From the NCBI RefSeq assembly GCF_041146345.1, contig NW_027191405.1, positions 248,001 through 312,000 of the forward strand: 64,000 nucleotides of DNA, written 5' to 3'. A program made the translations under genes and the position numbers. How positions within the stretch are numbered: the first letter of the stretch is position 1; each line of letters starts with the position of its first letter. Of this stretch, positions 1 to 64,000 are shown one piece after another. The notes beneath the pieces were generated by a model that was given only the letters and a program-made list of their open reading frames with translations, ran no database searches and had not been told where the DNA came from. The stretch is from Neodothiora populina. Lineage: Eukaryota.

Positions 1-1127
1 GAAGCCTTCCTCCGCTTCGACCAAGTCGTCCTCCGTGAGCACCAAGGCCACTTCCACAAGCCAGTCGTCGAGCATTGCTGCAGCCACGTCGAAAAGCGCG
101 AGTTCAACAGCAACGTCTGGTGAAGCAGCTTCGTCGACGAGGGAGACTTCGAGCAGTGCATCTGCGACCAGTGATTCCGTTCCAACGAGTTCTTCGAGTT
201 TCTCTTCTTCCTCTTCTCTTTCTTCTTCTCTCTCATCTGTCACCCCCTCATCCGCATCCTCTACCACTTCCTCTTCCTCTCTCACTTCATCGGACACACC
301 ATCTTCCACTTCCTCAGACGTGCCCTCCTCCACTTCCGCAGACGCACCTTCTTCTACCGCTGTCATAAACACCCCAATTACAACATCTGAACTGCCCTCT
401 TCCACTTCGAGCACCTCAGACACCCCCCAACAGGTCAATAACACATTCCCCAAACACTACATCAGACATGAAACCACGCTTTCATAGCTGTACATCGAAC
501 ATTGTTTGCTGACAATTTTCTATAGTCTACCATCGCAGCCGCTGCACCTGCTGTTGCCACCACCTACAACGAGAAGGTCATTGCTCACCACAACGTTCAC
601 CGTTCCAACCACTCAGCCCCTGTCCTGACCTGGAGCGATGACCTCGCCAACACTGCCGCTGCGATTGCGGCCACCTGCGTCTACGCTCACAACACCACTG
701 CCGGCGGCGGTGGCTACGGCCAGAACATCGCTGCTGGTGTCGAGGCCACCAACGTCTCTTCCGTCATCACTGACCTCTTCTACAACGGTGAGGTTGGCTT
801 CTTCGATGGTCTCTACGGTCAGGCCAACCCTGACATGAGCAACTTCGAGAGCTGGGGTCACTTCTCCCAGATTGTCTGGAAGGGCACCAACCAGGTCGGC
901 TGCGCCACCCACGACTGCAGTGCCACTGGTCTCGCCAACACTGGTACCGGTGTTTCTCCCTTCTTCACTGTCTGCAACTACGGTCCTCCCGGTATGTGTC
1001 ATCGAACTGGATTTGTTTGTGATAGCGATTACTAACAGCGAAATCAGGCAACTACGCTGGCGAGTACGCCGACAACGTTGGCAACTCTCTCAACCGCGCT
1101 ACCGTTGATTCGAACTACGGTCAGTAA
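1..1127 (+). CDS. CAP/SCP/PR-1 (PRY-like) protein with Ser/Thr-rich region; 5' end lies outside window
   Basis: Exon from 526 reads HHNVHRSNHSAPVLTWSDDLA...YGQNIAAG...WGHFSQIVWKGTNQVGC...VCNYGPPGN (CAP signatures). Introns 434-525 (or 35-525) and 992-1047; stop TAA ends 1127. Confidence 0.9.
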
Positions 1128-2672
1128 ATGTCCTGGAGACACTCATGGACAGAACAACCAAAATGGAACGAGCATCCTCAGGAGGAGCCGAAGCAGCAAA
1201 TTGTCGGGTACAAAATAGAGGCCAATTGCGAAAAGGGGCTATTATCGCACACGATTCTGATTCTATGATGGCATCGAAGGGGGTGATGGGGCATGCAGGA
1301 CTGGTTTCTTCATACATCATTTCGCTCCTGGCGAAGATGAATGGCATGGCTTGCCTATTAGGGGTTTTCTTTTCTTTTTCTTTTCTTTCGACGAAAGAGT
1401 CGGGGTCAAGAGAGGAGGACTCGAGCGTCAAAGTCAGGCACGCGAGGCCGATTTCTTCACCTTCGTTGTTTATACATTTGCAATGTTTCTATTTTTGCTA
1501 AGAGAGAGAGTGGTTTGGTGTGGTTCTTTTTGGAAGGGTTGTGGTGGTGGATTACCGTAGCTTCAGCTTTAGAAGATGCAAACGAGAAAAGACTTGAATC
1601 TCGCCGATTGAATTGAATGATGATTTGGTGTCTACATTATATCCTTTTGTTTCTTTCTGTGCTTGTTCAACTGGTTTTGGGTGTTTTATCAAGGTAGATA
1701 AGTGGATTGTAAGTACCTTGACTCGTAGAGCAAAGAAGGACTCGTGACGCATGCAGAGATGCCTGTTTCCGGCTCGCCATGCACAGGTATGAGAATAGAT
1801 ACTGCAACTGCAGGGTAGGCAAGTCAAAAAGACATCATGACGATCGCGGACATGGTCGGTAATAATGCAAGGTCACGGTAAGGTTAAGATGCCAATCTTG
1901 GATGAGGTACCGAGCCCTCGAGGAACATGTGGGGTCGTTGTTCCGATGACGGAGGATGATGGAGGCGGAGGTCCCCGCAGGTGATGCAAGAATGAAATGA
2001 GAAGCTTGTGATAAGACACTTGCTTTAGGTACTGTAAGATAGGTAAGGTAACTGCTTGTTCTGTACCACTGTATGCCTGCAACATGAGTATGAGCTGGAC
2101 CGTACCTTATATTTCTCATTATTTCTTTGGTCATCAGACGACCAAACACGGATAAAGCTCTGACGCTCTTCACTTGTTAGATCTAAGACGTGCGCATGTC
2201 TCTAAGACGGGGTTTGATATCGTCTGGGAGAACTGACACTAGATCATTTACCCCAACGTTCACTGGTCAGCAGCAGCAACAGCAGCAGCATCAGCAACAA
2301 GAGCAGCATCAACCCCGCCACCGCTTTGCCTCTCGCCGCAATCGCAATCGCAGCGATTGCGCTATCTGGTGGAGCCGCAAGAGGCTTCCTTCGCTTTCTA
2401 TCGGGTTACCGCAAACGACCTCGGGTCGCTCCATCGCACTACTCTCATCCCACATTATCGACACAAGCATCGTAATAACGCGAGATTATCATTATCATCA
2501 TTGCTTGTCGCTACTGTCGTCGTCGTTGTTGTCGCTTGGTTTAGCATTAGGATCAACGAGCAGCACACCAAGTCGTTTACGTACGTCCCCGCTACCGCTG
2601 CCGCCTTTGCTGCCACAACCAGTAGTGGACCGACGTCAATTGTCACCCAACTTCGCGATCCACGGCCGCAAC

Positions 2673-5213
2673 ATGTCAACCTCGGCTGTGAATTTCTCGT
2701 CTTCGGCATCGCATCCTGTAGGATCCAGTGGTGCTCATCTGCTCCCCCTGACAAACAGATGTGAGGAGAGCAAATCGCCATATGTACGTCAGTCCAGCTT
2801 CTAGATCGTCCCGTCCCTTTCGCGAGCCTAAACGGAAGTGGGCCGGGCCAATCTCACGAGTCAATCTAATCGTCATATTAAACCCACCGCCTATGTCTAT
2901 CTTGTTATTTGCTATAATGTTCTCTTGATACCATACAGTCACACTAATCCTTCTCGCCATCCAGGTCCGGTCACATGCTTCTAATCCGACAGCATGGCAG
3001 CTATGGACTCCGGAAACACTGGCCCTGGCCAAAGAGACCAATCGTCTGATCTTTGTGTCGATAGGATACTCGGCCTGTCATTGGTGCCATGTCATGGCGC
3101 ACGAGTCGTTCGCTGATGAGCGCGTCGCACGTTTGCTGAACGAGAACTTCATTCCGATCAAGATCGACCGCGAGGAACGCCCGGACATCGACAAGGTCTA
3201 CATGGACTTTTTGCAGGCCACTTCCGGCGGTGGTGGCTGGCCGTTGAATGTCTTTGTCACGCCGGACCTGGAACCCATCTTCGGTGGCACCTACTGGCCT
3301 GGTCCGGAGAGTGAGAGAGCCAAAGGAGCGCAGGGAGCCGGATTCGAGGACATCCTGAAAAGAGTCGCGAGCGCGTGGAAGGAACAGGAGCAACGGTGTA
3401 GGGAAAGCGCAAAACAGATCACTGCTCAGCTCAAAGAGTTTGCGCAAGAGGGCACGCTGAGCGGACCCACGAAGAGTCAAGAGCTTGGGCAGGGCGACGA
3501 CGACGCATTAGAACTGGAACTGCTAGAGGACGCTTATCAGCACTATCGCGCCAGATTCGACAAGACGTTTGGAGGCTTTGGCAGCGCTCCCAAGTTCCCG
3601 ACGCCTAGTCACCTGGCCTTTCTGCTGAGACTGGGAGAATGGGATGGGATTGTGAAAGATGTCGTCGGCGAGGATGAAGTGCAGAACGCAAGAGCCATGG
3701 CTGTCAAGACGCTGGAACACATGGCCAGAGGCGGTATCAAGGACCAGATCGGCAATGGCTTTGCGAGATACTCTGTCACTCGCGATTGGAGCCTGCCGCA
3801 CTTTGAGAAAATGTCAGTCGGTTGTTGAAGCATTGTTTGGTCAAGGATTTACTGACAATGCGCAGGCTGTACGATAATGCCCAGCTCCTTTCGCTCTACC
3901 TCGACGCATGGCTCATCACGTCCAACCCCTTGTTCCTCGATACTGTCCACGACATCGCTACCTACTTGACCAGTCCACCCATCCAGAGCTCCACCGGAGG
4001 CTTTCACGCATCGGAAGATGCAGACAGTGCGCCGTCCGCATACGACTCGGAGCACAAAGAGGGGGCATTCTACGTCTGGTCATCGTCTTCCTTCCACAAA
4101 GCCATCGAAGACGACAAGATGGCCGAGATCTGCGCTCGCTACTGGAATGTCCGCGAGGACGGCAATGTCTCGCCACGTTACGACGTCCAGAGCGAGCTTG
4201 AAGGTCAGAACACGCTGAGCGTCACCTGCACTATCCCCGAACTCGCGAAAGAGTTTGCTATCTCCGAGTCGGATGCTGTCAAGTCGGTGACAACAGGACG
4301 CGCTCAACTGCTCGCATGGCGAGAACGCGAACGACCTCGTCCCCATCTTGATGACAAGATCGTCGTTTCTTGGAACGGCCTTGCCATCTCCGCCCTTGCA
4401 CGCACCGCTACCGCTCTCGCCGACTCAGACCCTCAAGCCAGCAAGACTTACCTTGCAGCAGCCGAGTCTGCCACCATATTCATATCTCGAGAGCTATACG
4501 ACACGTCCAGCAAGACGCTTCGCCGAGTCTACCGTGAAGGTGCCGGCGCCACAAATGGGTTCGCTGACGACTACGCCTTCCTCATTTCTGGCCTGATTGA
4601 TCTCTACGAGGCCACCTTCAACGACGCATATCTGTCCTGGGCTGACGACCTACAAAAGACTCAGAACGCATTGTTCCTGGATCAGAAGCGCGGCGGATAT
4701 TACGGCACACCTGAACACCAAGCGGATATTCTGATACGGAGCAAAGACGCCATGGACAACGCTGAGCCTAGCGCCAACGGAGCCAGCGCAGGAAACCTAT
4801 TCCGCTTGGCTGCACTGCTAGAGGATCATTCGTATGCAGCATTGGCGAACCGTACGCTGCGGGCCTTCGAAGTGGAGATGGGTCAACATCCCGGGCTCTT
4901 CACGGGTCTCATGTCCGGTATCGTGTGCGCGCGCCTCGGTGTCAAGCCGGTTGTCATCGCCGGCCCAGATGACGGCAGTAGCAACGGTGAAGTGAGCCAG
5001 GCGCTCAGGACACTGAGGAGCATGTGCAGGCCTGGCTCGACAGTTGTTCGTATCGGCGGTGCTCAAGCGCAGAGCGACTGGTTGAGGAGCAGGAACGAGG
5101 TCCTCGCCCAGGTAGATCCACAGAGACAAATGGTGCAGGTTTGCGAGGGGACGAGTTGCAAGCTTATCAAGGCGAGCGAAATCGTCGAGATACTCAAGGG
5201 GACGCATGTGTAG
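2673..5213 (+). CDS. SPATA20/YyaL-like protein (DUF255 thioredoxin-like domain + six-hairpin glycosidase-like domain)
   Basis: NRCEESKSPY|VRSHASNPTAWQ, IGYSACHWCHVMAHESF, GGGWPL, APKFP, PHFEKMLYDNAQL, LDDKIVVSWNGL. Introns 2784-2964 and 3813-3865. An in-frame upstream ATG at 2196 is possible. Confidence 0.9.
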
Positions 5214-5821
5214 ATGGTCTTGGCCGGAGTGCATGTCTCGACATGCGGAAGGAGACAAGGAAGAGATACAGAGGTGGGACGGGAAAGTGTAGACTACAAG
5301 AGATCGGCAGAGGGAAGCATCTATGGCGACATGATTGATTATTGGGGTAGAGGACAGGCGAAGATGATGGAGGGGTGTTTATGGTACTTGTAGATCTCTC
5401 TGCATGGACGAGGGACAATCAACGATACCTGCCCTTGCGTTTCTGGGGCACGCTTCTTCAGCTTTCATCACTCTTCTTTTCTCTCCGGCATGCTCTTCTA
5501 GTGCTTGTATAAAGCTGGGAATAAAATCGGTGTACGACTCGGTGATTAAAAGTTGCGTGCGGCGATAAGCCGGGGACGGAAGCTTTCCCCCACAAAATCT
5601 TGGCCTCAGATGACGACTGGGAAGGAGCGCGCTCGCGGTTCAGGGACGAGCCGAAACGTGTTGTTCCAAAAAGAGCATACCTTATTCTTGTTATTCTCGT
5701 GTCGACCTATTCCCATTTCTTTGCTGTTAGTCTCAATCAACAGGAACCAGGAGTGACGGCCAGAGGACAGAGCATTGAAGTCTCTCTCTCTTCCACCTCG
5801 TCTCTTCGTGCAGAACAGAAA

Positions 5822-8459
5822 ATGATGGCGCCCTCTCTGGGGCAGCTCTCGACGGCTGTATTGGCCGTCCTGCCGTTGCTGTCTGGTACAGCACAGGCTC
5901 AGAGTCAGGGAGCAGAAGGAGGAGATGCATCGTTGGTGTTCAGCAAGGCGTCCAATGATTCTTTACTATGGGGCCCTTATCGCCCGAATCTGTACTTTGG
6001 CGTCCGGCCCAGGATCCCAAAGAGTATCATGACAGGATTGTTGTGGGGTCAGGTCGATGATTACAAGACGGTTCCTCAAAGTGCGTTTCGGTTAGAGCAG
6101 AAGTGAGGGAACGTAACAAAGCTGACTGGCCTTGATTTTTTTGGTGGTGAATTGTAGGCATGCGGTTTACCTGTGAGCAGAACGAGGGCATGGCCGGCTA
6201 TGGATGGGAGTCGTATGATCCTCGATCCGGAGGTGTGCAACACATCCACGACAAGGAGAACGGACTCGATCTGACGACGGAATTTGTCAAGTTTCCTGAA
6301 CACGGCTCGCATGGTGGGTCATGGGGCGCGAGGATCAGAGGAACCCCTCGTGAGGACGCAAGTCCGGACATGCACACGGCCATTCTCTTCACAGTCGGCG
6401 TAGAGGGACTGGGTAGTTTGAATGTCGAGGGAGCGGAAGAGGAGGACCAGGAGGACAAGGGGTTCTTGGGCAATGTCAGGATCAGCGGAGAGACACCGGA
6501 GCTGGGCGAGTTTGCTTTCACCATCACCGAAGGACAGGGAGTTCGTCCTTCCCACGGCCACGAGCCGACATACCACGCGAAGCCTCTGGACAGGACAATG
6601 GTGCACAGTATCCAAGCCCCATTGGAGGCCCTGTGGCAGGCCAAGCCGCTTGTCTTTTCCAGCATGAAGACGACCATCGACGAGTATATCGAAGAGTTCA
6701 CCACCGAGAAAATGCCCCCTCCCTTCCAGACTTATACGATCCAAAACAAGCCTGGAGCTGGCAACTTCCACATGATCCAGAAAGTCTTTGAGGGTGCCTT
6801 TGAGTTTGATGTCGTCTTTTCCTCGGCATCAGGACTCGAGCCCATCACCTCTGAGGATCTCACTAAACAGATCGAGTCCAACAACAAGGCTTTTGCTGCA
6901 CAGTACGAACAGGCCTTCCAGCCTTCCAAGCCCTTTGACGAGCCTCGCTATCTTGAATTCTCCAAGTCGCTCTTTTCCAATCTCATCGGAGGTATTGGTT
7001 ACTTTTATGGTGATGCCGTCGTCGATCGATCTTACGCACCGGAGTACGAGGAGGAGAACGAAGGTTTCTGGCAAGAGACAGCCGAAGCAAGAGCCAGGAA
7101 CCAGCAGGAGCTCGAGGGTCCTTATGAGTTGTTCAGCAGTATCCCTTCGCGTCCCTTTTTCCCTCGTGGCTTCCTCTGGGATGAAGGATTTCATCTCCTA
7201 CCAATTATTGACTGGGATGTCGATGTTACCCTGCAGATCATCAAGAGCTGGTTCAACCTGATGGACGAGGATGGATGGATCATGCGCGAGACCATTCTCG
7301 GCAACGAGGCGCGCAGCAAGGTGCCTCAGGAGTTCCAGACTCAGTACCCGCACTACGCCAATCCTCCCACTTTGTTCTTCGTTCTCCGCGCTTTCCTGGA
7401 CAAGATCGCTGAACAGTCATCGCCATCGTCTGCTCACGGCAAGGAGCCTCTCGGCCACCCAGAGGCCAACAAGGTTCTCGGTGACAAAGAAACAGCCATG
7501 TCCTATCTGCGTGATCTGTATCCATTGTTGAAACGCCACTTTGAGTGGTTCCGCAAGACTCAATGGGGTGACCTCAAGACCTACGACCGTCCCGCATTTT
7601 CTTCCAAGGAGGGCTACCGCTGGCGCGGAAGCACGCAGACTCATCTTTTGACCTCTGGACTGGACGACTATCCCCGACCTCAACCACCTCACCCAGGCGA
7701 GTTGCACACTGATCTGATCAGCTGGATGGGCATGATGAGCAGAGCCATGAAGCGTATTGCCACTTCGCTGGACGAGACCGAGGACGCCGCAACCTATGGC
7801 AAGATGGAGGAGGCCATCATAAAGAACATTGACGACCTGCACTGGGACGAGAAGGCGCAAGCCTACTGTGATGCCACCATTGACGATTACGAGGAGAGCG
7901 TGCACGTGTGCCACAAGGGCTACATTTCACTCTTTCCATTCATGACTGGTCTCATGGACCCCAAACATCCTCATCTGAAGGCTGTCCTCGACTTGATCGC
8001 TGACGAGGAAGAGCTCTGGAGTCCCTTTGGAGTCAGATCTCTGTCCAAACAAGACGACTATTACGGCACCGCAGAGAACTACTGGAGAAGCCCTGTGTGG
8101 ATGAACATGAACTATCTGATCGTCAAGGAGTTATACGTAAGCCACAAATTTCCTTTCTCCCATCACCACCAGTACCCAACACTGACCCCTTCCTCCCCTT
8201 ACAGACTATCGCCACAGCGCCCGGTCCACACAAGAAGCAGGCAAAGAACATGTACGACGAGCTGCGCAAGAACCTCGTCAAGACCGTCTACAACAGCTGG
8301 AAAGAAACCGGCTTCGCATGGGAGCAATACAACCCGGAGACAGGCAAAGGGCAGAGAACCCAGCACTTCACCGGCTGGACGAGTCTGGTCGTCAAGATCA
8401 TGAGAATGCCAGCAGTTGGGGATAGCAAGGCGAAGGGAGGCGCGCACGATGAGTTGTAG
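5822..8459 (+). CDS. CWH41: Mannosyl-oligosaccharide glucosidase (ER glucosidase I, GH63)
   Basis: SLLWGPYRPNLYFG, PSRPFFPRGFLWDEGFH, SGLDDYPR, YWRSPVWMNMNY, HFTGWTSLV. N-terminal hydrophobic segment and C-terminal HDEL. Introns 6081-6157 and 8137-8204. Confidence 0.95.
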
Positions 8460-10112
8460 ACAGGCATTGACGATAGAAAAGTGGCTTTTATCGGGAAAAG
8501 GCCAAGAGTAAATGGAACCTGTATATTGTACATTTCACTGTGGCGAGCGATGTCTGGATATCTGAGAAGACTCGGCAGAGACGCTCCGATCATCTGTAAC
8601 TCATACATACGTTCGCTTCATCACGTCGATAAGGAGGTTTGCTTCGCCCTGTTCTCGTCGACTATGCTATTGTGTCATACGCGCGTACACCTCTCTGCAG
8701 CTCGCCCACGCCTTGTATGATTATCAGCCAGGCACGATTCCACCATCGTTCTGGTTCAATCCCTCATGATGCAATCTACTTGATCCAGTAACCATTCCAG
8801 TCCTACATGAACAGTCATTCAATCAATAAATCAATCAAGCCAAATCATCACGAAACGAGAAGTAAAAGGAAGCTCAAAGGACAGGGTTACCGCGTATCCC
8901 CCTACCTCACCTCGCTAGAGAAGCCACTAAATCCAATCTTCCACAATTACGCATACAGACTGCTAATTGTGTCTTCCTAGTTCCCATGAGTTGGGGCGGG
9001 GAAGATCCAAGGCAGACTGATGAAAAGGTACTTTTCAACACCTGTGGACTGAATGGCAAAGAACCCCTTATTCCCCTGTCTCTTTAGACCGTCTCCAGGC
9101 TTCTCATCGCTAAAAGGAGCATATACGGGGCAAAGAAAGCAAGTCCTACATTTCTGCGTCGAACTTGCAGCAAGCAAGGCAAGTAATGCAAGAGAAGCAT
9201 GAGGGACAAACATGAAGGAAGGGAAAGGACAGGGTCGTCGCCATCACTCAACACAACACCTTTCATGACGATCGATAAGTATTACTAAAGTGTCGTTTCG
9301 ATCTCATCCGTACCCTCCTCCTCTGAGGTACAGTATATCCATATTGTGCATCGCGAAAAGAGAGTCGTATCATACCTGCCGCTGGCAACTATCAATCAAT
9401 GTTTATTGTTCTGACTGGACCAGTCTCTAGTCGGATCGAGGAAAGCGTGGTGATGTACGTTCACGTTCAAACACACCGCAGTCCTAAGCTTTGGTTTATC
9501 CTCGCTGCCGTTACAGGTGTCTTACATGGTGATGGTGATGTACATAGGCGTTCTTGACCAAGGAAAAAGCAAGTGCTTGACTTTGGATCCGATGAGACGT
9601 AAGCGATTATCTAGCTCAATCATTGATTGAAGACACGAGGGGATGGAAGGCGATAGAGAGACAGGGTCGCCCTCACTCCAGCCCATTGACAATCTCAAAA
9701 GAGTCGTCGACGGAAAAGCAGAGACACAGAAAGAAATTGTCGAAGTCTTGAGGCCTAGCGTTCGACATGCGCCCACTGCAGCCTAAGAAGAGAAAGCATG
9801 TGATTGAAGAACAATATCTGGGTTATTTCGATCCGTCGTCTGCTATATTGTCCTATGTTCTACAAATCACCGGTATCGTTCGTGCTAAGACAGTCACCAG
9901 ACCGCATTCCAGACAGGAAGTACACACGGCTTCGATTGCTTACGCTTACATTTTCTGCTTCTTGTCGAGTCCAGGTCTAGGAGCACTCGGAGGGCTGTGT
10001 CTCCACTAACCAGCACATCGGTCCCAGCAGATGACCTCGCATGCTCTGCGAGGCTCATCCATGTCTCTCACCCTCCGATACATCATCAGCTCTGAGTCCA
10101 GGCCTAGGAGGA

Positions 10113-10142
10113 GAAGAAGAAGAAGAAGAAGAAGAAGAAGAA
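10113..10142. repeat. (GAA)10 microsatellite, intergenic
   Basis: Directly visible tandem GAA run. Confidence 0.9.
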
Positions 10143-11597
10143 GAGATGGGATGCAAGAAGACATTACCCAGCCAGGACTCGAATCTGCATGCTATATTTC
10201 TGTATCTCTGGAAGCGAGGCACGCTTGATGCAGAAGGCCAGGCTAGAGCTGTCAAGTGGTATGGATTTGGCACAACACTATGCATTGCTTTCGCCATGTC
10301 ATAGCTGTAGTCATTACAAGTCGGCGATGGAAAGTGTTGCATAGCACCAAGTGGCTTAGTTTTCAAAGGAATGTAATCACCGCCGTATAAGCCCAGAAGT
10401 GCAGAGTTTGCACGGACAATATGGCTATATCGAGACCGAGAACCACGAAGGCGGTGTTTCGTCGTATTCGTCATTGAGACGAACACCAAGTGAAGAAAAA
10501 AGCAAGTTCGAGTCGTCGTTATGCACGTCATGCTGTAGTGCATCGGAGTAAGAAAAGCGAGACAAGCTTGATATCATTCCACATGCAGTATACAGCGCAC
10601 CTACCTACCTCAACCTAATATTTCATCATTGCCAACATAACCTCGCAAAAGAATCCCCCAGAGCCAAGTTAGATAGATCATAATCAGACACAGAACCATT
10701 GGACCATGACGAACAGCATCTTGCGTTTTCCTATTTTTGCATGTCATGCCGGATTCGGTCGGAGTGGAAGGGAAGTTGGACCCTGGAATCCTACGAAACG
10801 CCTTGTTTTTTTTCTCTTCGCTTCATGAAAACATGTTTGGCGTATAGTGATACGAGAAAGAGGTTACCACATCCGACGTGTACCGCCAACATCTCACGTC
10901 TGTATAGTCGTCTGTTATGTTCGCTCGCTCATCTTCACACTATAGCAAGAAAAGTCTTTATTTGGTTTGCGAATCTCCGATTGGCTGCCCTGTAGCAAAA
11001 GACGAACGTCGAAATAAGCAGCGCAGCCCTGTCCTGTCACAACATGAGAGACCTGCAGCGGAAGGATCACCAAGTCTATCAAACGCACGTTGATAAGACC
11101 AGAAAACGTCTTGTCAGTGTCGTGCAGCCAGAAGGATTGAGAAGGAGCACCAAGTCTCTTCTGCAGTAGTCTCATCTTGCTCTGCCGGCAAAACACAAGA
11201 TGTCATGCAGCGGTAGGATTCGACGGCTGCATCGAACCAAGATAGCAACCATCCAATGTCTTGCAGCAAAGAGGATCAATAACGTTTTGTGGTTGTAGTG
11301 GGTAGGAATGCTAATTCGATCCATGTTGGTGATCCGATCTTGTGGCGTTTTTGGTGGCTTGGTATAGCAAACCTAGTTCGAAGCGGCGGACAAGATAGAC
11401 TATTTTCTAATTCTAACCACTGTTCATGTGAGTCGTCATACCAGAAGATCGCGGTGCAAGAGCAAGAAAATAATAAAGTCGTCCTTGTGGATCAGATGCT
11501 GTTGTGCTATAGATTCAGGTAGACGATGCTTCCGGCCTCCCAGCAATATCGCAAGGTCGACATGCTACCTCGCATCACCTTCGCTCAGAAGTAGTGA

Positions 11598-12763
11598 TTA
11601 CTTGCTCAGCCATTCGCTTGCCTCTTCTCGCCAAGCGAACACAGACCGACCATTGCCTTGACCGATGATTTCGATGGACTCATCGAAATTACAAAGTCTT
11701 TTATCTTTGGCATCGTCATTATTCGCGGAAGATGGGTCGTCTCGCCATATTTCAATGCCGTGCCAGAGTCTTTGAGCTTTCAGCATCAAGGCTACGCGTT
11801 GGGCTTGTGTAAGATCTGCGACTTCGAACAAAGCAATCTTTGAGCCAGCCTTACGCGCAATCTCCATAAGGCGGGGGTAGAAAACATCTCCAAGATCGAC
11901 TCCATGCAACTCGCATTTTCTGTCTGGAACCAGTGCTAGACGAGGCTCGAAGTTCCTCACTGAGCGTATGGTAGTGGTGTTGAATGCTTCCGGGGAAATG
12001 TATGGTGGATTGGAGATGAGTATGTCCCACTCCGAGGCGTCGGACTCCGCGTCGAACTCTCGCAGAACCTTCCACAATGAGGGCGCACTACCTTCATGTG
12101 TACCATGCTCGTCCGCAAGTACATCTGCCCTGACGAAGTCAAGCTTTCCTTTGATGCTTGTCCGTCTTCTTTGTTGCGCTAGAATGTTCTTGTTATGCTT
12201 GGCGAGGCTCACCGCATTTTCCGACACGTCCACTCCAAGCAGATGTAAACTTGTGACATGTGAATGCCGCTGCTCGAATTCATATCGGAAGAGCAGCGGT
12301 ATACATCCAGTACCAGTACATAGATCCAAAATACGCAACCCATCAGGTGGGCGCAGTAGTCTTTGAACGAGATTGGTGACGGAAGTGGCGGTTTCTTGTC
12401 TGGAATTCCGTGTTTCAATCTCAGCACCAAGGAGCAAGGGTATACAAATCTGGCTTACCTCGGGATGAGCACGCCAGGCCTACACGTTATTTCGAGATCT
12501 CCAAAGTATTCACTACCAAGCAGATACTGCAAGGGTACGCCACGCGCTCTCTCACGACATAGTTGATGCAAAGAATGGCGCCACTTCACCTTGTGACATT
12601 GTCCTGCATGTTGAGGCTGTTGACTGCGGACCCTTGCAAATTCCCTGAGCCAGCGCAACTCATTCTGCGCCGCTCTGACATCGCGTGTAGCCTGTAGAAC
12701 CAATGGAAGCAGCGCATCGATAGCCCTCGCCTGATGGAACAATGACGGCTTCAGTCTCGGCAT
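11598..12763 (-). CDS. MTQ1: Mitochondrial release-factor N5-glutamine methyltransferase (HemK/PrmC family)
   Basis: ARGVPLQYLLG...VLIPR|QET, ILDLCTGTGCI SAM motif, ISNPPY motif, VRNFEPRLAL. Intron 12400-12458. Arg-rich N-terminus. Confidence 0.88.
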
Positions 12764-13888
12764 AAAGTCTCCTGAATTGTTGTGAAGGAACACAATGAAC
12801 AGAGTACAGACCCCCAGCGATCGATCATCTGAACGCTTCTACCCCGGTCTTCTCAGGACTTTTGCAAGCGAAAGCTTTTGCCGCTGATAACTTGCCACCT
12901 CGACGTCCAATGTGCATCGATAACTGCTAAGATCACCACATATTAGTCGCACAGAGTGATCGTCAACAGTATAGACGGAGTATCTGCTGTCTCATGCATC
13001 TTGTTTCATTGAGCGCATTGTGTGTGTGTGTGTCGTGCAGTATAGATTATCTTGAACGGATATTGCGGTACACGCGGGGAAGACGGTACTTCGGATATCT
13101 CTCGTCAACCGTCGAACAGCCGCTCCACACGGACTCGAGTCCCCCCTCCCAAAACGTCGTACACGTCGGCTACGTGACAACGAATTGAGCCATTATTTTG
13201 GTCGGATGCAACTATTACCGCATTTCATGAACGCACAATGCATAGCACGGATTTGTCTGTGTTTCCGGGTGGTACACTGTTATTGGGAGCTAGGGATGGC
13301 CCGAGCCGTCAGGGGCCGAGTGCTTGTCTTCGAGTCCAATGTGCCTTATTGATGCTTGTGTAGGTAAGGAAACATGGTAACACACATGTACTATGACCAT
13401 CCATCGAGACAACAGCCTATTGGTCGGCTCCTTTCGGTAGACGTCTTCTAGAAGCAACATAAACATATGGATGCAATATGGGAATTGCGTCGGAAATGCA
13501 GTCATCGCACATCTTTTTCGTATTATCGACTATCCTAGGGGGCTCTATCGCAGGCTGTTTCATCTCTGTGCTCCACTGCTCATCCGATTTACCGCCAGAG
13601 CATGTGCGTCATCAGTCTGGTTGGCTCGTTCAACGCAAAACACAATGCACTCAAGCGTGCATACAAGGGCCGCAATGCACTATGGCCACTGCTTGCGTTG
13701 CATTACGGGGCAGTTCCGCAATAGCAATACGCTAAACTCATGCCTGGGACAGATCTGAGAGGGTTCGATTATTCCCAACGCCTATCGTTCTCTTATGCGT
13801 ACGACGACATACTGCCCCAAGCTTGAACAGGTACATGCATTGAACTACAGGATATCGGATGTCCTATGCCGTTCACGTCGAATATGGA

Positions 13889-13894
13889 TATAAG
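13889..13894 (+). promoter_or_regulatory. Putative TATA element of the NRPS-like gene
   Basis: TATAAG ~230 nt upstream of ATG 14123, followed by a CT-rich leader and CAAAATG start context. Confidence 0.4.
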
Positions 13895-14122
13895 TAGCAG
13901 AGCATTCTCCCAGACAATCAGTTGGAATCAGCAGCAGCGGCATCACTTCTACTGTACTTCAGTCTTCTACGCTTTCCTCTTACAATCTCCACTCCGGTTT
14001 ATCGTCTTTCAGTGCTTCTTCATAGCGTCGCTTTTGAACTTTTGAACTTTGGCAATTCATCGCCATCAATCATCTAATAACAACATACCCATACCAACCT
14101 TGCAAACCTACCAACAATCAAA

Positions 14123-17100
14123 ATGTCTGCTCAACACTCCGTCCGCAACTTGGTATCTGTGATCGATGAGGTCGCCCGTACTGCCCCTCAGAAGCCATGG
14201 GTTTACGTTCCTCGACACAACGAGGATGTCACCAAGGGCTACAAGACCATCACCTTCAGCCAGCTACAACACTCAATCAACAAGATGGCTCGCTGGATCG
14301 AGGCTACCGTTGGCATTAGCGGAACCAGAGAAACCCTTGCTTTCATGGACCGAACAAACGACATTCGTTACATCTTCGCCATCGGCGCTGCACTGAAGAC
14401 TGGTTACAAGATTTTGCTCACCTCGACCCGCAACAACCTCGAGGGCCAGCGGTACCTGATTCAACAGACCAGATGCAAGACCTTCCTCCACGGCGAAGAG
14501 TCTAAGGGCGATGTCGACGCCCTTCATGATGCTTCGACTGAGTTCAAGTCTTTCCAGGTTCCCAGCCTTGACGAGCTTCTAGAGGGTGATGCCCACGAGT
14601 ACCCTGGCCACCACGTCAGCGCCGACCCAAATGTCACCTCCATTATTATCCACACCTCTGGTTCCACCGGCTTGCCCAAGCCAATCGAGCTCCGCAATGG
14701 CTGGATCGCAACAACATACCTTTTGCCAGCCATGCAAGATCCCCATGGTCGCAAGCACTTGACTCAGATCTACTTCGGAACCCAGCCATCTCTCTGCACT
14801 CTCCCCTTCTTCCACGCTATGGGTCTCTTCTCAATCATCAAGTCCATCTTCTCACAGGGCCCCCTTATCCTTCCCCCTGTCGGTCGCTCCCCCAACGCCG
14901 AGATGAACCTCCAGATGATCCGCACCGCAAAGCCCGAGGTCGGTTTCTTCCCGCCTTCCATTCTCGAGGATATGGTCGACATGGAGGGTGGTCTAGAAGC
15001 CTTGAGCACTCTTCAATTCATTCTTTTCGCTGGTGCTCCTTTGGCACACGAGGTTGGTGACAAGATCGCTAAGGTTGCACGCATCCAAACCATCATCGGT
15101 TCCACCGAAGCCGGTATTCTCGACAGTTACGTCAACGAGGACCCAGCCGACTGGATGTACTTCGAGTGGTGCCCATGGACTGGAACCCGCATGGAGAAGC
15201 AAGACGAACTCCACGAACTCGTTCTTGAACGAGGAGACCTCACCCTGCAGGGTGCATTCTTCAGTTTCCCTGAAATCCCTGAGTGGCGCACCAAGGACTT
15301 GTACTCTGAGCACCCTACAAGAAAGGGTTTGTGGCAGTACCGTGGCCGTAACGATGATGTCATTGTTCTCAGCAACGGTGAGAAGTTCAACCCCATCGCC
15401 ATGGAGAAGTTCATCGAGTCCCACAGCATGGTCAAGGGAGCTCTTGTGGTTGGTCAGAACCACTTCCAAGCTGGTCTCCTCATCGAGACCAAGGAGCCTG
15501 TCGAGCCCGAAACCTTCCTCGACACCATCTGGCCTAAGATTGAGCACGCCAACACTCTAGTTGCTGCACACGGTCGCATTTGGAAGTCGAAGGTCGCCTT
15601 TGTCAAGGAAGGCAAGGCTTTCATCAGAGCACCGAAGGGTAACATCGTTCGTCGCAAGACAATCGAGGCCTTTGCCGACGAGATTGATGCTCTCTACTCC
15701 AACGAGGGCTTCGCCGATAAGTTGGGAGAGTTGACTACCGAGTCCAGCCTCGAGGATGTCAAGCAATACATCAAGAGTGCTCTTGCTCTCACTTGCCCCA
15801 AGGTCCCTGCCGATGTTGACGAGTCAGCTGACATCTTCGAGTTCGGTGTTGACTCTCTGCAAGTCCTCGGTCTTGCGTCTGCTCTCAACCACGCCATTCC
15901 CAAGCGTGAGGGAGCGACTGACGGTGGTATCAAGTCTCGCGTTGTTTACGCGAACCCCAGCCTCAAGGCTTTGAGCAGCGCCGTCTACGATGTAGTGAGC
16001 GGTGCAGACTTCAACAAGCCCCATGTCTCTCGCGAGCAGAGAATGGCGGACACCATCGCAAAGTACACCGCCGACCTCCCCGCACCTGTCACATACTCTC
16101 CTCGTCCTCAAAAGCATGCAGTTGTCATCACCGGCACTACTGGCAGTCTTGGCGGTTACATGCTCCAGTACCTCCTCGAAGCACCCGACGTCGCTAAGGT
16201 GTACGCCTTGAACCGTGGAGAGGCTGAATCTCGACAGAGAAAGGCTTTCCAAGAGAGGGGAGTCGATGCAGACTTCTCAAAGGTCAAATTCCTCCAGACC
16301 TCGTTTGACCAAGAGCGCTTCGGCCTTTCTGTCGAGGACTATCAGGAGCTCCTGGAGAACGTCGACCTCTTCATTCACAATGCTTGGGCAGTCAACTTCA
16401 ACATGGACTTGGACTCTTTCGAGCCCACTCACATCGCAGGAACCCGACGTGTTATTGACTTCAGCGCAAGCGCACAGTACCACCCTCACATCGTCTTCAT
16501 CTCTTCCATTGCCAGTACCGGCTGCTGGAGCACTACCGGCCACACCGGACTGGTCCCCGAGGAGTTCTACGCCGACAACAGCCTGCCTCTTCCCCAGGGC
16601 TACGGCGAGTCCAAGCACGTAGCTAGCAGTATCCTTGCCGTCGCGGCCGAGAAATCTGGCATCGCATCCACGATCGTCCGTTCCGGACAGATCGGTGGTC
16701 CCCGCACGGCGCTTGGTCTTTGGAACAGACAAGAATGGCTGCCAAGCATCGTCGCCTCATCTAAGGCAATCGGCAAGATCCCTCGCACTTTGGGCAACGA
16801 AGACGTGGTTGACTGGGTTCCCGTCGATGTCGCGGCACAGGTCCTTCTCGAGATCGCCCACGAGCGTTTCAGAACGCAAAAGGACAAGAAGCTCGACACC
16901 TTTGCCTTGGTCAACCCTGAGATTGTCAGCTGGTCAGAGCTTGTGCCAGCTGTCCAGGCATATTACGAACCCAGGGGCGTCAAGCTGGAGGTCGTTGAAT
17001 TCAAGGAGTGGCTCGACGTCCTCAAGAGTCTGCCTATGACCCAAGAGGAGGTGGCCAGGGTTCCTGGTCTGAAGTTGCTGGACTTCTACGAGGGCCTCGA

Positions 17101-17224
17101 CACTGGAAGTGGCCTGCCCAGAATGCAAACCCACCGTACCGCAGAGGCCAGTCCCGCATTGAAGAACGCCGGTCCCATCAACGCGGCTCTAATCCAGAAC
17201 TGGTGCAAGCAATGGCACTTCTGA
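14123..17224 (+). CDS. NRPS-like A-T-R enzyme (carboxylic/aryl-acid reductase type), intronless, 1033 aa
   Basis: A domain HTSGSTGLPK, IGSTEAG, GRNDDVIVLSNGEK. T domain DIFEFGVDSL (phosphopantetheine Ser). R domain VITGTTGSLG, HNAWAVNF, GYGESK. Confidence 0.93.
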   Translation: MSAQHSVRNLVSVIDEVARTAPQKPWVYVPRHNEDVTKGYKTITFSQLQHSINKMARWIEATVGISGTRETLAFMDRTNDIRYIFAIGAALKTGYKILLTSTRNNLEGQRYLIQQTRCKTFLHGEESKGDVDALHDASTEFKSFQVPSLDELLEGDAHEYPGHHVSADPNVTSIIIHTSGSTGLPKPIELRNGWIATTYLLPAMQDPHGRKHLTQIYFGTQPSLCTLPFFHAMGLFSIIKSIFSQGPLILPPVGRSPNAEMNLQMIRTAKPEVGFFPPSILEDMVDMEGGLEALSTLQFILFAGAPLAHEVGDKIAKVARIQTIIGSTEAGILDSYVNEDPADWMYFEWCPWTGTRMEKQDELHELVLERGDLTLQGAFFSFPEIPEWRTKDLYSEHPTRKGLWQYRGRNDDVIVLSNGEKFNPIAMEKFIESHSMVKGALVVGQNHFQAGLLIETKEPVEPETFLDTIWPKIEHANTLVAAHGRIWKSKVAFVKEGKAFIRAPKGNIVRRKTIEAFADEIDALYSNEGFADKLGELTTESSLEDVKQYIKSALALTCPKVPADVDESADIFEFGVDSLQVLGLASALNHAIPKREGATDGGIKSRVVYANPSLKALSSAVYDVVSGADFNKPHVSREQRMADTIAKYTADLPAPVTYSPRPQKHAVVITGTTGSLGGYMLQYLLEAPDVAKVYALNRGEAESRQRKAFQERGVDADFSKVKFLQTSFDQERFGLSVEDYQELLENVDLFIHNAWAVNFNMDLDSFEPTHIAGTRRVIDFSASAQYHPHIVFISSIASTGCWSTTGHTGLVPEEFYADNSLPLPQGYGESKHVASSILAVAAEKSGIASTIVRSGQIGGPRTALGLWNRQEWLPSIVASSKAIGKIPRTLGNEDVVDWVPVDVAAQVLLEIAHERFRTQKDKKLDTFALVNPEIVSWSELVPAVQAYYEPRGVKLEVVEFKEWLDVLKSLPMTQEEVARVPGLKLLDFYEGLDTGSGLPRMQTHRTAEASPALKNAGPINAALIQNWCKQWHF

Positions 17225-18308
17225 ACGAAGCGAGATGCTGGTATTGATTTTCCTGTTGCTATGATGATGTCGAAGTTGTGAATAGATTGTATCTTTTCTG
17301 GTTTGGAGTTTGGGATCCCGGGGATATCTGTTTTCTCTTCTTTTTGCTCATATCCAAAATGCGGTTCTCATTTAGCGTAGCGTACTTAGACAAATTTACG
17401 ACTTTCTGCCATCATCATAAATTCACAAATGTTGTACAGTGCACAAGGCGATGAAGAAGATGATTGACGGATGCAGTTCCGGGAACGGTCCGTGTACATG
17501 GGACTAAATATCTTTGCTTGCACTCGGATCAATTCAGCTTGGATATGCTAGATTCATAAGGTATCCTCGGAGTCATGACTCTGTGAAGCCGCAACAACTT
17601 TCAGAAGCTGTGCCACCGACTGCAGTCTCAGACCACGTCAAAGCACAGTCATGCCGAGTATCTGTAGCGACGAGCCGAGGTAGCGTATAAGTATCGATGT
17701 TCTGATGACCCAAGTCTGTGTCTCCCGAGTAGAACGTCATCGGGACTGCACGACCGCCTTCGAAATCACCAAGCAGCACTCAGCACCCGTCCAGCGTGAT
17801 TTACTGAAGGCCAAGTCGAAAGACCGCTCTGTTCACCGCCAAGACTTCTGAACTGACGGAGTATCGACGCGGCTTCCACGACGAACACTCCAGAAAACAG
17901 CCGTAACTTGCCTCCGTGGTCATCATTCGTTTGCGCCTGCCTTGTGCTTGGCCTCTCCTTATCTTGCCACCACACCATTAGTCCACCATTAGTCGTAGTG
18001 TGGGCCCCTTTGACTCGCCACGGTCCGCTCAACGCATTCACTCATTTTCCGAAAACCCTTTATGCACCTACCGTATGCTTCATAATTCACAGATTGCAGC
18101 ATCCGCCTTTGAACAGGGACACGAAACGGAACGCATCATCACCGTTCAACAAAAAACCCCAAATACGAACTGAGACGGGACCCATCCACGACAACAACCC
18201 CACAAATAGTCGTTTCTGCTGTGATAAGGGCTTTACAAATATAGTACAGAGCGCTGTTAAATAGCGCAGTAGCAACATACCCCCTACTAAAGGCATCATT
18301 TTGAAAGC

Positions 18309-19133
18309 ATGGATCTGCTCCAGACGGTCCGCAAAGAGGGCTCCCGCGGCGGCCGCGCGAATTTCTCCTGGTCCGACGTGCAGAATGACGCGCAGCGCGA
18401 GAATTATCTTGGTCACTCCCTGATGGCGCCGGTGGGTCGCTGGCAAAAAGGTCGGGATCTGAACTGGTATGCCAAGGGCGATGTCGACTCACAGGATCAG
18501 CAGAAGACCGAGGCCGAGAAGAGGAAGGAGGAGATTAGGAAAATAAAGGAGAAGGAAGAAGATGAGATGCGCAAGGCACTAGGCCTGCCGCCTATCGAGC
18601 GAGGGGAGACGAATGCAAACCTGATGCCTCTGGGCTCTGGCAAGGATGCCAAGGACGTGCAAAAAATCATCAAGGAGAGCATGCAGTCAGACGAGGCAGA
18701 AGAAGAGAACGGAAAGGGTCTTGGTTTTGGGACCTATGGCCCCGGTGGTCGCGACGGCGATGAAAAGGAAGTACTGAGAGGAAAAGATGAGCGCGCCGTT
18801 GGTGGTCTGCATAGAAGAAGTCGCACGCGAAGCAGGAGCAGAGAGCACAGGCACAGAAGCAGGAGAGACGAAGATGAGAGACCTCCGAGACGGAGGAGGT
18901 CGAGGTCCAGAAAACATTCGAGGGAGCGAAACAAGGAGCACAGACGGCATAGATCCAGGTCGAGAGACCACCACAGGCATCGACCTAGACGCGAGGATCG
19001 TGACCGTGAAGATAGGCCCAGAAAAGACCAACGGCGAGAAAGATCGAGGTCAAGAGAGCAGAGACGACACAGGAGCAGGTCTCCTCGCGACAGACCTGAT
19101 CGCGACAGTGACCGGAGACGACGTTATGACTGA
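18309..19133 (+). CDS. MMTAG2-like protein (MMtag domain + Arg/Ser-rich tail)
   Basis: SRGGRANFSWSDV...RENYLGHSLMAPVGRWQKGRDLNWYAK N-terminal domain; RS/RD-rich C-terminus. Confidence 0.85.
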   Translation: MDLLQTVRKEGSRGGRANFSWSDVQNDAQRENYLGHSLMAPVGRWQKGRDLNWYAKGDVDSQDQQKTEAEKRKEEIRKIKEKEEDEMRKALGLPPIERGETNANLMPLGSGKDAKDVQKIIKESMQSDEAEEENGKGLGFGTYGPGGRDGDEKEVLRGKDERAVGGLHRRSRTRSRSREHRHRSRRDEDERPPRRRRSRSRKHSRERNKEHRRHRSRSRDHHRHRPRREDRDREDRPRKDQRRERSRSREQRRHRSRSPRDRPDRDSDRRRRYD

Positions 19134-19514
19134 ATGAAACAGGACTTTAATCAATCACAGTCCGCCTGTCACGTATTATACACCTCAATGACATGATGGT
19201 GCAAATGTGCCATCACAAAGCCAGTATCAAAGGGCAGCATCACGCTACACAAGATCATCACATATTGAGTCTGGGGCATGACTTCAGAGGGCCGAGTGAT
19301 ATTCGTATGAAGCTCATCAAGCCCTACTGAGGAAGTGGATGCGTTACTCGAACCAAATGAAGGTCTAGACCGGCGAGAACGAAGGCCAATGATACTGCAG
19401 TGGTAGGTTCTGTAATTCGTCAGACAGTAACCCTTCAGCTCCTATCAGTCAAGCTTCAGACATCTATCCTAGGCGTATCATAAAACAAACGTCGTCTCTC
19501 ATAATATCACTCCT

Positions 19515-19847
19515 CTATTTCTTCCTCTCCTCGCTGACCCCCACCTCAATCTCTTCCTTCCCACCCTTCTCCCCTACCAGTGCCTCCTCCTCATCACTCT
19601 TATAAGCATCGCCCTCATCCCCACTGCCATGCTTGGACCCACTCTTCAGTTTATTCTTGAGCTTCCTCCAGGGACTGTCGCCACTCTCGATGGCATTCTT
19701 CTTATTACCCCGATATAGAGAGCTGTTATAATATGCGGCGGCTTCTTCCTCGCGGCCCGGGTGTGTGTCCTTGAAATCTTCTGGGACGAAGACCTCGCGG
19801 GCGCGGGCACCTGCTGCGGATACGCCGGTGGTGCTGAAGGCGTACAT
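19515..19847 (-). CDS. Small hydrophilic hypothetical protein (~110 aa)
   Basis: ORF MYAFSTTGV...EERKK with protein-like charged composition; no recognisable domain; start uncertain. Confidence 0.45.
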   Translation of the reverse strand: MYAFSTTGVSAAGARAREVFVPEDFKDTHPGREEEAAAYYNSSLYRGNKKNAIESGDSPWRKLKNKLKSGSKHGSGDEGDAYKSDEEEALVGEKGGKEEIEVGVSEERKK

Positions 19848-21522
19848 CTTTTTTCTTTCTTCTTCTTCAATTGAACGTTTGTTGTTTTCAACGGCGGAGC
19901 TCTTTCGTTGATCGTTGTCGTAAGTCGTGAGCGTCACTGCCTGTAGAAAGGTACTGTAGTTTTCAAGGTAATTCTTGATATTGCGGTCTTGATCGCAAGG
20001 ATGTCTTATCCCGGATTCAACTCGAAGCGAGAGAGGCGCAGCGTAAGTTTGTCTCGAGGATAATGCAAGGACGTTTCCTGTACCCAGAGGAGGTGCATGT
20101 ATGTCTCCTCTTCTCGGTGCTTCTATCTCGTCTCTGTCTTAAAGACTCGTGGAGTGGTATAAGCAAACAAGAGTATGCGATAATTATCAGCCTCGATAGA
20201 ATGTATATATAACAGAGGGATTTACAAAAAGTATAGATGGAATCTAATCAGTACCAGCGAGACGTCCCAGCCATATATATCCCCCCTTCTCTACCTTGTT
20301 CTTCTCTATGTATATACACACACAAGAAATGAAAGGTCGACTCTCCACCCCCGTTTTGATACCCCGATCACCAAGCAACTAAGTGGAGACCCCGCAAACC
20401 CTGTACCGAGACGACCACCGACCAAACCCCGATCCAGAAAATGATGTGCGCGAATACAGTTTTGTGCGCTGAGCAAGGGAATCCTACGACGAACGGACTG
20501 GGGAACGGATCACTTAGTTTTACGGCCGGATGTGATCCTTCGTGCGTATGGAGTGGCTGTGTATTGTAGTGCAAGTTTCGCTGTGTTGGTTTATGGTTTT
20601 GTTGTTTTCGCGTTATATACTTGGAGTTGAGACTTGAATTGGGGTATGTTCATGACTTTCCGCTTGGTTCTGAGGTCTCATGAAATCGGGTTTACATATT
20701 CACACATGATTGTGATAAGGTAGTTGTAGGGAAATGGCAGTGGTGTGAGAAACCAGACAAGACGAGCGGAACACAGTGAAACACCCTGACGTCAGATGGA
20801 GGGGCAGATCCTTAAGAATGTGCCTGAAGATACCTTGGAAGGTCCCTATCTCCTTACCATGGAAGGTATCTTCCTCTCATCAACCTATAGTATTTGCTAT
20901 CGGGATGAGAGTCCCGGTTTCCTTGGCTCTTATTCATTGTTTTATAGCTGTTGCTGGAGACTACATCATTGTGCTATTTTTTGTTTCTATATTTATGTGT
21001 GCGAGTAAGGATGCCAGATGGATGATGTAGTGGGTATAGTTGTGTGGCGATATCACTGTAACGACGTAGCTTGATACTGAATCCATTTGTTTTCTCTAAG
21101 TAGGCATGATGATCATGTGCCTTGTGTGCTTTTAGGTGTTCTGACTCGTGATCGTCTTTTGCTGTGATAGCTCCTCAGATATGGTCATCGCGTCTTGTCA
21201 CTCTGCGACACTGAATCGTCTGTCAAGCATGTGTTGGGCGAATATCGTGACTCCAGACCCGTGGCATCCTATTGGGCCATTCGACGGCAGATTCATCATC
21301 ACTGCTTGTCTTGCACAGTCTCGGGTCTACTACAACACCGGGGTTTCGATGGAACTTGCTTATCACTATGGCTGCGACTGGGGTCCTTGCGGTCATGTGC
21401 CTTCGGTAGTACTGCGCAGCTACAGCGATCGCCAGTCGCGCAAAATTGAGAAACGACTACAACTAGTAGGAATGGCTCCTGTTGTCATGCTTCAATGTCT
21501 ATCCTTATACTCTCGCTTAGCC

Positions 21523-22733
21523 TCAGTGCGCATACGACCTCATCGCAGGACTGGCTCCAACTCGCTCACCCACACGCACCAATGTCTCGCAGACGTCCTT
21601 TGTGGAATTGTCCACCAAATCCACGTCGAGTGTCACGTCGGCGTTTTCGTACAGGTTGATGACAGTGCTTCCGCCGTACTTGAATGCGCCTAGGCATTGA
21701 CCACGCTGGATCTCGACGCCAACCTCGATGCCTGGGTTGTATTGGATACTTCCGACTGTCATGGAGTCAGCTTTGCAATGCGCTTGGTCCAGGAATGTAT
21801 AACATGCGACTTACCAAGCATTGCACCCACAGCGATGATCGCAACCTTCTTGCCAGTCGCCTTCCTCTTCACAATCATGACGCTGCGCCTATTCTCGCAA
21901 AACACATCCAGAGTTCCTGCCTGGGTGATGGCCTGCGGGTTGACAGTGTAGTACGCACCAGGTATCTCGGTGATACTCTCGATTGTTCCCGAGATGGGCG
22001 AATGCCATCTATGATAATCTTGTGGCGCCAATCTCGCTATGACGACACTACCGCCGTCGAAATCTTTCGCCAGTGGTTCAGAGTTGAGCAACCTTGAAAG
22101 AGTGAACCCGTAGCCTTTGATCCAGTATTTCGTCGCCAGATCTACAGTGGGAAAGACTGTCAACCTGCAATCTGCGGGACTGGAGATGACAAGGTCATTT
22201 TCTGGCTCTGCGACAGGTCTGGCCTGGGGTTTTATCTCTCGGGCAAAAAACTCGTTGAAGTTTTTGTATTTTGACGGATCCGGCTCCTTCATATCCGACA
22301 TGCTCTCTTGCAGGTCGAAGCTCTCGATGAACGGGATAATGTGGTCGACTGATTGCGGATCATCATACTGTTTGCCCATCTTCTTGCTTTGGTCCTCAAG
22401 CAAAGCCACTGTGCGTTTCCAGTGCAGTGCCTTTTCTTGTTCTGTGCCATAGTACAGAACATGCATGCCTACGCGCACATAGATGCTCATTGGCTCGAAA
22501 GACTTGATATGGGTTTTGCGATCAAAGACATAATTGCCCATGTGCCATGCTGACTCCATTTCCGCAAGGGATTGGTAAGGAAAGATTCGCTTAAGCCATG
22601 CATGCGCATGATCGTGGTTAGAAGGCGTGTGTAGAGTTTCTTTCGGATCTTTGCTGTGGTTCCCTGCCTCGTCTGTGATTTTATTCAAGGCTTGGGCTGT
22701 CGCCTGCAGCTGATCGTCTTGCTTAGGATCCAT
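21523..22733 (-). CDS. Phosphatidylserine decarboxylase proenzyme (short PSD2-like, no C2 domain)
   Basis: FNEFFAREIKP, SPADCR, RLAPQDYHRWHSP, VGAMLVGSI, FKYGGSTV autocleavage motif. Intron 21756-21814. Confidence 0.92.
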
Positions 22734-23821
22734 TTTTTTGGTGAGGACAAGCTTTCTGGAGTTCTTGGTGTAGTACTAATACAGTGCGATCGATGCAAGA
22801 GAGATGAATATGAACGAAGAAGGCGAGGTGAAGGAGAAGGAGCCGGACAAGAAGAACAAAGAAAACGATACAGGACTCATAGGAAACAACAACTACAGCA
22901 CTAAGTACACAGGTATCCGAGGACCGGTCCAGCCTGTCCAAGTGAGTTTATGTAACCGTCGTCAGTTTCATCATCATGCCATCGCCGACCACCAATGACA
23001 ATGCAACAATACACCTTACCTCAGGTTTCTACCTGCCTTGCGTGGCCCATGGACACTTGTATGACGTACTGTGACTGCACTCGTACCTTGATGATGGACC
23101 TTCCCCGTGAAACTTGGCAGAGATCGGACAGGAGAACCCGGAGGCTTGTGAGAAAGCTTAGTTCTGGCTTATCTCGCCTTACCTTAGTTTGCATCACACG
23201 TGCATGCATGTATGCGAACGAGTAGTGAACAAAGCATGCTTGCGACTGAAGTTGCGACTCTATAGTTCAGCAAGCCCGCTGCCATGATGGAGAGGTGGTA
23301 TACTGTACCTCTCATCTCAACGCAGCTCATCAGCTTAAGCCCGGATGCTTGATGATCTTGTGTACTTGCAGGTCACCCTGTCAAGATGAGACAAGGCCGG
23401 GCCCTTACTGTACAGGCACGTTGCTGATACGGCCGAAGGAATTGGTACCAATAGATCGAGGTACAGATTGATGTACAGATTGTGGTATCTGTACTTGTAC
23501 TGTAAGGTAGAATTACCCCGCCGGACTTTCTGGTTTGTCCGCTCGGGGACATTATGCCTGTATTGTGTGGGGTATACCAGGTACTTGGAGGAGGAAGTGT
23601 CTTGGGTGGTAGAAGTACTGAAATACGGGTCCATGTCCTGGTCTGGTTTATGAGGGACTCGAGAGTGTATATTATCCAACGAAAGAAGATCTCTGCGATA
23701 CTATCTTTGAAAGCGACACATCTGCCTTAGCTACTTATATCTCACTCCCCCTACAATCCTCCTAAGCAAACCCCAGGGCTTTATCTCCATCACCAGATAA
23801 TATCCAAAACCGCACGACTCA

Positions 23822-24702
23822 ATGGCGTCCTCCATCCTCCATTCCCCAACTACAATCCGCATCCTGCAAGTCCTCGCCATAGCAGGCTCAGCAATAGTAG
23901 CAGGTCCAACTCCCCTCCCCCTCAATCTCCCTCTTCGCCCCCACCCGACATCAACTCAACAGCCCCCCCCCCCCCCTCTCCCTATATCGATACTGACAAG
24001 GAAGCAGGAACGAACATAAGCACGACCCTCCTCACAATCCCCTCATTATTTTCTCTACCTAGAGACAGAAGATGGGGCCATTCCATAGCGACTCAATGGG
24101 CAACGCTATACACTCGAGGCCTGCGCCTTATACTCCCCTGTGCGATCGTTTCGTCACTTGCCTTTGTGGGGTTGGCGGTTGACTCTTCTCGCCTTTTCTC
24201 TTCTTCTTCTTCTTCTTCTTCTTCCTCGTCTGTTGCAGCTTCGTCTGTCGCATCTGTCACGGCAGCGATAGTTGGAAGTGGAAGAGGAGGAGAACACGCA
24301 AGACTAGCGACGAAGTTATACGCCACCGCTGCACTCGCCGCCGTGGCGTTTATGCCGTGGACGAGACTTATTATGTGGGATGTTAATCTGAAACTCTTGG
24401 AAATCGCTGCTTCGGCTTCTCCTTCCTCTACTTCTTCTTCTACTTCCGGCGCTTCTGACTCTGGTTCTGGTTCTGGATCTGCTAGCGCCCGCGGTGATAA
24501 CGAAGAAGTAAACAGAAAAGTGAGCCCGAACGGAGGATATGAAGATACGGAGATCAAAAATCTAGTCGGAAGATGGAGCAGACTTAATCTGGTCCGAGGC
24601 GGGCTTTCGCTCTCCAGCGTCGTATTGGGGGTTTTGGGGGTTGGGTTTGCTTCTTCTTCTGCTTCTACTGCTTTGACTCCTGTCTCTGTCATTGGGAAGT
24701 GA
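23822..24702 (+). CDS. DUF1772 / anthrone-oxygenase-like membrane protein with Ser-rich insertions
   Basis: Exon 1 ...AIVAG, intron 23904-24007, then TIPSLF...QWATLYTRG, MPWTRLIMWDVNLKL, LVGRWSRLNLVRG: the pattern I recall for DUF1772. Confidence 0.7.
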
Positions 24703-24773
24703 GTGCTGGTCTTACTAGCATGATCTGGAAGCGAAGTTTGCTGGAGCTGAGTCGTGGTATCGCTTATATCGCT

Positions 24774-24791
24774 GGGGGGGGGGGGGGGGGG
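24774..24791. repeat. G18 homopolymer downstream of the DUF1772 gene
   Basis: Directly visible; a C14 run also lies in the gene's intron at 23963-23976. Confidence 0.85.
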
Positions 24792-25344
24792 CGCGGGGCT
24801 GGTGCTGTTGGATTAGAAAGCTGTCGTCATCTCTCTTGTGATTTTCGTATGGTCCCCGGCTGAAGACAGCTGAGATGCGTATGTATTGGAAGTGGACATG
24901 ACAGTCTAGGCTTCATCTGTGCTACATCCACTCCGAGGTCGGAGCGGCCGATATAAGTTAATAATACCGTCTACCTCAGCCAGACCACTGCCCCGTCCAC
25001 AATCGTTATTGTTGAGAGATGCTCGAGCGTCGTTTAAGATACACACCTCGATACCCACTACACCGCACTCCACGCGTGCAAGGGTAAACGAGATGTTGTC
25101 AGACGTAGCAAAATAGTAAAGAAGCAACATCAAAGGAGACGAACGATTTGCTCTGCGGAAGCATCAAGCAGTCGAATTGAAGCCTCCTTTCCTTCTCTAG
25201 ACGTCGCCCAATAAAAGACCCATCGAAATCTTCCAGCGCCGTAAAACTCCACGCTGAATCTTTTTCCTATGATTATTATCCTCGTCCCTCCATGTCCCCC
25301 ATCCAGTAGTGATGAATAATGTCCCTTCATCGACCACGAATGCC

Positions 25345-26088
25345 TCACATCCTACTAGGCGACAGCGGCCTGTTGAATCCACCAGTACGATTCATGTACT
25401 GTCTGTACTGGATCTGCTTATCCTTCCTGATGGCGAAATTCTTGTCGTTGCCCGGCACTTTGGTGTTTTTCGTCGATCGGAACTTGGTGAAGCCCATCAT
25501 TTTCTTCATGAGTTTTTGTTCGCGCGTTTCTTCGGGGTTGTTGTCTCCTGTTGTTGTTGTTGTGGCTGCGCCTTCTTCTTCTTCTTCTTCTGCTTCTTCC
25601 ATGTCTATCTCACGAGCTGCGTCGGCGAACGTCGCGCGATGCGGCTGGTCGTTTTGTTGTCCTTGGTGGTGATGGGGTGGCCGTGAAGAGCGCTGCTGCT
25701 GCTGCTGTTTGCGACTGTCGTCTTCGTTGTTGCTTCGTCGTGGGGGTTGGGAGTAGTCGTGTCTTTGGGGAGGGTAGCGTGCGTTCTGCGTCGGTGATCG
25801 CTCTCGATGACGGTCTCTGGGATCATCTGAAGAGAACATATTAGTTCACTCTCTTGACTAGTTCCTTTGATACGAGACGATGGCTCATTCATTACCTCGT
25901 CGCCCGCCTCGCTCGAGATCCCTCCCTCCTCCTCGTCCTCCGCTCCCGCGCTCTGAGCCCCGCCGTCCTCCTGAGCCGCCTCGCCAATTCTCCGAGCTGT
26001 GGTGTTCCCTGCGACTGTCTCGGTCGCGATCACCGCGCCCTCTGTCTCCTCCTCCGGGCGTCTCTTCCCTCGGCGCGCGCGACGACAT
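25345..26088 (-). CDS. SNRNP27: U4/U6.U5 snRNP 27-kDa protein-like (DUF1777)
   Basis: C-terminal MMGFTKFRSTKNTKVPGN...YRQYMNRTGGFNRPLSP; R/G/D-rich N-terminus. Intron 25827-25895. Confidence 0.88.
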
Positions 26089-26397
26089 GCTGCCGTGTTG
26101 TGTGTGATATGTTCTGTGCCTACGCGGTGTGATGGGGGGTCGATGTGCGACTATGGATGGATTGCCGCGCTTCAACGATACATGTGGTGGAGGTGACTTT
26201 TTCGATGTAGAATGGTATTGAAGTATGAGACAAGTGCAATAGATGATGATTGTTATCGATACCAGAGTTGTAGAGTGAACACTACCTTATGCTGGAAGCT
26301 CAATCTTGGCATTCGTCGGAGAATCTACCCCGGAGTATCTTGATACGCAATGGTATAGGTGATATGCGAACGTCTCATGCATGCTATTACTAGGTAA

Positions 26398-27549
26398 TCA
26401 TATCTCGTCTTCCTCCTCGTCAAAGTCGTCTTCGACCCCCATGTCGTAGAGGATCCTACCACCCTCTCCTCCACCCTTCTGAGCATCAAAGTAAGGCAGG
26501 ACAACACCCTCACGATCTCGTCTCTGCTTCTCTGTGAGACCGAGCTCAAACGTGACGTCCATGCCATCGTCCTCGGCCGCTCCCTTGCCATTCTCTTCCT
26601 CGGGTCGTCTATATAGCGGCTGATCTTCGAGGAGTATCACCGTTTCTCTGAACCTGCTCACATTGCCACCGCTAGAGGTCTGTTGTGATGACGTGGCGGG
26701 TTTGATGGATGGATGAGGTAGAAAATACCACTCGCGCACTCCTCGTCCTGACTTGCGTCTATACTCCATCTCGAGCACGAGTCCCTCGGGTCCATTGCCA
26801 CCCAGACCGACAAGGATACCTTCGATGTCTTCCTCGAGGCCGAAGACTGGCTCTGCGACGCTACGATCCCGAGCAGCCTTTCGTGATAGTACATGATGAA
26901 TTGAGTGCGTCGTCATGATGGTCGTAGCTAGATATCTCAATACCGTCAAGGGTTGTGGACTATAAGGTGCTGACTGAAGTATCGATGTCGCAATAGGAAT
27001 GTCAGCGTGATAGAGTGCCAGCAAAGAGACCGTGGGGGATATGAACGACGACAAAGCCGCCGGAAGATTCGATGAGATCATCGGATCCGAGCAGAGGGTG
27101 TTGAGACTGTCGAATATGACAACTTTGCCTTTTTGACCTGTTAGACTCAATCTTCGGAGCAGGCTTGATCATATGGACTTACGTTGTGTTGGTGATGCGC
27201 TTAGATGCGCCACAATCTGCCTCTGCACAGTGGCGAACCCTTCCCTCCATGCTGGGACGAATATGTCAGCACCACGAGGCTTCCGTAGCGTCTGGTATGA
27301 CACGAATATGACTTGATTCCGTGCAGTCTACATGGGTAAATGTCAGAGTTATTCACTTCTGCACGGATAGCAATGTCTTGGCTTTCTCACATTTGCACGC
27401 TTGATATACTCGCGAATGAGCGGTTGACCAGACTGCTCCAGACTATCAATGATCAGAGTGAATGGCGATGCAGACTCCTTTTGGCTCAAGAGTTTCGAGA
27501 TCAGGAGCAGATTATGCGTGCGTCGACGTTGCAGACTTCTTGGGGCCAT
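26398..27549 (-). CDS. ELP5: Elongator complex subunit 5 (Iki1/Elp5)
   Basis: LLLISKLL...SPFTLIIDSLEQ, RRKSGRG, TFELGLTEKQRRDREGVVLPYFDAQ, ILYDMGVEDDFDEEED. Introns 27328-27390 and ~27129-27182. Confidence 0.85.
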
Positions 27550-28386
27550 CTTGATTGATGAATGTGGTGGTGAAATTCTTTTTATCTCGTTGGATTGTGT
27601 ATTGATCTCTGCACCCAAGCCGGTACTCTGCTCTGCGCTTTGGGTTCAACGAATTGCTTTTCTTGAATTTTGCTTTTGGTAGGCCAGCGACTGACGTATC
27701 AAAAAAAACGTATGTTGTGTTTTCAATCACTGTTCAATCAATACTGGTCGCGAAGATCATGTCAAGCTTACTGTACTGTACATGCCCGAAGTGTGGGGAA
27801 GAGGCGGTTCGCTGAACCAAGATCCCAACCGAGTAAGTTGCTGGTCCTGGATACACCATGTCCTTTTCGAGGATGAGACATGACTGGCCAGAGTCGAACA
27901 CCGTCCTTCACTGCATCACTATGATGTGCCCAGAACTATCCAAGGGAAGTATTGTAGTGGCTCAAGAAAGTACTGGTAGGCACAGCGTGGGAATCGGCCA
28001 TGCAGTTCTGTGGGGCAAACCTTGATTGTTCTACGTCTTAGCCATGCCAACCAAGGCTCGAATGGTGATGAGATTATGTGTGTACACAGTTTCAATAATG
28101 GCGGATTATCCGAAGAATTGTTCTTAGATGAAACAAGTTGCCTTGTCGTCGACTGGAACAGTGACATGATGAATTCAAGTACAGACATAAAGACAGGTTG
28201 TCCGGAGTGAAAGCGACTAAACCCCTGGTCCCCGCATATAGTAAGGTAAGGCAGGTACTTTGTTTCATTATTATCAAGTGATTACTACCTTACCCTGCGC
28301 CTATCGGCTTCGACGACTGGTGAACAGCAAACACAATCGCAATCATCTGCTTTTGCCGACTACACACAACCAGAAAAAAAAACATC

Positions 28387-29188
28387 ATGCCCATTCACAG
28401 CACACAGGTCGTCCGTCTGGACGGGCTAATGCTTGCCGCATCGGTGGAGAACTCACCCGTAAGACAAACACCGCCCCCCTGTGACATGTGCTATCTTCGC
28501 ATTAAAGAGTAAGGCGGCTACTGACACAACATTGCACACGCAGGAGGAAGGCGGCAGCATAGCCAACCTCAAGACGCAACAGCGGTCGATAGTGCGAGGG
28601 CTGACCAACAACTCGGTGCCGCGCGCCGCCATCGACTCGGGCAACTTCCTGCTACACTACCTGCGCCACGACGACCTGGTCTTCTTCGCAATCACCGAGC
28701 GCGCATTCCCCAAACACCTCGCCCAGATCTACCTCGACGACATCTCGGCCGAGTTCATAAACACCCACAAGGACTACCGGGCCGGGGGCCTGCGACCTTA
28801 TGCATTCAATGACTTTGACACGTTCATCCAGCGCACCAAGAAGTCGTACGAGAACCCGCGCGCCTCGGACAATCTCACGAAACTCGACCAGCAGCTCAAG
28901 GAGACCACGCAGATCATGTCCAAGAATCTCGAGGATCTGTTGTACCGTGGAGACAGTCTCGACAAGATGGGCCAGATGAGTTCGGATCTGAGAGAGTCGA
29001 GTAAGAAGTACAAGCGTGCGGCTGTGCGCATCAACTGGGAGTTGTTGCTCAAACAGGTCAGTCTTCCTTTTCTTTCTGGACCAGGGAATCAACAATGCAT
29101 CTCTTCGTGCTGACAGTCTCTACAGTATGGTCCCTTCGCCGCTCTCGGATTCATTATTCTCTTCTTCATCATCTGGCGCTTCTGGTAA
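28387..29188 (+). CDS. SEC22: ER-Golgi R-SNARE Sec22 (longin + synaptobrevin domain + TM)
   Basis: RLDGLMLAASV, RPYAFNDFDTFIQRTKK, MSKNLEDLLYRGDSLD, INWELLLKQYGP + TM. Introns 28459-28543 and 29057-29125. Confidence 0.95.
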
Positions 29189-29867
29189 ACCAGTTACCTT
29201 TGTTTGAGATCGACGGACAGGATGGAACACGCCATGAAGAGGCTACACAGGGATGACCGAGCCCTATCTCCGTGACTGCAGCTGTCTAGGAAGCGAGTTT
29301 GTGCGCTAGCAGACACCTGGCACGACCACATCATACCAAAGGCGCTCACACAGGAGAGACCCCGTGTGGACAGAGTCGGACGGGATTTCGACTCAGTACC
29401 CCAAAGGGGAGGACATTTCCATATGTGCCGTCAACAAGGCGCCGTTGAGCAGACTCGACCAAAAACATACCTCCCTTCCTAGGTAGCTCTGAGAGTACAC
29501 CAAGACATCCAAGGAACAACCCCATGTCAGGCGTGCCATGGGGCGGGAGCGGGCATGCGACGACTCGGCTGAGCATTGGCGCTTCTGCGTCGGGTGCTAT
29601 CATGTATATACAACCCTAATGCGGTACGAACATGCGATCATGCACGCAGCAGGGTTGACAGAGCAACGAAACAGCATATGCACGAGAAAATCTCATGTAT
29701 AATCCGACCAAAACCTGGCCATGACGTTCGTGTGATTTGACAAGTGAATCTCGTTGCGTGCGACCCGTCACTTGTATCATATATTAATCCTATAGATCAA
29801 AGCCAATCTACCATACCAGACGTTCCATTCCATCGGGACCCACCAACCCTGACCGCGTCAATCGGAT

Positions 29868-30823
29868 CTACAAGTGGTTAACAAGAGCATTACCACTCTT
29901 GATGAACAGCGTGAAGATCATTCCGACGCCCGACAAAAAAGCCATAGTGCGAGCGTTCGCTATCACGCATAGAGTCAGCCAATCGTTCCCAGCTCCCATC
30001 TGCCTTCGCGTTCCCAAAAGGTAAAGAAAAGACAGAAAGAAAAAAAAAGAAAACTCACCCATAGCATCCGTCTCATTGGTGATATAAATCAGATTATAAG
30101 CCACCCGACTTGCCAGATATCCGCCCGCGAGCGCGTTCAGAGTCCAATTATCCAGCTTGGCGATATTTCCCGCGACTACGGCGGCGGCGAACAGGCCCAC
30201 GTTCTCGAAGCCGTTCTGCTGCGCTGCTTCGGCGCGCAGGATCTTGCCTTTCGTCGCTGTTGTGCGCTTGATCAGTCCGAGTTTTGCGCCTTTATTGTGT
30301 CCTGGGGGTGGGGAAGGGGGGGGGGGGAGGACACAGAGGGGTAGGCAGGCATGGGGATGGGAATGGATAGATACCTTTGTCGACGGCCTGATCGGCCTCG
30401 ACGGCCTTGATGTAACCCCGAGGGTACTTGTTGTCGAACTTCCCGAGGCTGGCGGCGTAGAAGTGCGGGATGATGCTCAGGACCCACGCTGCGGGGATGC
30501 AGTAGAGAGACTATGGTTATACATCACCATCATCAGTCACGGAGCCATTGTGGAGCAGACCACCAGCACTGGAGGGTCTGGGGTTTGGGGGTTGAGTATC
30601 GAGGGCGGATAGAGGCAGATGCGGCGCAGAAGGGAAGTTGGTGCTTGAGTGCTGGAGGGGCTCTGTCCGTCACTCGGGACGGATTCATGCAGGCGCGACG
30701 AGGACATGGAGCGGTGTGGTACGTCGCGTGTGGTACATTCATCCTCAGTGCAGTAGACAGATCAGGTAAAGACGATAGTCAACATACCAGATTGCGAGTG
30801 AGATCAAGAGCTGCGGCGGCCAT
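29868..30823 (-). CDS. MAPEG family membrane protein (4 exons)
   Basis: MAAAALDLTRNL|SLYCIPAAW, RAEAAQQNGFENVGLFAAAVVAGN, YLASRVAYNLIYI. Three GT-AG introns, first at 30511-30787. Confidence 0.85.
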
Positions 30824-30989
30824 TTTGTCTTTGATTCTTTTCTTCAGTAGTAATAGAAAGGTGTAGTTGGATAGTTTTCTGTACAGATAAAAATACTACG
30901 CAAGAAAAAAAAGGGAATTCAATCGTTGCTTAGACTCTGTGTCCTCTTTCACCTCTATCTATATGATTTGGAAGACCTGTTGTACGTGC

Positions 30990-30997
30990 TGACGTCA
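30990..30997. promoter_or_regulatory. CRE/ATF palindrome TGACGTCA ~170 nt upstream of MAPEG start
   Basis: Perfect TGACGTCA; function inferred from position only. Confidence 0.3.
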
Positions 30998-31359
30998 AGC
31001 GTTGAACCTTCGAAAGTCAATTCATGGCCAGAGCCAGGACAAGCGCCCCGTTGAAAGACAAGAAGATCGTCCGCTCTGCCGATGGATGTTCGAAGAGCGT
31101 TGTGGGAATAGTAGGTCCGCCGGATATAGTGCTTGGGTCGACATTGGGGTGGTCTCGGATTGAGGCGATTGTAAGAATCGGCAAAAGACAAAAACGATGT
31201 CTTCTGATGGCGTCCATCTGTATACGATGCATTTAGTCTGCAGAGAAAAACAAATCTATATGCGTTGAGCATTCGAGTCCAAATGTGGTATATAACAAAC
31301 ACATCGTGTTGAAAAAGGACAGTACCCCCAATAATAACTCCAGTGCGTGCAAATAAGCC

Positions 31360-33804
31360 TCACTCCGGCAAGAACGCCCGGAGAGAGCTGGCCCTCTTAG
31401 CCATCATCTCCTCGTATTCTCCGTCAGCAGTACTCAAAGTAGTCACTGCGCCTCCCGCACCCAGACGCCATTTCTTTTCGTCACTCCATTGGAACGCCGT
31501 CCTGATGACCACGGAAAAGTCACCCCCACCGCCGACATCGAAATACCCTATAACGCCGCTGTACAAGCTCCTCGCGCTTCCCTCGATATCCCGCAGAATC
31601 TCGCATGAGCGCTTCTTTGGCGCACCCGTCATTGAACCAGGAGGTAGTGAAGCGGCGAGCACATCCAGTCCGGTTCTGGCCTTGTTATTCTTCTCGCCAG
31701 AAGCATTGAAGGATCGAGAGGTAGAGGGAAGTTGCCCTTCTATGACAGAGACCAGCTGATACACCGTCTCGTATTCCTCGACTTGCATCAGTTTTTCCAC
31801 GCGCACATTACCAGGTCCAACCACTCCGTGCAGATCGTGTCGGATAAGATCGACAATCATCAGGTTTTCCGCTTGCTCTTTGTCGCTATTCAGTATTGAT
31901 TCTGCCTTTTCGCGTGTCATGTCATCCGTCTTGAGCACTGTGCCCTTAATCGGTCGAAACTGGCATTTCCCTGTCCTTGACCAGGACAAGAAACGCTCGG
32001 GACTGCTAGACAGGATCGTAATATCCTCATGCGTTTCGCCACCCTTGAATCGCATATACGCGCCGAATGGTGCGGGATTCATGTTGCGGAGTCGACCGTA
32101 CAATTCCCAAGCAGTGGGCTGCGCACCTTGGGCAAAAGTCACAGTAGTTTGATCAGTAAGACAGAGCTCGTACGAGTCGCCAGCCCGGATGCCAGACTGA
32201 CATGTATCAATCTTGTGGGAGTAGACGTCTCGTGCTGGAGTGGAGACCATCGATTCCTGTAGTGACTCATGTTGCTGTTCCCTTGCAGAGTCTTTGGAGA
32301 TAAACGCGTCGCCATTATTCGTCGGAAGAGCCACAGAGTGTATGCTGTGATCAATGACAGACACCGTGTGCCGTACCCAGTCATGGTCATGATCGCGTAT
32401 GGTTTGAATAAATATCTTGTCCTCGACGTGGTCGATGACGACACTACGCTCAACTTGAATGAACCAGACATCCGGATGTCGCTCTGACACTGGCGAAGGC
32501 TGTACATCGATGGTCTGTAATCCTGCTTCGTAAGAGACAAAACCGACAAGACCACCCCAGAAGGGCAATACTTCGGGCCCATCGACGGCCCGATTACTGT
32601 CCATAAAGTTGTCGATAGTTGTCCAGACATCTTCTATGGAACCCGATACTTCACTTGTCGTTCCAGGCAGAGTGCTCGTGATTGTCCCTCGGCTTGTGGA
32701 ATATGTTATGGACAGCGGTGTCCCATCCAAGCATGCGAGGATACTAAATCGACCAGTCTCTGGCCTCACAGGCACGCCATGCTTTGTGCCAGACTCCAGT
32801 AGAATGATCCTTCCTTGGACATCTTGGAGTGCACTGAGAAGCACAGTAGCTGATACTTCACTTCCCTCAGTACCAATGCTCCTCCAAGCTACCGTGCGCT
32901 TCTCACTTCGTCGTTCTTGTCGCACTCTAGACGAGTCTCGAGTCGCTACCGGCGTGCTATGCGCAGTCGGAAGCGTGAAGCCAGAAGTGATATCGAGTGA
33001 TGACCTCGAACTCGAGTCGTGTCCCTCAGATTCACTGCAATCGCTGGAATCCGTGTCAAACGCATGACTTGCACTGATGGGCGGGCCAAAGGCGACGGCC
33101 TTTGCCGCTGCCTGCTGGAATGACCATGCTAGTGCTTCGAACCACCAGTTTTTGATAACGCTTGCACCAGCTGCATTGGTACAGATGGATTCCGGATGAT
33201 ACTGTACGCCCCAGAATGGCTTGTCGCTATGCTTCAACGCCATCAGTACTGGGCCATTGCGCTGATCTGACAGGTCCCAGGCCAGGGGAGCCAGTTTCGG
33301 ACATGATTCTGTCGGTTGCCACAACTGATCTCGCGTGCGCGCAAGTTTCGATCCATCTAATCGAACATGCAGTGAATGATACTGTGTCGCATCCACACTT
33401 CCAACACCTCTGAAGATGCCATTATCGCAATGTGTTAGTTCAGTAATCAGACCATGGCGTGGCTCGACAAGTCTCTCAGCCGATCCACCAAACGCCAGGG
33501 CAAGGCTCTGGAAACCAAGACATATGCCCAGTACTGGGAGACAGATGGCATCTGGTACATGCCAAAGTCTGCCGATGAGTCCCAGATGGTCTGGGTTTCG
33601 AGGATCGCCAGGACCTGGGCCGGCTACGACGCCATCGAAGCCTTTCAGGAATGTATGGAAGTGCGCATCATCGTCGGTGGCAAAGCGCTCGTCGTCTATG
33701 TGGATCGTCTCGACTGTCGCATTGAGTTGTTCCTGAAGGAGGACGATTATATTATTACTGAAGGAGTCATATGCATCCAGGAAAAGCAGGCGCGGCGGGT
33801 GCAT
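31360..33804 (-). CDS. ABZ1: Aminodeoxychorismate (PABA) synthase, fused PabA-PabB, intronless
   Basis: DAYDSFSNNI, GPGPG, LGICLGFQ, QYHPES (class I GATase); SYELCLT, SSPERF, RPIKGT, AENLMIVDLIRHDL, PPGSMTGAPKKRS. Confidence 0.95.
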   Translation of the reverse strand: MHPPRLLFLDAYDSFSNNIIVLLQEQLNATVETIHIDDERFATDDDAHFHTFLKGFDGVVAGPGPGDPRNPDHLGLIGRLWHVPDAICLPVLGICLGFQSLALAFGGSAERLVEPRHGLITELTHCDNGIFRGVGSVDATQYHSLHVRLDGSKLARTRDQLWQPTESCPKLAPLAWDLSDQRNGPVLMALKHSDKPFWGVQYHPESICTNAAGASVIKNWWFEALAWSFQQAAAKAVAFGPPISASHAFDTDSSDCSESEGHDSSSRSSLDITSGFTLPTAHSTPVATRDSSRVRQERRSEKRTVAWRSIGTEGSEVSATVLLSALQDVQGRIILLESGTKHGVPVRPETGRFSILACLDGTPLSITYSTSRGTITSTLPGTTSEVSGSIEDVWTTIDNFMDSNRAVDGPEVLPFWGGLVGFVSYEAGLQTIDVQPSPVSERHPDVWFIQVERSVVIDHVEDKIFIQTIRDHDHDWVRHTVSVIDHSIHSVALPTNNGDAFISKDSAREQQHESLQESMVSTPARDVYSHKIDTCQSGIRAGDSYELCLTDQTTVTFAQGAQPTAWELYGRLRNMNPAPFGAYMRFKGGETHEDITILSSSPERFLSWSRTGKCQFRPIKGTVLKTDDMTREKAESILNSDKEQAENLMIVDLIRHDLHGVVGPGNVRVEKLMQVEEYETVYQLVSVIEGQLPSTSRSFNASGEKNNKARTGLDVLAASLPPGSMTGAPKKRSCEILRDIEGSARSLYSGVIGYFDVGGGGDFSVVIRTAFQWSDEKKWRLGAGGAVTTLSTADGEYEEMMAKRASSLRAFLPE

Positions 33805-34251
33805 TGAAAAGCTTGGTACCAGGATATATGATGTATTCTATCAATCAGGCAGGACCGATAGGGAATGATATTCTAGGCTCCAGGCCAACACAAAAGACAT
33901 AGAAGACAAGGAGAGATCGTGCAATGCCAGGCGTGCCACTCTGAATTCACGATGAGGATGGCAAGAATATGGTCGCACACATGTCAGAAGATGGATGAAT
34001 TAATCTTCCATCAGTCATTATTCTCCGGCATCATCTGCTTCTGGAATTTCTCAGACCCTGCCGATGTTTTCCGTTTGACCCGCACGCTAAGAGCACGAGT
34101 GCCGACGGCCGACAACCTTATTCCTGCCCTTGTCACGTCTTGACGGCGATCAGCTTTGGGGAGAATTCCCCCGCGCTCCGCTGATACACAAAAGGTCATT
34201 GATTGTTGACTTTCAGTCGTCGGAGAGTCATGCGCCCGTGTCCTCTGCGCC

Positions 34252-35402
34252 ATGACAGGGAAGTACCAGAATGCGCCCTTGGATGAAGTTCAGTTCCGAC
34301 GTCCAGAAGTGATCCAGTGGTGGGGCGGCATCAGCGCAGACACTGTCCATCCTATCATTCGAGAGTCGCCCTTCTTCGATCATACCAGCAAGAATGGCCT
34401 CTTGTGGGAGCAAGCGCAGAATGACATGCGCACGTGGGAAATATGCAACAAGCGCGAGGCCTTCGAGACAAGACTCAAGTCCATGAATGGCGTCGAGTAC
34501 ATGATCGTGGGCGAGCCACAGAAGGTGGAAGATGCCGAAGTAGTGGATACGGGCATCTGGGTCATAAGGAAGCAAGAGCGGAGGAAGAGGACACCGCGCG
34601 AGGACGACATCACCGTGCTCGGCACATATTACATCGTGGGCGAGAACATGTACCAGGCGCCATCGGTGTCTGACATCATTGGAAACCACATGGTAAGGAC
34701 AGTTCCATGTTGCACCACTTGATCAATCACAACTGACAGGTCTAGCTCTCGGCCATGAACTCGCTCAGCAAATTGGCAGAGCTGGCCGAACCCTTGCCCA
34801 TCTTCACGCCCGCCCTTGGCTACACATTTTTCCCACCAGCCCCAAGCAAAGCAGCTACATCGACGCAATCGCCAGGACTGCAACCAAGTCGGGAAGGAAG
34901 CATCGCTCCACCAGGCAATCATGTCTCTCAGCCGAACACTGCGGCTGCGCTCGAGGGCAATCCCCAAGCACCTTCCGTCGCATCCACTGCCGCACAAGTA
35001 CCCGATCCGAGAGATTCATTCGCTCTCTTCGAAAGCTTGCAGATGATGACGCGCTACGGGGACGAGTACATGGACGAAAATCCCCTACGCGGAGAGCCAG
35101 GCAATTTCATATTCAGTGCGACCAAAGAGAGGCTGCGTGCCAAACAGGCCGAACTGGAAGCCGCCAAAGCCAAGGAGGCAGAGATTGCCAGAAAGCTCGA
35201 GCAAAGCAGGAATGCGTTGGGAGCCACGCCCTTCGCTGCGTCAACAACTGCGGCCAAAGCCAAGGCTGATGCTGCGACGGCCGAAGGAAAGCCTTTGGTC
35301 AAGAGGTCCAAGACTGGTGAGAGAAGGAAGAAGAGAAGCAGGAATGCCACCTCCCCGACATCACCTATGACTCCTGCGACCCCAGCGACGCCGGCCTCTT
35401 GA
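34252..35402 (+). CDS. MED6: Mediator subunit 6
   Basis: PLDEVQFRRPE, SPFFDHTSKN, GIWVIRKQ, YYIVGENMYQAPS, EYMDENPLRGEPGNF. Intron 34693-34745. Confidence 0.9.
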
Positions 35403-36007
35403 GGGAGTAATGGCAGGGAAGATGAACGAGAACGATTGCAACCCCCCATGTTCAAGCTCAAGATATCGTCTATGCTCACGATGCTTACGCAGCTTGAGAA
35501 CGTGGCTGTCAAGTAGATTTACTGGCTCCGGCAGACGCTCGATTGCTAACGATACCCAATGCAAATTCCAAAGTAGTTCACCATAGCCTCTGTATATCGA
35601 TATGTGATTGTTCATGCGACTCGAGCGATTAATGGTGGACATCTCGCAAACTGTCGTGTCCATCGACCCAGCTTGATAATTGCCCATAGCCCATGTCTGT
35701 AGTAAGCATCACTTAGTTTCTGATAACAAATTCGAGGACGAACGACATCTGCTACCGAGAACCACCTATGACCACCACTTAGCCATCATCACAATATAAA
35801 TCATGAATAGCAAGGGTGTGCTCTGTACATGAAACAAATACCCCGCAAAACCACATTTCCCCTACACGCAAAAGCCGAGAACTGGACAATCGTCTGCCGA
35901 TGGATGAATGCACCGTCTGAATCCATGATATCACATCGGACAAGAAACCCATCCGTCTCTCTCTTATCACAGCAATAAACCCCCACAGACCGGGATGAGG
36001 TCGCACA

Positions 36008-37132
36008 ATGACTTCCCCGGCAAATGACTTCAAACCTCCTCGACTGCCCAAGTTCCCAGCCCACAATGCTCCGCGGGTGTGGTTCATGACCAGCGGAGAC
36101 TCGCCCGTCGCCGTGTCGCTCTCGCGCTACCTCTTGGACCATGGAGACTACATAGTCGCCGGCGTGCGGCCTGTCGAGTTCGAAAAGGACGAGGAGCGAT
36201 CGCGCGAGTTCAAGGAGTTTCTACAGGAAGTCAAAGGGCAAGAGGCATGGCAGGGACGGCTGAGAGTCGTGGGACTGGACGTGCGGAATATGGGACACTG
36301 CCAGAGCGCGATTGCAGACGCCTTGCAATGCTATGGCCGCATCGACATCCTCTTCTGCTGCACCTCTGAGACGGTGGTTGGCACAGTGGAAGAGCTGGCG
36401 CAGAGTCGAAGGACACAATCCCTCGTGCGCGACCAGTTCGAGACAAACTTCTTCGGTCCCGTCAATGTGATCAAGGCGATTCTTCCCAGCTTCAGGACCA
36501 AGCGCAACGGGCACGTCTTGATGCTTTCAGCGCTCTCGGGTCACTTGGGCACCCCTGGACTGGGCATCTACTGCTCGAGCCAATGGGCCATCGAGGGTTA
36601 CTGCGACAGTCTGGCCTACGAGGTCGCGCCATTCAACATCAAAATGACAATCATCCAGCCCAACATAGAAATCGCCGTCTTGACGAATAAAATCACCTCG
36701 GTACCTCCTTTGCCAGCCTACGCTCCCGACAGCAACCCTGCACCGCTGTTTCGCGACATCCTGGCCAGTCTTCTCGACAAGTTAGAGGGCACCGAGGAGC
36801 CCACCGTGGGCGATCAGCTTCAGGCCGACACGGTCAACAGCGTCTATGCTCCACTTCACAAGCCCTTGCGCGATCAATTGGTCGCCGAGACGGTGCATGC
36901 GGTTGCCGCTATTGGCGGACATGACAATCCTCCTGCCCGGCACATTGTGGGCTTCGAAGGCACGTCCAGCGTCAAAGAAAAGCTCAAGACGGTCAGTGAA
37001 GAACTTGAGGATTTCGTCGAGAGCAGCATCGCCGTTGATATAGTGAGAGAAGAGGATCCCGTTTACCAGCAGGGCGGTTACCACCAATCACAGCAGCAAC
37101 TCCAACAGCAGCACGCTCAGCAGCCGAGTTGA
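36008..37132 (+). CDS. Short-chain dehydrogenase/reductase-fold protein with degenerate catalytic motifs
   Basis: GRIDILF, QFETNFFGPVNVIKAILP, LAYEVAPFNIKMTIIQP (SDR). Cofactor loop reads TSGDSPVA and catalytic motif reads YCSSQ. Confidence 0.85.
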   Translation: MTSPANDFKPPRLPKFPAHNAPRVWFMTSGDSPVAVSLSRYLLDHGDYIVAGVRPVEFEKDEERSREFKEFLQEVKGQEAWQGRLRVVGLDVRNMGHCQSAIADALQCYGRIDILFCCTSETVVGTVEELAQSRRTQSLVRDQFETNFFGPVNVIKAILPSFRTKRNGHVLMLSALSGHLGTPGLGIYCSSQWAIEGYCDSLAYEVAPFNIKMTIIQPNIEIAVLTNKITSVPPLPAYAPDSNPAPLFRDILASLLDKLEGTEEPTVGDQLQADTVNSVYAPLHKPLRDQLVAETVHAVAAIGGHDNPPARHIVGFEGTSSVKEKLKTVSEELEDFVESSIAVDIVREEDPVYQQGGYHQSQQQLQQQHAQQPS

Positions 37133-37931
37133 TACGATGAAACAATCGATTGCTGCGGTTTCTCGATCCCAAAAACACTCGTACCTCTCGGCTCTTGTTC
37201 AAGTTGGGCTTACTGAAATCAACACACGCGCAACGGTCAACCAACCCTTCGGTGGTTCGTCGGACTCACCGGGATGTCCGGCCTCTCGGTGGCAGTGTTA
37301 GACGCCGAACACCCACAGATGGCTACCACAGGCAGCTATAAAATGGCGCTAAAAACGAATCATGAAGCACGCTCACCAAAGTAACTGTGCTATTGATATC
37401 GCGCAATACTTTTATTGCTTTTGGTTCCGCCCAGGAGGGGCTTTGGGGCGGATGGACTTGACTCCAGCGCAGGTCCATGTACTCGGGAGACCCTGCCATG
37501 GCTAAGCGATGTTCGCTTCGTTGAGAATCGTATAGGGTTCGAACACACCATACCCGGTTAGTGCTGATGCTTTACTTTGCATTAGGCTCGCGATCGCATG
37601 AACTCTTTTCCACTTGTACAGCATTGTACACTTGCCTTCCCCGCAACTAAACATGAGATCACCTCACGATAAGTTATTGTGGCAGAGTTCTGACGGTCCA
37701 GGATTTGCGACTGCGGAAATCCACATATTTCGTTCATCACCGGATTGCTCTTTGACGGCTCGAGCTTCTGTTGGTCAATCGCCGTCGCGAACTGCATGCA
37801 TGGCTTATATGGTCGTTGATTGAATTGCCTCCTCTTTATGTACACTTCACACGCCTATCGCCGGAATAGCACTCATCATCTTTCCACATCGACGTGCCCC
37901 CACATATGCTTGGCTTACATCCACCGATCGT

Positions 37932-39817
37932 ATGCCTCAAGAGACAGGAGAGACAAGGCATTCTGCAACTAAACAAGCCAGTTCGATCAGGCGAGCATGT
38001 GACTGCTGTCGAAAGCGCAAAGTCAGATGCAATGGCGAAAGTCCTTGCGGACCTTGCAGGAAAGCAGCAATCAGATGCTGCTATCTGCAGCCACCCAAGA
38101 AGAAAGGCCCCAAGGGATTGAGAAGTGCGCAGGTTCTGCGCGCATTGCGAGAAATTGATGAAGCCACGCCGCATAGCAATGATTTTCCTTGCAGCCCGAA
38201 CTCGTTCCTCGATGGGTATAGTCAGTTGTCACTGAGTTCCGAGTCGTCTCCGGGCGGTGGGTCTGGGGTTGAACATCCCCTTCCGCCGACGAGCATCGCT
38301 CAAGGCTACGCATTCTATCCCACCGGAGCCCACGGTCATCCACAACCACTCCCTACGGATCCCGCGCTCCTGGCCGCGGCATACGCCTTCGATGGGACAT
38401 GGCACTCTGCCGCAATGCCTGCGACGGAACCCCGGTGGTCTTCATTGGAATCGCGACCTATGCTACCGGATGTTGCCAACGCGCGCTTCTACCCTTACGT
38501 TCACATATTCTTCAACAATCTATTTCCTATCATGCCGGTCATCGATCCAAAGATATACCTGGACCACCGGCTATACAGTCCCGCAACTGCCATGACACCA
38601 GAGACACATTCCTTCTTGTGCGCCTTATCCGCCGCCACCATCGTCCAGCTTTCCTCTTCTGTCCCGTTGCCATCGTTCGATCCACTTCCTGGTCGGCCGT
38701 CATCGGAAGGTGACATGTTCGTTGAGGAATGCCTACGGACACGACAACGATATGATTACATCAGCAAACCGACTTCGCTGACCGTCATCACAAGCTTCTT
38801 CCTCTTTGCGTACTACGGGAACAAGGAGGGAGAGAGGAGCGAAAAGGCGTGGCACTATCTACAAGAGTCCATTTCCTTTGCTGAGATTATGGATCTGGAC
38901 GACGATCGGGCTCTCGCAAGAGATGATCCGATCGAAGCGCAGTGGAAGCGCAGACTGTTCTGGCTCTTGTTCATCACGGAAAGGTAGATTTGTTCAGACA
39001 GAATTGTCGACCAGAAACAAAAATGCTGATTGTCCATCACAGAGCATACGCCATTCAACGTCGCAAACACACCCGCCTTCAGCCTTCGATAGAGCTTCCA
39101 CTGCTGTTCGACTCGGAAGATCCGCGTCTCCTCAACGGCTTCGTCACTCTTGTCCACCTGTATTCAGCCATCGATCAGAAGTTCATCGGAATCTGGCGCG
39201 GCACCCGACAGCGCGCCCTGTGCTCAGCTTCCTGGCTAGCAGAAACCCAAAGCTCCCTGGACACAGTGGCCTTAGCCATGGAAAACATCATCGAGACGCA
39301 ACACCTCGACATCTCCGTCAGCCGCGAATGGCTGCACGTGCTAGTGTGGCAAATGGGCGTGAGCAACGGTCTGATCTGGGGACGAGGCCAAGGCGGCATG
39401 CGTCTCGAGTACCCCGTCGAGCTGGCCCGACGCGTAGTGCGCATCACCGAGGACGCAAACCCCCTCGCGCTCGACTCGCACGGCATCGGCATGGAGCAGA
39501 AACTCTCCGACATCGGCGGCTGTGTCGCGGACGTGCTGCGCTGCGCAGCAGGCGACACGAGCGACACTTTCGCGCACGGCAGACAGTACCTCTCTTCCAT
39601 CGTCAAGAGACTCTCCGTCATGAGAGGCAGGGAGTCGCGATACCTCGAGCCATTGATGCTCAAGGTCGACACCTTACTCGACCAAGGCGTGCCCCGGGGC
39701 ATCATGGACTTGTCTCTGCCGCCGCCGCCGCCGACGACGACGTCTGACGTGGACGGGTATTCGGCGCCTAGCACTGCTTCGTGTCGCAGCACCGCCATCC
39801 AGGGATCGAAGAAGTAA
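37932..39817 (+). CDS. Zn(II)2Cys6 transcription factor, MalR/AmyR/SUC1-like
   Basis: RACDCCRKRKVRCNGESPCGPCRKAAIRC..PKKKGPKG; RRLFWLLFITERAY; DSHGIGMEQKL. Intron 38984-39042. Confidence 0.88.
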
Positions 39818-40378
39818 CGACGCCGCACACAAGACGTCTCCGTGCGCATGAGGAAGGAGAAATGACACGTTAACGACTAGCATCGATACCAACACCCCCC
39901 AGATAGATGTACACATATACACTGCTTCAAGACCTGTATGAATAATCAACACGAACCGTACATATACCCCCCTCACTACACGATGTTATCTTGCATCTTA
40001 TTCTTCATCTGATTCCTCATCTAAGAGCTCGAATGATCATGTGGGGCCAGCGTTGTCCTGCGCCGACGGCGCCACTGCGTGGAGCCTTCCATTTTCCCTT
40101 GTACTTGAAGAAAGGCTCTGTTGAGCTTGAGTAAGGCAGGGTAAAGAGGTACAATATGAGCAATATTCCAATTTGGTATGAAGGGGAGGTGTGGTATCTA
40201 CGCAATAAACAAACAAGAAACACCCAGCACAGAGGATGGGAAAAAAGGAAACAGGAATGCCAACGACAAGAAGAACGGTTCCGCTGTAAGCATGCATGCA
40301 AGAGACAAGTGTGCCGCGCCTCGCCTCGTCTTGTCAGACGCTCTGATGATCAGAAAAGAAAAGACAGGAAAGAAAGAC

Positions 40379-42457
40379 TCAGCGTCTCGCATTCCCCCTC
40401 TCGCCCCTCAACGGCCGGATCTCCCACCGCGCATCGTCGTTGTCGCCATCCAGCTCGTCCGAGTCCCATTCTTCTTCTTCGTCGCGTGCGGCGAGCTCGA
40501 CGAAGCGTCTGAATGCTGCGGCGGCTGCTTCGTCGTCGATGATGGCTGGCGCTGGTGCTGCTTGGTTGATTTGACCAGCTGCGGGTACAGCACCTCCTCG
40601 ACCGCCTCTTGCTGCTGCTGCTGCTGCTGCTCCGCCTCCTCGCCCTCCCCCTCTGCCGCGTTGGAAGTTTGCTTGGGCTCGGGCTGCTCCTCGGAGATGC
40701 CAGCCGCCTCTGCGACCTCCTCCTCCTCCTCCTCCGCGTGCTTGACGCTGGCCAGCAGGCGGTTGTTGCTCGTGGTGATGATGATCATTGGCCAAAGGCA
40801 GTTGCTCCCGCATCTGTAGTCGCGCAAATTGAGCTGCTAGACCCGGCTCGAGCTGGTTGGGAGGAGGGGCGGGTGCTTCAGGCAAGATCTGACCACCGTT
40901 CAGGCGTAAAGGAAAATCGTCGTCTTCTGCGTCCATCAATACCGCCCGCTCGTTCTCTTCGTTTTGCATTCTTTCTGCTTCTTCTCGGTCGGCTTCTTCT
41001 GCTACCCGCCTGGCTTCGGCTTCCCACATCCTGGCACCTCCAAAGTTGTTGCCTTGACCCTCGTCACCTTCTTCCAGTTCCCACAGCTTCTGATAACACT
41101 CGCTGGCACCATTGTTGAAGTGAATATAAGGATTGTCGCCGTCCAGCCAGGCGCCACAGAGATAACAAAAGTGGGTCCGGCATTGGAAGCAAGTCATGTG
41201 GTTGCAACCCATGGTCTTTTGGGTCGGCGACGAGCAGGTCGGGCAGGGTGAAGTATGCGTCCTGATATAGTCGTACGAGGCCTTCTCTTCGTCTGACAGC
41301 TCAGATGGGTTACGCGGCCAGCATCTAGCAAAATCACCGTGCCAACCAGCGTAGCACACGCGACAGAAGGCCAGAGAGCATTTGCTGCAGATGCATAGCC
41401 GATCAGCGGAAGTCGAGCTGGGCTTTTTCTCAGCGTCTGCTGTTTCCGGCTCTGCTTCCGTCTCGGCATTGTCGGCCTCGTCTTCGGTCTCTGACTCGGG
41501 ATATTCTCGAATGTCTGCCGGCAACGGAGGATATTTGGCGGACCTCGCAGGGGCTTGACACCAGGCACGCGGACAATATACTGTGCTTTTATCTGCCTCC
41601 AGCGCCTTTTTGCGCTTCATCTCGACATAGCGGCGAACGGTAGCCTCGTCCAAGCCCATGTCCAGCAGCTCTTTCGGATGCAAGTTGCGCTCTGTGCGTT
41701 TCCTCCGGCGGTGGCTGATTGTCGTGTTGCCACTCTCATCACCGCACGTCGGGTCGAGGCATCTCACATGCACCACGTCTCCTTCGGCGATGTAGTTGTT
41801 GTAAGATTCCTGCAAGCAGTCCCTACAAAAGACGTGTGCGCAGCGGCGAAGACGGTGGCATTCGCGCCCCTTCTTGGGCTCGAGGCATATACCACAATCG
41901 AAAGTCTGCAAGTCGAATATCTCTTTCTTGGTCCTGTGGTCATACTCGACCAGCGCAGGCTGCAAGGCAGGCGACAGATCAAGCCCAGTGTCAAGCAAGT
42001 CAAAGGCTCGCTCAGCAGATTGCTGGAGAAAGTCAATGTAAGAGAACAGGATCTGACATCTCCCAAACTCCTCCCACAGCTTTTCTGCCTCCTCGCTGAG
42101 ATGCCGCAGCTTTTTCGCAGGCAACCATTCTGGCTGCGTGGATAGGGTGATGACAGGTGCGCTGTTGTTGGGATAGCCCTCGGGTAGTTCCAGCTGCAGA
42201 TCGAGTGGCGGAAGATGGCTCAGACCGTGCTTTTCAGACAGAGGCAGCGTTGCGGGACGGAATGCCTGCTTCCCATCATCCGAATGCGGTGGCGAAGGTA
42301 GAGGTGCTTGAGGGAAGCGCACTGTCAGAGGCGTCGAGGGTGACACAGGAAGCTGAAGCGAGGCAGAGAAAGGCTTGTCGCCATCCAGGACCAGCTCTGG
42401 AAAGATGGCTGCTATCGAGGACAATTCCTCTTCGCGCTCGTCATAGTCGTCATCCAT
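40379..42457 (-). CDS. ITT1: RWD + RING-IBR-RING (RBR) E3 ubiquitin ligase, Itt1/RNF14-like
   Basis: REEELSSIAAIFPE and LPEGYP (RWD); CGICLEPKKG..CAHVFC..C; CPRAWCQ; CPTCSSPTQKTMGCNHMTCFQCRTHFCYLC. Confidence 0.88.
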   Translation of the reverse strand: MDDDYDEREEELSSIAAIFPELVLDGDKPFSASLQLPVSPSTPLTVRFPQAPLPSPPHSDDGKQAFRPATLPLSEKHGLSHLPPLDLQLELPEGYPNNSAPVITLSTQPEWLPAKKLRHLSEEAEKLWEEFGRCQILFSYIDFLQQSAERAFDLLDTGLDLSPALQPALVEYDHRTKKEIFDLQTFDCGICLEPKKGRECHRLRRCAHVFCRDCLQESYNNYIAEGDVVHVRCLDPTCGDESGNTTISHRRRKRTERNLHPKELLDMGLDEATVRRYVEMKRKKALEADKSTVYCPRAWCQAPARSAKYPPLPADIREYPESETEDEADNAETEAEPETADAEKKPSSTSADRLCICSKCSLAFCRVCYAGWHGDFARCWPRNPSELSDEEKASYDYIRTHTSPCPTCSSPTQKTMGCNHMTCFQCRTHFCYLCGAWLDGDNPYIHFNNGASECYQKLWELEEGDEGQGNNFGGARMWEAEARRVAEEADREEAERMQNEENERAVLMDAEDDDFPLRLNGGQILPEAPAPPPNQLEPGLAAQFARLQMREQLPLANDHHHHEQQPPAGQRQARGGGGGGGRRGGWHLRGAARAQANFQRGRGGGRGGGAAAAAAARGGRGGAVPAAGQINQAAPAPAIIDDEAAAAAFRRFVELAARDEEEEWDSDELDGDNDDARWEIRPLRGERGNARR

Positions 42458-44160
42458 GGACACGGGTGAGTTGTATGTGAATCTCTGCCTGTCAGTCTCT
42501 TAAGTCCGCTAAGTACAGTATTGGGCAAATGAGGCGGATGAGGGGCAATCCAGTGTAGAAATGATGATGACAACAAAACCCGAATGCTATAAAGAGACCA
42601 TTTCAGACGACATGTCCCAGAGAACTCGTACAACGGGAAAAAGGATACAAGAGAAGCCAAAGTGTGGCAAAAGATAGATGTACAACTGAAGTATTATCAA
42701 TGACTAGAGTAAAGTAGCCCAGAGTGACGACGCCGACGCTATAGAGATGGCTTGCCGCTGTAGAATATACTGTAGACGAATCACCGCAAATGTGCTCTTG
42801 ATAATTAATCCAATGATGAATGATCTTTCTCAACCACTGCAGGTGCGGGGCAGATGGGCGGGACAGGACAACAAAATGGGCCTTGATAATTAATAAAACA
42901 CCTCTCAGCGATCAGTCACATACCAGACATCCGCCGTCACCGCCTGCCCAGCTCAGGCATCGATGTCGAACAGAACCCTGCCAAGACAATTCCTCATGAC
43001 CGCGTCTCGTGTATCTCCGTACTTCAAAGCACAGCCCACTCTCATACAGTACCATACCCTTGGCATTATTACCGATTATAATTAAATGCTGCCACGTCGT
43101 GACCATGGACGAAACCCGTCGCTGTCTGCCCCATGGGAACTATTGGGATGGCTATGAGTCTGAGGTAAGGTAGGGAAGCATTGTTGCTCTATCGTTGATT
43201 ACCTGTTCGAGAACGGTGTTGTCTCATGCTCCTCTCTAGCACGCTTCAGCCTGCCTCTGGCTTGAATGTATCACCTTGGCTGCTGTGCCTAGTTCTGACT
43301 GCCGACCCTGTCTCTCTTCGTCTTACGCGACCATCGCGCTCCTGGTTTCTTGCTCATCCTTACACCACCTCTATGTTTACGCGCCCCCTGCCCTTGGGAT
43401 GCTAGCATTTGGAAGAGCCCTGCCGTACCGGAAAGCAGATTGGATCAGTGAAGACATCCTTGAGTAGATCTATCGGGGTGCAGTGCTTGGCCTGGTGCTG
43501 TCTTCGCTTCAGCATATCCCACCTCGCGGCCACACCTAAGCATGCCGGCTGCATGGGCGGCAGTCTAGAGTTCACTGCGGAAAATCACACCCAGACAAGT
43601 TATCATGCAGTTGTTGGTGGCCAATAGCAAGTGCAGCATAGATATTGAAACTGAAATCATGTACAAGGAGACAAAAGCGCTGGATATAAGCCCCTCGGTC
43701 CGTTCGCAGCCTCCCAACTGACACCAAGAATCAAACTTTATATATAACCAATAATCCGAGCACATGTCGTCTGAATAGGGCTGATTGATCCAATCCTAGA
43801 CCGGAGAAGATGTGAAATCGAGTGGAGGCCCCACAGTATCAATCAACACTCCTTTCCCTTTTTAGGCTGTGCATAAGTCGCTGACCCTCACGTGTCTTGT
43901 ATCCTGCCGCCGATATACGGCACAGCATTTTCATTGACATTGGCGATCTTCACCCGCGACCTTTGCTGTTACTTACATCTTTTTCCCTCTCGTTCTTCTC
44001 GTCCGCGTTGCCTGCTTCCGTTCCATTCTTCTCGGACATATATACCTTATCTACTTGCAGCCAGAAAGCCCAGAGAAATTTTTCTTATCGATTAAGCCCG
44101 AGCCACCCCGCCAACTCTTTTCGGATTTGTTCCCGCAGTCGTCTCAACCCGGCCATCACC

Positions 44161-46058
44161 ATGTCCACTTTCTCTATACCAACAACAGCCGCGCAGTACA
44201 AAATGAGTTCCGACACTGCTTCCCAATTCGATACTTTCAGGCATCCCCTGGAGCTTCGCTATGCGAGTAAGTATCTTTGCCTTTCCATCGCTCTGATAGC
44301 CTCATGGAGACTCGAAAACGAAACAAAAAAAAAGTGTTCCCTATGACGCATATCACCGCTTTTTCCAGATTTCTTCTTTTGATTGTATGCATCTCGTGCA
44401 TGAGATAGTGCTGACGATCATGTCCGCTTAGGCCAGGACATGAAGCACCTCTTCTCCCCGCGCATGCGCGTGGGCACGTGGAGGCAACTCTGGGTCTGGC
44501 TTATGGAGTCTCAGAAGGAGTTGGGTCTGCCCATCACCGATGAGGCCCTCGCCCAGATGAAGGCCAACCAGTTTGTCAAGGACGAGGAGTTTGCCATTGC
44601 TGCTAAGGAGGAGGCACGACGAAGGCAAGTCTTTCCTTCTCATGTGTTTCTCAATTACTTCGCCTTGACGTGTATTCAACATGAGTGAATTGTGAATTAT
44701 AAGATGATTGTCCAAGTTCCGGATACAAGGACGCTTTCGTAGATAAAACAAGGCATATCGCGACTGCAAGTCTCTAACAATACTACAGGCACGATGTCAT
44801 GGCTTGGGTTCACACCTACGGTCTTGCTGCTCCTGCTGCTGCCGGTCAGATTCACTGGGGTACCACCTCTTGCTACGTGACCGACAACGCAGATCTCATC
44901 CTCATGCGTGACGGTCTGGACATCATCCTCAAAAAGATGGCGTCCGCCATTGACAAGCTTTCCCAATTCGCATTGGAGTGGAAGGACCTCCCTTGCTTGG
45001 GCTACACTCACTTGCAGCCCGCTCAGCTTACCACTGTCGGCAAGCGTGCGTGCGTCTGGATTCAGGACCTCGTCATGGACTTGAAGGCAATGCAGAGAGT
45101 TCGCGATGAGCTGTTGTTCCGTGGTGTCAAGGGTACCACCGGCACTCAAGCCTCTTTCCTTGCCATCTTCGATGGTGACCATGACAAGGTCGAGCAGCTT
45201 GATGAGCTCGTCACAAAGAAGGCCGGGTTCCCCGGTGCTTACCCAATCGCCACCCAGACGTACAGCAGAAAGGTTGACCTCGAGGTTGCCAGCGCTGTCT
45301 GCGCTTTTGGTGCTACCTGCCAGCGTATCTCCACCGACATTCGCCACTTGGCTTCCTGGAAGGAGATTGAAGAGCCTTTCGAGAAGGATCAGATTGGTTC
45401 TTCTGCCATGGCTTACAAGAGAAACCCCATGCGCTCGGAACGTCTCACCTCCCTCGGCCGGTAAGCAATGTTCATACTCTCAAAGTGCTGATCTCTGACT
45501 GACATTATTTCGTATAGCCGCCTGGGTAACCTCCACGCTGACTTCATCTCCACCTATGCCTCACAATGGATGGAGCGCACTCTTGACGATTCGGCCATCC
45601 GCCGTATCGACATTCCTGAGATGTTCCTCTGCGCTGATGCCCTTCTCATTCTCATGAACAACATCTTCAGCGGCCTTGTCGTCTACCCCAAGCGCATTGA
45701 GTCTCGTCTTCAAGAAGAACTCCCCTTCATGGCCACCGAGAACATCATCATGGCTCTCGTTAAGAAGGGCGTCTCCCGCCAAGACGCACACGAGGAGATC
45801 CGTGTTCTTTCTCACCAGGCTTCTGCCGCCGTCAAGATGGAGGGCAAGCCCAACGACCTCATCGACCGCATTCGTGTCACCAAGTTCTTCGAGCCTGTCT
45901 GGGCCGAGCTTGACACTCTCCTTGACGCAAAGACCTTCGTCGGTCGTGCGCCGCAGCAAGTTGAGAAGTATTGTGGCCCCAACGGTGAGGTGCAAACTGC
46001 CCTCTCCAAGTACAAGGCCGATGGTCTCGAGGACAAGGTTGGCGAGATTCTTCTTTAA
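44161..46058 (+). CDS. ADE13: Adenylosuccinate lyase
   Basis: [57 protein letters not shown]. Introns 44267-44431, 44625-44788 (GC-AG) and ~45461-45518. Start may be 44161 or 44203. Confidence 0.95.
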
Positions 46059-46501
46059 AATTTGCGACTTGTTCGTGAAGGATGTTGTGAAGAAGGTTGT
46101 AACGTTGTGGATGATGTATGGAATCTTTGTGTGCAGCCGTGGACCACGTTTTGTATAAAGCGCCAGAAGAAATATAGCACACACCAAAATAATATGCTCC
46201 GTTTCGTGTCATTGATATTACTGTTGGTGTTGTTGTACATTGTACGTGGAGAGACCGCTTGCTGTAGTCTGGCACCCATCCGTTCCGTATCGACCTCGTT
46301 ATACCAGTCAATAACGAGTATATACGTCTTCGCATCATATCGCATCTCTTGCTATTGCATTTATAAGTATGTGGTAGTAATGTTTCGGGCTCGCGCTGCG
46401 CCGATCAATCTACCGAGTCATGTGCGACCGCGCTTTACCGAACGCGTCATCTCGACCTCCTCGCGTCTGCTGTTCATACAACAAAAGGTGCGGCACCAGA
46501 C

Positions 46502-48230
46502 ATGGAAGTGTGGAAGGGCGATCTTATTATTAGTAGTAATCATTCGGTAACAGGTAAATATGTTTGCCTCATTTCAATTCGTCTGATCACTCACACTCGT
46601 GCTAGATATTCATTTCAGCACTCCCGAGACTTCAAAACCATCTGGATCTCTTCTACCGCCCGGCTCTCAACTACGCTTTCTGGCTTTCGTAGATCCCTCT
46701 CGGATCCCCCTGGCTGTTATTCATGGACCTGTGATCGATGTCTGGACACAGAACGAAAGTACAGAAGACTGGTTCAGTAAGACTTTCTTCGACTCTGCTG
46801 GGACAGACGAAGACGCAGAATGGTGGCATACCGCTGGACCGGAATCGCCACTGGGAGTCTTGGCGGCAGTCATCAATCCAATTGATGTGTCGCTATCGTT
46901 GAAGCAACCTCGAATCACGGAGGTGTTGTTCGTTGCGTCGAGTAATGCTTCGCCACTATCATGTCCGCCGACGCCACCTCGGTCGTCACAGGGCGCTCGT
47001 GATGCCGGTGATGGGACGACGTCGTTCCGTCTGCATGCCCTTACGCTGTCTTCGGATCTCTTATATAAGCGCCTCGAGCAGATACCGATAGCAACGCCCC
47101 GATCACCGAGTGCAATTGACGATGGACCAACGGACAATGCCACTGCTATCTCAGCGACATACCTGCCGGATTCATTCTCCTCAGTAGAGAATAACCAGAA
47201 AGCAAACGCGAAACTATCGACGTCTGCAACATCAACGTCCCTGAAGAGGAAATCCATCAACGACACATTCACCGAGGCAGATGCCCTTCGCAAACGCATG
47301 AGATCGACACCCGGCGAAAGCGTGCAAGCGGCGTCCGCCACGGGACCTTCGATGCCCAGTCTGAGAGAGCTGACATCTCATGCCTTGGAGTCCCGCAGCG
47401 CATCATATCCATCAACCAGACCATTCACGTCTTCTCATGGCGGTACAGTGCCGATGCAAACAAGGCCTTTGTCGAGGTCATCGAGCGTTAACCGACCGAC
47501 GACTTCTCTGAGCAAGAGCTCAGTCGCTTCAACGACACAAGCCGAACCAAGCAAGAGGTCGGGTCTGGCAAGAGTACAGAGTGTACCCGCCGCACTCGAG
47601 TCATCCAAGTCGTCATCGCTCCTAAACGCAGACATCGAGACCAAGAACAAAGATCTCGTGTCCCGCCTCGTCATGGCGGGTATGAGGCTATACGGGCTAT
47701 CGCAGTCGAAATCAAAGAAGTCACAACAACAACAGCTACAACAGCTGCAGCAGAAACCCCCCCAGCCGTCTCCCGGAAATCCCAACCACACAATAGCTTC
47801 TTCTTCTCTACCAGCAGCCACAACAACCCTCCAACCCCAAGACCCCCAGCAATCCCGCAAAGACGAAGAATACAAACTCATCTACCACACGACGTACAAA
47901 GGCGCCCTCTTCGCCTTGCGCGCGCACCTCTCTTCTCAACCCCTCCAACACCCGCACACCACTGAACTCGTGCGACAAGTCGTTGATAAGCTCCTTGCGA
48001 TCTACTGTCATGACCCTTTGGCTTCTGCAGCTATTGATGATGATGGAGGTGGAGGGCAGGAGAGGAGTGCGAGGAAGGCGTTCGTCACGCCGAGGGAGGA
48101 GGACGGGAGCCCTTTTGCTGGTGCGACGGTGCTGGATCCGAAGGGGAAGGGTGCAGGGGCTGCTGGGGAGGGGGATTTGGATGTTTTTACACCCAGCCTG
48201 AGGAAACGGGGACAGGCGCCGGTGGGGTAG
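46502..48230 (+). CDS. Sld7-like protein (Sld7 C-terminal domain)
   Basis: Exon 1 MEVWKGDL..., intron 46554-46605. C-terminal ETKNKDLVSRLVMAGMRLYGL...DEEYKLIYHTTYKGALFALR resembles the fungal Sld7_C domain. Confidence 0.65.
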
Positions 48231-48679
48231 GTGGTGCTTGATGTATCGATGACGAGCTTATGTGCTCGATTTATTCGTTCTCTGGTCTTATGTATATATG
48301 GCCTTGCTTGTCTGGATGGTCACGCGCATGCGTTTTGTTGTTCACATCACGGTATATGTTACGGTCAAGATACTGTCAAACCCGGCGTTGTATAGTCTAT
48401 CTCATCTGCTGCTTAGTCCAAAGTTAACCACTTGCTCTCTTCACCAGGGACTTTCATAATCCACCACGACATGAATCCCACTTCGGTAGATCTCTCATCT
48501 CAATCATCCCCTTCCTCGCCACTTCACAGACTCCTATCAACACCGGCCACAACACTGGACCACGCATGCTTTCAGGATATGATCAGACGACTGTCAGATA
48601 CTCGACTTCTCCATCTCACAAGCCAATACATCAACCATTTCCCAGCCCTCGGAACCATATTGTTCCTCCTTATCGTCGC

Positions 48680-51600
48680 TTACATTCTTTCTAAACTCCT
48701 TTCAGCGGCGTCGTCGTCGCAATCTCTTCCCACAAGTCTGAGATCGGCGGGGATGTTGATCGCTTCAATGCCGTTTATGCTTCTCGGGTAGACCAATCCG
48801 TTAGCCTTGAAGAAAGAGTAGTAAAAGGCCAGGGGGCGAGACATGTCAGCCTCGATCTTGACTCCAGAAACAGGATCAACCAGAATCCTTGGCTCGACCA
48901 GCTCATCTCGAGGTGGTAAAGGGAATCTGCCACCTATCACAAGAAATATGTCTTTGGCGCGTGTAAATGCCACACATGATCGACGAACATCACGTAGGAA
49001 GCCTTCGGTGCCAACATTGACAAGGTCGAGAATGACCAACGAGGCTTCACGACCGATCAGAGAGTCAATAGTGCAAAGACGAGGGAATTCTTGTTCGGTC
49101 CAGCCATGAATGCTTTTGAGTTCGCAGAAGATGCTCAGATACAATTCTTTTTGTCGCTTATATGGTGTAGCCAACATGGCCTTCCTGTTCGTCCCCTTGC
49201 CATATGTCGCGCGAACTTCAAAGAGGACTTTACGAACCACGGCGGCATTGGCGGGGGTTGCACGCGACCCGGTGAACTTGTTCTCGTACACCGGTCTGTC
49301 GATCTCTATCCATGCCATCCTCCTCTTCTCATCGGAATAGTGGGGCGGCATCGTGGTTCCGAGGATACGAGGAATCAGATTCAGAGACTGTGGTTCCAGA
49401 TCGGGGTGCCGAGGGGTGATTAGTCTTCCGGCATAGTGGAATATGTTGGCTCCACGCATGAGGACCTCTGCTGCACGACGTTGCTCGACGAGATGGATCG
49501 CTGGAAAAGAAGTTCTCAACTTGCGCTCCATCAGGCTGATCTCCCTCTGAGTGCTGAATTCGTTGACCGTGTTGTGTTCGCCTTTCCTTGCGCTCGTGAA
49601 GGGAGGCAGCTGATTCAAATCACCACTCAAAAACTGCATGACGACTTTTCTGCTTTGTTCTCCTGTTTGAGAAGCAGTATTCAGACAAAGTGGCATAAGT
49701 GCAGATGCCTCAGTCATAGACTGGGCTTCATCTTGGAAGATCCAGACTCTACCCTGGAAAGCAAACTGGGCTTGTATTTCGGCATTGCCGGATACATAGT
49801 TGGTACATATGATAATTCTGGCTTCACTCATGACCTCAGCACGGAGGATCTTGTAGGCCTATGAGCATGTCAGTATCTTGAATGTGGAGAGAGGAAACAA
49901 ATGACTTTCTCACCTGCTCGATCATATCCTTCTCACCCTCTCCGTTGGTCCAAGATGCGTGTCTCGAATGGAGGTTGTCGCGAAGTAGATGGAGACGATC
50001 ACGGAAGTAGCTGCGGACATCAATATATGGCTGTGATCGATCGCACCTATCGCGAGACCTCAAACGGCGACACAATGGTGCTCGTGTCTCCAGATTGTAC
50101 ATCACTCTGCCAAGGACAGAGAATTGTGGAAGAGCGCGGCGACTCTTCCTGTTATCGGTCTCGATAGTATCAAATGTCTTCATCAAAAGCTGGCTTCCTT
50201 GGGTGGCAACTCCATTACTATGGCCTCCAGCTTGGTAGAAAGAAGCTAGGGTTTCCTGAGAGGTCGAATAGGCCCCGATAGGCTTGAGAGACGAGTCAAT
50301 CTTATCAAGCTTCACAGCCATGTCATCGAGTGTGTCGTTTCTCGTGCCAGATATTACGGCATAGTGACCACATCTTATCGCAAATTGGACAATGTGACAG
50401 ATCAACTCGGTCTTGCCCGTACCTCCCGGCCCGGTAACAATGGCAGCTCCGCCAGGTGCCCTAGTAATGGTATCGATGGCCTCATGCTGCGCATCATTCC
50501 ACGGCTTAGCTTCACGTAGCTGCTTGAGAGCCGCAAATATCTTGTTGTAAACGCCCCAGTAAGGTACCGGATTCTGAGGCTTGAGCTCAATTCCGCTGCT
50601 GAGCAAGAACTCGAGACGCTCTTGAGGACATCCAGGACCATAGGCGTTAATGACTGCATCAACCTCAGCCTTATATGTACCTTTGTAAAGCTGTGGCGAC
50701 ACGAAGGACTTGACAGTCGGGGCGCTTGTTCCACCATCAGAGCGAAAGGATTCGATACCTTGGACTAGTCCCTGGAAGCTCTTGGCCCATTTGTCAGTAA
50801 TCATAATGAGTAGATCACAGGCAGGTAGGTCAAATACATTCGCGACGATGAAGCCAGAAGCGCGGATGGATTTTGCATCTTCAGGATCCATACAGCGGTC
50901 ACCAATTCGAAGCTCGACTTTAACTCCATCATCGATGCGAAAACGATCCTCTGGTAACCCTGACTGCGGCGCAGAGGTGAAGTCGATGAGTGCTAAGACT
51001 TTGTTACCCACGTTGCACAGACGAATGCGATGAGGCTCGCGTCTCAAGGCGGCAAATGTCGCATCTTGCTCATGGTACTCGAGGTATGCCGAATAACCCA
51101 GTCTTACTAGAGCATCATCTTGGTCTTTGAAGACAGTAACAGCCTTTATTGGAGTGCCAGGATGAGCCCCGGACAGAATTTCTCGTCGAGACTTCATCGC
51201 TCCGAAAGAGACTTGCAATGGGCTCGGATCCTCGTAAGATGTCTGATCTTCAGTGCCGCTTGATAAGACTTCTCGAATGCCACCGAAGCCTCCTAGACTC
51301 TCTGAGCTGTAAATAATCTGGTGATTCCTCACCCGAAAAGATCTTCTCATCGTCCCTGCGATAACTTTCCCAACAATTTCCAACAAAAGCAGGGTCGACA
51401 CGAAAATCCAGTTTCTCCAAATTCTGAGTAGTCGGCAGGTTTGCGAGAAGATCCTTGCATGCAGAGAACTTGACGGAAGAGGAAATATCAAAACGCACAC
51501 TGAGACGACGACCATCAGGATGCTCGACCATGTGAGCGAGATCCTTTAGAACTACAATCTCACTTTCGTCGAATACTTCGTCTTCGGCGGTACGAAGAAG

Positions 51601-52131
51601 TGACAGGTCGTAAAGAGCTGGTAAGAGATTCTCGGATGAAGCGCATTGAGGAACATAGCTCAAGTCCATACAGCTTCCCGATCTATTGACAGTAGCTTCG
51701 AGTCGAGTGATCCCAGACTTATAAGCACCGCCGAGATGCTTGACGGCTTTGAACGACCATTCAATTGAAGCGGAATAGATGGTCTTGTGTACACCTCCAC
51801 TATTTCGATACAATGCGATGTCAGTGCGTATGACTGGATTGAGCTTGCGAGCTTGAATAGACATATTAACATAGAAGTGGCCATTGTTGCCGCGGAACGA
51901 GCTGAAGATTCTAGGTGGAATAGAAACCTCAGCTGTAGTAGGTGTCTTAAAGTGGATGGAACCAGTCGTCTCGAAACTGCTACCGGAACCCTCCCAGCGG
52001 AGGTGATGTCGAGGAGGGTTGTATGGAACGATTAGTTTTGCCCCTTGATGAACGCTTTCAGGATGAAGGTCAAGCTGGCTCATTGTGGAAATACGAACGT
52101 CCCTACGATGGGGACCAAGTGGAACAGCCAT
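48680..52131 (-). CDS. Divergent superfamily-1 UPF1/DNA2/NAM7-like helicase (~1100 aa, 3 exons)
   Basis: Walker A GPGGTGKT, DEAQ, SGDLNQLPP, TPYKRQ, TIDSLIGREA, VAFTRAK. Intron 49859-49913 plus a 40-nt candidate intron 51293-51332 join three ORFs in frame (3357 nt). Confidence 0.75.
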
Positions 52132-53425
52132 CTAAAAAGCAGGGATTTCTGTCAGTTCTATGGAAGTGTCGGAGCTCCAAAGTCCAATGCAAGGAGGAGA
52201 GAGGAAAAGACTCGTTGCTAAGAAACACACCTTCAGAACATTCGTTGCAGAAATACAATCTCAAAACAGGTCGTATAGTAAAGCCGAAAGCAGGGTGCTG
52301 GGATGACCAGAGGTTGAATTGTAAAATTGCTAGTTGCGCTGGATAACCATTACAGTGTCTCAGGAAAGTCCCACGTGAGGTCGCCACCCAGATGGCAAGG
52401 AAGTAGTCAGATGTAAAATTGAGTGAAGAAGGGACAGGAGAACGAGGATTTAAAATCGCAGGCAAGACTGTCAGAGCATGAAGGACAAAAAGGGAGGACC
52501 ATATGCCGCGCTTCAGGGTCTTCTAGCAAACGTCTTGTGTAGAGACCTCTGGAATGTCCCTAACCTTGATTTAATTAAGGAAGGGTTGTTGACACCTCTT
52601 CTCGTTCACTCGTTGCTTAGCAAGAGTTGGAAAGGATTTGGTAAGACAAGATGATGAATGCACCTTAGAGACTGGTGTTAATCAGGGGACATTAGGGTCC
52701 GGTTACTGATCTGGGGACGCAAGAATGTTTGTCGTATTTTAGACTGCTTGTCGATGATGAGAGCTTGTAAGTCTTCCACAACTATGAAGGACGTATAAGG
52801 TACGGGTAGTCTTTTCTTGTTGCAAGTTGCCAAGTCATGGCCAACAATGTGTCTTACTAAAATGGCAGGTACATGTCGAACATTGCCCTTGACAATGCAG
52901 ACACAAGCTACTACGAAGGTGAAAGCGTGATACCCTGCATGAACACAAAGCCACTTTGATGGAACACCTTGTCCAGCATTGGATCTGATATTACTTTGAT
53001 GCAAATGCCATCTCATGCCAGCAAGAGTCAGGAGGTCCAGTAGTCACATGTCTATAGGATAGTTATACAGCCGCACTGCTTCTGCGTAAGAAACATGGCT
53101 GCAACTGCAATTTTCTTGATGCTATATGAATGAGGAGTTGCGATCTGAATAGAGTCCATCATCCCTTTGGCTCGGAGTGGTCTTTATAAGGGAGAGAACA
53201 GAGTGGCGCCACAGGTCAGTAAAGGTGCACCTTGAAGTTTGATAGAGATCATCGAAAATATGCTGCCAGAGCCCTGTTGCGGACTAGGAAGGTGGACGAG
53301 TGCGGTGGATCATGTGAAGGGGTCGGTGACCATGGGCAGTAGCGACCCCAATGAAAGACCTGTAATGGGCATGTCTGGCTGGAAATAGTCCGACTACCAT
53401 GCTTAAATGGCACATGTGTATTACT

Positions 53426-55294
53426 TCATTTGCCTACGCAGAACTTCTCGAATACCACGCCAAGAACCTCTTCAGTATCACCAGCATCGCCTCTACCAGT
53501 GATTCGAGCAAGGCAATTGGCGGCAGATCTAAGGCTTTCGGCGGCAAGCACGATATCCACCTCACCATCTTGTAGCTCCAGCACATCGCCATCGCCCTCG
53601 ACTTCCATCAAGAATTGCTGTAGATGTGATTGGCACTCGTCGAGTAACAATCGATGACGCTCCGTCGCGCCAAGTGATTCCTGCCAGATAGAAGGGTCGG
53701 CATCGCTAGAGGAATCTGCGCTGAGTGGTGAAGTCATGGCATGGAATCTAGCGATGAGACCTGAGAGGAAAATATGGATGTTTCCGGCTTGTGGATCAGA
53801 GGATGTTTCTGCGTGCTTGCAGGATATGGCGAAGATCTGATCAGACTGGATTTTGGGAAGAGCAGCTCGGATCTGTGCCTCAATAGCAGCGATATCGAGC
53901 TGTGTATGGTTTAGGAGATCCAGCTTGTTAAGCACAACGATAACATTCCCACCTGCTTTGCAAAGCTCAGTGGCAGTCTCGACAACTTCTGGATCGAGCT
54001 TCAGAAACACATCTCCGTTGTCGACCTCGAGCGAGAGGACGACAATCACGACGTCGCTCTCAGCAGCTCTAGCTTTAGCCCTTCTCATGCCTTCTCTCTC
54101 TATCAAACCAATTGTCTCATGCATGCGTTCACTTGCAGACTTCAGTGCATCAAGGTTTCTCCTGAGGCCAGCAGTGTCACCTAAGCGGCATAAGTATCCT
54201 CCAAGATCTATGCCGACCTCTACAACATCTCTCGTAGTACCAGCTTCTTGGCTGACAATAGCCGCTTCTCTACCGACGACTCTGTTGAGCAAGCTGCTTT
54301 TGCCAGCATTGGGAGCACCGAGGAGGGAGATGCTGATACCATTTCTCAACAGCTCACCTCTCACGGCATTCTTGCTATGGGCATCCAGAAACACCAATAA
54401 CGAGCGTACCTGCACGGAAACGGACGACGTCAGCTCGGCCGGTGACTCGTCGAAGTGTTGGTCTTCCGAAAAGTCTATCAAGGCTTCGAGCTCGCCTCGC
54501 GCGTACAGCAGCTGCTGCCTCCAGCCTTCATATCGTTGCGCGAGTTTGTTGGTCGTAGCACGTACGGAAAGGCGTCGCTGTTGCTCTGTCGATGCGGATA
54601 GCGTGTCGCCTAGTGCTTCGACTTGAGTGAGATCAAGTCGGTCATGCATGAAAGCGCGACGAGTAAACTCGCCAGCTTCAGCGTATCGAATGCTCCCTAT
54701 TGTGGAGGAGCATTTGGGTATCGCAGCCAGTACGGCTTTTACTACAGCGATGCCCCCATGGACATGGAGCTCAAGCACATCCTCGCCAGTGACTGTATGA
54801 GGCGCACGGAAGTAAAGCAGCAATGCACTAGAATCTAATAATGACTCTGGAGATGGACTACAGCCTGGTTCATACAGACCCCTGACAGCTGCACGCCGAG
54901 GCTTTAGTGGCTTAGACCCAGGACAGAAGGCGTGATAGATGGAATCACAAGCGGGACCCGAAACCCGGATGACAGCAATAGCAGCACGACCCGGTGCAGT
55001 GGAAAGAGCATATATCGTCGGGTCCGCTACCGAGAAGACGGGAACTTGCGATGCTACATCGCCATAACATCTTGAGCCCGTGATAGCAGTGAGGTTCCAG
55101 CACGCACTGGTGGCCTGCTTCCCAGCGCCGCGGTACAGAGATGGGAATACGATCCTGCGGACAGGGACCAGGTTACTGTGAGTCACATTACGAATGCTGC
55201 TGTAATTGGGATTGGTGGTGCAGCAAGGGAAGAGTCCGACAAGCGAAGTCGGACGCCTGACAGCAACGAAGCATGACCTCGACGGACTGTTCAT
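53426..55294 (-). CDS. MSS1: Mitochondrial tRNA modification GTPase (MnmE/TrmE)
   Basis: TIYALSTAPGRAAIAVIRVSG, TGEDVLELHVHGG, GEFTRRAF, GAPNAGKSSL, GTTRD, DTAG, NKLD, terminal FCVGK. Confidence 0.95.
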   Translation of the reverse strand: MNSPSRSCFVAVRRPTSLVGLFPCCTTNPNYSSIRNVTHSNLVPVRRIVFPSLYRGAGKQATSACWNLTAITGSRCYGDVASQVPVFSVADPTIYALSTAPGRAAIAVIRVSGPACDSIYHAFCPGSKPLKPRRAAVRGLYEPGCSPSPESLLDSSALLLYFRAPHTVTGEDVLELHVHGGIAVVKAVLAAIPKCSSTIGSIRYAEAGEFTRRAFMHDRLDLTQVEALGDTLSASTEQQRRLSVRATTNKLAQRYEGWRQQLLYARGELEALIDFSEDQHFDESPAELTSSVSVQVRSLLVFLDAHSKNAVRGELLRNGISISLLGAPNAGKSSLLNRVVGREAAIVSQEAGTTRDVVEVGIDLGGYLCRLGDTAGLRRNLDALKSASERMHETIGLIEREGMRRAKARAAESDVVIVVLSLEVDNGDVFLKLDPEVVETATELCKAGGNVIVVLNKLDLLNHTQLDIAAIEAQIRAALPKIQSDQIFAISCKHAETSSDPQAGNIHIFLSGLIARFHAMTSPLSADSSSDADPSIWQESLGATERHRLLLDECQSHLQQFLMEVEGDGDVLELQDGEVDIVLAAESLRSAANCLARITGRGDAGDTEEVLGVVFEKFCVGK

Positions 55295-55654
55295 GAAACC
55301 TAGGTAGGATGGCGGTATCTTGTTGGTTGCATCCGGGACGGCGGAGGCAGAGTGCTGACCAACGTGAAACTCGGGGTTTGAGAAGCTGCAACGAACACTA
55401 AGAGCGGGCCGAGCCGAGAAAGGCCAAGATTTCGAAAGTTGGCGGAGGAAAGAACGAACTTTCCCTCAGAAAAGTTGCCGCTCGCTGATTTGCAGAAGTC
55501 TGCATCAACAAAAATTATTTGTTTGCGCTCGATTTTGCTTATCCACCACGAAAAAGTGTCAGCAAAGTACAGAATCAGCATAATCGGATATTACAATCCT
55601 CCTCTTTGAGCCAACGGAGATTAGACTTTTTTTTCTGCTCAGACGACCGCCGCG

Positions 55655-56734
55655 ATGGCCTCTGATGAAATTGTCTGGAATGTCATCAACAAGCAGTTTT
55701 GCTCCTTCAAACTCAAGTATGTTCTTCTGATCAAGAATGAAATCACATGGACCAGAACATAGAATCTGACAGTCTTAAGGCTACCGACCAAAACCTCAAA
55801 CTTCTGCCGTAATGAACACAACGTGACCGGTCTGTGCAACAGACAGTCTTGTCCTCTTGCAAATTCACGCTATGCCACCGTTCGCGCAGACCCAGGAACT
55901 GGTCGCCTATATCTCTACATCAAGACCGTTGAGCGAGCTCACATGCCCTCCAAGTGGTGGGAGAAGATACGCTTGTCCTCAAACTACACCAAAGCCCTGG
56001 AGCAAATCGATGAGCGTCTGAAGTACTGGCCCAATTTCCTGCAACACAAATGCAAGCAGCGGTTGACGCGCTTAACTCAAGTTCGTGTGCGCATGCAGAG
56101 ACTTGCCAAGGAGGAGGAGAGACTGGGCGAAACGACAGTCGCCAGACTTGCGCCTAAGATCAGGAGAAGGGAACAGACGAGAGAGAGGAAGGCAGAGTCC
56201 GCTGCTAAGATTGAGAGAGCTATCGAGAGAGAGCTTATCGAGCGACTGAGAAGTGGCGCTTATGGTGAACAACCTCTCAACGTGGACGAGAACATCTGGA
56301 AGAAGGTCATGAGAGGACTAGAGAGAGGTGGTGAATTGGAGGCTGACGAGGATCTCGACGAGGGCGAGATGATGAGCGACGACGAAGAGTATGAGAAGGA
56401 ATATGAGCGGGAAGGTGATGAGGAGTTGTCCGACGGCGTCGAATACGTCAGCGGTTCCGACATTGACGAGAGCGACGACGAGGGTATCGAAGACCTCGAG
56501 GACTGGCTCGGCTCCGAAGAAGACGGCAAAGCCACCGATGAACACGAGGATGAAGACGACGAAGACTCCGAGGACGACGATGAGGATGCTGCTGCTCTCA
56601 AGAAGAAGATGGCCGATCTCAAGAGGAAGAGACCACAGGCACCCGCCAAACCGAGAAAAAAGGGAAGCAAAAAGCCCATCGAGATCGAGTACGAGAGGGA
56701 GCCCGCACCCAGAGAGATGGTTCTTGCCAAATAG
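55655..56734 (+). CDS. MAK16: Ribosome biogenesis protein Mak16
   Basis: [60 protein letters not shown], acidic tail, IEIEYE. Intron 55717-55779. Confidence 0.95.
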
Positions 56735-57869
56735 ACGCGCCGTATCATTGGCGTTGGGAACGGTGGGCAATGTATGTGCATGGGAGGAGTACAGGCGTTG
56801 TGGCAGCGGTATATCCAGCGTGTGTTCTTTTGTCGGATTCTTCGCGTATCGAACCAAAAAAAAAGTATTTCATTCGCTGTCGAGGTCCCTCTCTATACAC
56901 TCCAGCAATTCGTTACAATTTACTTGTGTTGCAAGCGGCAGTAGGGTATGCTTTGCTTTCCGATCAGTGAATCTAGTGCACATGCTTCAGGTGACTAAGG
57001 AAGGAGCGAAAGTGGCAGTTGCAGGTAAATCTCTTTTGCCCAAGTACCCCTGAAGTCGAGACAAAATTACAGTACGGTAGCGAGATCAATCGTCTTGATG
57101 GGTGGAAAGGGAAGTAAAGTCAATTCGATGCTAGAGATAACCGCATCACGACATGAAAAAGAAGTATGATTTTGCTAGCAAAATGAGTTGTTTTCTATAT
57201 AGAGGACCAGCCTCTTCTAAAGATAAATCGAAGTGACTAGTCTAATGCAAATTTCGAGAAAAAAAAAGCACGATCTATTGTATAAGGAAAACCAGAGCAG
57301 AGAATGAAACAAGAACAGGACAGAAGAACGCCGAATAAATCCGATATGAAATCAATACAACGAGTAAACCAACGGAACATGTTCGAAAAGCGCGGATAAA
57401 GGCAAAATTGCGTGAGAGTCGAGTAGGCGCCGATAAAGGAGGGAAGAGAAACAATGTGAAGCCGTCGCAATGCATAAACAAGCAGATTCCATCGCTATGC
57501 AAGCCAGAGATAAACCAGTAGGAAAGACAAAGGAGACCGAAAGGAGCGTGGTTGTGAACGAGAAACGCCTGTGTATGCTGAAGGGAATGCGAGAGAAGAT
57601 ATTGAGTTGAAGTGGCGGACCTTCAAGAACGTCTGTAATCGCTGTAGTGCTGAGCGGATGCCGCATAATAGTCGAAGATGCAAAAAGTTGGAGAAGATCG
57701 CTCGAACGCTGCAGGGTAGATGAAAAGATGCTCAATGATGGTAATGATGATAATGATGATGACGATGCAGAAGAGTCTTTCCAACGAAGGAGAGCCAGCC
57801 TGCACAGAGGCAGAGGAAAGGATCAAGGACGATCGAATATCAGGCTGCTGACTGCAAGAAATGCGCAAT

Positions 57870-58040
57870 CTAGTTGTAGCCGCCACGGCCATCGTCGTTG
57901 CCGTTGCCGTTCTTTGCTGATCTGATTCCCATGGTTGATGGGTTTGAGGGACGGCTGATTCCGCTGGACTTGACATCAGAGTGCGATGGGAGGCGGTTGT
58001 AGCCACCACGACCAGACTTGTTGTATCCACCACGGCCCAT
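57870..58040 (-). CDS. Small peptide (56 aa; 62 aa from ATG 58058) with three GRGGYN repeats
   Basis: MGRGGYNKSGRGGYN...DDGRGGYN*; copies differ only at third codon positions. ATCATGG start context, upstream TATATA and pyrimidine-rich leader. Confidence 0.65.
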   Translation of the reverse strand: MGRGGYNKSGRGGYNRLPSHSDVKSSGISRPSNPSTMGIRSAKNGNGNDDGRGGYN

Positions 58041-58259
58041 GATTGCTTGAGACTGCATGTTCGATGCAGACAAAAGTGTGTTTCGAAAAGGTTGAGAAAT
58101 GGTTTTTTATGAAAAAAATGTGAAATGAGAAGAGATGAAACGCAATGGAAGCGTGTGATGCAGATATGCTTCGAAGACTCAGAGAAATGGTACTTGACTG
58201 TGGAAGTTGTTGTGTTGATGGAAATGAAAGTGATACTGGAAGTGCTGGAGGCACCTCCC

Positions 58260-58265
58260 TATATA
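58260..58265 (-). promoter_or_regulatory. Putative TATA element of the GRGGYN peptide gene
   Basis: TATATA on - strand ~220 nt upstream of ATG, followed by a C/T/A-rich leader like those of other genes in the window. Confidence 0.4.
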
Positions 58266-60333
58266 CCACATTTTCCATTATCTTGTGAACTATGCGGCGT
58301 CCCAGTTCGACCGTCTTCGCCAGGCACCCACCGTAGCAGTGCTGGTGTATTGGGTAGGAGGTCTATACTGACGGACTGCAACCCTTCTCGCCTGAACAAG
58401 TGTGCAGAGCCACCTTCGTACCTGCATCAAGAGAAGCCGACGTATATGGTCTTTCAGCCCTGCTCCAAGGGGAATCATGGTGACAAGAGTATGGGAATCG
58501 CGAGAAGTCAAGAAAAGAGATGGTGTCGTGACGGTGCACGAAGATGGGTCAGAGATCTTACTGGTCGATGATGACTGGCCTGAAAAGTAAGCTAATTCTA
58601 AAGATAGTCCCGCATATGTAGACTTAACCTCATTTTATCGGACTTTCTACCCAATTCGGAATCACGTCTTCCTTCTGCTATCAGAAAGTATAGCGGCACG
58701 ATGACTCCGAATCCAAACTGATCTGAGCCACATGAGGAACGTGTTCGGGATATTCAGAGTGTTGATTGTGCTGACGACCAGAGAACTTACGGCCGTACAT
58801 CGCAATCTGTCTTGACACTATTTGTGTTCTTTCCAGCATTTTCTAAACTCAGCAATACCACGGCAGGATACCATCGAACCAGAGTCGTACACTCGTACAT
58901 GCGCGAGAAGTCTTCCTCCGTCTAGCAACACACATGAAGACTGTTAGATCCGCAGTGCGTCCGCCCTTTTCTGAGGCGCTCGACTCACAGCGGATGCTAT
59001 CAACCTTGAGTCGTATATCATTCTCCAAATGGATCATGTAGTCCTAGATGCGCAGCAGATTATCTTAGCCTGTGTCTTCCACAGCAGATGTGAAGTTTCA
59101 GCCTTGGATAAGTGCATCGTTTTAGTTTATTTGGTAAGCATTGGCACAGCGTGTTGGGTCATGCTCAATTGAATTCCACCAGCTGTCTTTCCAGCGAATG
59201 TAGGTCTCGATGAGCTGAGGTTGATATCTGTAAGAGAGTCATTCAATCTCAGCTTTACCACTCGATAGCTCCAAGATTGTAATGTCTCAGTCTCACATGC
59301 GAAAGAGCGCTACGGGATCTGTATCTGTGGTGAACCGCATGAGGGGTAGTCATGTATCGATAAGATGCATCTAAAGAGCTCGGATTTTGTTTTAGCGATA
59401 AATTGTCTATTTTGAATCGCGATAGCAAGGCCACGTCAGATGTACTGTACCCCGAACAACTTGCCCAGTCTGGATAATAGGCGTTGCGCGCAAAAATGTG
59501 TCCCCCACCAGCAATCCCATGCCTATGACGCTGACCCCGTTAGGGTAGGGGTCCTTCCCTGCAGAATGAGTTGTCAGACAAATTGTCTGCAGGGCTGACC
59601 TTTGGAATTGAACATGGCATCGACCAACATACCTGATATGTGTACGCAGACCATTGGTTATGCATCTTTGCTAGACTTCTTGATCAGAAGAGATCATGAG
59701 GAAACGCTATCAACTGTCTTGTATAGCATTCTGGAGCCTCAAGTCCTGACCTCCGCTTGCGATACTAATAGTCACTCCACTTTCCTTAGCTTGGAATGCA
59801 AGCAGATCATCGCAAAACAAGCCTTACCAAAGCACTGGTAATATCTCCTAGGATGTTGGTGATAGATCCATCCAGCCGGGGTCGGAGTACAACGTCAACC
59901 GACCCTGTTTGTATACAGTGCATACGAATTTCCTAATCAAAGTGATGACTGTATTTTTTTTGCCTATGAACCATCCACACCCTAGATCCAAAAAGAGGCA
60001 ATGATGCTGGGCACAAAGAATAGACGAGTATTTGTTGCTATCTGTCTGGATGCCTCGTGTCATCTTTGCACCGAGACATTTTCTGTTACATCATCCTAAG
60101 TATCCATACATTGCTGACGAAATGTTGAATCTTGCTGCTCTCCGCACCTTCTCCTCTTTAATTCTTTGCAGCCCGGAGTAATTAGATTTCGACGAGATTC
60201 GTCTAAGTACAAGGCCGATCTTCAACATGCAGAAGACCTGTTGGAGTATAGCCCGTTGGGTCCCCTCATCTTCACCCCGCAATTATATGAAGTAAGGTAT
60301 GTAACCTAACACGACCCGTCCGACCCGAAACTC

Positions 60334-61220
60334 ATGCTCAACATGTATTCAACTCGAGGAACATCGTTTCACTGGATGATAGCTGCTGCCAATTGCTAGG
60401 CATTCATCCTGCTTGGATATAACCAGGGTGTGATGTCTGGACTTGTTGGGGCACACAGCCGACTCGGTCGAACTATGAATATTATCGATCCCACTGTGCA
60501 AGGATCGCCAACATCCAATGTATGCTATCGGATGTGCTCTAGGCTGTCTTTTCTCGTTCTGTGCGGAAGATTTTTTGGTCGGAAAAAAATGATTTTCGCC
60601 AGGGGTTTGCTCATGTCTTCAGCTTCTGGGCTCTGCCTTTGCTTTGCATCTGTCTCTGCTTTTCTATTAATTGGCACATAAAGCTGAGCATATGCTGCGA
60701 CTGCGTCTGTATTCGTATTCCAGATCTTCCTTGGTATCGGATACTTTCTTATACCATGGTTCTATTCTTGAAAAGGCACAAAAACAAGGATTCGCTCCAA
60801 GGGCCAAGCTTTCGGTGGCTTCATAAATTGGACGTGTATTCTGCGTCGTACAGATCACGCCAATCGGCATCCATAACGTAGGGTGGCATACATTTGTTAT
60901 CTTTGCATGCTTCTGTTTTGCTTGGGTTTCCACGGTGTACTTCTTTTCCCCAGGTGACTAGATCGCTTCTCAAAGCGACTACAGCAGCAGCAACATAGCA
61001 CAAAGAAACAAATGGCCTTGGACTTGAAGGTACTGATCATCTCTTTGAGGAAGGCGGTGTCACAGGCGGAGTACTCCACGCAAACGGCGGACGAACCGTG
61101 CGGCCTGGCCATCATTCTACACAACGAGATGTTGGTGGTCAGGACAAGGGTGGCTCCGATGCACTAGGTATCGAAGACTTGCGCGAGAACGACTCGGACT
61201 TTGTGAGTGCCGTTGCTTAG
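60334..61220 (+). pseudogene. MFS sugar-porter (STL1-like) pseudogene with stops, frameshifts and a large internal deletion
   Basis: AAANC*AFILLGYNQGVMSG (TAG 60397-60399), IGCALGC, GRKKMI, then directly LLMSSASGLCLCF, FQIFLGIG..IPWFY, RIRSKGQAFGGFINW, QITPIGIHNVGW, VYFFSP|ETNGLGLE..DHLF. Relic intron ~60955-61005. Confidence 0.85.
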
Positions 61221-62719
61221 ACCGTGTCCTGATGCTCGATCACACGAGTATCACGTAAAGCCAGTGTTTTGTGGAGTCCTGCTGCTGTGGAGTCCTGGTC
61301 CTGGCATCGGTCTCTCACCAAACGAGGTTGCGTGATGAACCGAAGCGGGTGGTGCTTTCATAATGTACAGTACAGTACAGTACAGTGGGATGATCCTTGA
61401 TCAAGGCTACAGAGTCTTGAGGCATCTTTGCGCATGTTATTCCCGCTCATGATCTCTCCTCGCTTGCAATGATGGAGTACTCTCTGCGGCCAATCGGCTT
61501 CATCCCAAGGTCGTACCCCTGTCAGAAAATCCATGTAACAGCTTCGTTGCACTCAGAGCAGAACGATGCCGTTCGGTCCTTTTCTACATTGACCGTGACC
61601 GGAGTTGGGGTCACAGTGAACCCGTCGGAGCATCCACATGGAAGCAAGGCAAGGGTGCGAGAGCATGACAGATATCTCCGACCAGAGCAAGGTGCACTGT
61701 GGTGGGTCTGCTCGCCGCTTGTTCAAATCCGCTTTCTTGCTACGCCTACTGGGTATGATCCATGTTGATCGTTCGCCGTGATGTCGTCGATGGCTCACGT
61801 TGTGCGCCCAACCCGCCTTCGTTAGCGTGCCAGGCTTGCCGATGTGGGTCTTGCCAAATTTCTCCAGTGGGCCTCCACCTTACCTCCGCCGTGACCTCAT
61901 GTGGGAAAACCTGGAGGATGCATGGAGCCGAAGTTTAGCCAACCCAAGGATCTTGACTGCTTTGAGCATGGGCGTCGGCTTCTATTCGAAGGGCACTTTG
62001 GTGATCGTTACCTCACACGTGCCGGCGTGATCTGACCTCCTCCTCTGGTTGCACTCGGGGAGTCGGCAATGTGCGGACTCTTAATCGTCTTGAGACAAAT
62101 GATTCTAGGGACATTTAGTATCGCCAATCAGACTGGAACGCTGAACGGACTTGAATTGTAGATATTAGCATTTCTCGCTTGCCGCAACGGTACCTGTGGC
62201 ATTACAGTTCCTCTAGCACCATTCATGGTCCTCCATCTCGGCAAGAGCCGTTTTGCGGCAGAGCAACCGTGGTTCGAAAGCATATGACGCGGTGAAAATA
62301 CCGCGATTGCGGTCCTCCGAAAGCGATTATGCGGAAAGTGTTGGACTCGTCTCGATCCTGAGTCAAGGTCATAGCACATAGAGCATGGTATGGTCAGAAG
62401 GTTACTCCGTTAGGCATGGTCCCTGACCATGTGGCCAAGAGGCTCCAGTCAATGCGTCCTGACCTCCGCAATCCCCATGTTGATCGGAGCGTCCCATAGA
62501 TGTTGCAGTGCATACCATATCTCCACTTGCCTCGCAATCCACGTCATGTGTTACGATTGTCGCAGGGAATTCAACGAATTGTGGGTCGAAAGGTGATCGG
62601 CCTCCATGCACGATCGCAGAACTTACGATGTTACAAGCCATTGGTGGTGAGGGTCTTCTGTATAAGAATGCCTTGTCCGCTGGTTCAAGTCAGGTCAATT
62701 TACCTCGGCGGTACACAAA

Positions 62720-64000
62720 ATGCCTTCGATCGTCTCTTCCTTGTTGCTCGCTTCGGCGGGTCTGTCCGTGGCAGGTGCCAACTATACCCGTATCGATGGC
62801 CCTCTGTTCCCAGAGACCGTCTATCCCGGACGTGAAAGTGAGAACCCAGTGACCATTGCTGGTAGCAAGACCAACCAGACTAGTCCTCCCAAGTATCCTA
62901 GTCCTTGGGGCGAAGGCTTGGATGATTGGGCAGATGCTTATGAGAAGGCGAGAGCCTTTGTCAGCCAATTGACTCTGGAAGAAAAGGTCAACCTCACTAC
63001 AGGAACTGGCTGGGAGTTAGACTCATGTGTTGGTCAAACTGGCAGTATCCCTCGTCTTGGTTTCAAGGCTCTCTGTCTCCAAGACAGTCCTACTGGAGGT
63101 GCGTCTCCTAAATGCTATAAGTTGCTTTTTAGTCGCGCAAATCTAACAGTGAACAGTCCGTGATACCGATTTCAACAGTGTCTTCCCTGCAGGTGTGAAC
63201 GCTGCGGCAGCATGGGATCGTGGCCTAGCATACGCTCGTGGAAAGGCCATGGGTGAGGAGCACCGCGACAAGGGTGTCGATATGCAGCTCGGTCCTGTCG
63301 CTGGCCCCCTTGGCCGCGCTCCCACTGGAGGTAGAAATTGGGAAGGATTCTCTCCTGACCCATACCTTACTGGAGAGCTCTTTGCCACCAGTATCAAGGG
63401 TATCCAGTCCAATGGAATCTTGACAAGTGCCAAGCACTTCCTGGCTTACGAGCAAGAGCATTTCCGTCTTGCATACGAGGCTGTGCCTTATGGCTTCAAC
63501 ATCACCGAGTCTGTTTCTGCCAACTTGGACGACATCACTATGCACGAGATGTACTTGTGGCCTTTCGCGAACGGTGTCAAGGCCGGGGCCGCGTCCGTCA
63601 TGTGCTCGTACAACTCGATCAACAATTCTCAGGCTTGCCAGAACAGCTACACTCTTAACTACCTCCTGAAGCAGGAGCTTGGCTTCCAGGGTTTCGTAAT
63701 TTCTGACTGGTATGGTACCCACTCTGGTCGTGAGAGCATGCTTGCAGGTCTTGATATGACCATGCCTGGTGACCCAGAAGGTCAAAACACCAACACAGGT
63801 GCAAGTTACTACGGCTCTAACCTGACCATCGCTGTACTGAACGGTTCAATTCCCCAATGGAGAATCGACGACGCAACCACTAGAATCGTTGCTGCATGGT
63901 ACTACGTTGGCCTTGACAACAAGACTACTGACATCAACTTCAACTCCTGGACCCTCGATACTTACAACTGGGAGCACTGGTTTGTGGGTGGCGGCGCTTG
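62720..64000 (+). CDS. Secreted GH3 beta-glucosidase (BglA/Bgl1-like); 3' end lies outside window
   Basis: Signal peptide; YPSPW, LTLEEKVNLTTGTGW, LCLQDSP, GGRNWEGFSPDP, KHFLAYEQE, SVMCSYN, GFVISDW (nucleophile). Intron 63099-63156. Confidence 0.95.

Follow-up and report, generated by a model that had tools for sequence, protein, structure and literature searches.

A stretch of 64 000 nt from Neodothiora populina, called the window below, carries a micro-gene of 62 codons whose product is built around three copies of the hexapeptide GRGGYN. Comparison with related sequences makes it very probable that the micro-gene is real and protein-coding, and we infer that it is translated in vivo. The product belongs to a family of proteins with 3 to 15 copies of the hexapeptide G-R-[G/D]-G-Y-N and with lineage-specific polar spacers. 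As for function, we favour, with a probability of roughly 40%, the reading that the product would act intact and display a single short linear motif in multivalent form.

THE MICRO-GENE AND ITS PRODUCT

Positions of the micro-gene, of its parts and of the neighbouring genes are given in Table 1. The minus-strand translation has the layout MQSQAIM-GRGGYN-KS-GRGGYN-RLPSHSDVKSSGISRPSNPSTMGIRSAKNGNGNDD-GRGGYN. The first ATG is located six codons upstream of the second one and in frame with it; the product is thus 62 aa long if started at the first ATG (58058; mass ∼6.4 kDa) and 56 aa long if started at the second (58040; 5.8 kDa). It is basic (pI ∼10.6), with 21% glycine and a GRAVY score of −1.22. 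The window peptide has no dibasic sites and no hydrophobic runs of more than three residues (the longest is three).

Table 1. Window positions of the micro-gene, its parts and its neighbours
Feature	Positions	Strand	Description
Micro-gene ORF	57870..58058	−	62 codons and stop codon TAG (57870–57872); first ATG 58056–58058, second, in-frame ATG 58038–58040
GRGGYN copy 1	58020..58037	−	Directly after Met7; GGC CGT GGT GGA TAC AAC
GRGGYN copy 2	57996..58013	−	Followed by Arg; GGT CGT GGT GGC TAC AAC
GRGGYN copy 3	57873..57890	−	Ends at the stop codon; GGC CGT GGC GGC TAC AAC
Spacer, residues 28–48 (DVKSSGISRPSNPS..RSA)	57915..57977	−	Conserved in the Dothideales-type clade only
Putative 5′ leader	58059..58259	−	Pyrimidine/A-rich; ∼8% G in the last 170 nt; no ATG in any frame
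TATA box (TATATA within GGTATATA)	58260..58265	−	207 nt before the first ATG
MAK16 main exon	55823..56734	+	Convergent with the micro-gene; PF01778 (1.6e-28), PF04874 (3.2e-27)
MSS1/TrmE-type GTPase gene	53426..55294	−	PF10396 (1.2e-34), PF12631 (2.4e-30); neighbour conserved in relatives

The three GRGGYN copies of the window differ from each other at third codon positions alone. The first-pass annotation of this DNA had described three copies with synonymous variation only, one right after a Met and one at the stop codon; we confirmed the copies, their coordinates and their codons, with copy 1 following Met7 and copy 3 preceding TAG. The peptide that it quoted begins at the second ATG (58040), though its end coordinate, 58058, is that of the first ATG. 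When all 64 kb were translated in six frames, the pattern GR[GD]GY[ND] was found three times, always inside the micro-gene ORF, which excludes a chance origin of the motif repeats.

The AlphaFold2 model, made with an alignment of 14 sequences, has a mean pLDDT of 54.5 and a pTM of 0.12, and its secondary structure amounts to one helical turn of three residues; the model predicts an intrinsically disordered product.

EVIDENCE FOR A CODING GENE UNDER SELECTION

A word-indexed search among 5.8 billion proteins produced 34 candidate homologues, 22 of them with E ≤ 0.01. These 22 have 56–81% identity to the window protein at a query coverage of 94–100% (97–100% for 21 of the 22). Eleven are ‘hypothetical proteins’ of NCBI originating from Aureobasidium pullulans, A. 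uvarum, A. subglaciale and other Aureobasidium strains. Both Met codons, the three GRGGYN units, the central block and the position of the stop codon are conserved in the alignment of 23 sequences, where columns D28, S35, R36, P37, P40, R46 and S47 are invariant. The expectation of the first-pass annotation that standard annotation would probably miss such a gene was correct in part: the 11 Aureobasidium entries do record a hypothetical protein, but often with a spurious N-terminal extension. The extensions of several database entries cannot be aligned with each other, which suggests that they arose by reading through the leader.

A scan of metagenome contigs yielded 154 pattern matches and seven confirmed loci, two of which were then dropped: L006 was a false positive (a single motif within a long unrelated ORF), and the contig of L007 ends within the ORF. 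We estimated dN/dS by the Nei–Gojobori method for five orthologous loci, the window and L001–L004; dS between the window and the other four is 0.9–1.6. For the whole ORF dN/dS is 0.08–0.31. The comparison of motif with spacer, suggested by the first-pass annotation, gave 0–0.04 for the 18 motif codons and 0.12–0.63 for the spacers. In the motif codons the numbers of variable first, second and third positions are 1, 0 and 11, with no amino acid change; the sole first-position change is a switch between CGN and AGA codons of Arg in copy 3. The other 37 gap-free codons have 14, 10 and 21 variable positions, respectively, and 15 of these codons change the amino acid. Purifying selection on the peptide, as shown by this comparison of sequences, bears out the earlier proposal that selection acts on the peptide and not on a DNA repeat.

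At all six loci (the window and L001–L005) the coding frame is the only one of the six frames free of stop codons. Within 56.7–62.8 kb of the window, blastn similarity to relatives is seen in the micro-gene ORF and nowhere else.

It is most improbable that the ORF does not code for protein and instead arose by chance, represents a DNA or RNA element under conservation, or regulates another cistron as its upstream ORF. Such a reading could appeal to the very short length and low complexity of the ORF, as well as to the glycine codons, which make the RNA G-rich regardless of the third base. What speaks against it is the coding type of the substitutions (11 of the 12 variable motif sites are third positions, and the Arg codon switches between codon families) along with the single frame kept open at six of six loci. 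As to an RNA element, no Rfam family was matched in the 64-kb window, and no tRNA in 50–64 kb. In relatives, the distance from the stop codon to the 3′ end of the convergent MSS1 gene is ∼400–830 bp; this gap leaves no possible downstream cistron, and the upstream ORF is therefore rejected.

We also rejected other gene models. Against a spliced part of a longer gene, no GTRNGY donor-like site exists in the ORF; furthermore, all 22 homologues share the end position, 21 of them ending on GRGGYN and one on GRGGYD. An overlapping ORF of 136 aa in another frame (57623–58033) has no Pfam match and is interrupted by stop codons at four of the five other loci, all but L005.

LEADER, UPSTREAM REGION AND GENE NEIGHBOURHOOD

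At each of the six loci at least 170 nt before the first ATG are free of ATG, with a G content of 6–9%; farther upstream of this leader stretch, ATGs are frequent in L001–L004. A TATA box of the GGTATATA type is present at five of the six loci including the window (at −174 to −181 in L001–L004) and was not found in L005. A search of the six loci for stress and heat-shock promoter elements gave nothing consistent: the AGGGG/CCCCT element occurs once within 600 nt upstream at two loci and is absent from this interval at the other four.

The ∼4.6 kb that separate the micro-gene from GH3 (58300–62650) have no stop-to-stop ORF longer than 115 aa, no Pfam, Rfam or tRNA match and no similarity to relatives. 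The GC content falls to 44–48% at 58–61 kb. An upstream gap of similar size (∼5.4 kb) exists in L004, and the one in L005 extends over at least 3.3 kb. The ∼4.6-kb gap is unusually long for a compact fungal genome and may serve as an extended regulatory region or give rise to a non-coding transcript that has escaped annotation. On the other side of the ORF, an ATC/ATT-rich run (atcatcatcattatcatcattaccatcatt; 57700–57790, minus strand) in what is presumably the 3′ untranslated region has no counterpart in relatives.

Along the direction of the micro-gene, the order of genes in the window is GH3 (a beta-glucosidase gene, PF00933, 1.2e-33, divergent from the micro-gene), ∼4.6 kb, micro-gene, MAK16 (convergent) and MSS1/TrmE. 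The Aureobasidium-like locus L004 has GH3, ∼5.4 kb, micro-gene, MSS1 (convergent) and MAK16. MSS1 is located directly downstream, in convergent orientation, in L002, L003 and L005 also, the last being an Exophiala-like locus of the five-copy form. The divergent MSS1–MAK16 pair (53426–56734) is inverted in comparison with the Aureobasidium-like loci (L004 6672–9897) and the Exophiala-like one; the micro-gene and GH3 have not moved. The arrangement common to the window and its relatives thus indicates a conserved neighbourhood in which the MSS1–MAK16 pair is inverted in the window. The first-pass annotation had pointed to synteny next to MAK16; this linkage holds, but the constant neighbour in relatives is MSS1. 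Locus L005 shows that the three-copy and five-copy forms are positionally orthologous.

Two further observations concern the neighbours. The segment 55643–55720, upstream of the long MAK16 ORF, matches L004 8827–8904 (88% over 26 aa) and is probably the first exon of MAK16, which would then have at least one intron. At 62484–62852 (plus strand), in a frame overlapping the start region of GH3, there is a sub-threshold match to Thaumatin (E = 0.001, 19 bits against a cutoff of 27), which is probably due to chance.

A WIDER FAMILY OF GR[G/D]GYN PROTEINS

The family was defined by at least three GR[G/D]GYN units, the first by the start Met and the last at the C terminus, with polar spacers and no known domain; the window protein has all of these features. 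With a profile built from 14 sequences, a search of 1.84 billion representatives detected 23 proteins with E ≤ 1e-3, including 12 of the Dothideales type. Members outside this type, found with the profile and in two follow-up searches, have only the hexapeptide and the architecture in common. The carriers come from four classes of Ascomycota and from Agaricomycetes; the family spans classes of Pezizomycotina and probably includes Agaricomycetes as well. It is widespread and much broader than the first-pass annotation had seen.

Proteins of Dothideales, including the window protein, represent the three-copy form. A five-copy form (P0035, P0036, P0039, P0041 (Exophiala mesophila, Chaetothyriales) and the ORF of L005) starts with M-A-[I/M]-GRGGYN and ends with GRGGYN; P0029, P0030, P0038, P0040 and P0043 make up a second five-copy type. 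The 10 sequences of these two types have their five copies in a similar spacing pattern, and the spacer of residues 28–48 of the Dothideales type is absent from them. A form with six copies of GRDGYN (P0044) belongs to the lichen fungus Lichina confinis. Longer proteins with 5–15 copies are P0031 (eight copies, Ser/Pro-rich spacers) and those of Hypoxylon sp. FL1284 (505 aa, 15 copies and a basic tail), Suillus tomentosus and Roridomyces roridus. The long forms of basidiomycetes and Hypoxylon could have arisen by common descent or by convergence on a short repeat, two origins that the sequences do not distinguish.

The protein P0032 (125 aa, a metagenome record) represents a putative secreted type. 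It has a signal-peptide-like N terminus, with a run of 14 hydrophobic or small residues, and seven GR[D/H]GYN units, one of which is GRHGYN. KR follows directly after four of the seven units, once as KREAEA. With such a start and the KR and KREAEA sites, P0032 looks like a classical secreted repeat precursor of a near-identical hexapeptide. It is linked to the leaderless GRDGYN form of Lichina with E = 5e-7.

Counts for the family were made on 46 sequences (44 database proteins, the window and L005) and are not counts of independent events, because the cluster representatives are still related. Forty of the 46 end exactly on the motif (26 of 29 of the Dothideales type and 14 of 17 others). Met directly precedes the first strict copy in 26 of the 29 Dothideales-type sequences and is found within 0–2 residues of it in 11 of the 17 others. 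Three strict copies are present in 22 of the 29; five have one altered copy and two (P0026 and P0028) are without the C-terminal copy. P0026 and P0028 diverge before the third motif and have unrelated tails, which may stem from a frameshift, an assembly error or a real loss of the C-terminal copy.

DATABASE AND LITERATURE SEARCHES

No Pfam family matched the 62-aa or the 56-aa product, or eight other members of the family, above the curated cutoff; sub-threshold matches to SelK_SelG (E = 0.06) and Ank_KRIT1 (E = 0.014) were dismissed as noise. Among PDB chain sequences there was no profile match with E ≤ 1, and the best value in the ESM Atlas, 0.80 for an unnamed cluster of Ascomycota, is below the meaningful level. 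Because the sequence does not fit the consensus patterns, we set aside N-myristoylation of Met-Gly, 14-3-3 motifs and C-terminal targeting signals as possibilities.

The GR[G/D]GYN family appears to be undescribed. No fungal microprotein is among the occurrences of the strings GRGGYN, RGGYNR, MGRGGY and GRGGYD in the literature searched, and the string GRDGYN does not occur there. Nothing relevant turned up in searches for publications on glycine-rich or small proteins of Aureobasidium, or on RiPP precursors of fungi that have no signal peptide. The GRGGYN unit is absent from the accessible parts of the supplementary lists of two KEP surveys (PMC7329392 and PMC6339444). Yeast Hrp1 does contain GRGGYNR, in the NLS segment that depends on Kap104 (PMC8140498, table 1); other occurrences of GRGGYN include GRGGYNR strings matching this NLS and one synthetic RGG-Tyr peptide, an artefact of the notation ‘...RGGY-NH2’. 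RGGYNR is found in the RGG box of hnRNP U (table in PMC9957100). A synthetic RGG-Tyr peptide was reported to form a polyproline II helix stabilised by cation–π interactions (bioRxiv 10.1101/2020.07.30.229062).

FUNCTION OF THE PRODUCT

If the product acts as an intact display of its motif, it would work in the cytoplasm or nucleus and present several GRGGYN units, in each of which Arg and Tyr stand three residues apart in a glycine context. A unit would dock on a conserved reader or serve as an Arg-Tyr ‘sticker’, with avidity set by copy number and spacing, and the microprotein would be a small scaffold, competitor or condensate client. As to the identity of any partner, we infer candidates: the reader could be RNA, or one of the readers of RGG-Tyr segments such as the arginine methyltransferase Hmt1 and the importin Kap104.

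Several observations argue for an intact display. Within clades, the number of copies and the distances between them hold steady, and the spacers too are under constraint; the long forms (Hypoxylon, P0031) have the units embedded in larger proteins that do not look secreted. The disorder predicted by AlphaFold2 is consistent with this reading, as are the GRGGYNR of Hrp1, the RGGYNR of hnRNP U and the Arg-Tyr spacing, which matches the arrangement reported for polyproline II segments stabilised by cation–π interactions. On the other hand, the motif varies far less than generic RGG stickers would demand, its spacing is not that of di-RGG, and the lineages with GRDGYN have no RG dipeptide. Unit boundaries that coincide with protein ends are typical of peptide precursors, and here Asn is directly followed by the stop codon in 40 of 46 sequences, while in most of them copy 1 is preceded by a Met at a distance of 0–2 residues. 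In addition, P0032 looks like a secreted Kex2-type form, and P0026 and P0028 have no third copy.

The same placement of units at protein ends would be expected of a leaderless multi-core precursor, from which proteolysis, in the cytosol or following unconventional export, would release active GR[G/D]GYN hexapeptides of a signalling or RiPP-like kind; these might be further modified or cyclised. We consider such a precursor rather unlikely, though it is the main rival of the intact display. It would account for an unchanging hexapeptide next to spacers and copy numbers (3, 5, 6, up to 15) that vary between lineages, for the R or K that follows 54 of 54 internal copies in the Dothideales type, and for P0032 with its near-identical units, its signal-peptide-like start and its KR and KREAEA spacers typical of Kex2/Ste13 processing. 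Yet in the non-Dothideales forms K or R follows only 40 of 83 internal copies, and no consistent cleavage site exists on the N side, where units may follow M, L, D, Q, A, S, P or another residue. The neighbours scanned (MSS1, MAK16, GH3 and ORFs with no Pfam match above the cutoff) include no processing or modifying enzyme. Fixed copy numbers within clades, purifying selection on spacers and the resemblance of the long forms to ordinary intracellular disordered proteins argue in the same direction, and a free GRGGYN or GRDGYN peptide was found neither in the motif literature on fungi nor in the KEP-survey lists, as far as their accessible parts go. It is unlikely, too, that GR[G/D]GYN is a free-standing hexapeptide of Dikarya, possibly modified or cyclised head to tail (Gly at the start, Asn at the end), released from two kinds of precursors; these would be a common leaderless cytosolic micro-precursor, encoded by the micro-gene, and a rarer secreted one processed by Kex2, P0032.

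Quite improbable, in our view, is a non-specific protective microprotein of the hydrophilin type, shielding macromolecules in drying, salt or cold with no sequence-specific partner. A bulk protectant has no need for units whose six residues stay the same across classes and phyla, or for a fixed stop after Asn, and stress-response elements are not enriched (AGGGG/CCCCT within 600 nt at two of six loci, one each). Its attraction lies in the GRAVY score of −1.22, the 21% glycine and the disorder predicted by AlphaFold2. Aureobasidium, Exophiala and the lichen fungus Lichina are stress-tolerant fungi, so that several named carriers would suit a protective role, and strong regulation of the gene would be in keeping with its TATA-type promoter and with a long upstream region free of ORFs.

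The invariance of the unit implies a conserved reader or processing machinery. The family is unusually clean, with one invariant six-residue unit in variable copy number, and its chromosomal position is stable in the lineages with comparable DNA. Since both leaderless and Kex2-type secreted forms of a near-identical unit exist, the question of an intact disordered protein or a released peptide becomes testable. Should the hexapeptide prove real, fungi would have a conserved peptide signal or RiPP that is made by a non-classical route and whose genes belong to no gene cluster. In either case the micro-gene is a small starting point that lends itself to genetic work in Aureobasidium or Exophiala. 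It also illustrates that annotation handles microproteins poorly: the GR[G/D]GYN gene is missed or is given false N-terminal extensions.

COMPARISON WITH KNOWN SYSTEMS

Hydrophilins have more than 6% glycine and high hydrophilicity. The window protein, with 21% glycine and a GRAVY score of −1.22, falls within these bounds, which assigns it to a compositional class and says nothing on mechanism. It is similar to hydrophilins and to small stress-induced disordered proteins of fungi in size, glycine content, hydrophilicity and disorder. Those proteins are defined by composition or by other repeats, whereas the GR[G/D]GYN family has an invariant hexapeptide at both protein ends.

MSDIN precursors of amatoxins and phallotoxins have one core, flanked by prolines, and a conserved leader. 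The likeness to these RiPP precursors consists in a small cytosolic ORF of precursor size with no signal peptide; the family differs by its 3–15 identical units and by the lack of conserved boundary prolines. The neighbours scanned (53.4–64 kb) included no gene for a prolyl oligopeptidase.

A PY-NLS has the C-terminal element R-X(2-5)-P-Y. The 62-aa product contains no PY dipeptide and hence no PY-NLS of the kind used by Kap104/transportin; the Hrp1 example in PMC8140498 ends in PY. With RGG/RG proteins (the RGG/PY-NLS of Hrp1, human hnRNP U) the window protein shares the Gly-Arg-Gly-Gly-Tyr context, disorder and basicity. In contrast to them, it has neither an RNA-binding domain nor the PY dipeptide, the whole six-residue unit including Tyr-Asn is invariant in its family, and it consists of little else and ends on the motif. 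A di-RGG is defined as RGG(X0-4)RGG, and a tri-RGG likewise has gaps of 0–4 (Thandapani et al., as quoted in PMC9957100). The first and second triplets are separated by five residues in the window protein and by 10 in most relatives, and the third is more than 30 residues away. The units of Lichina and P0032 are GRDGYN (one GRHGYN in P0032) and thus have no RG dipeptide. Given these gaps of 5–10 residues and the GRDGYN lineages, the product is not a canonical RGG-box protein. An RGG/Y microprotein and a multi-core precursor, the two alternatives raised by the first-pass annotation, are both still viable descriptions; the strict RGG-box version of the former is weakened by the spacing and by GRDGYN.

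KEPs are recognised by an N-terminal ER signal peptide and by repeats separated by the Kex2 sites KR/RR (PMC7329392). By inspection and composition the window protein has no signal peptide (hydrophobic run of three residues, GRAVY −1.22), and no dibasic site separates its repeats; in agreement with the first-pass annotation, the window form is therefore not a classical Kex2 precursor. A dibasic site somewhere after the first motif is present in 4 of 28 Dothideales-type relatives. P0032, by inspection, has both the signal peptide and the Kex2 sites. In ustiloxin-type (dikaritin) RiPP systems a DUF3328/UstYa gene adjoins the precursor gene (PMC7329392); a DUF3328/UstYa match was absent from the Pfam results for neighbours and ORFs scanned in 53.4–64 kb. 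KEPs such as alpha-factor and the ustiloxin type (PMC7329392 and PMC6339444) resemble the family in having a repeated short peptide, variable spacers, a last copy that ends the ORF and a copy number that varies between lineages. They differ from the window protein and nearly all of its relatives by the ER signal peptide and the dibasic sites between units. Judged by its sequence, the micro-gene may thus be likened to genes of two known kinds, those of short-motif disordered proteins and those of repeat-peptide precursors.
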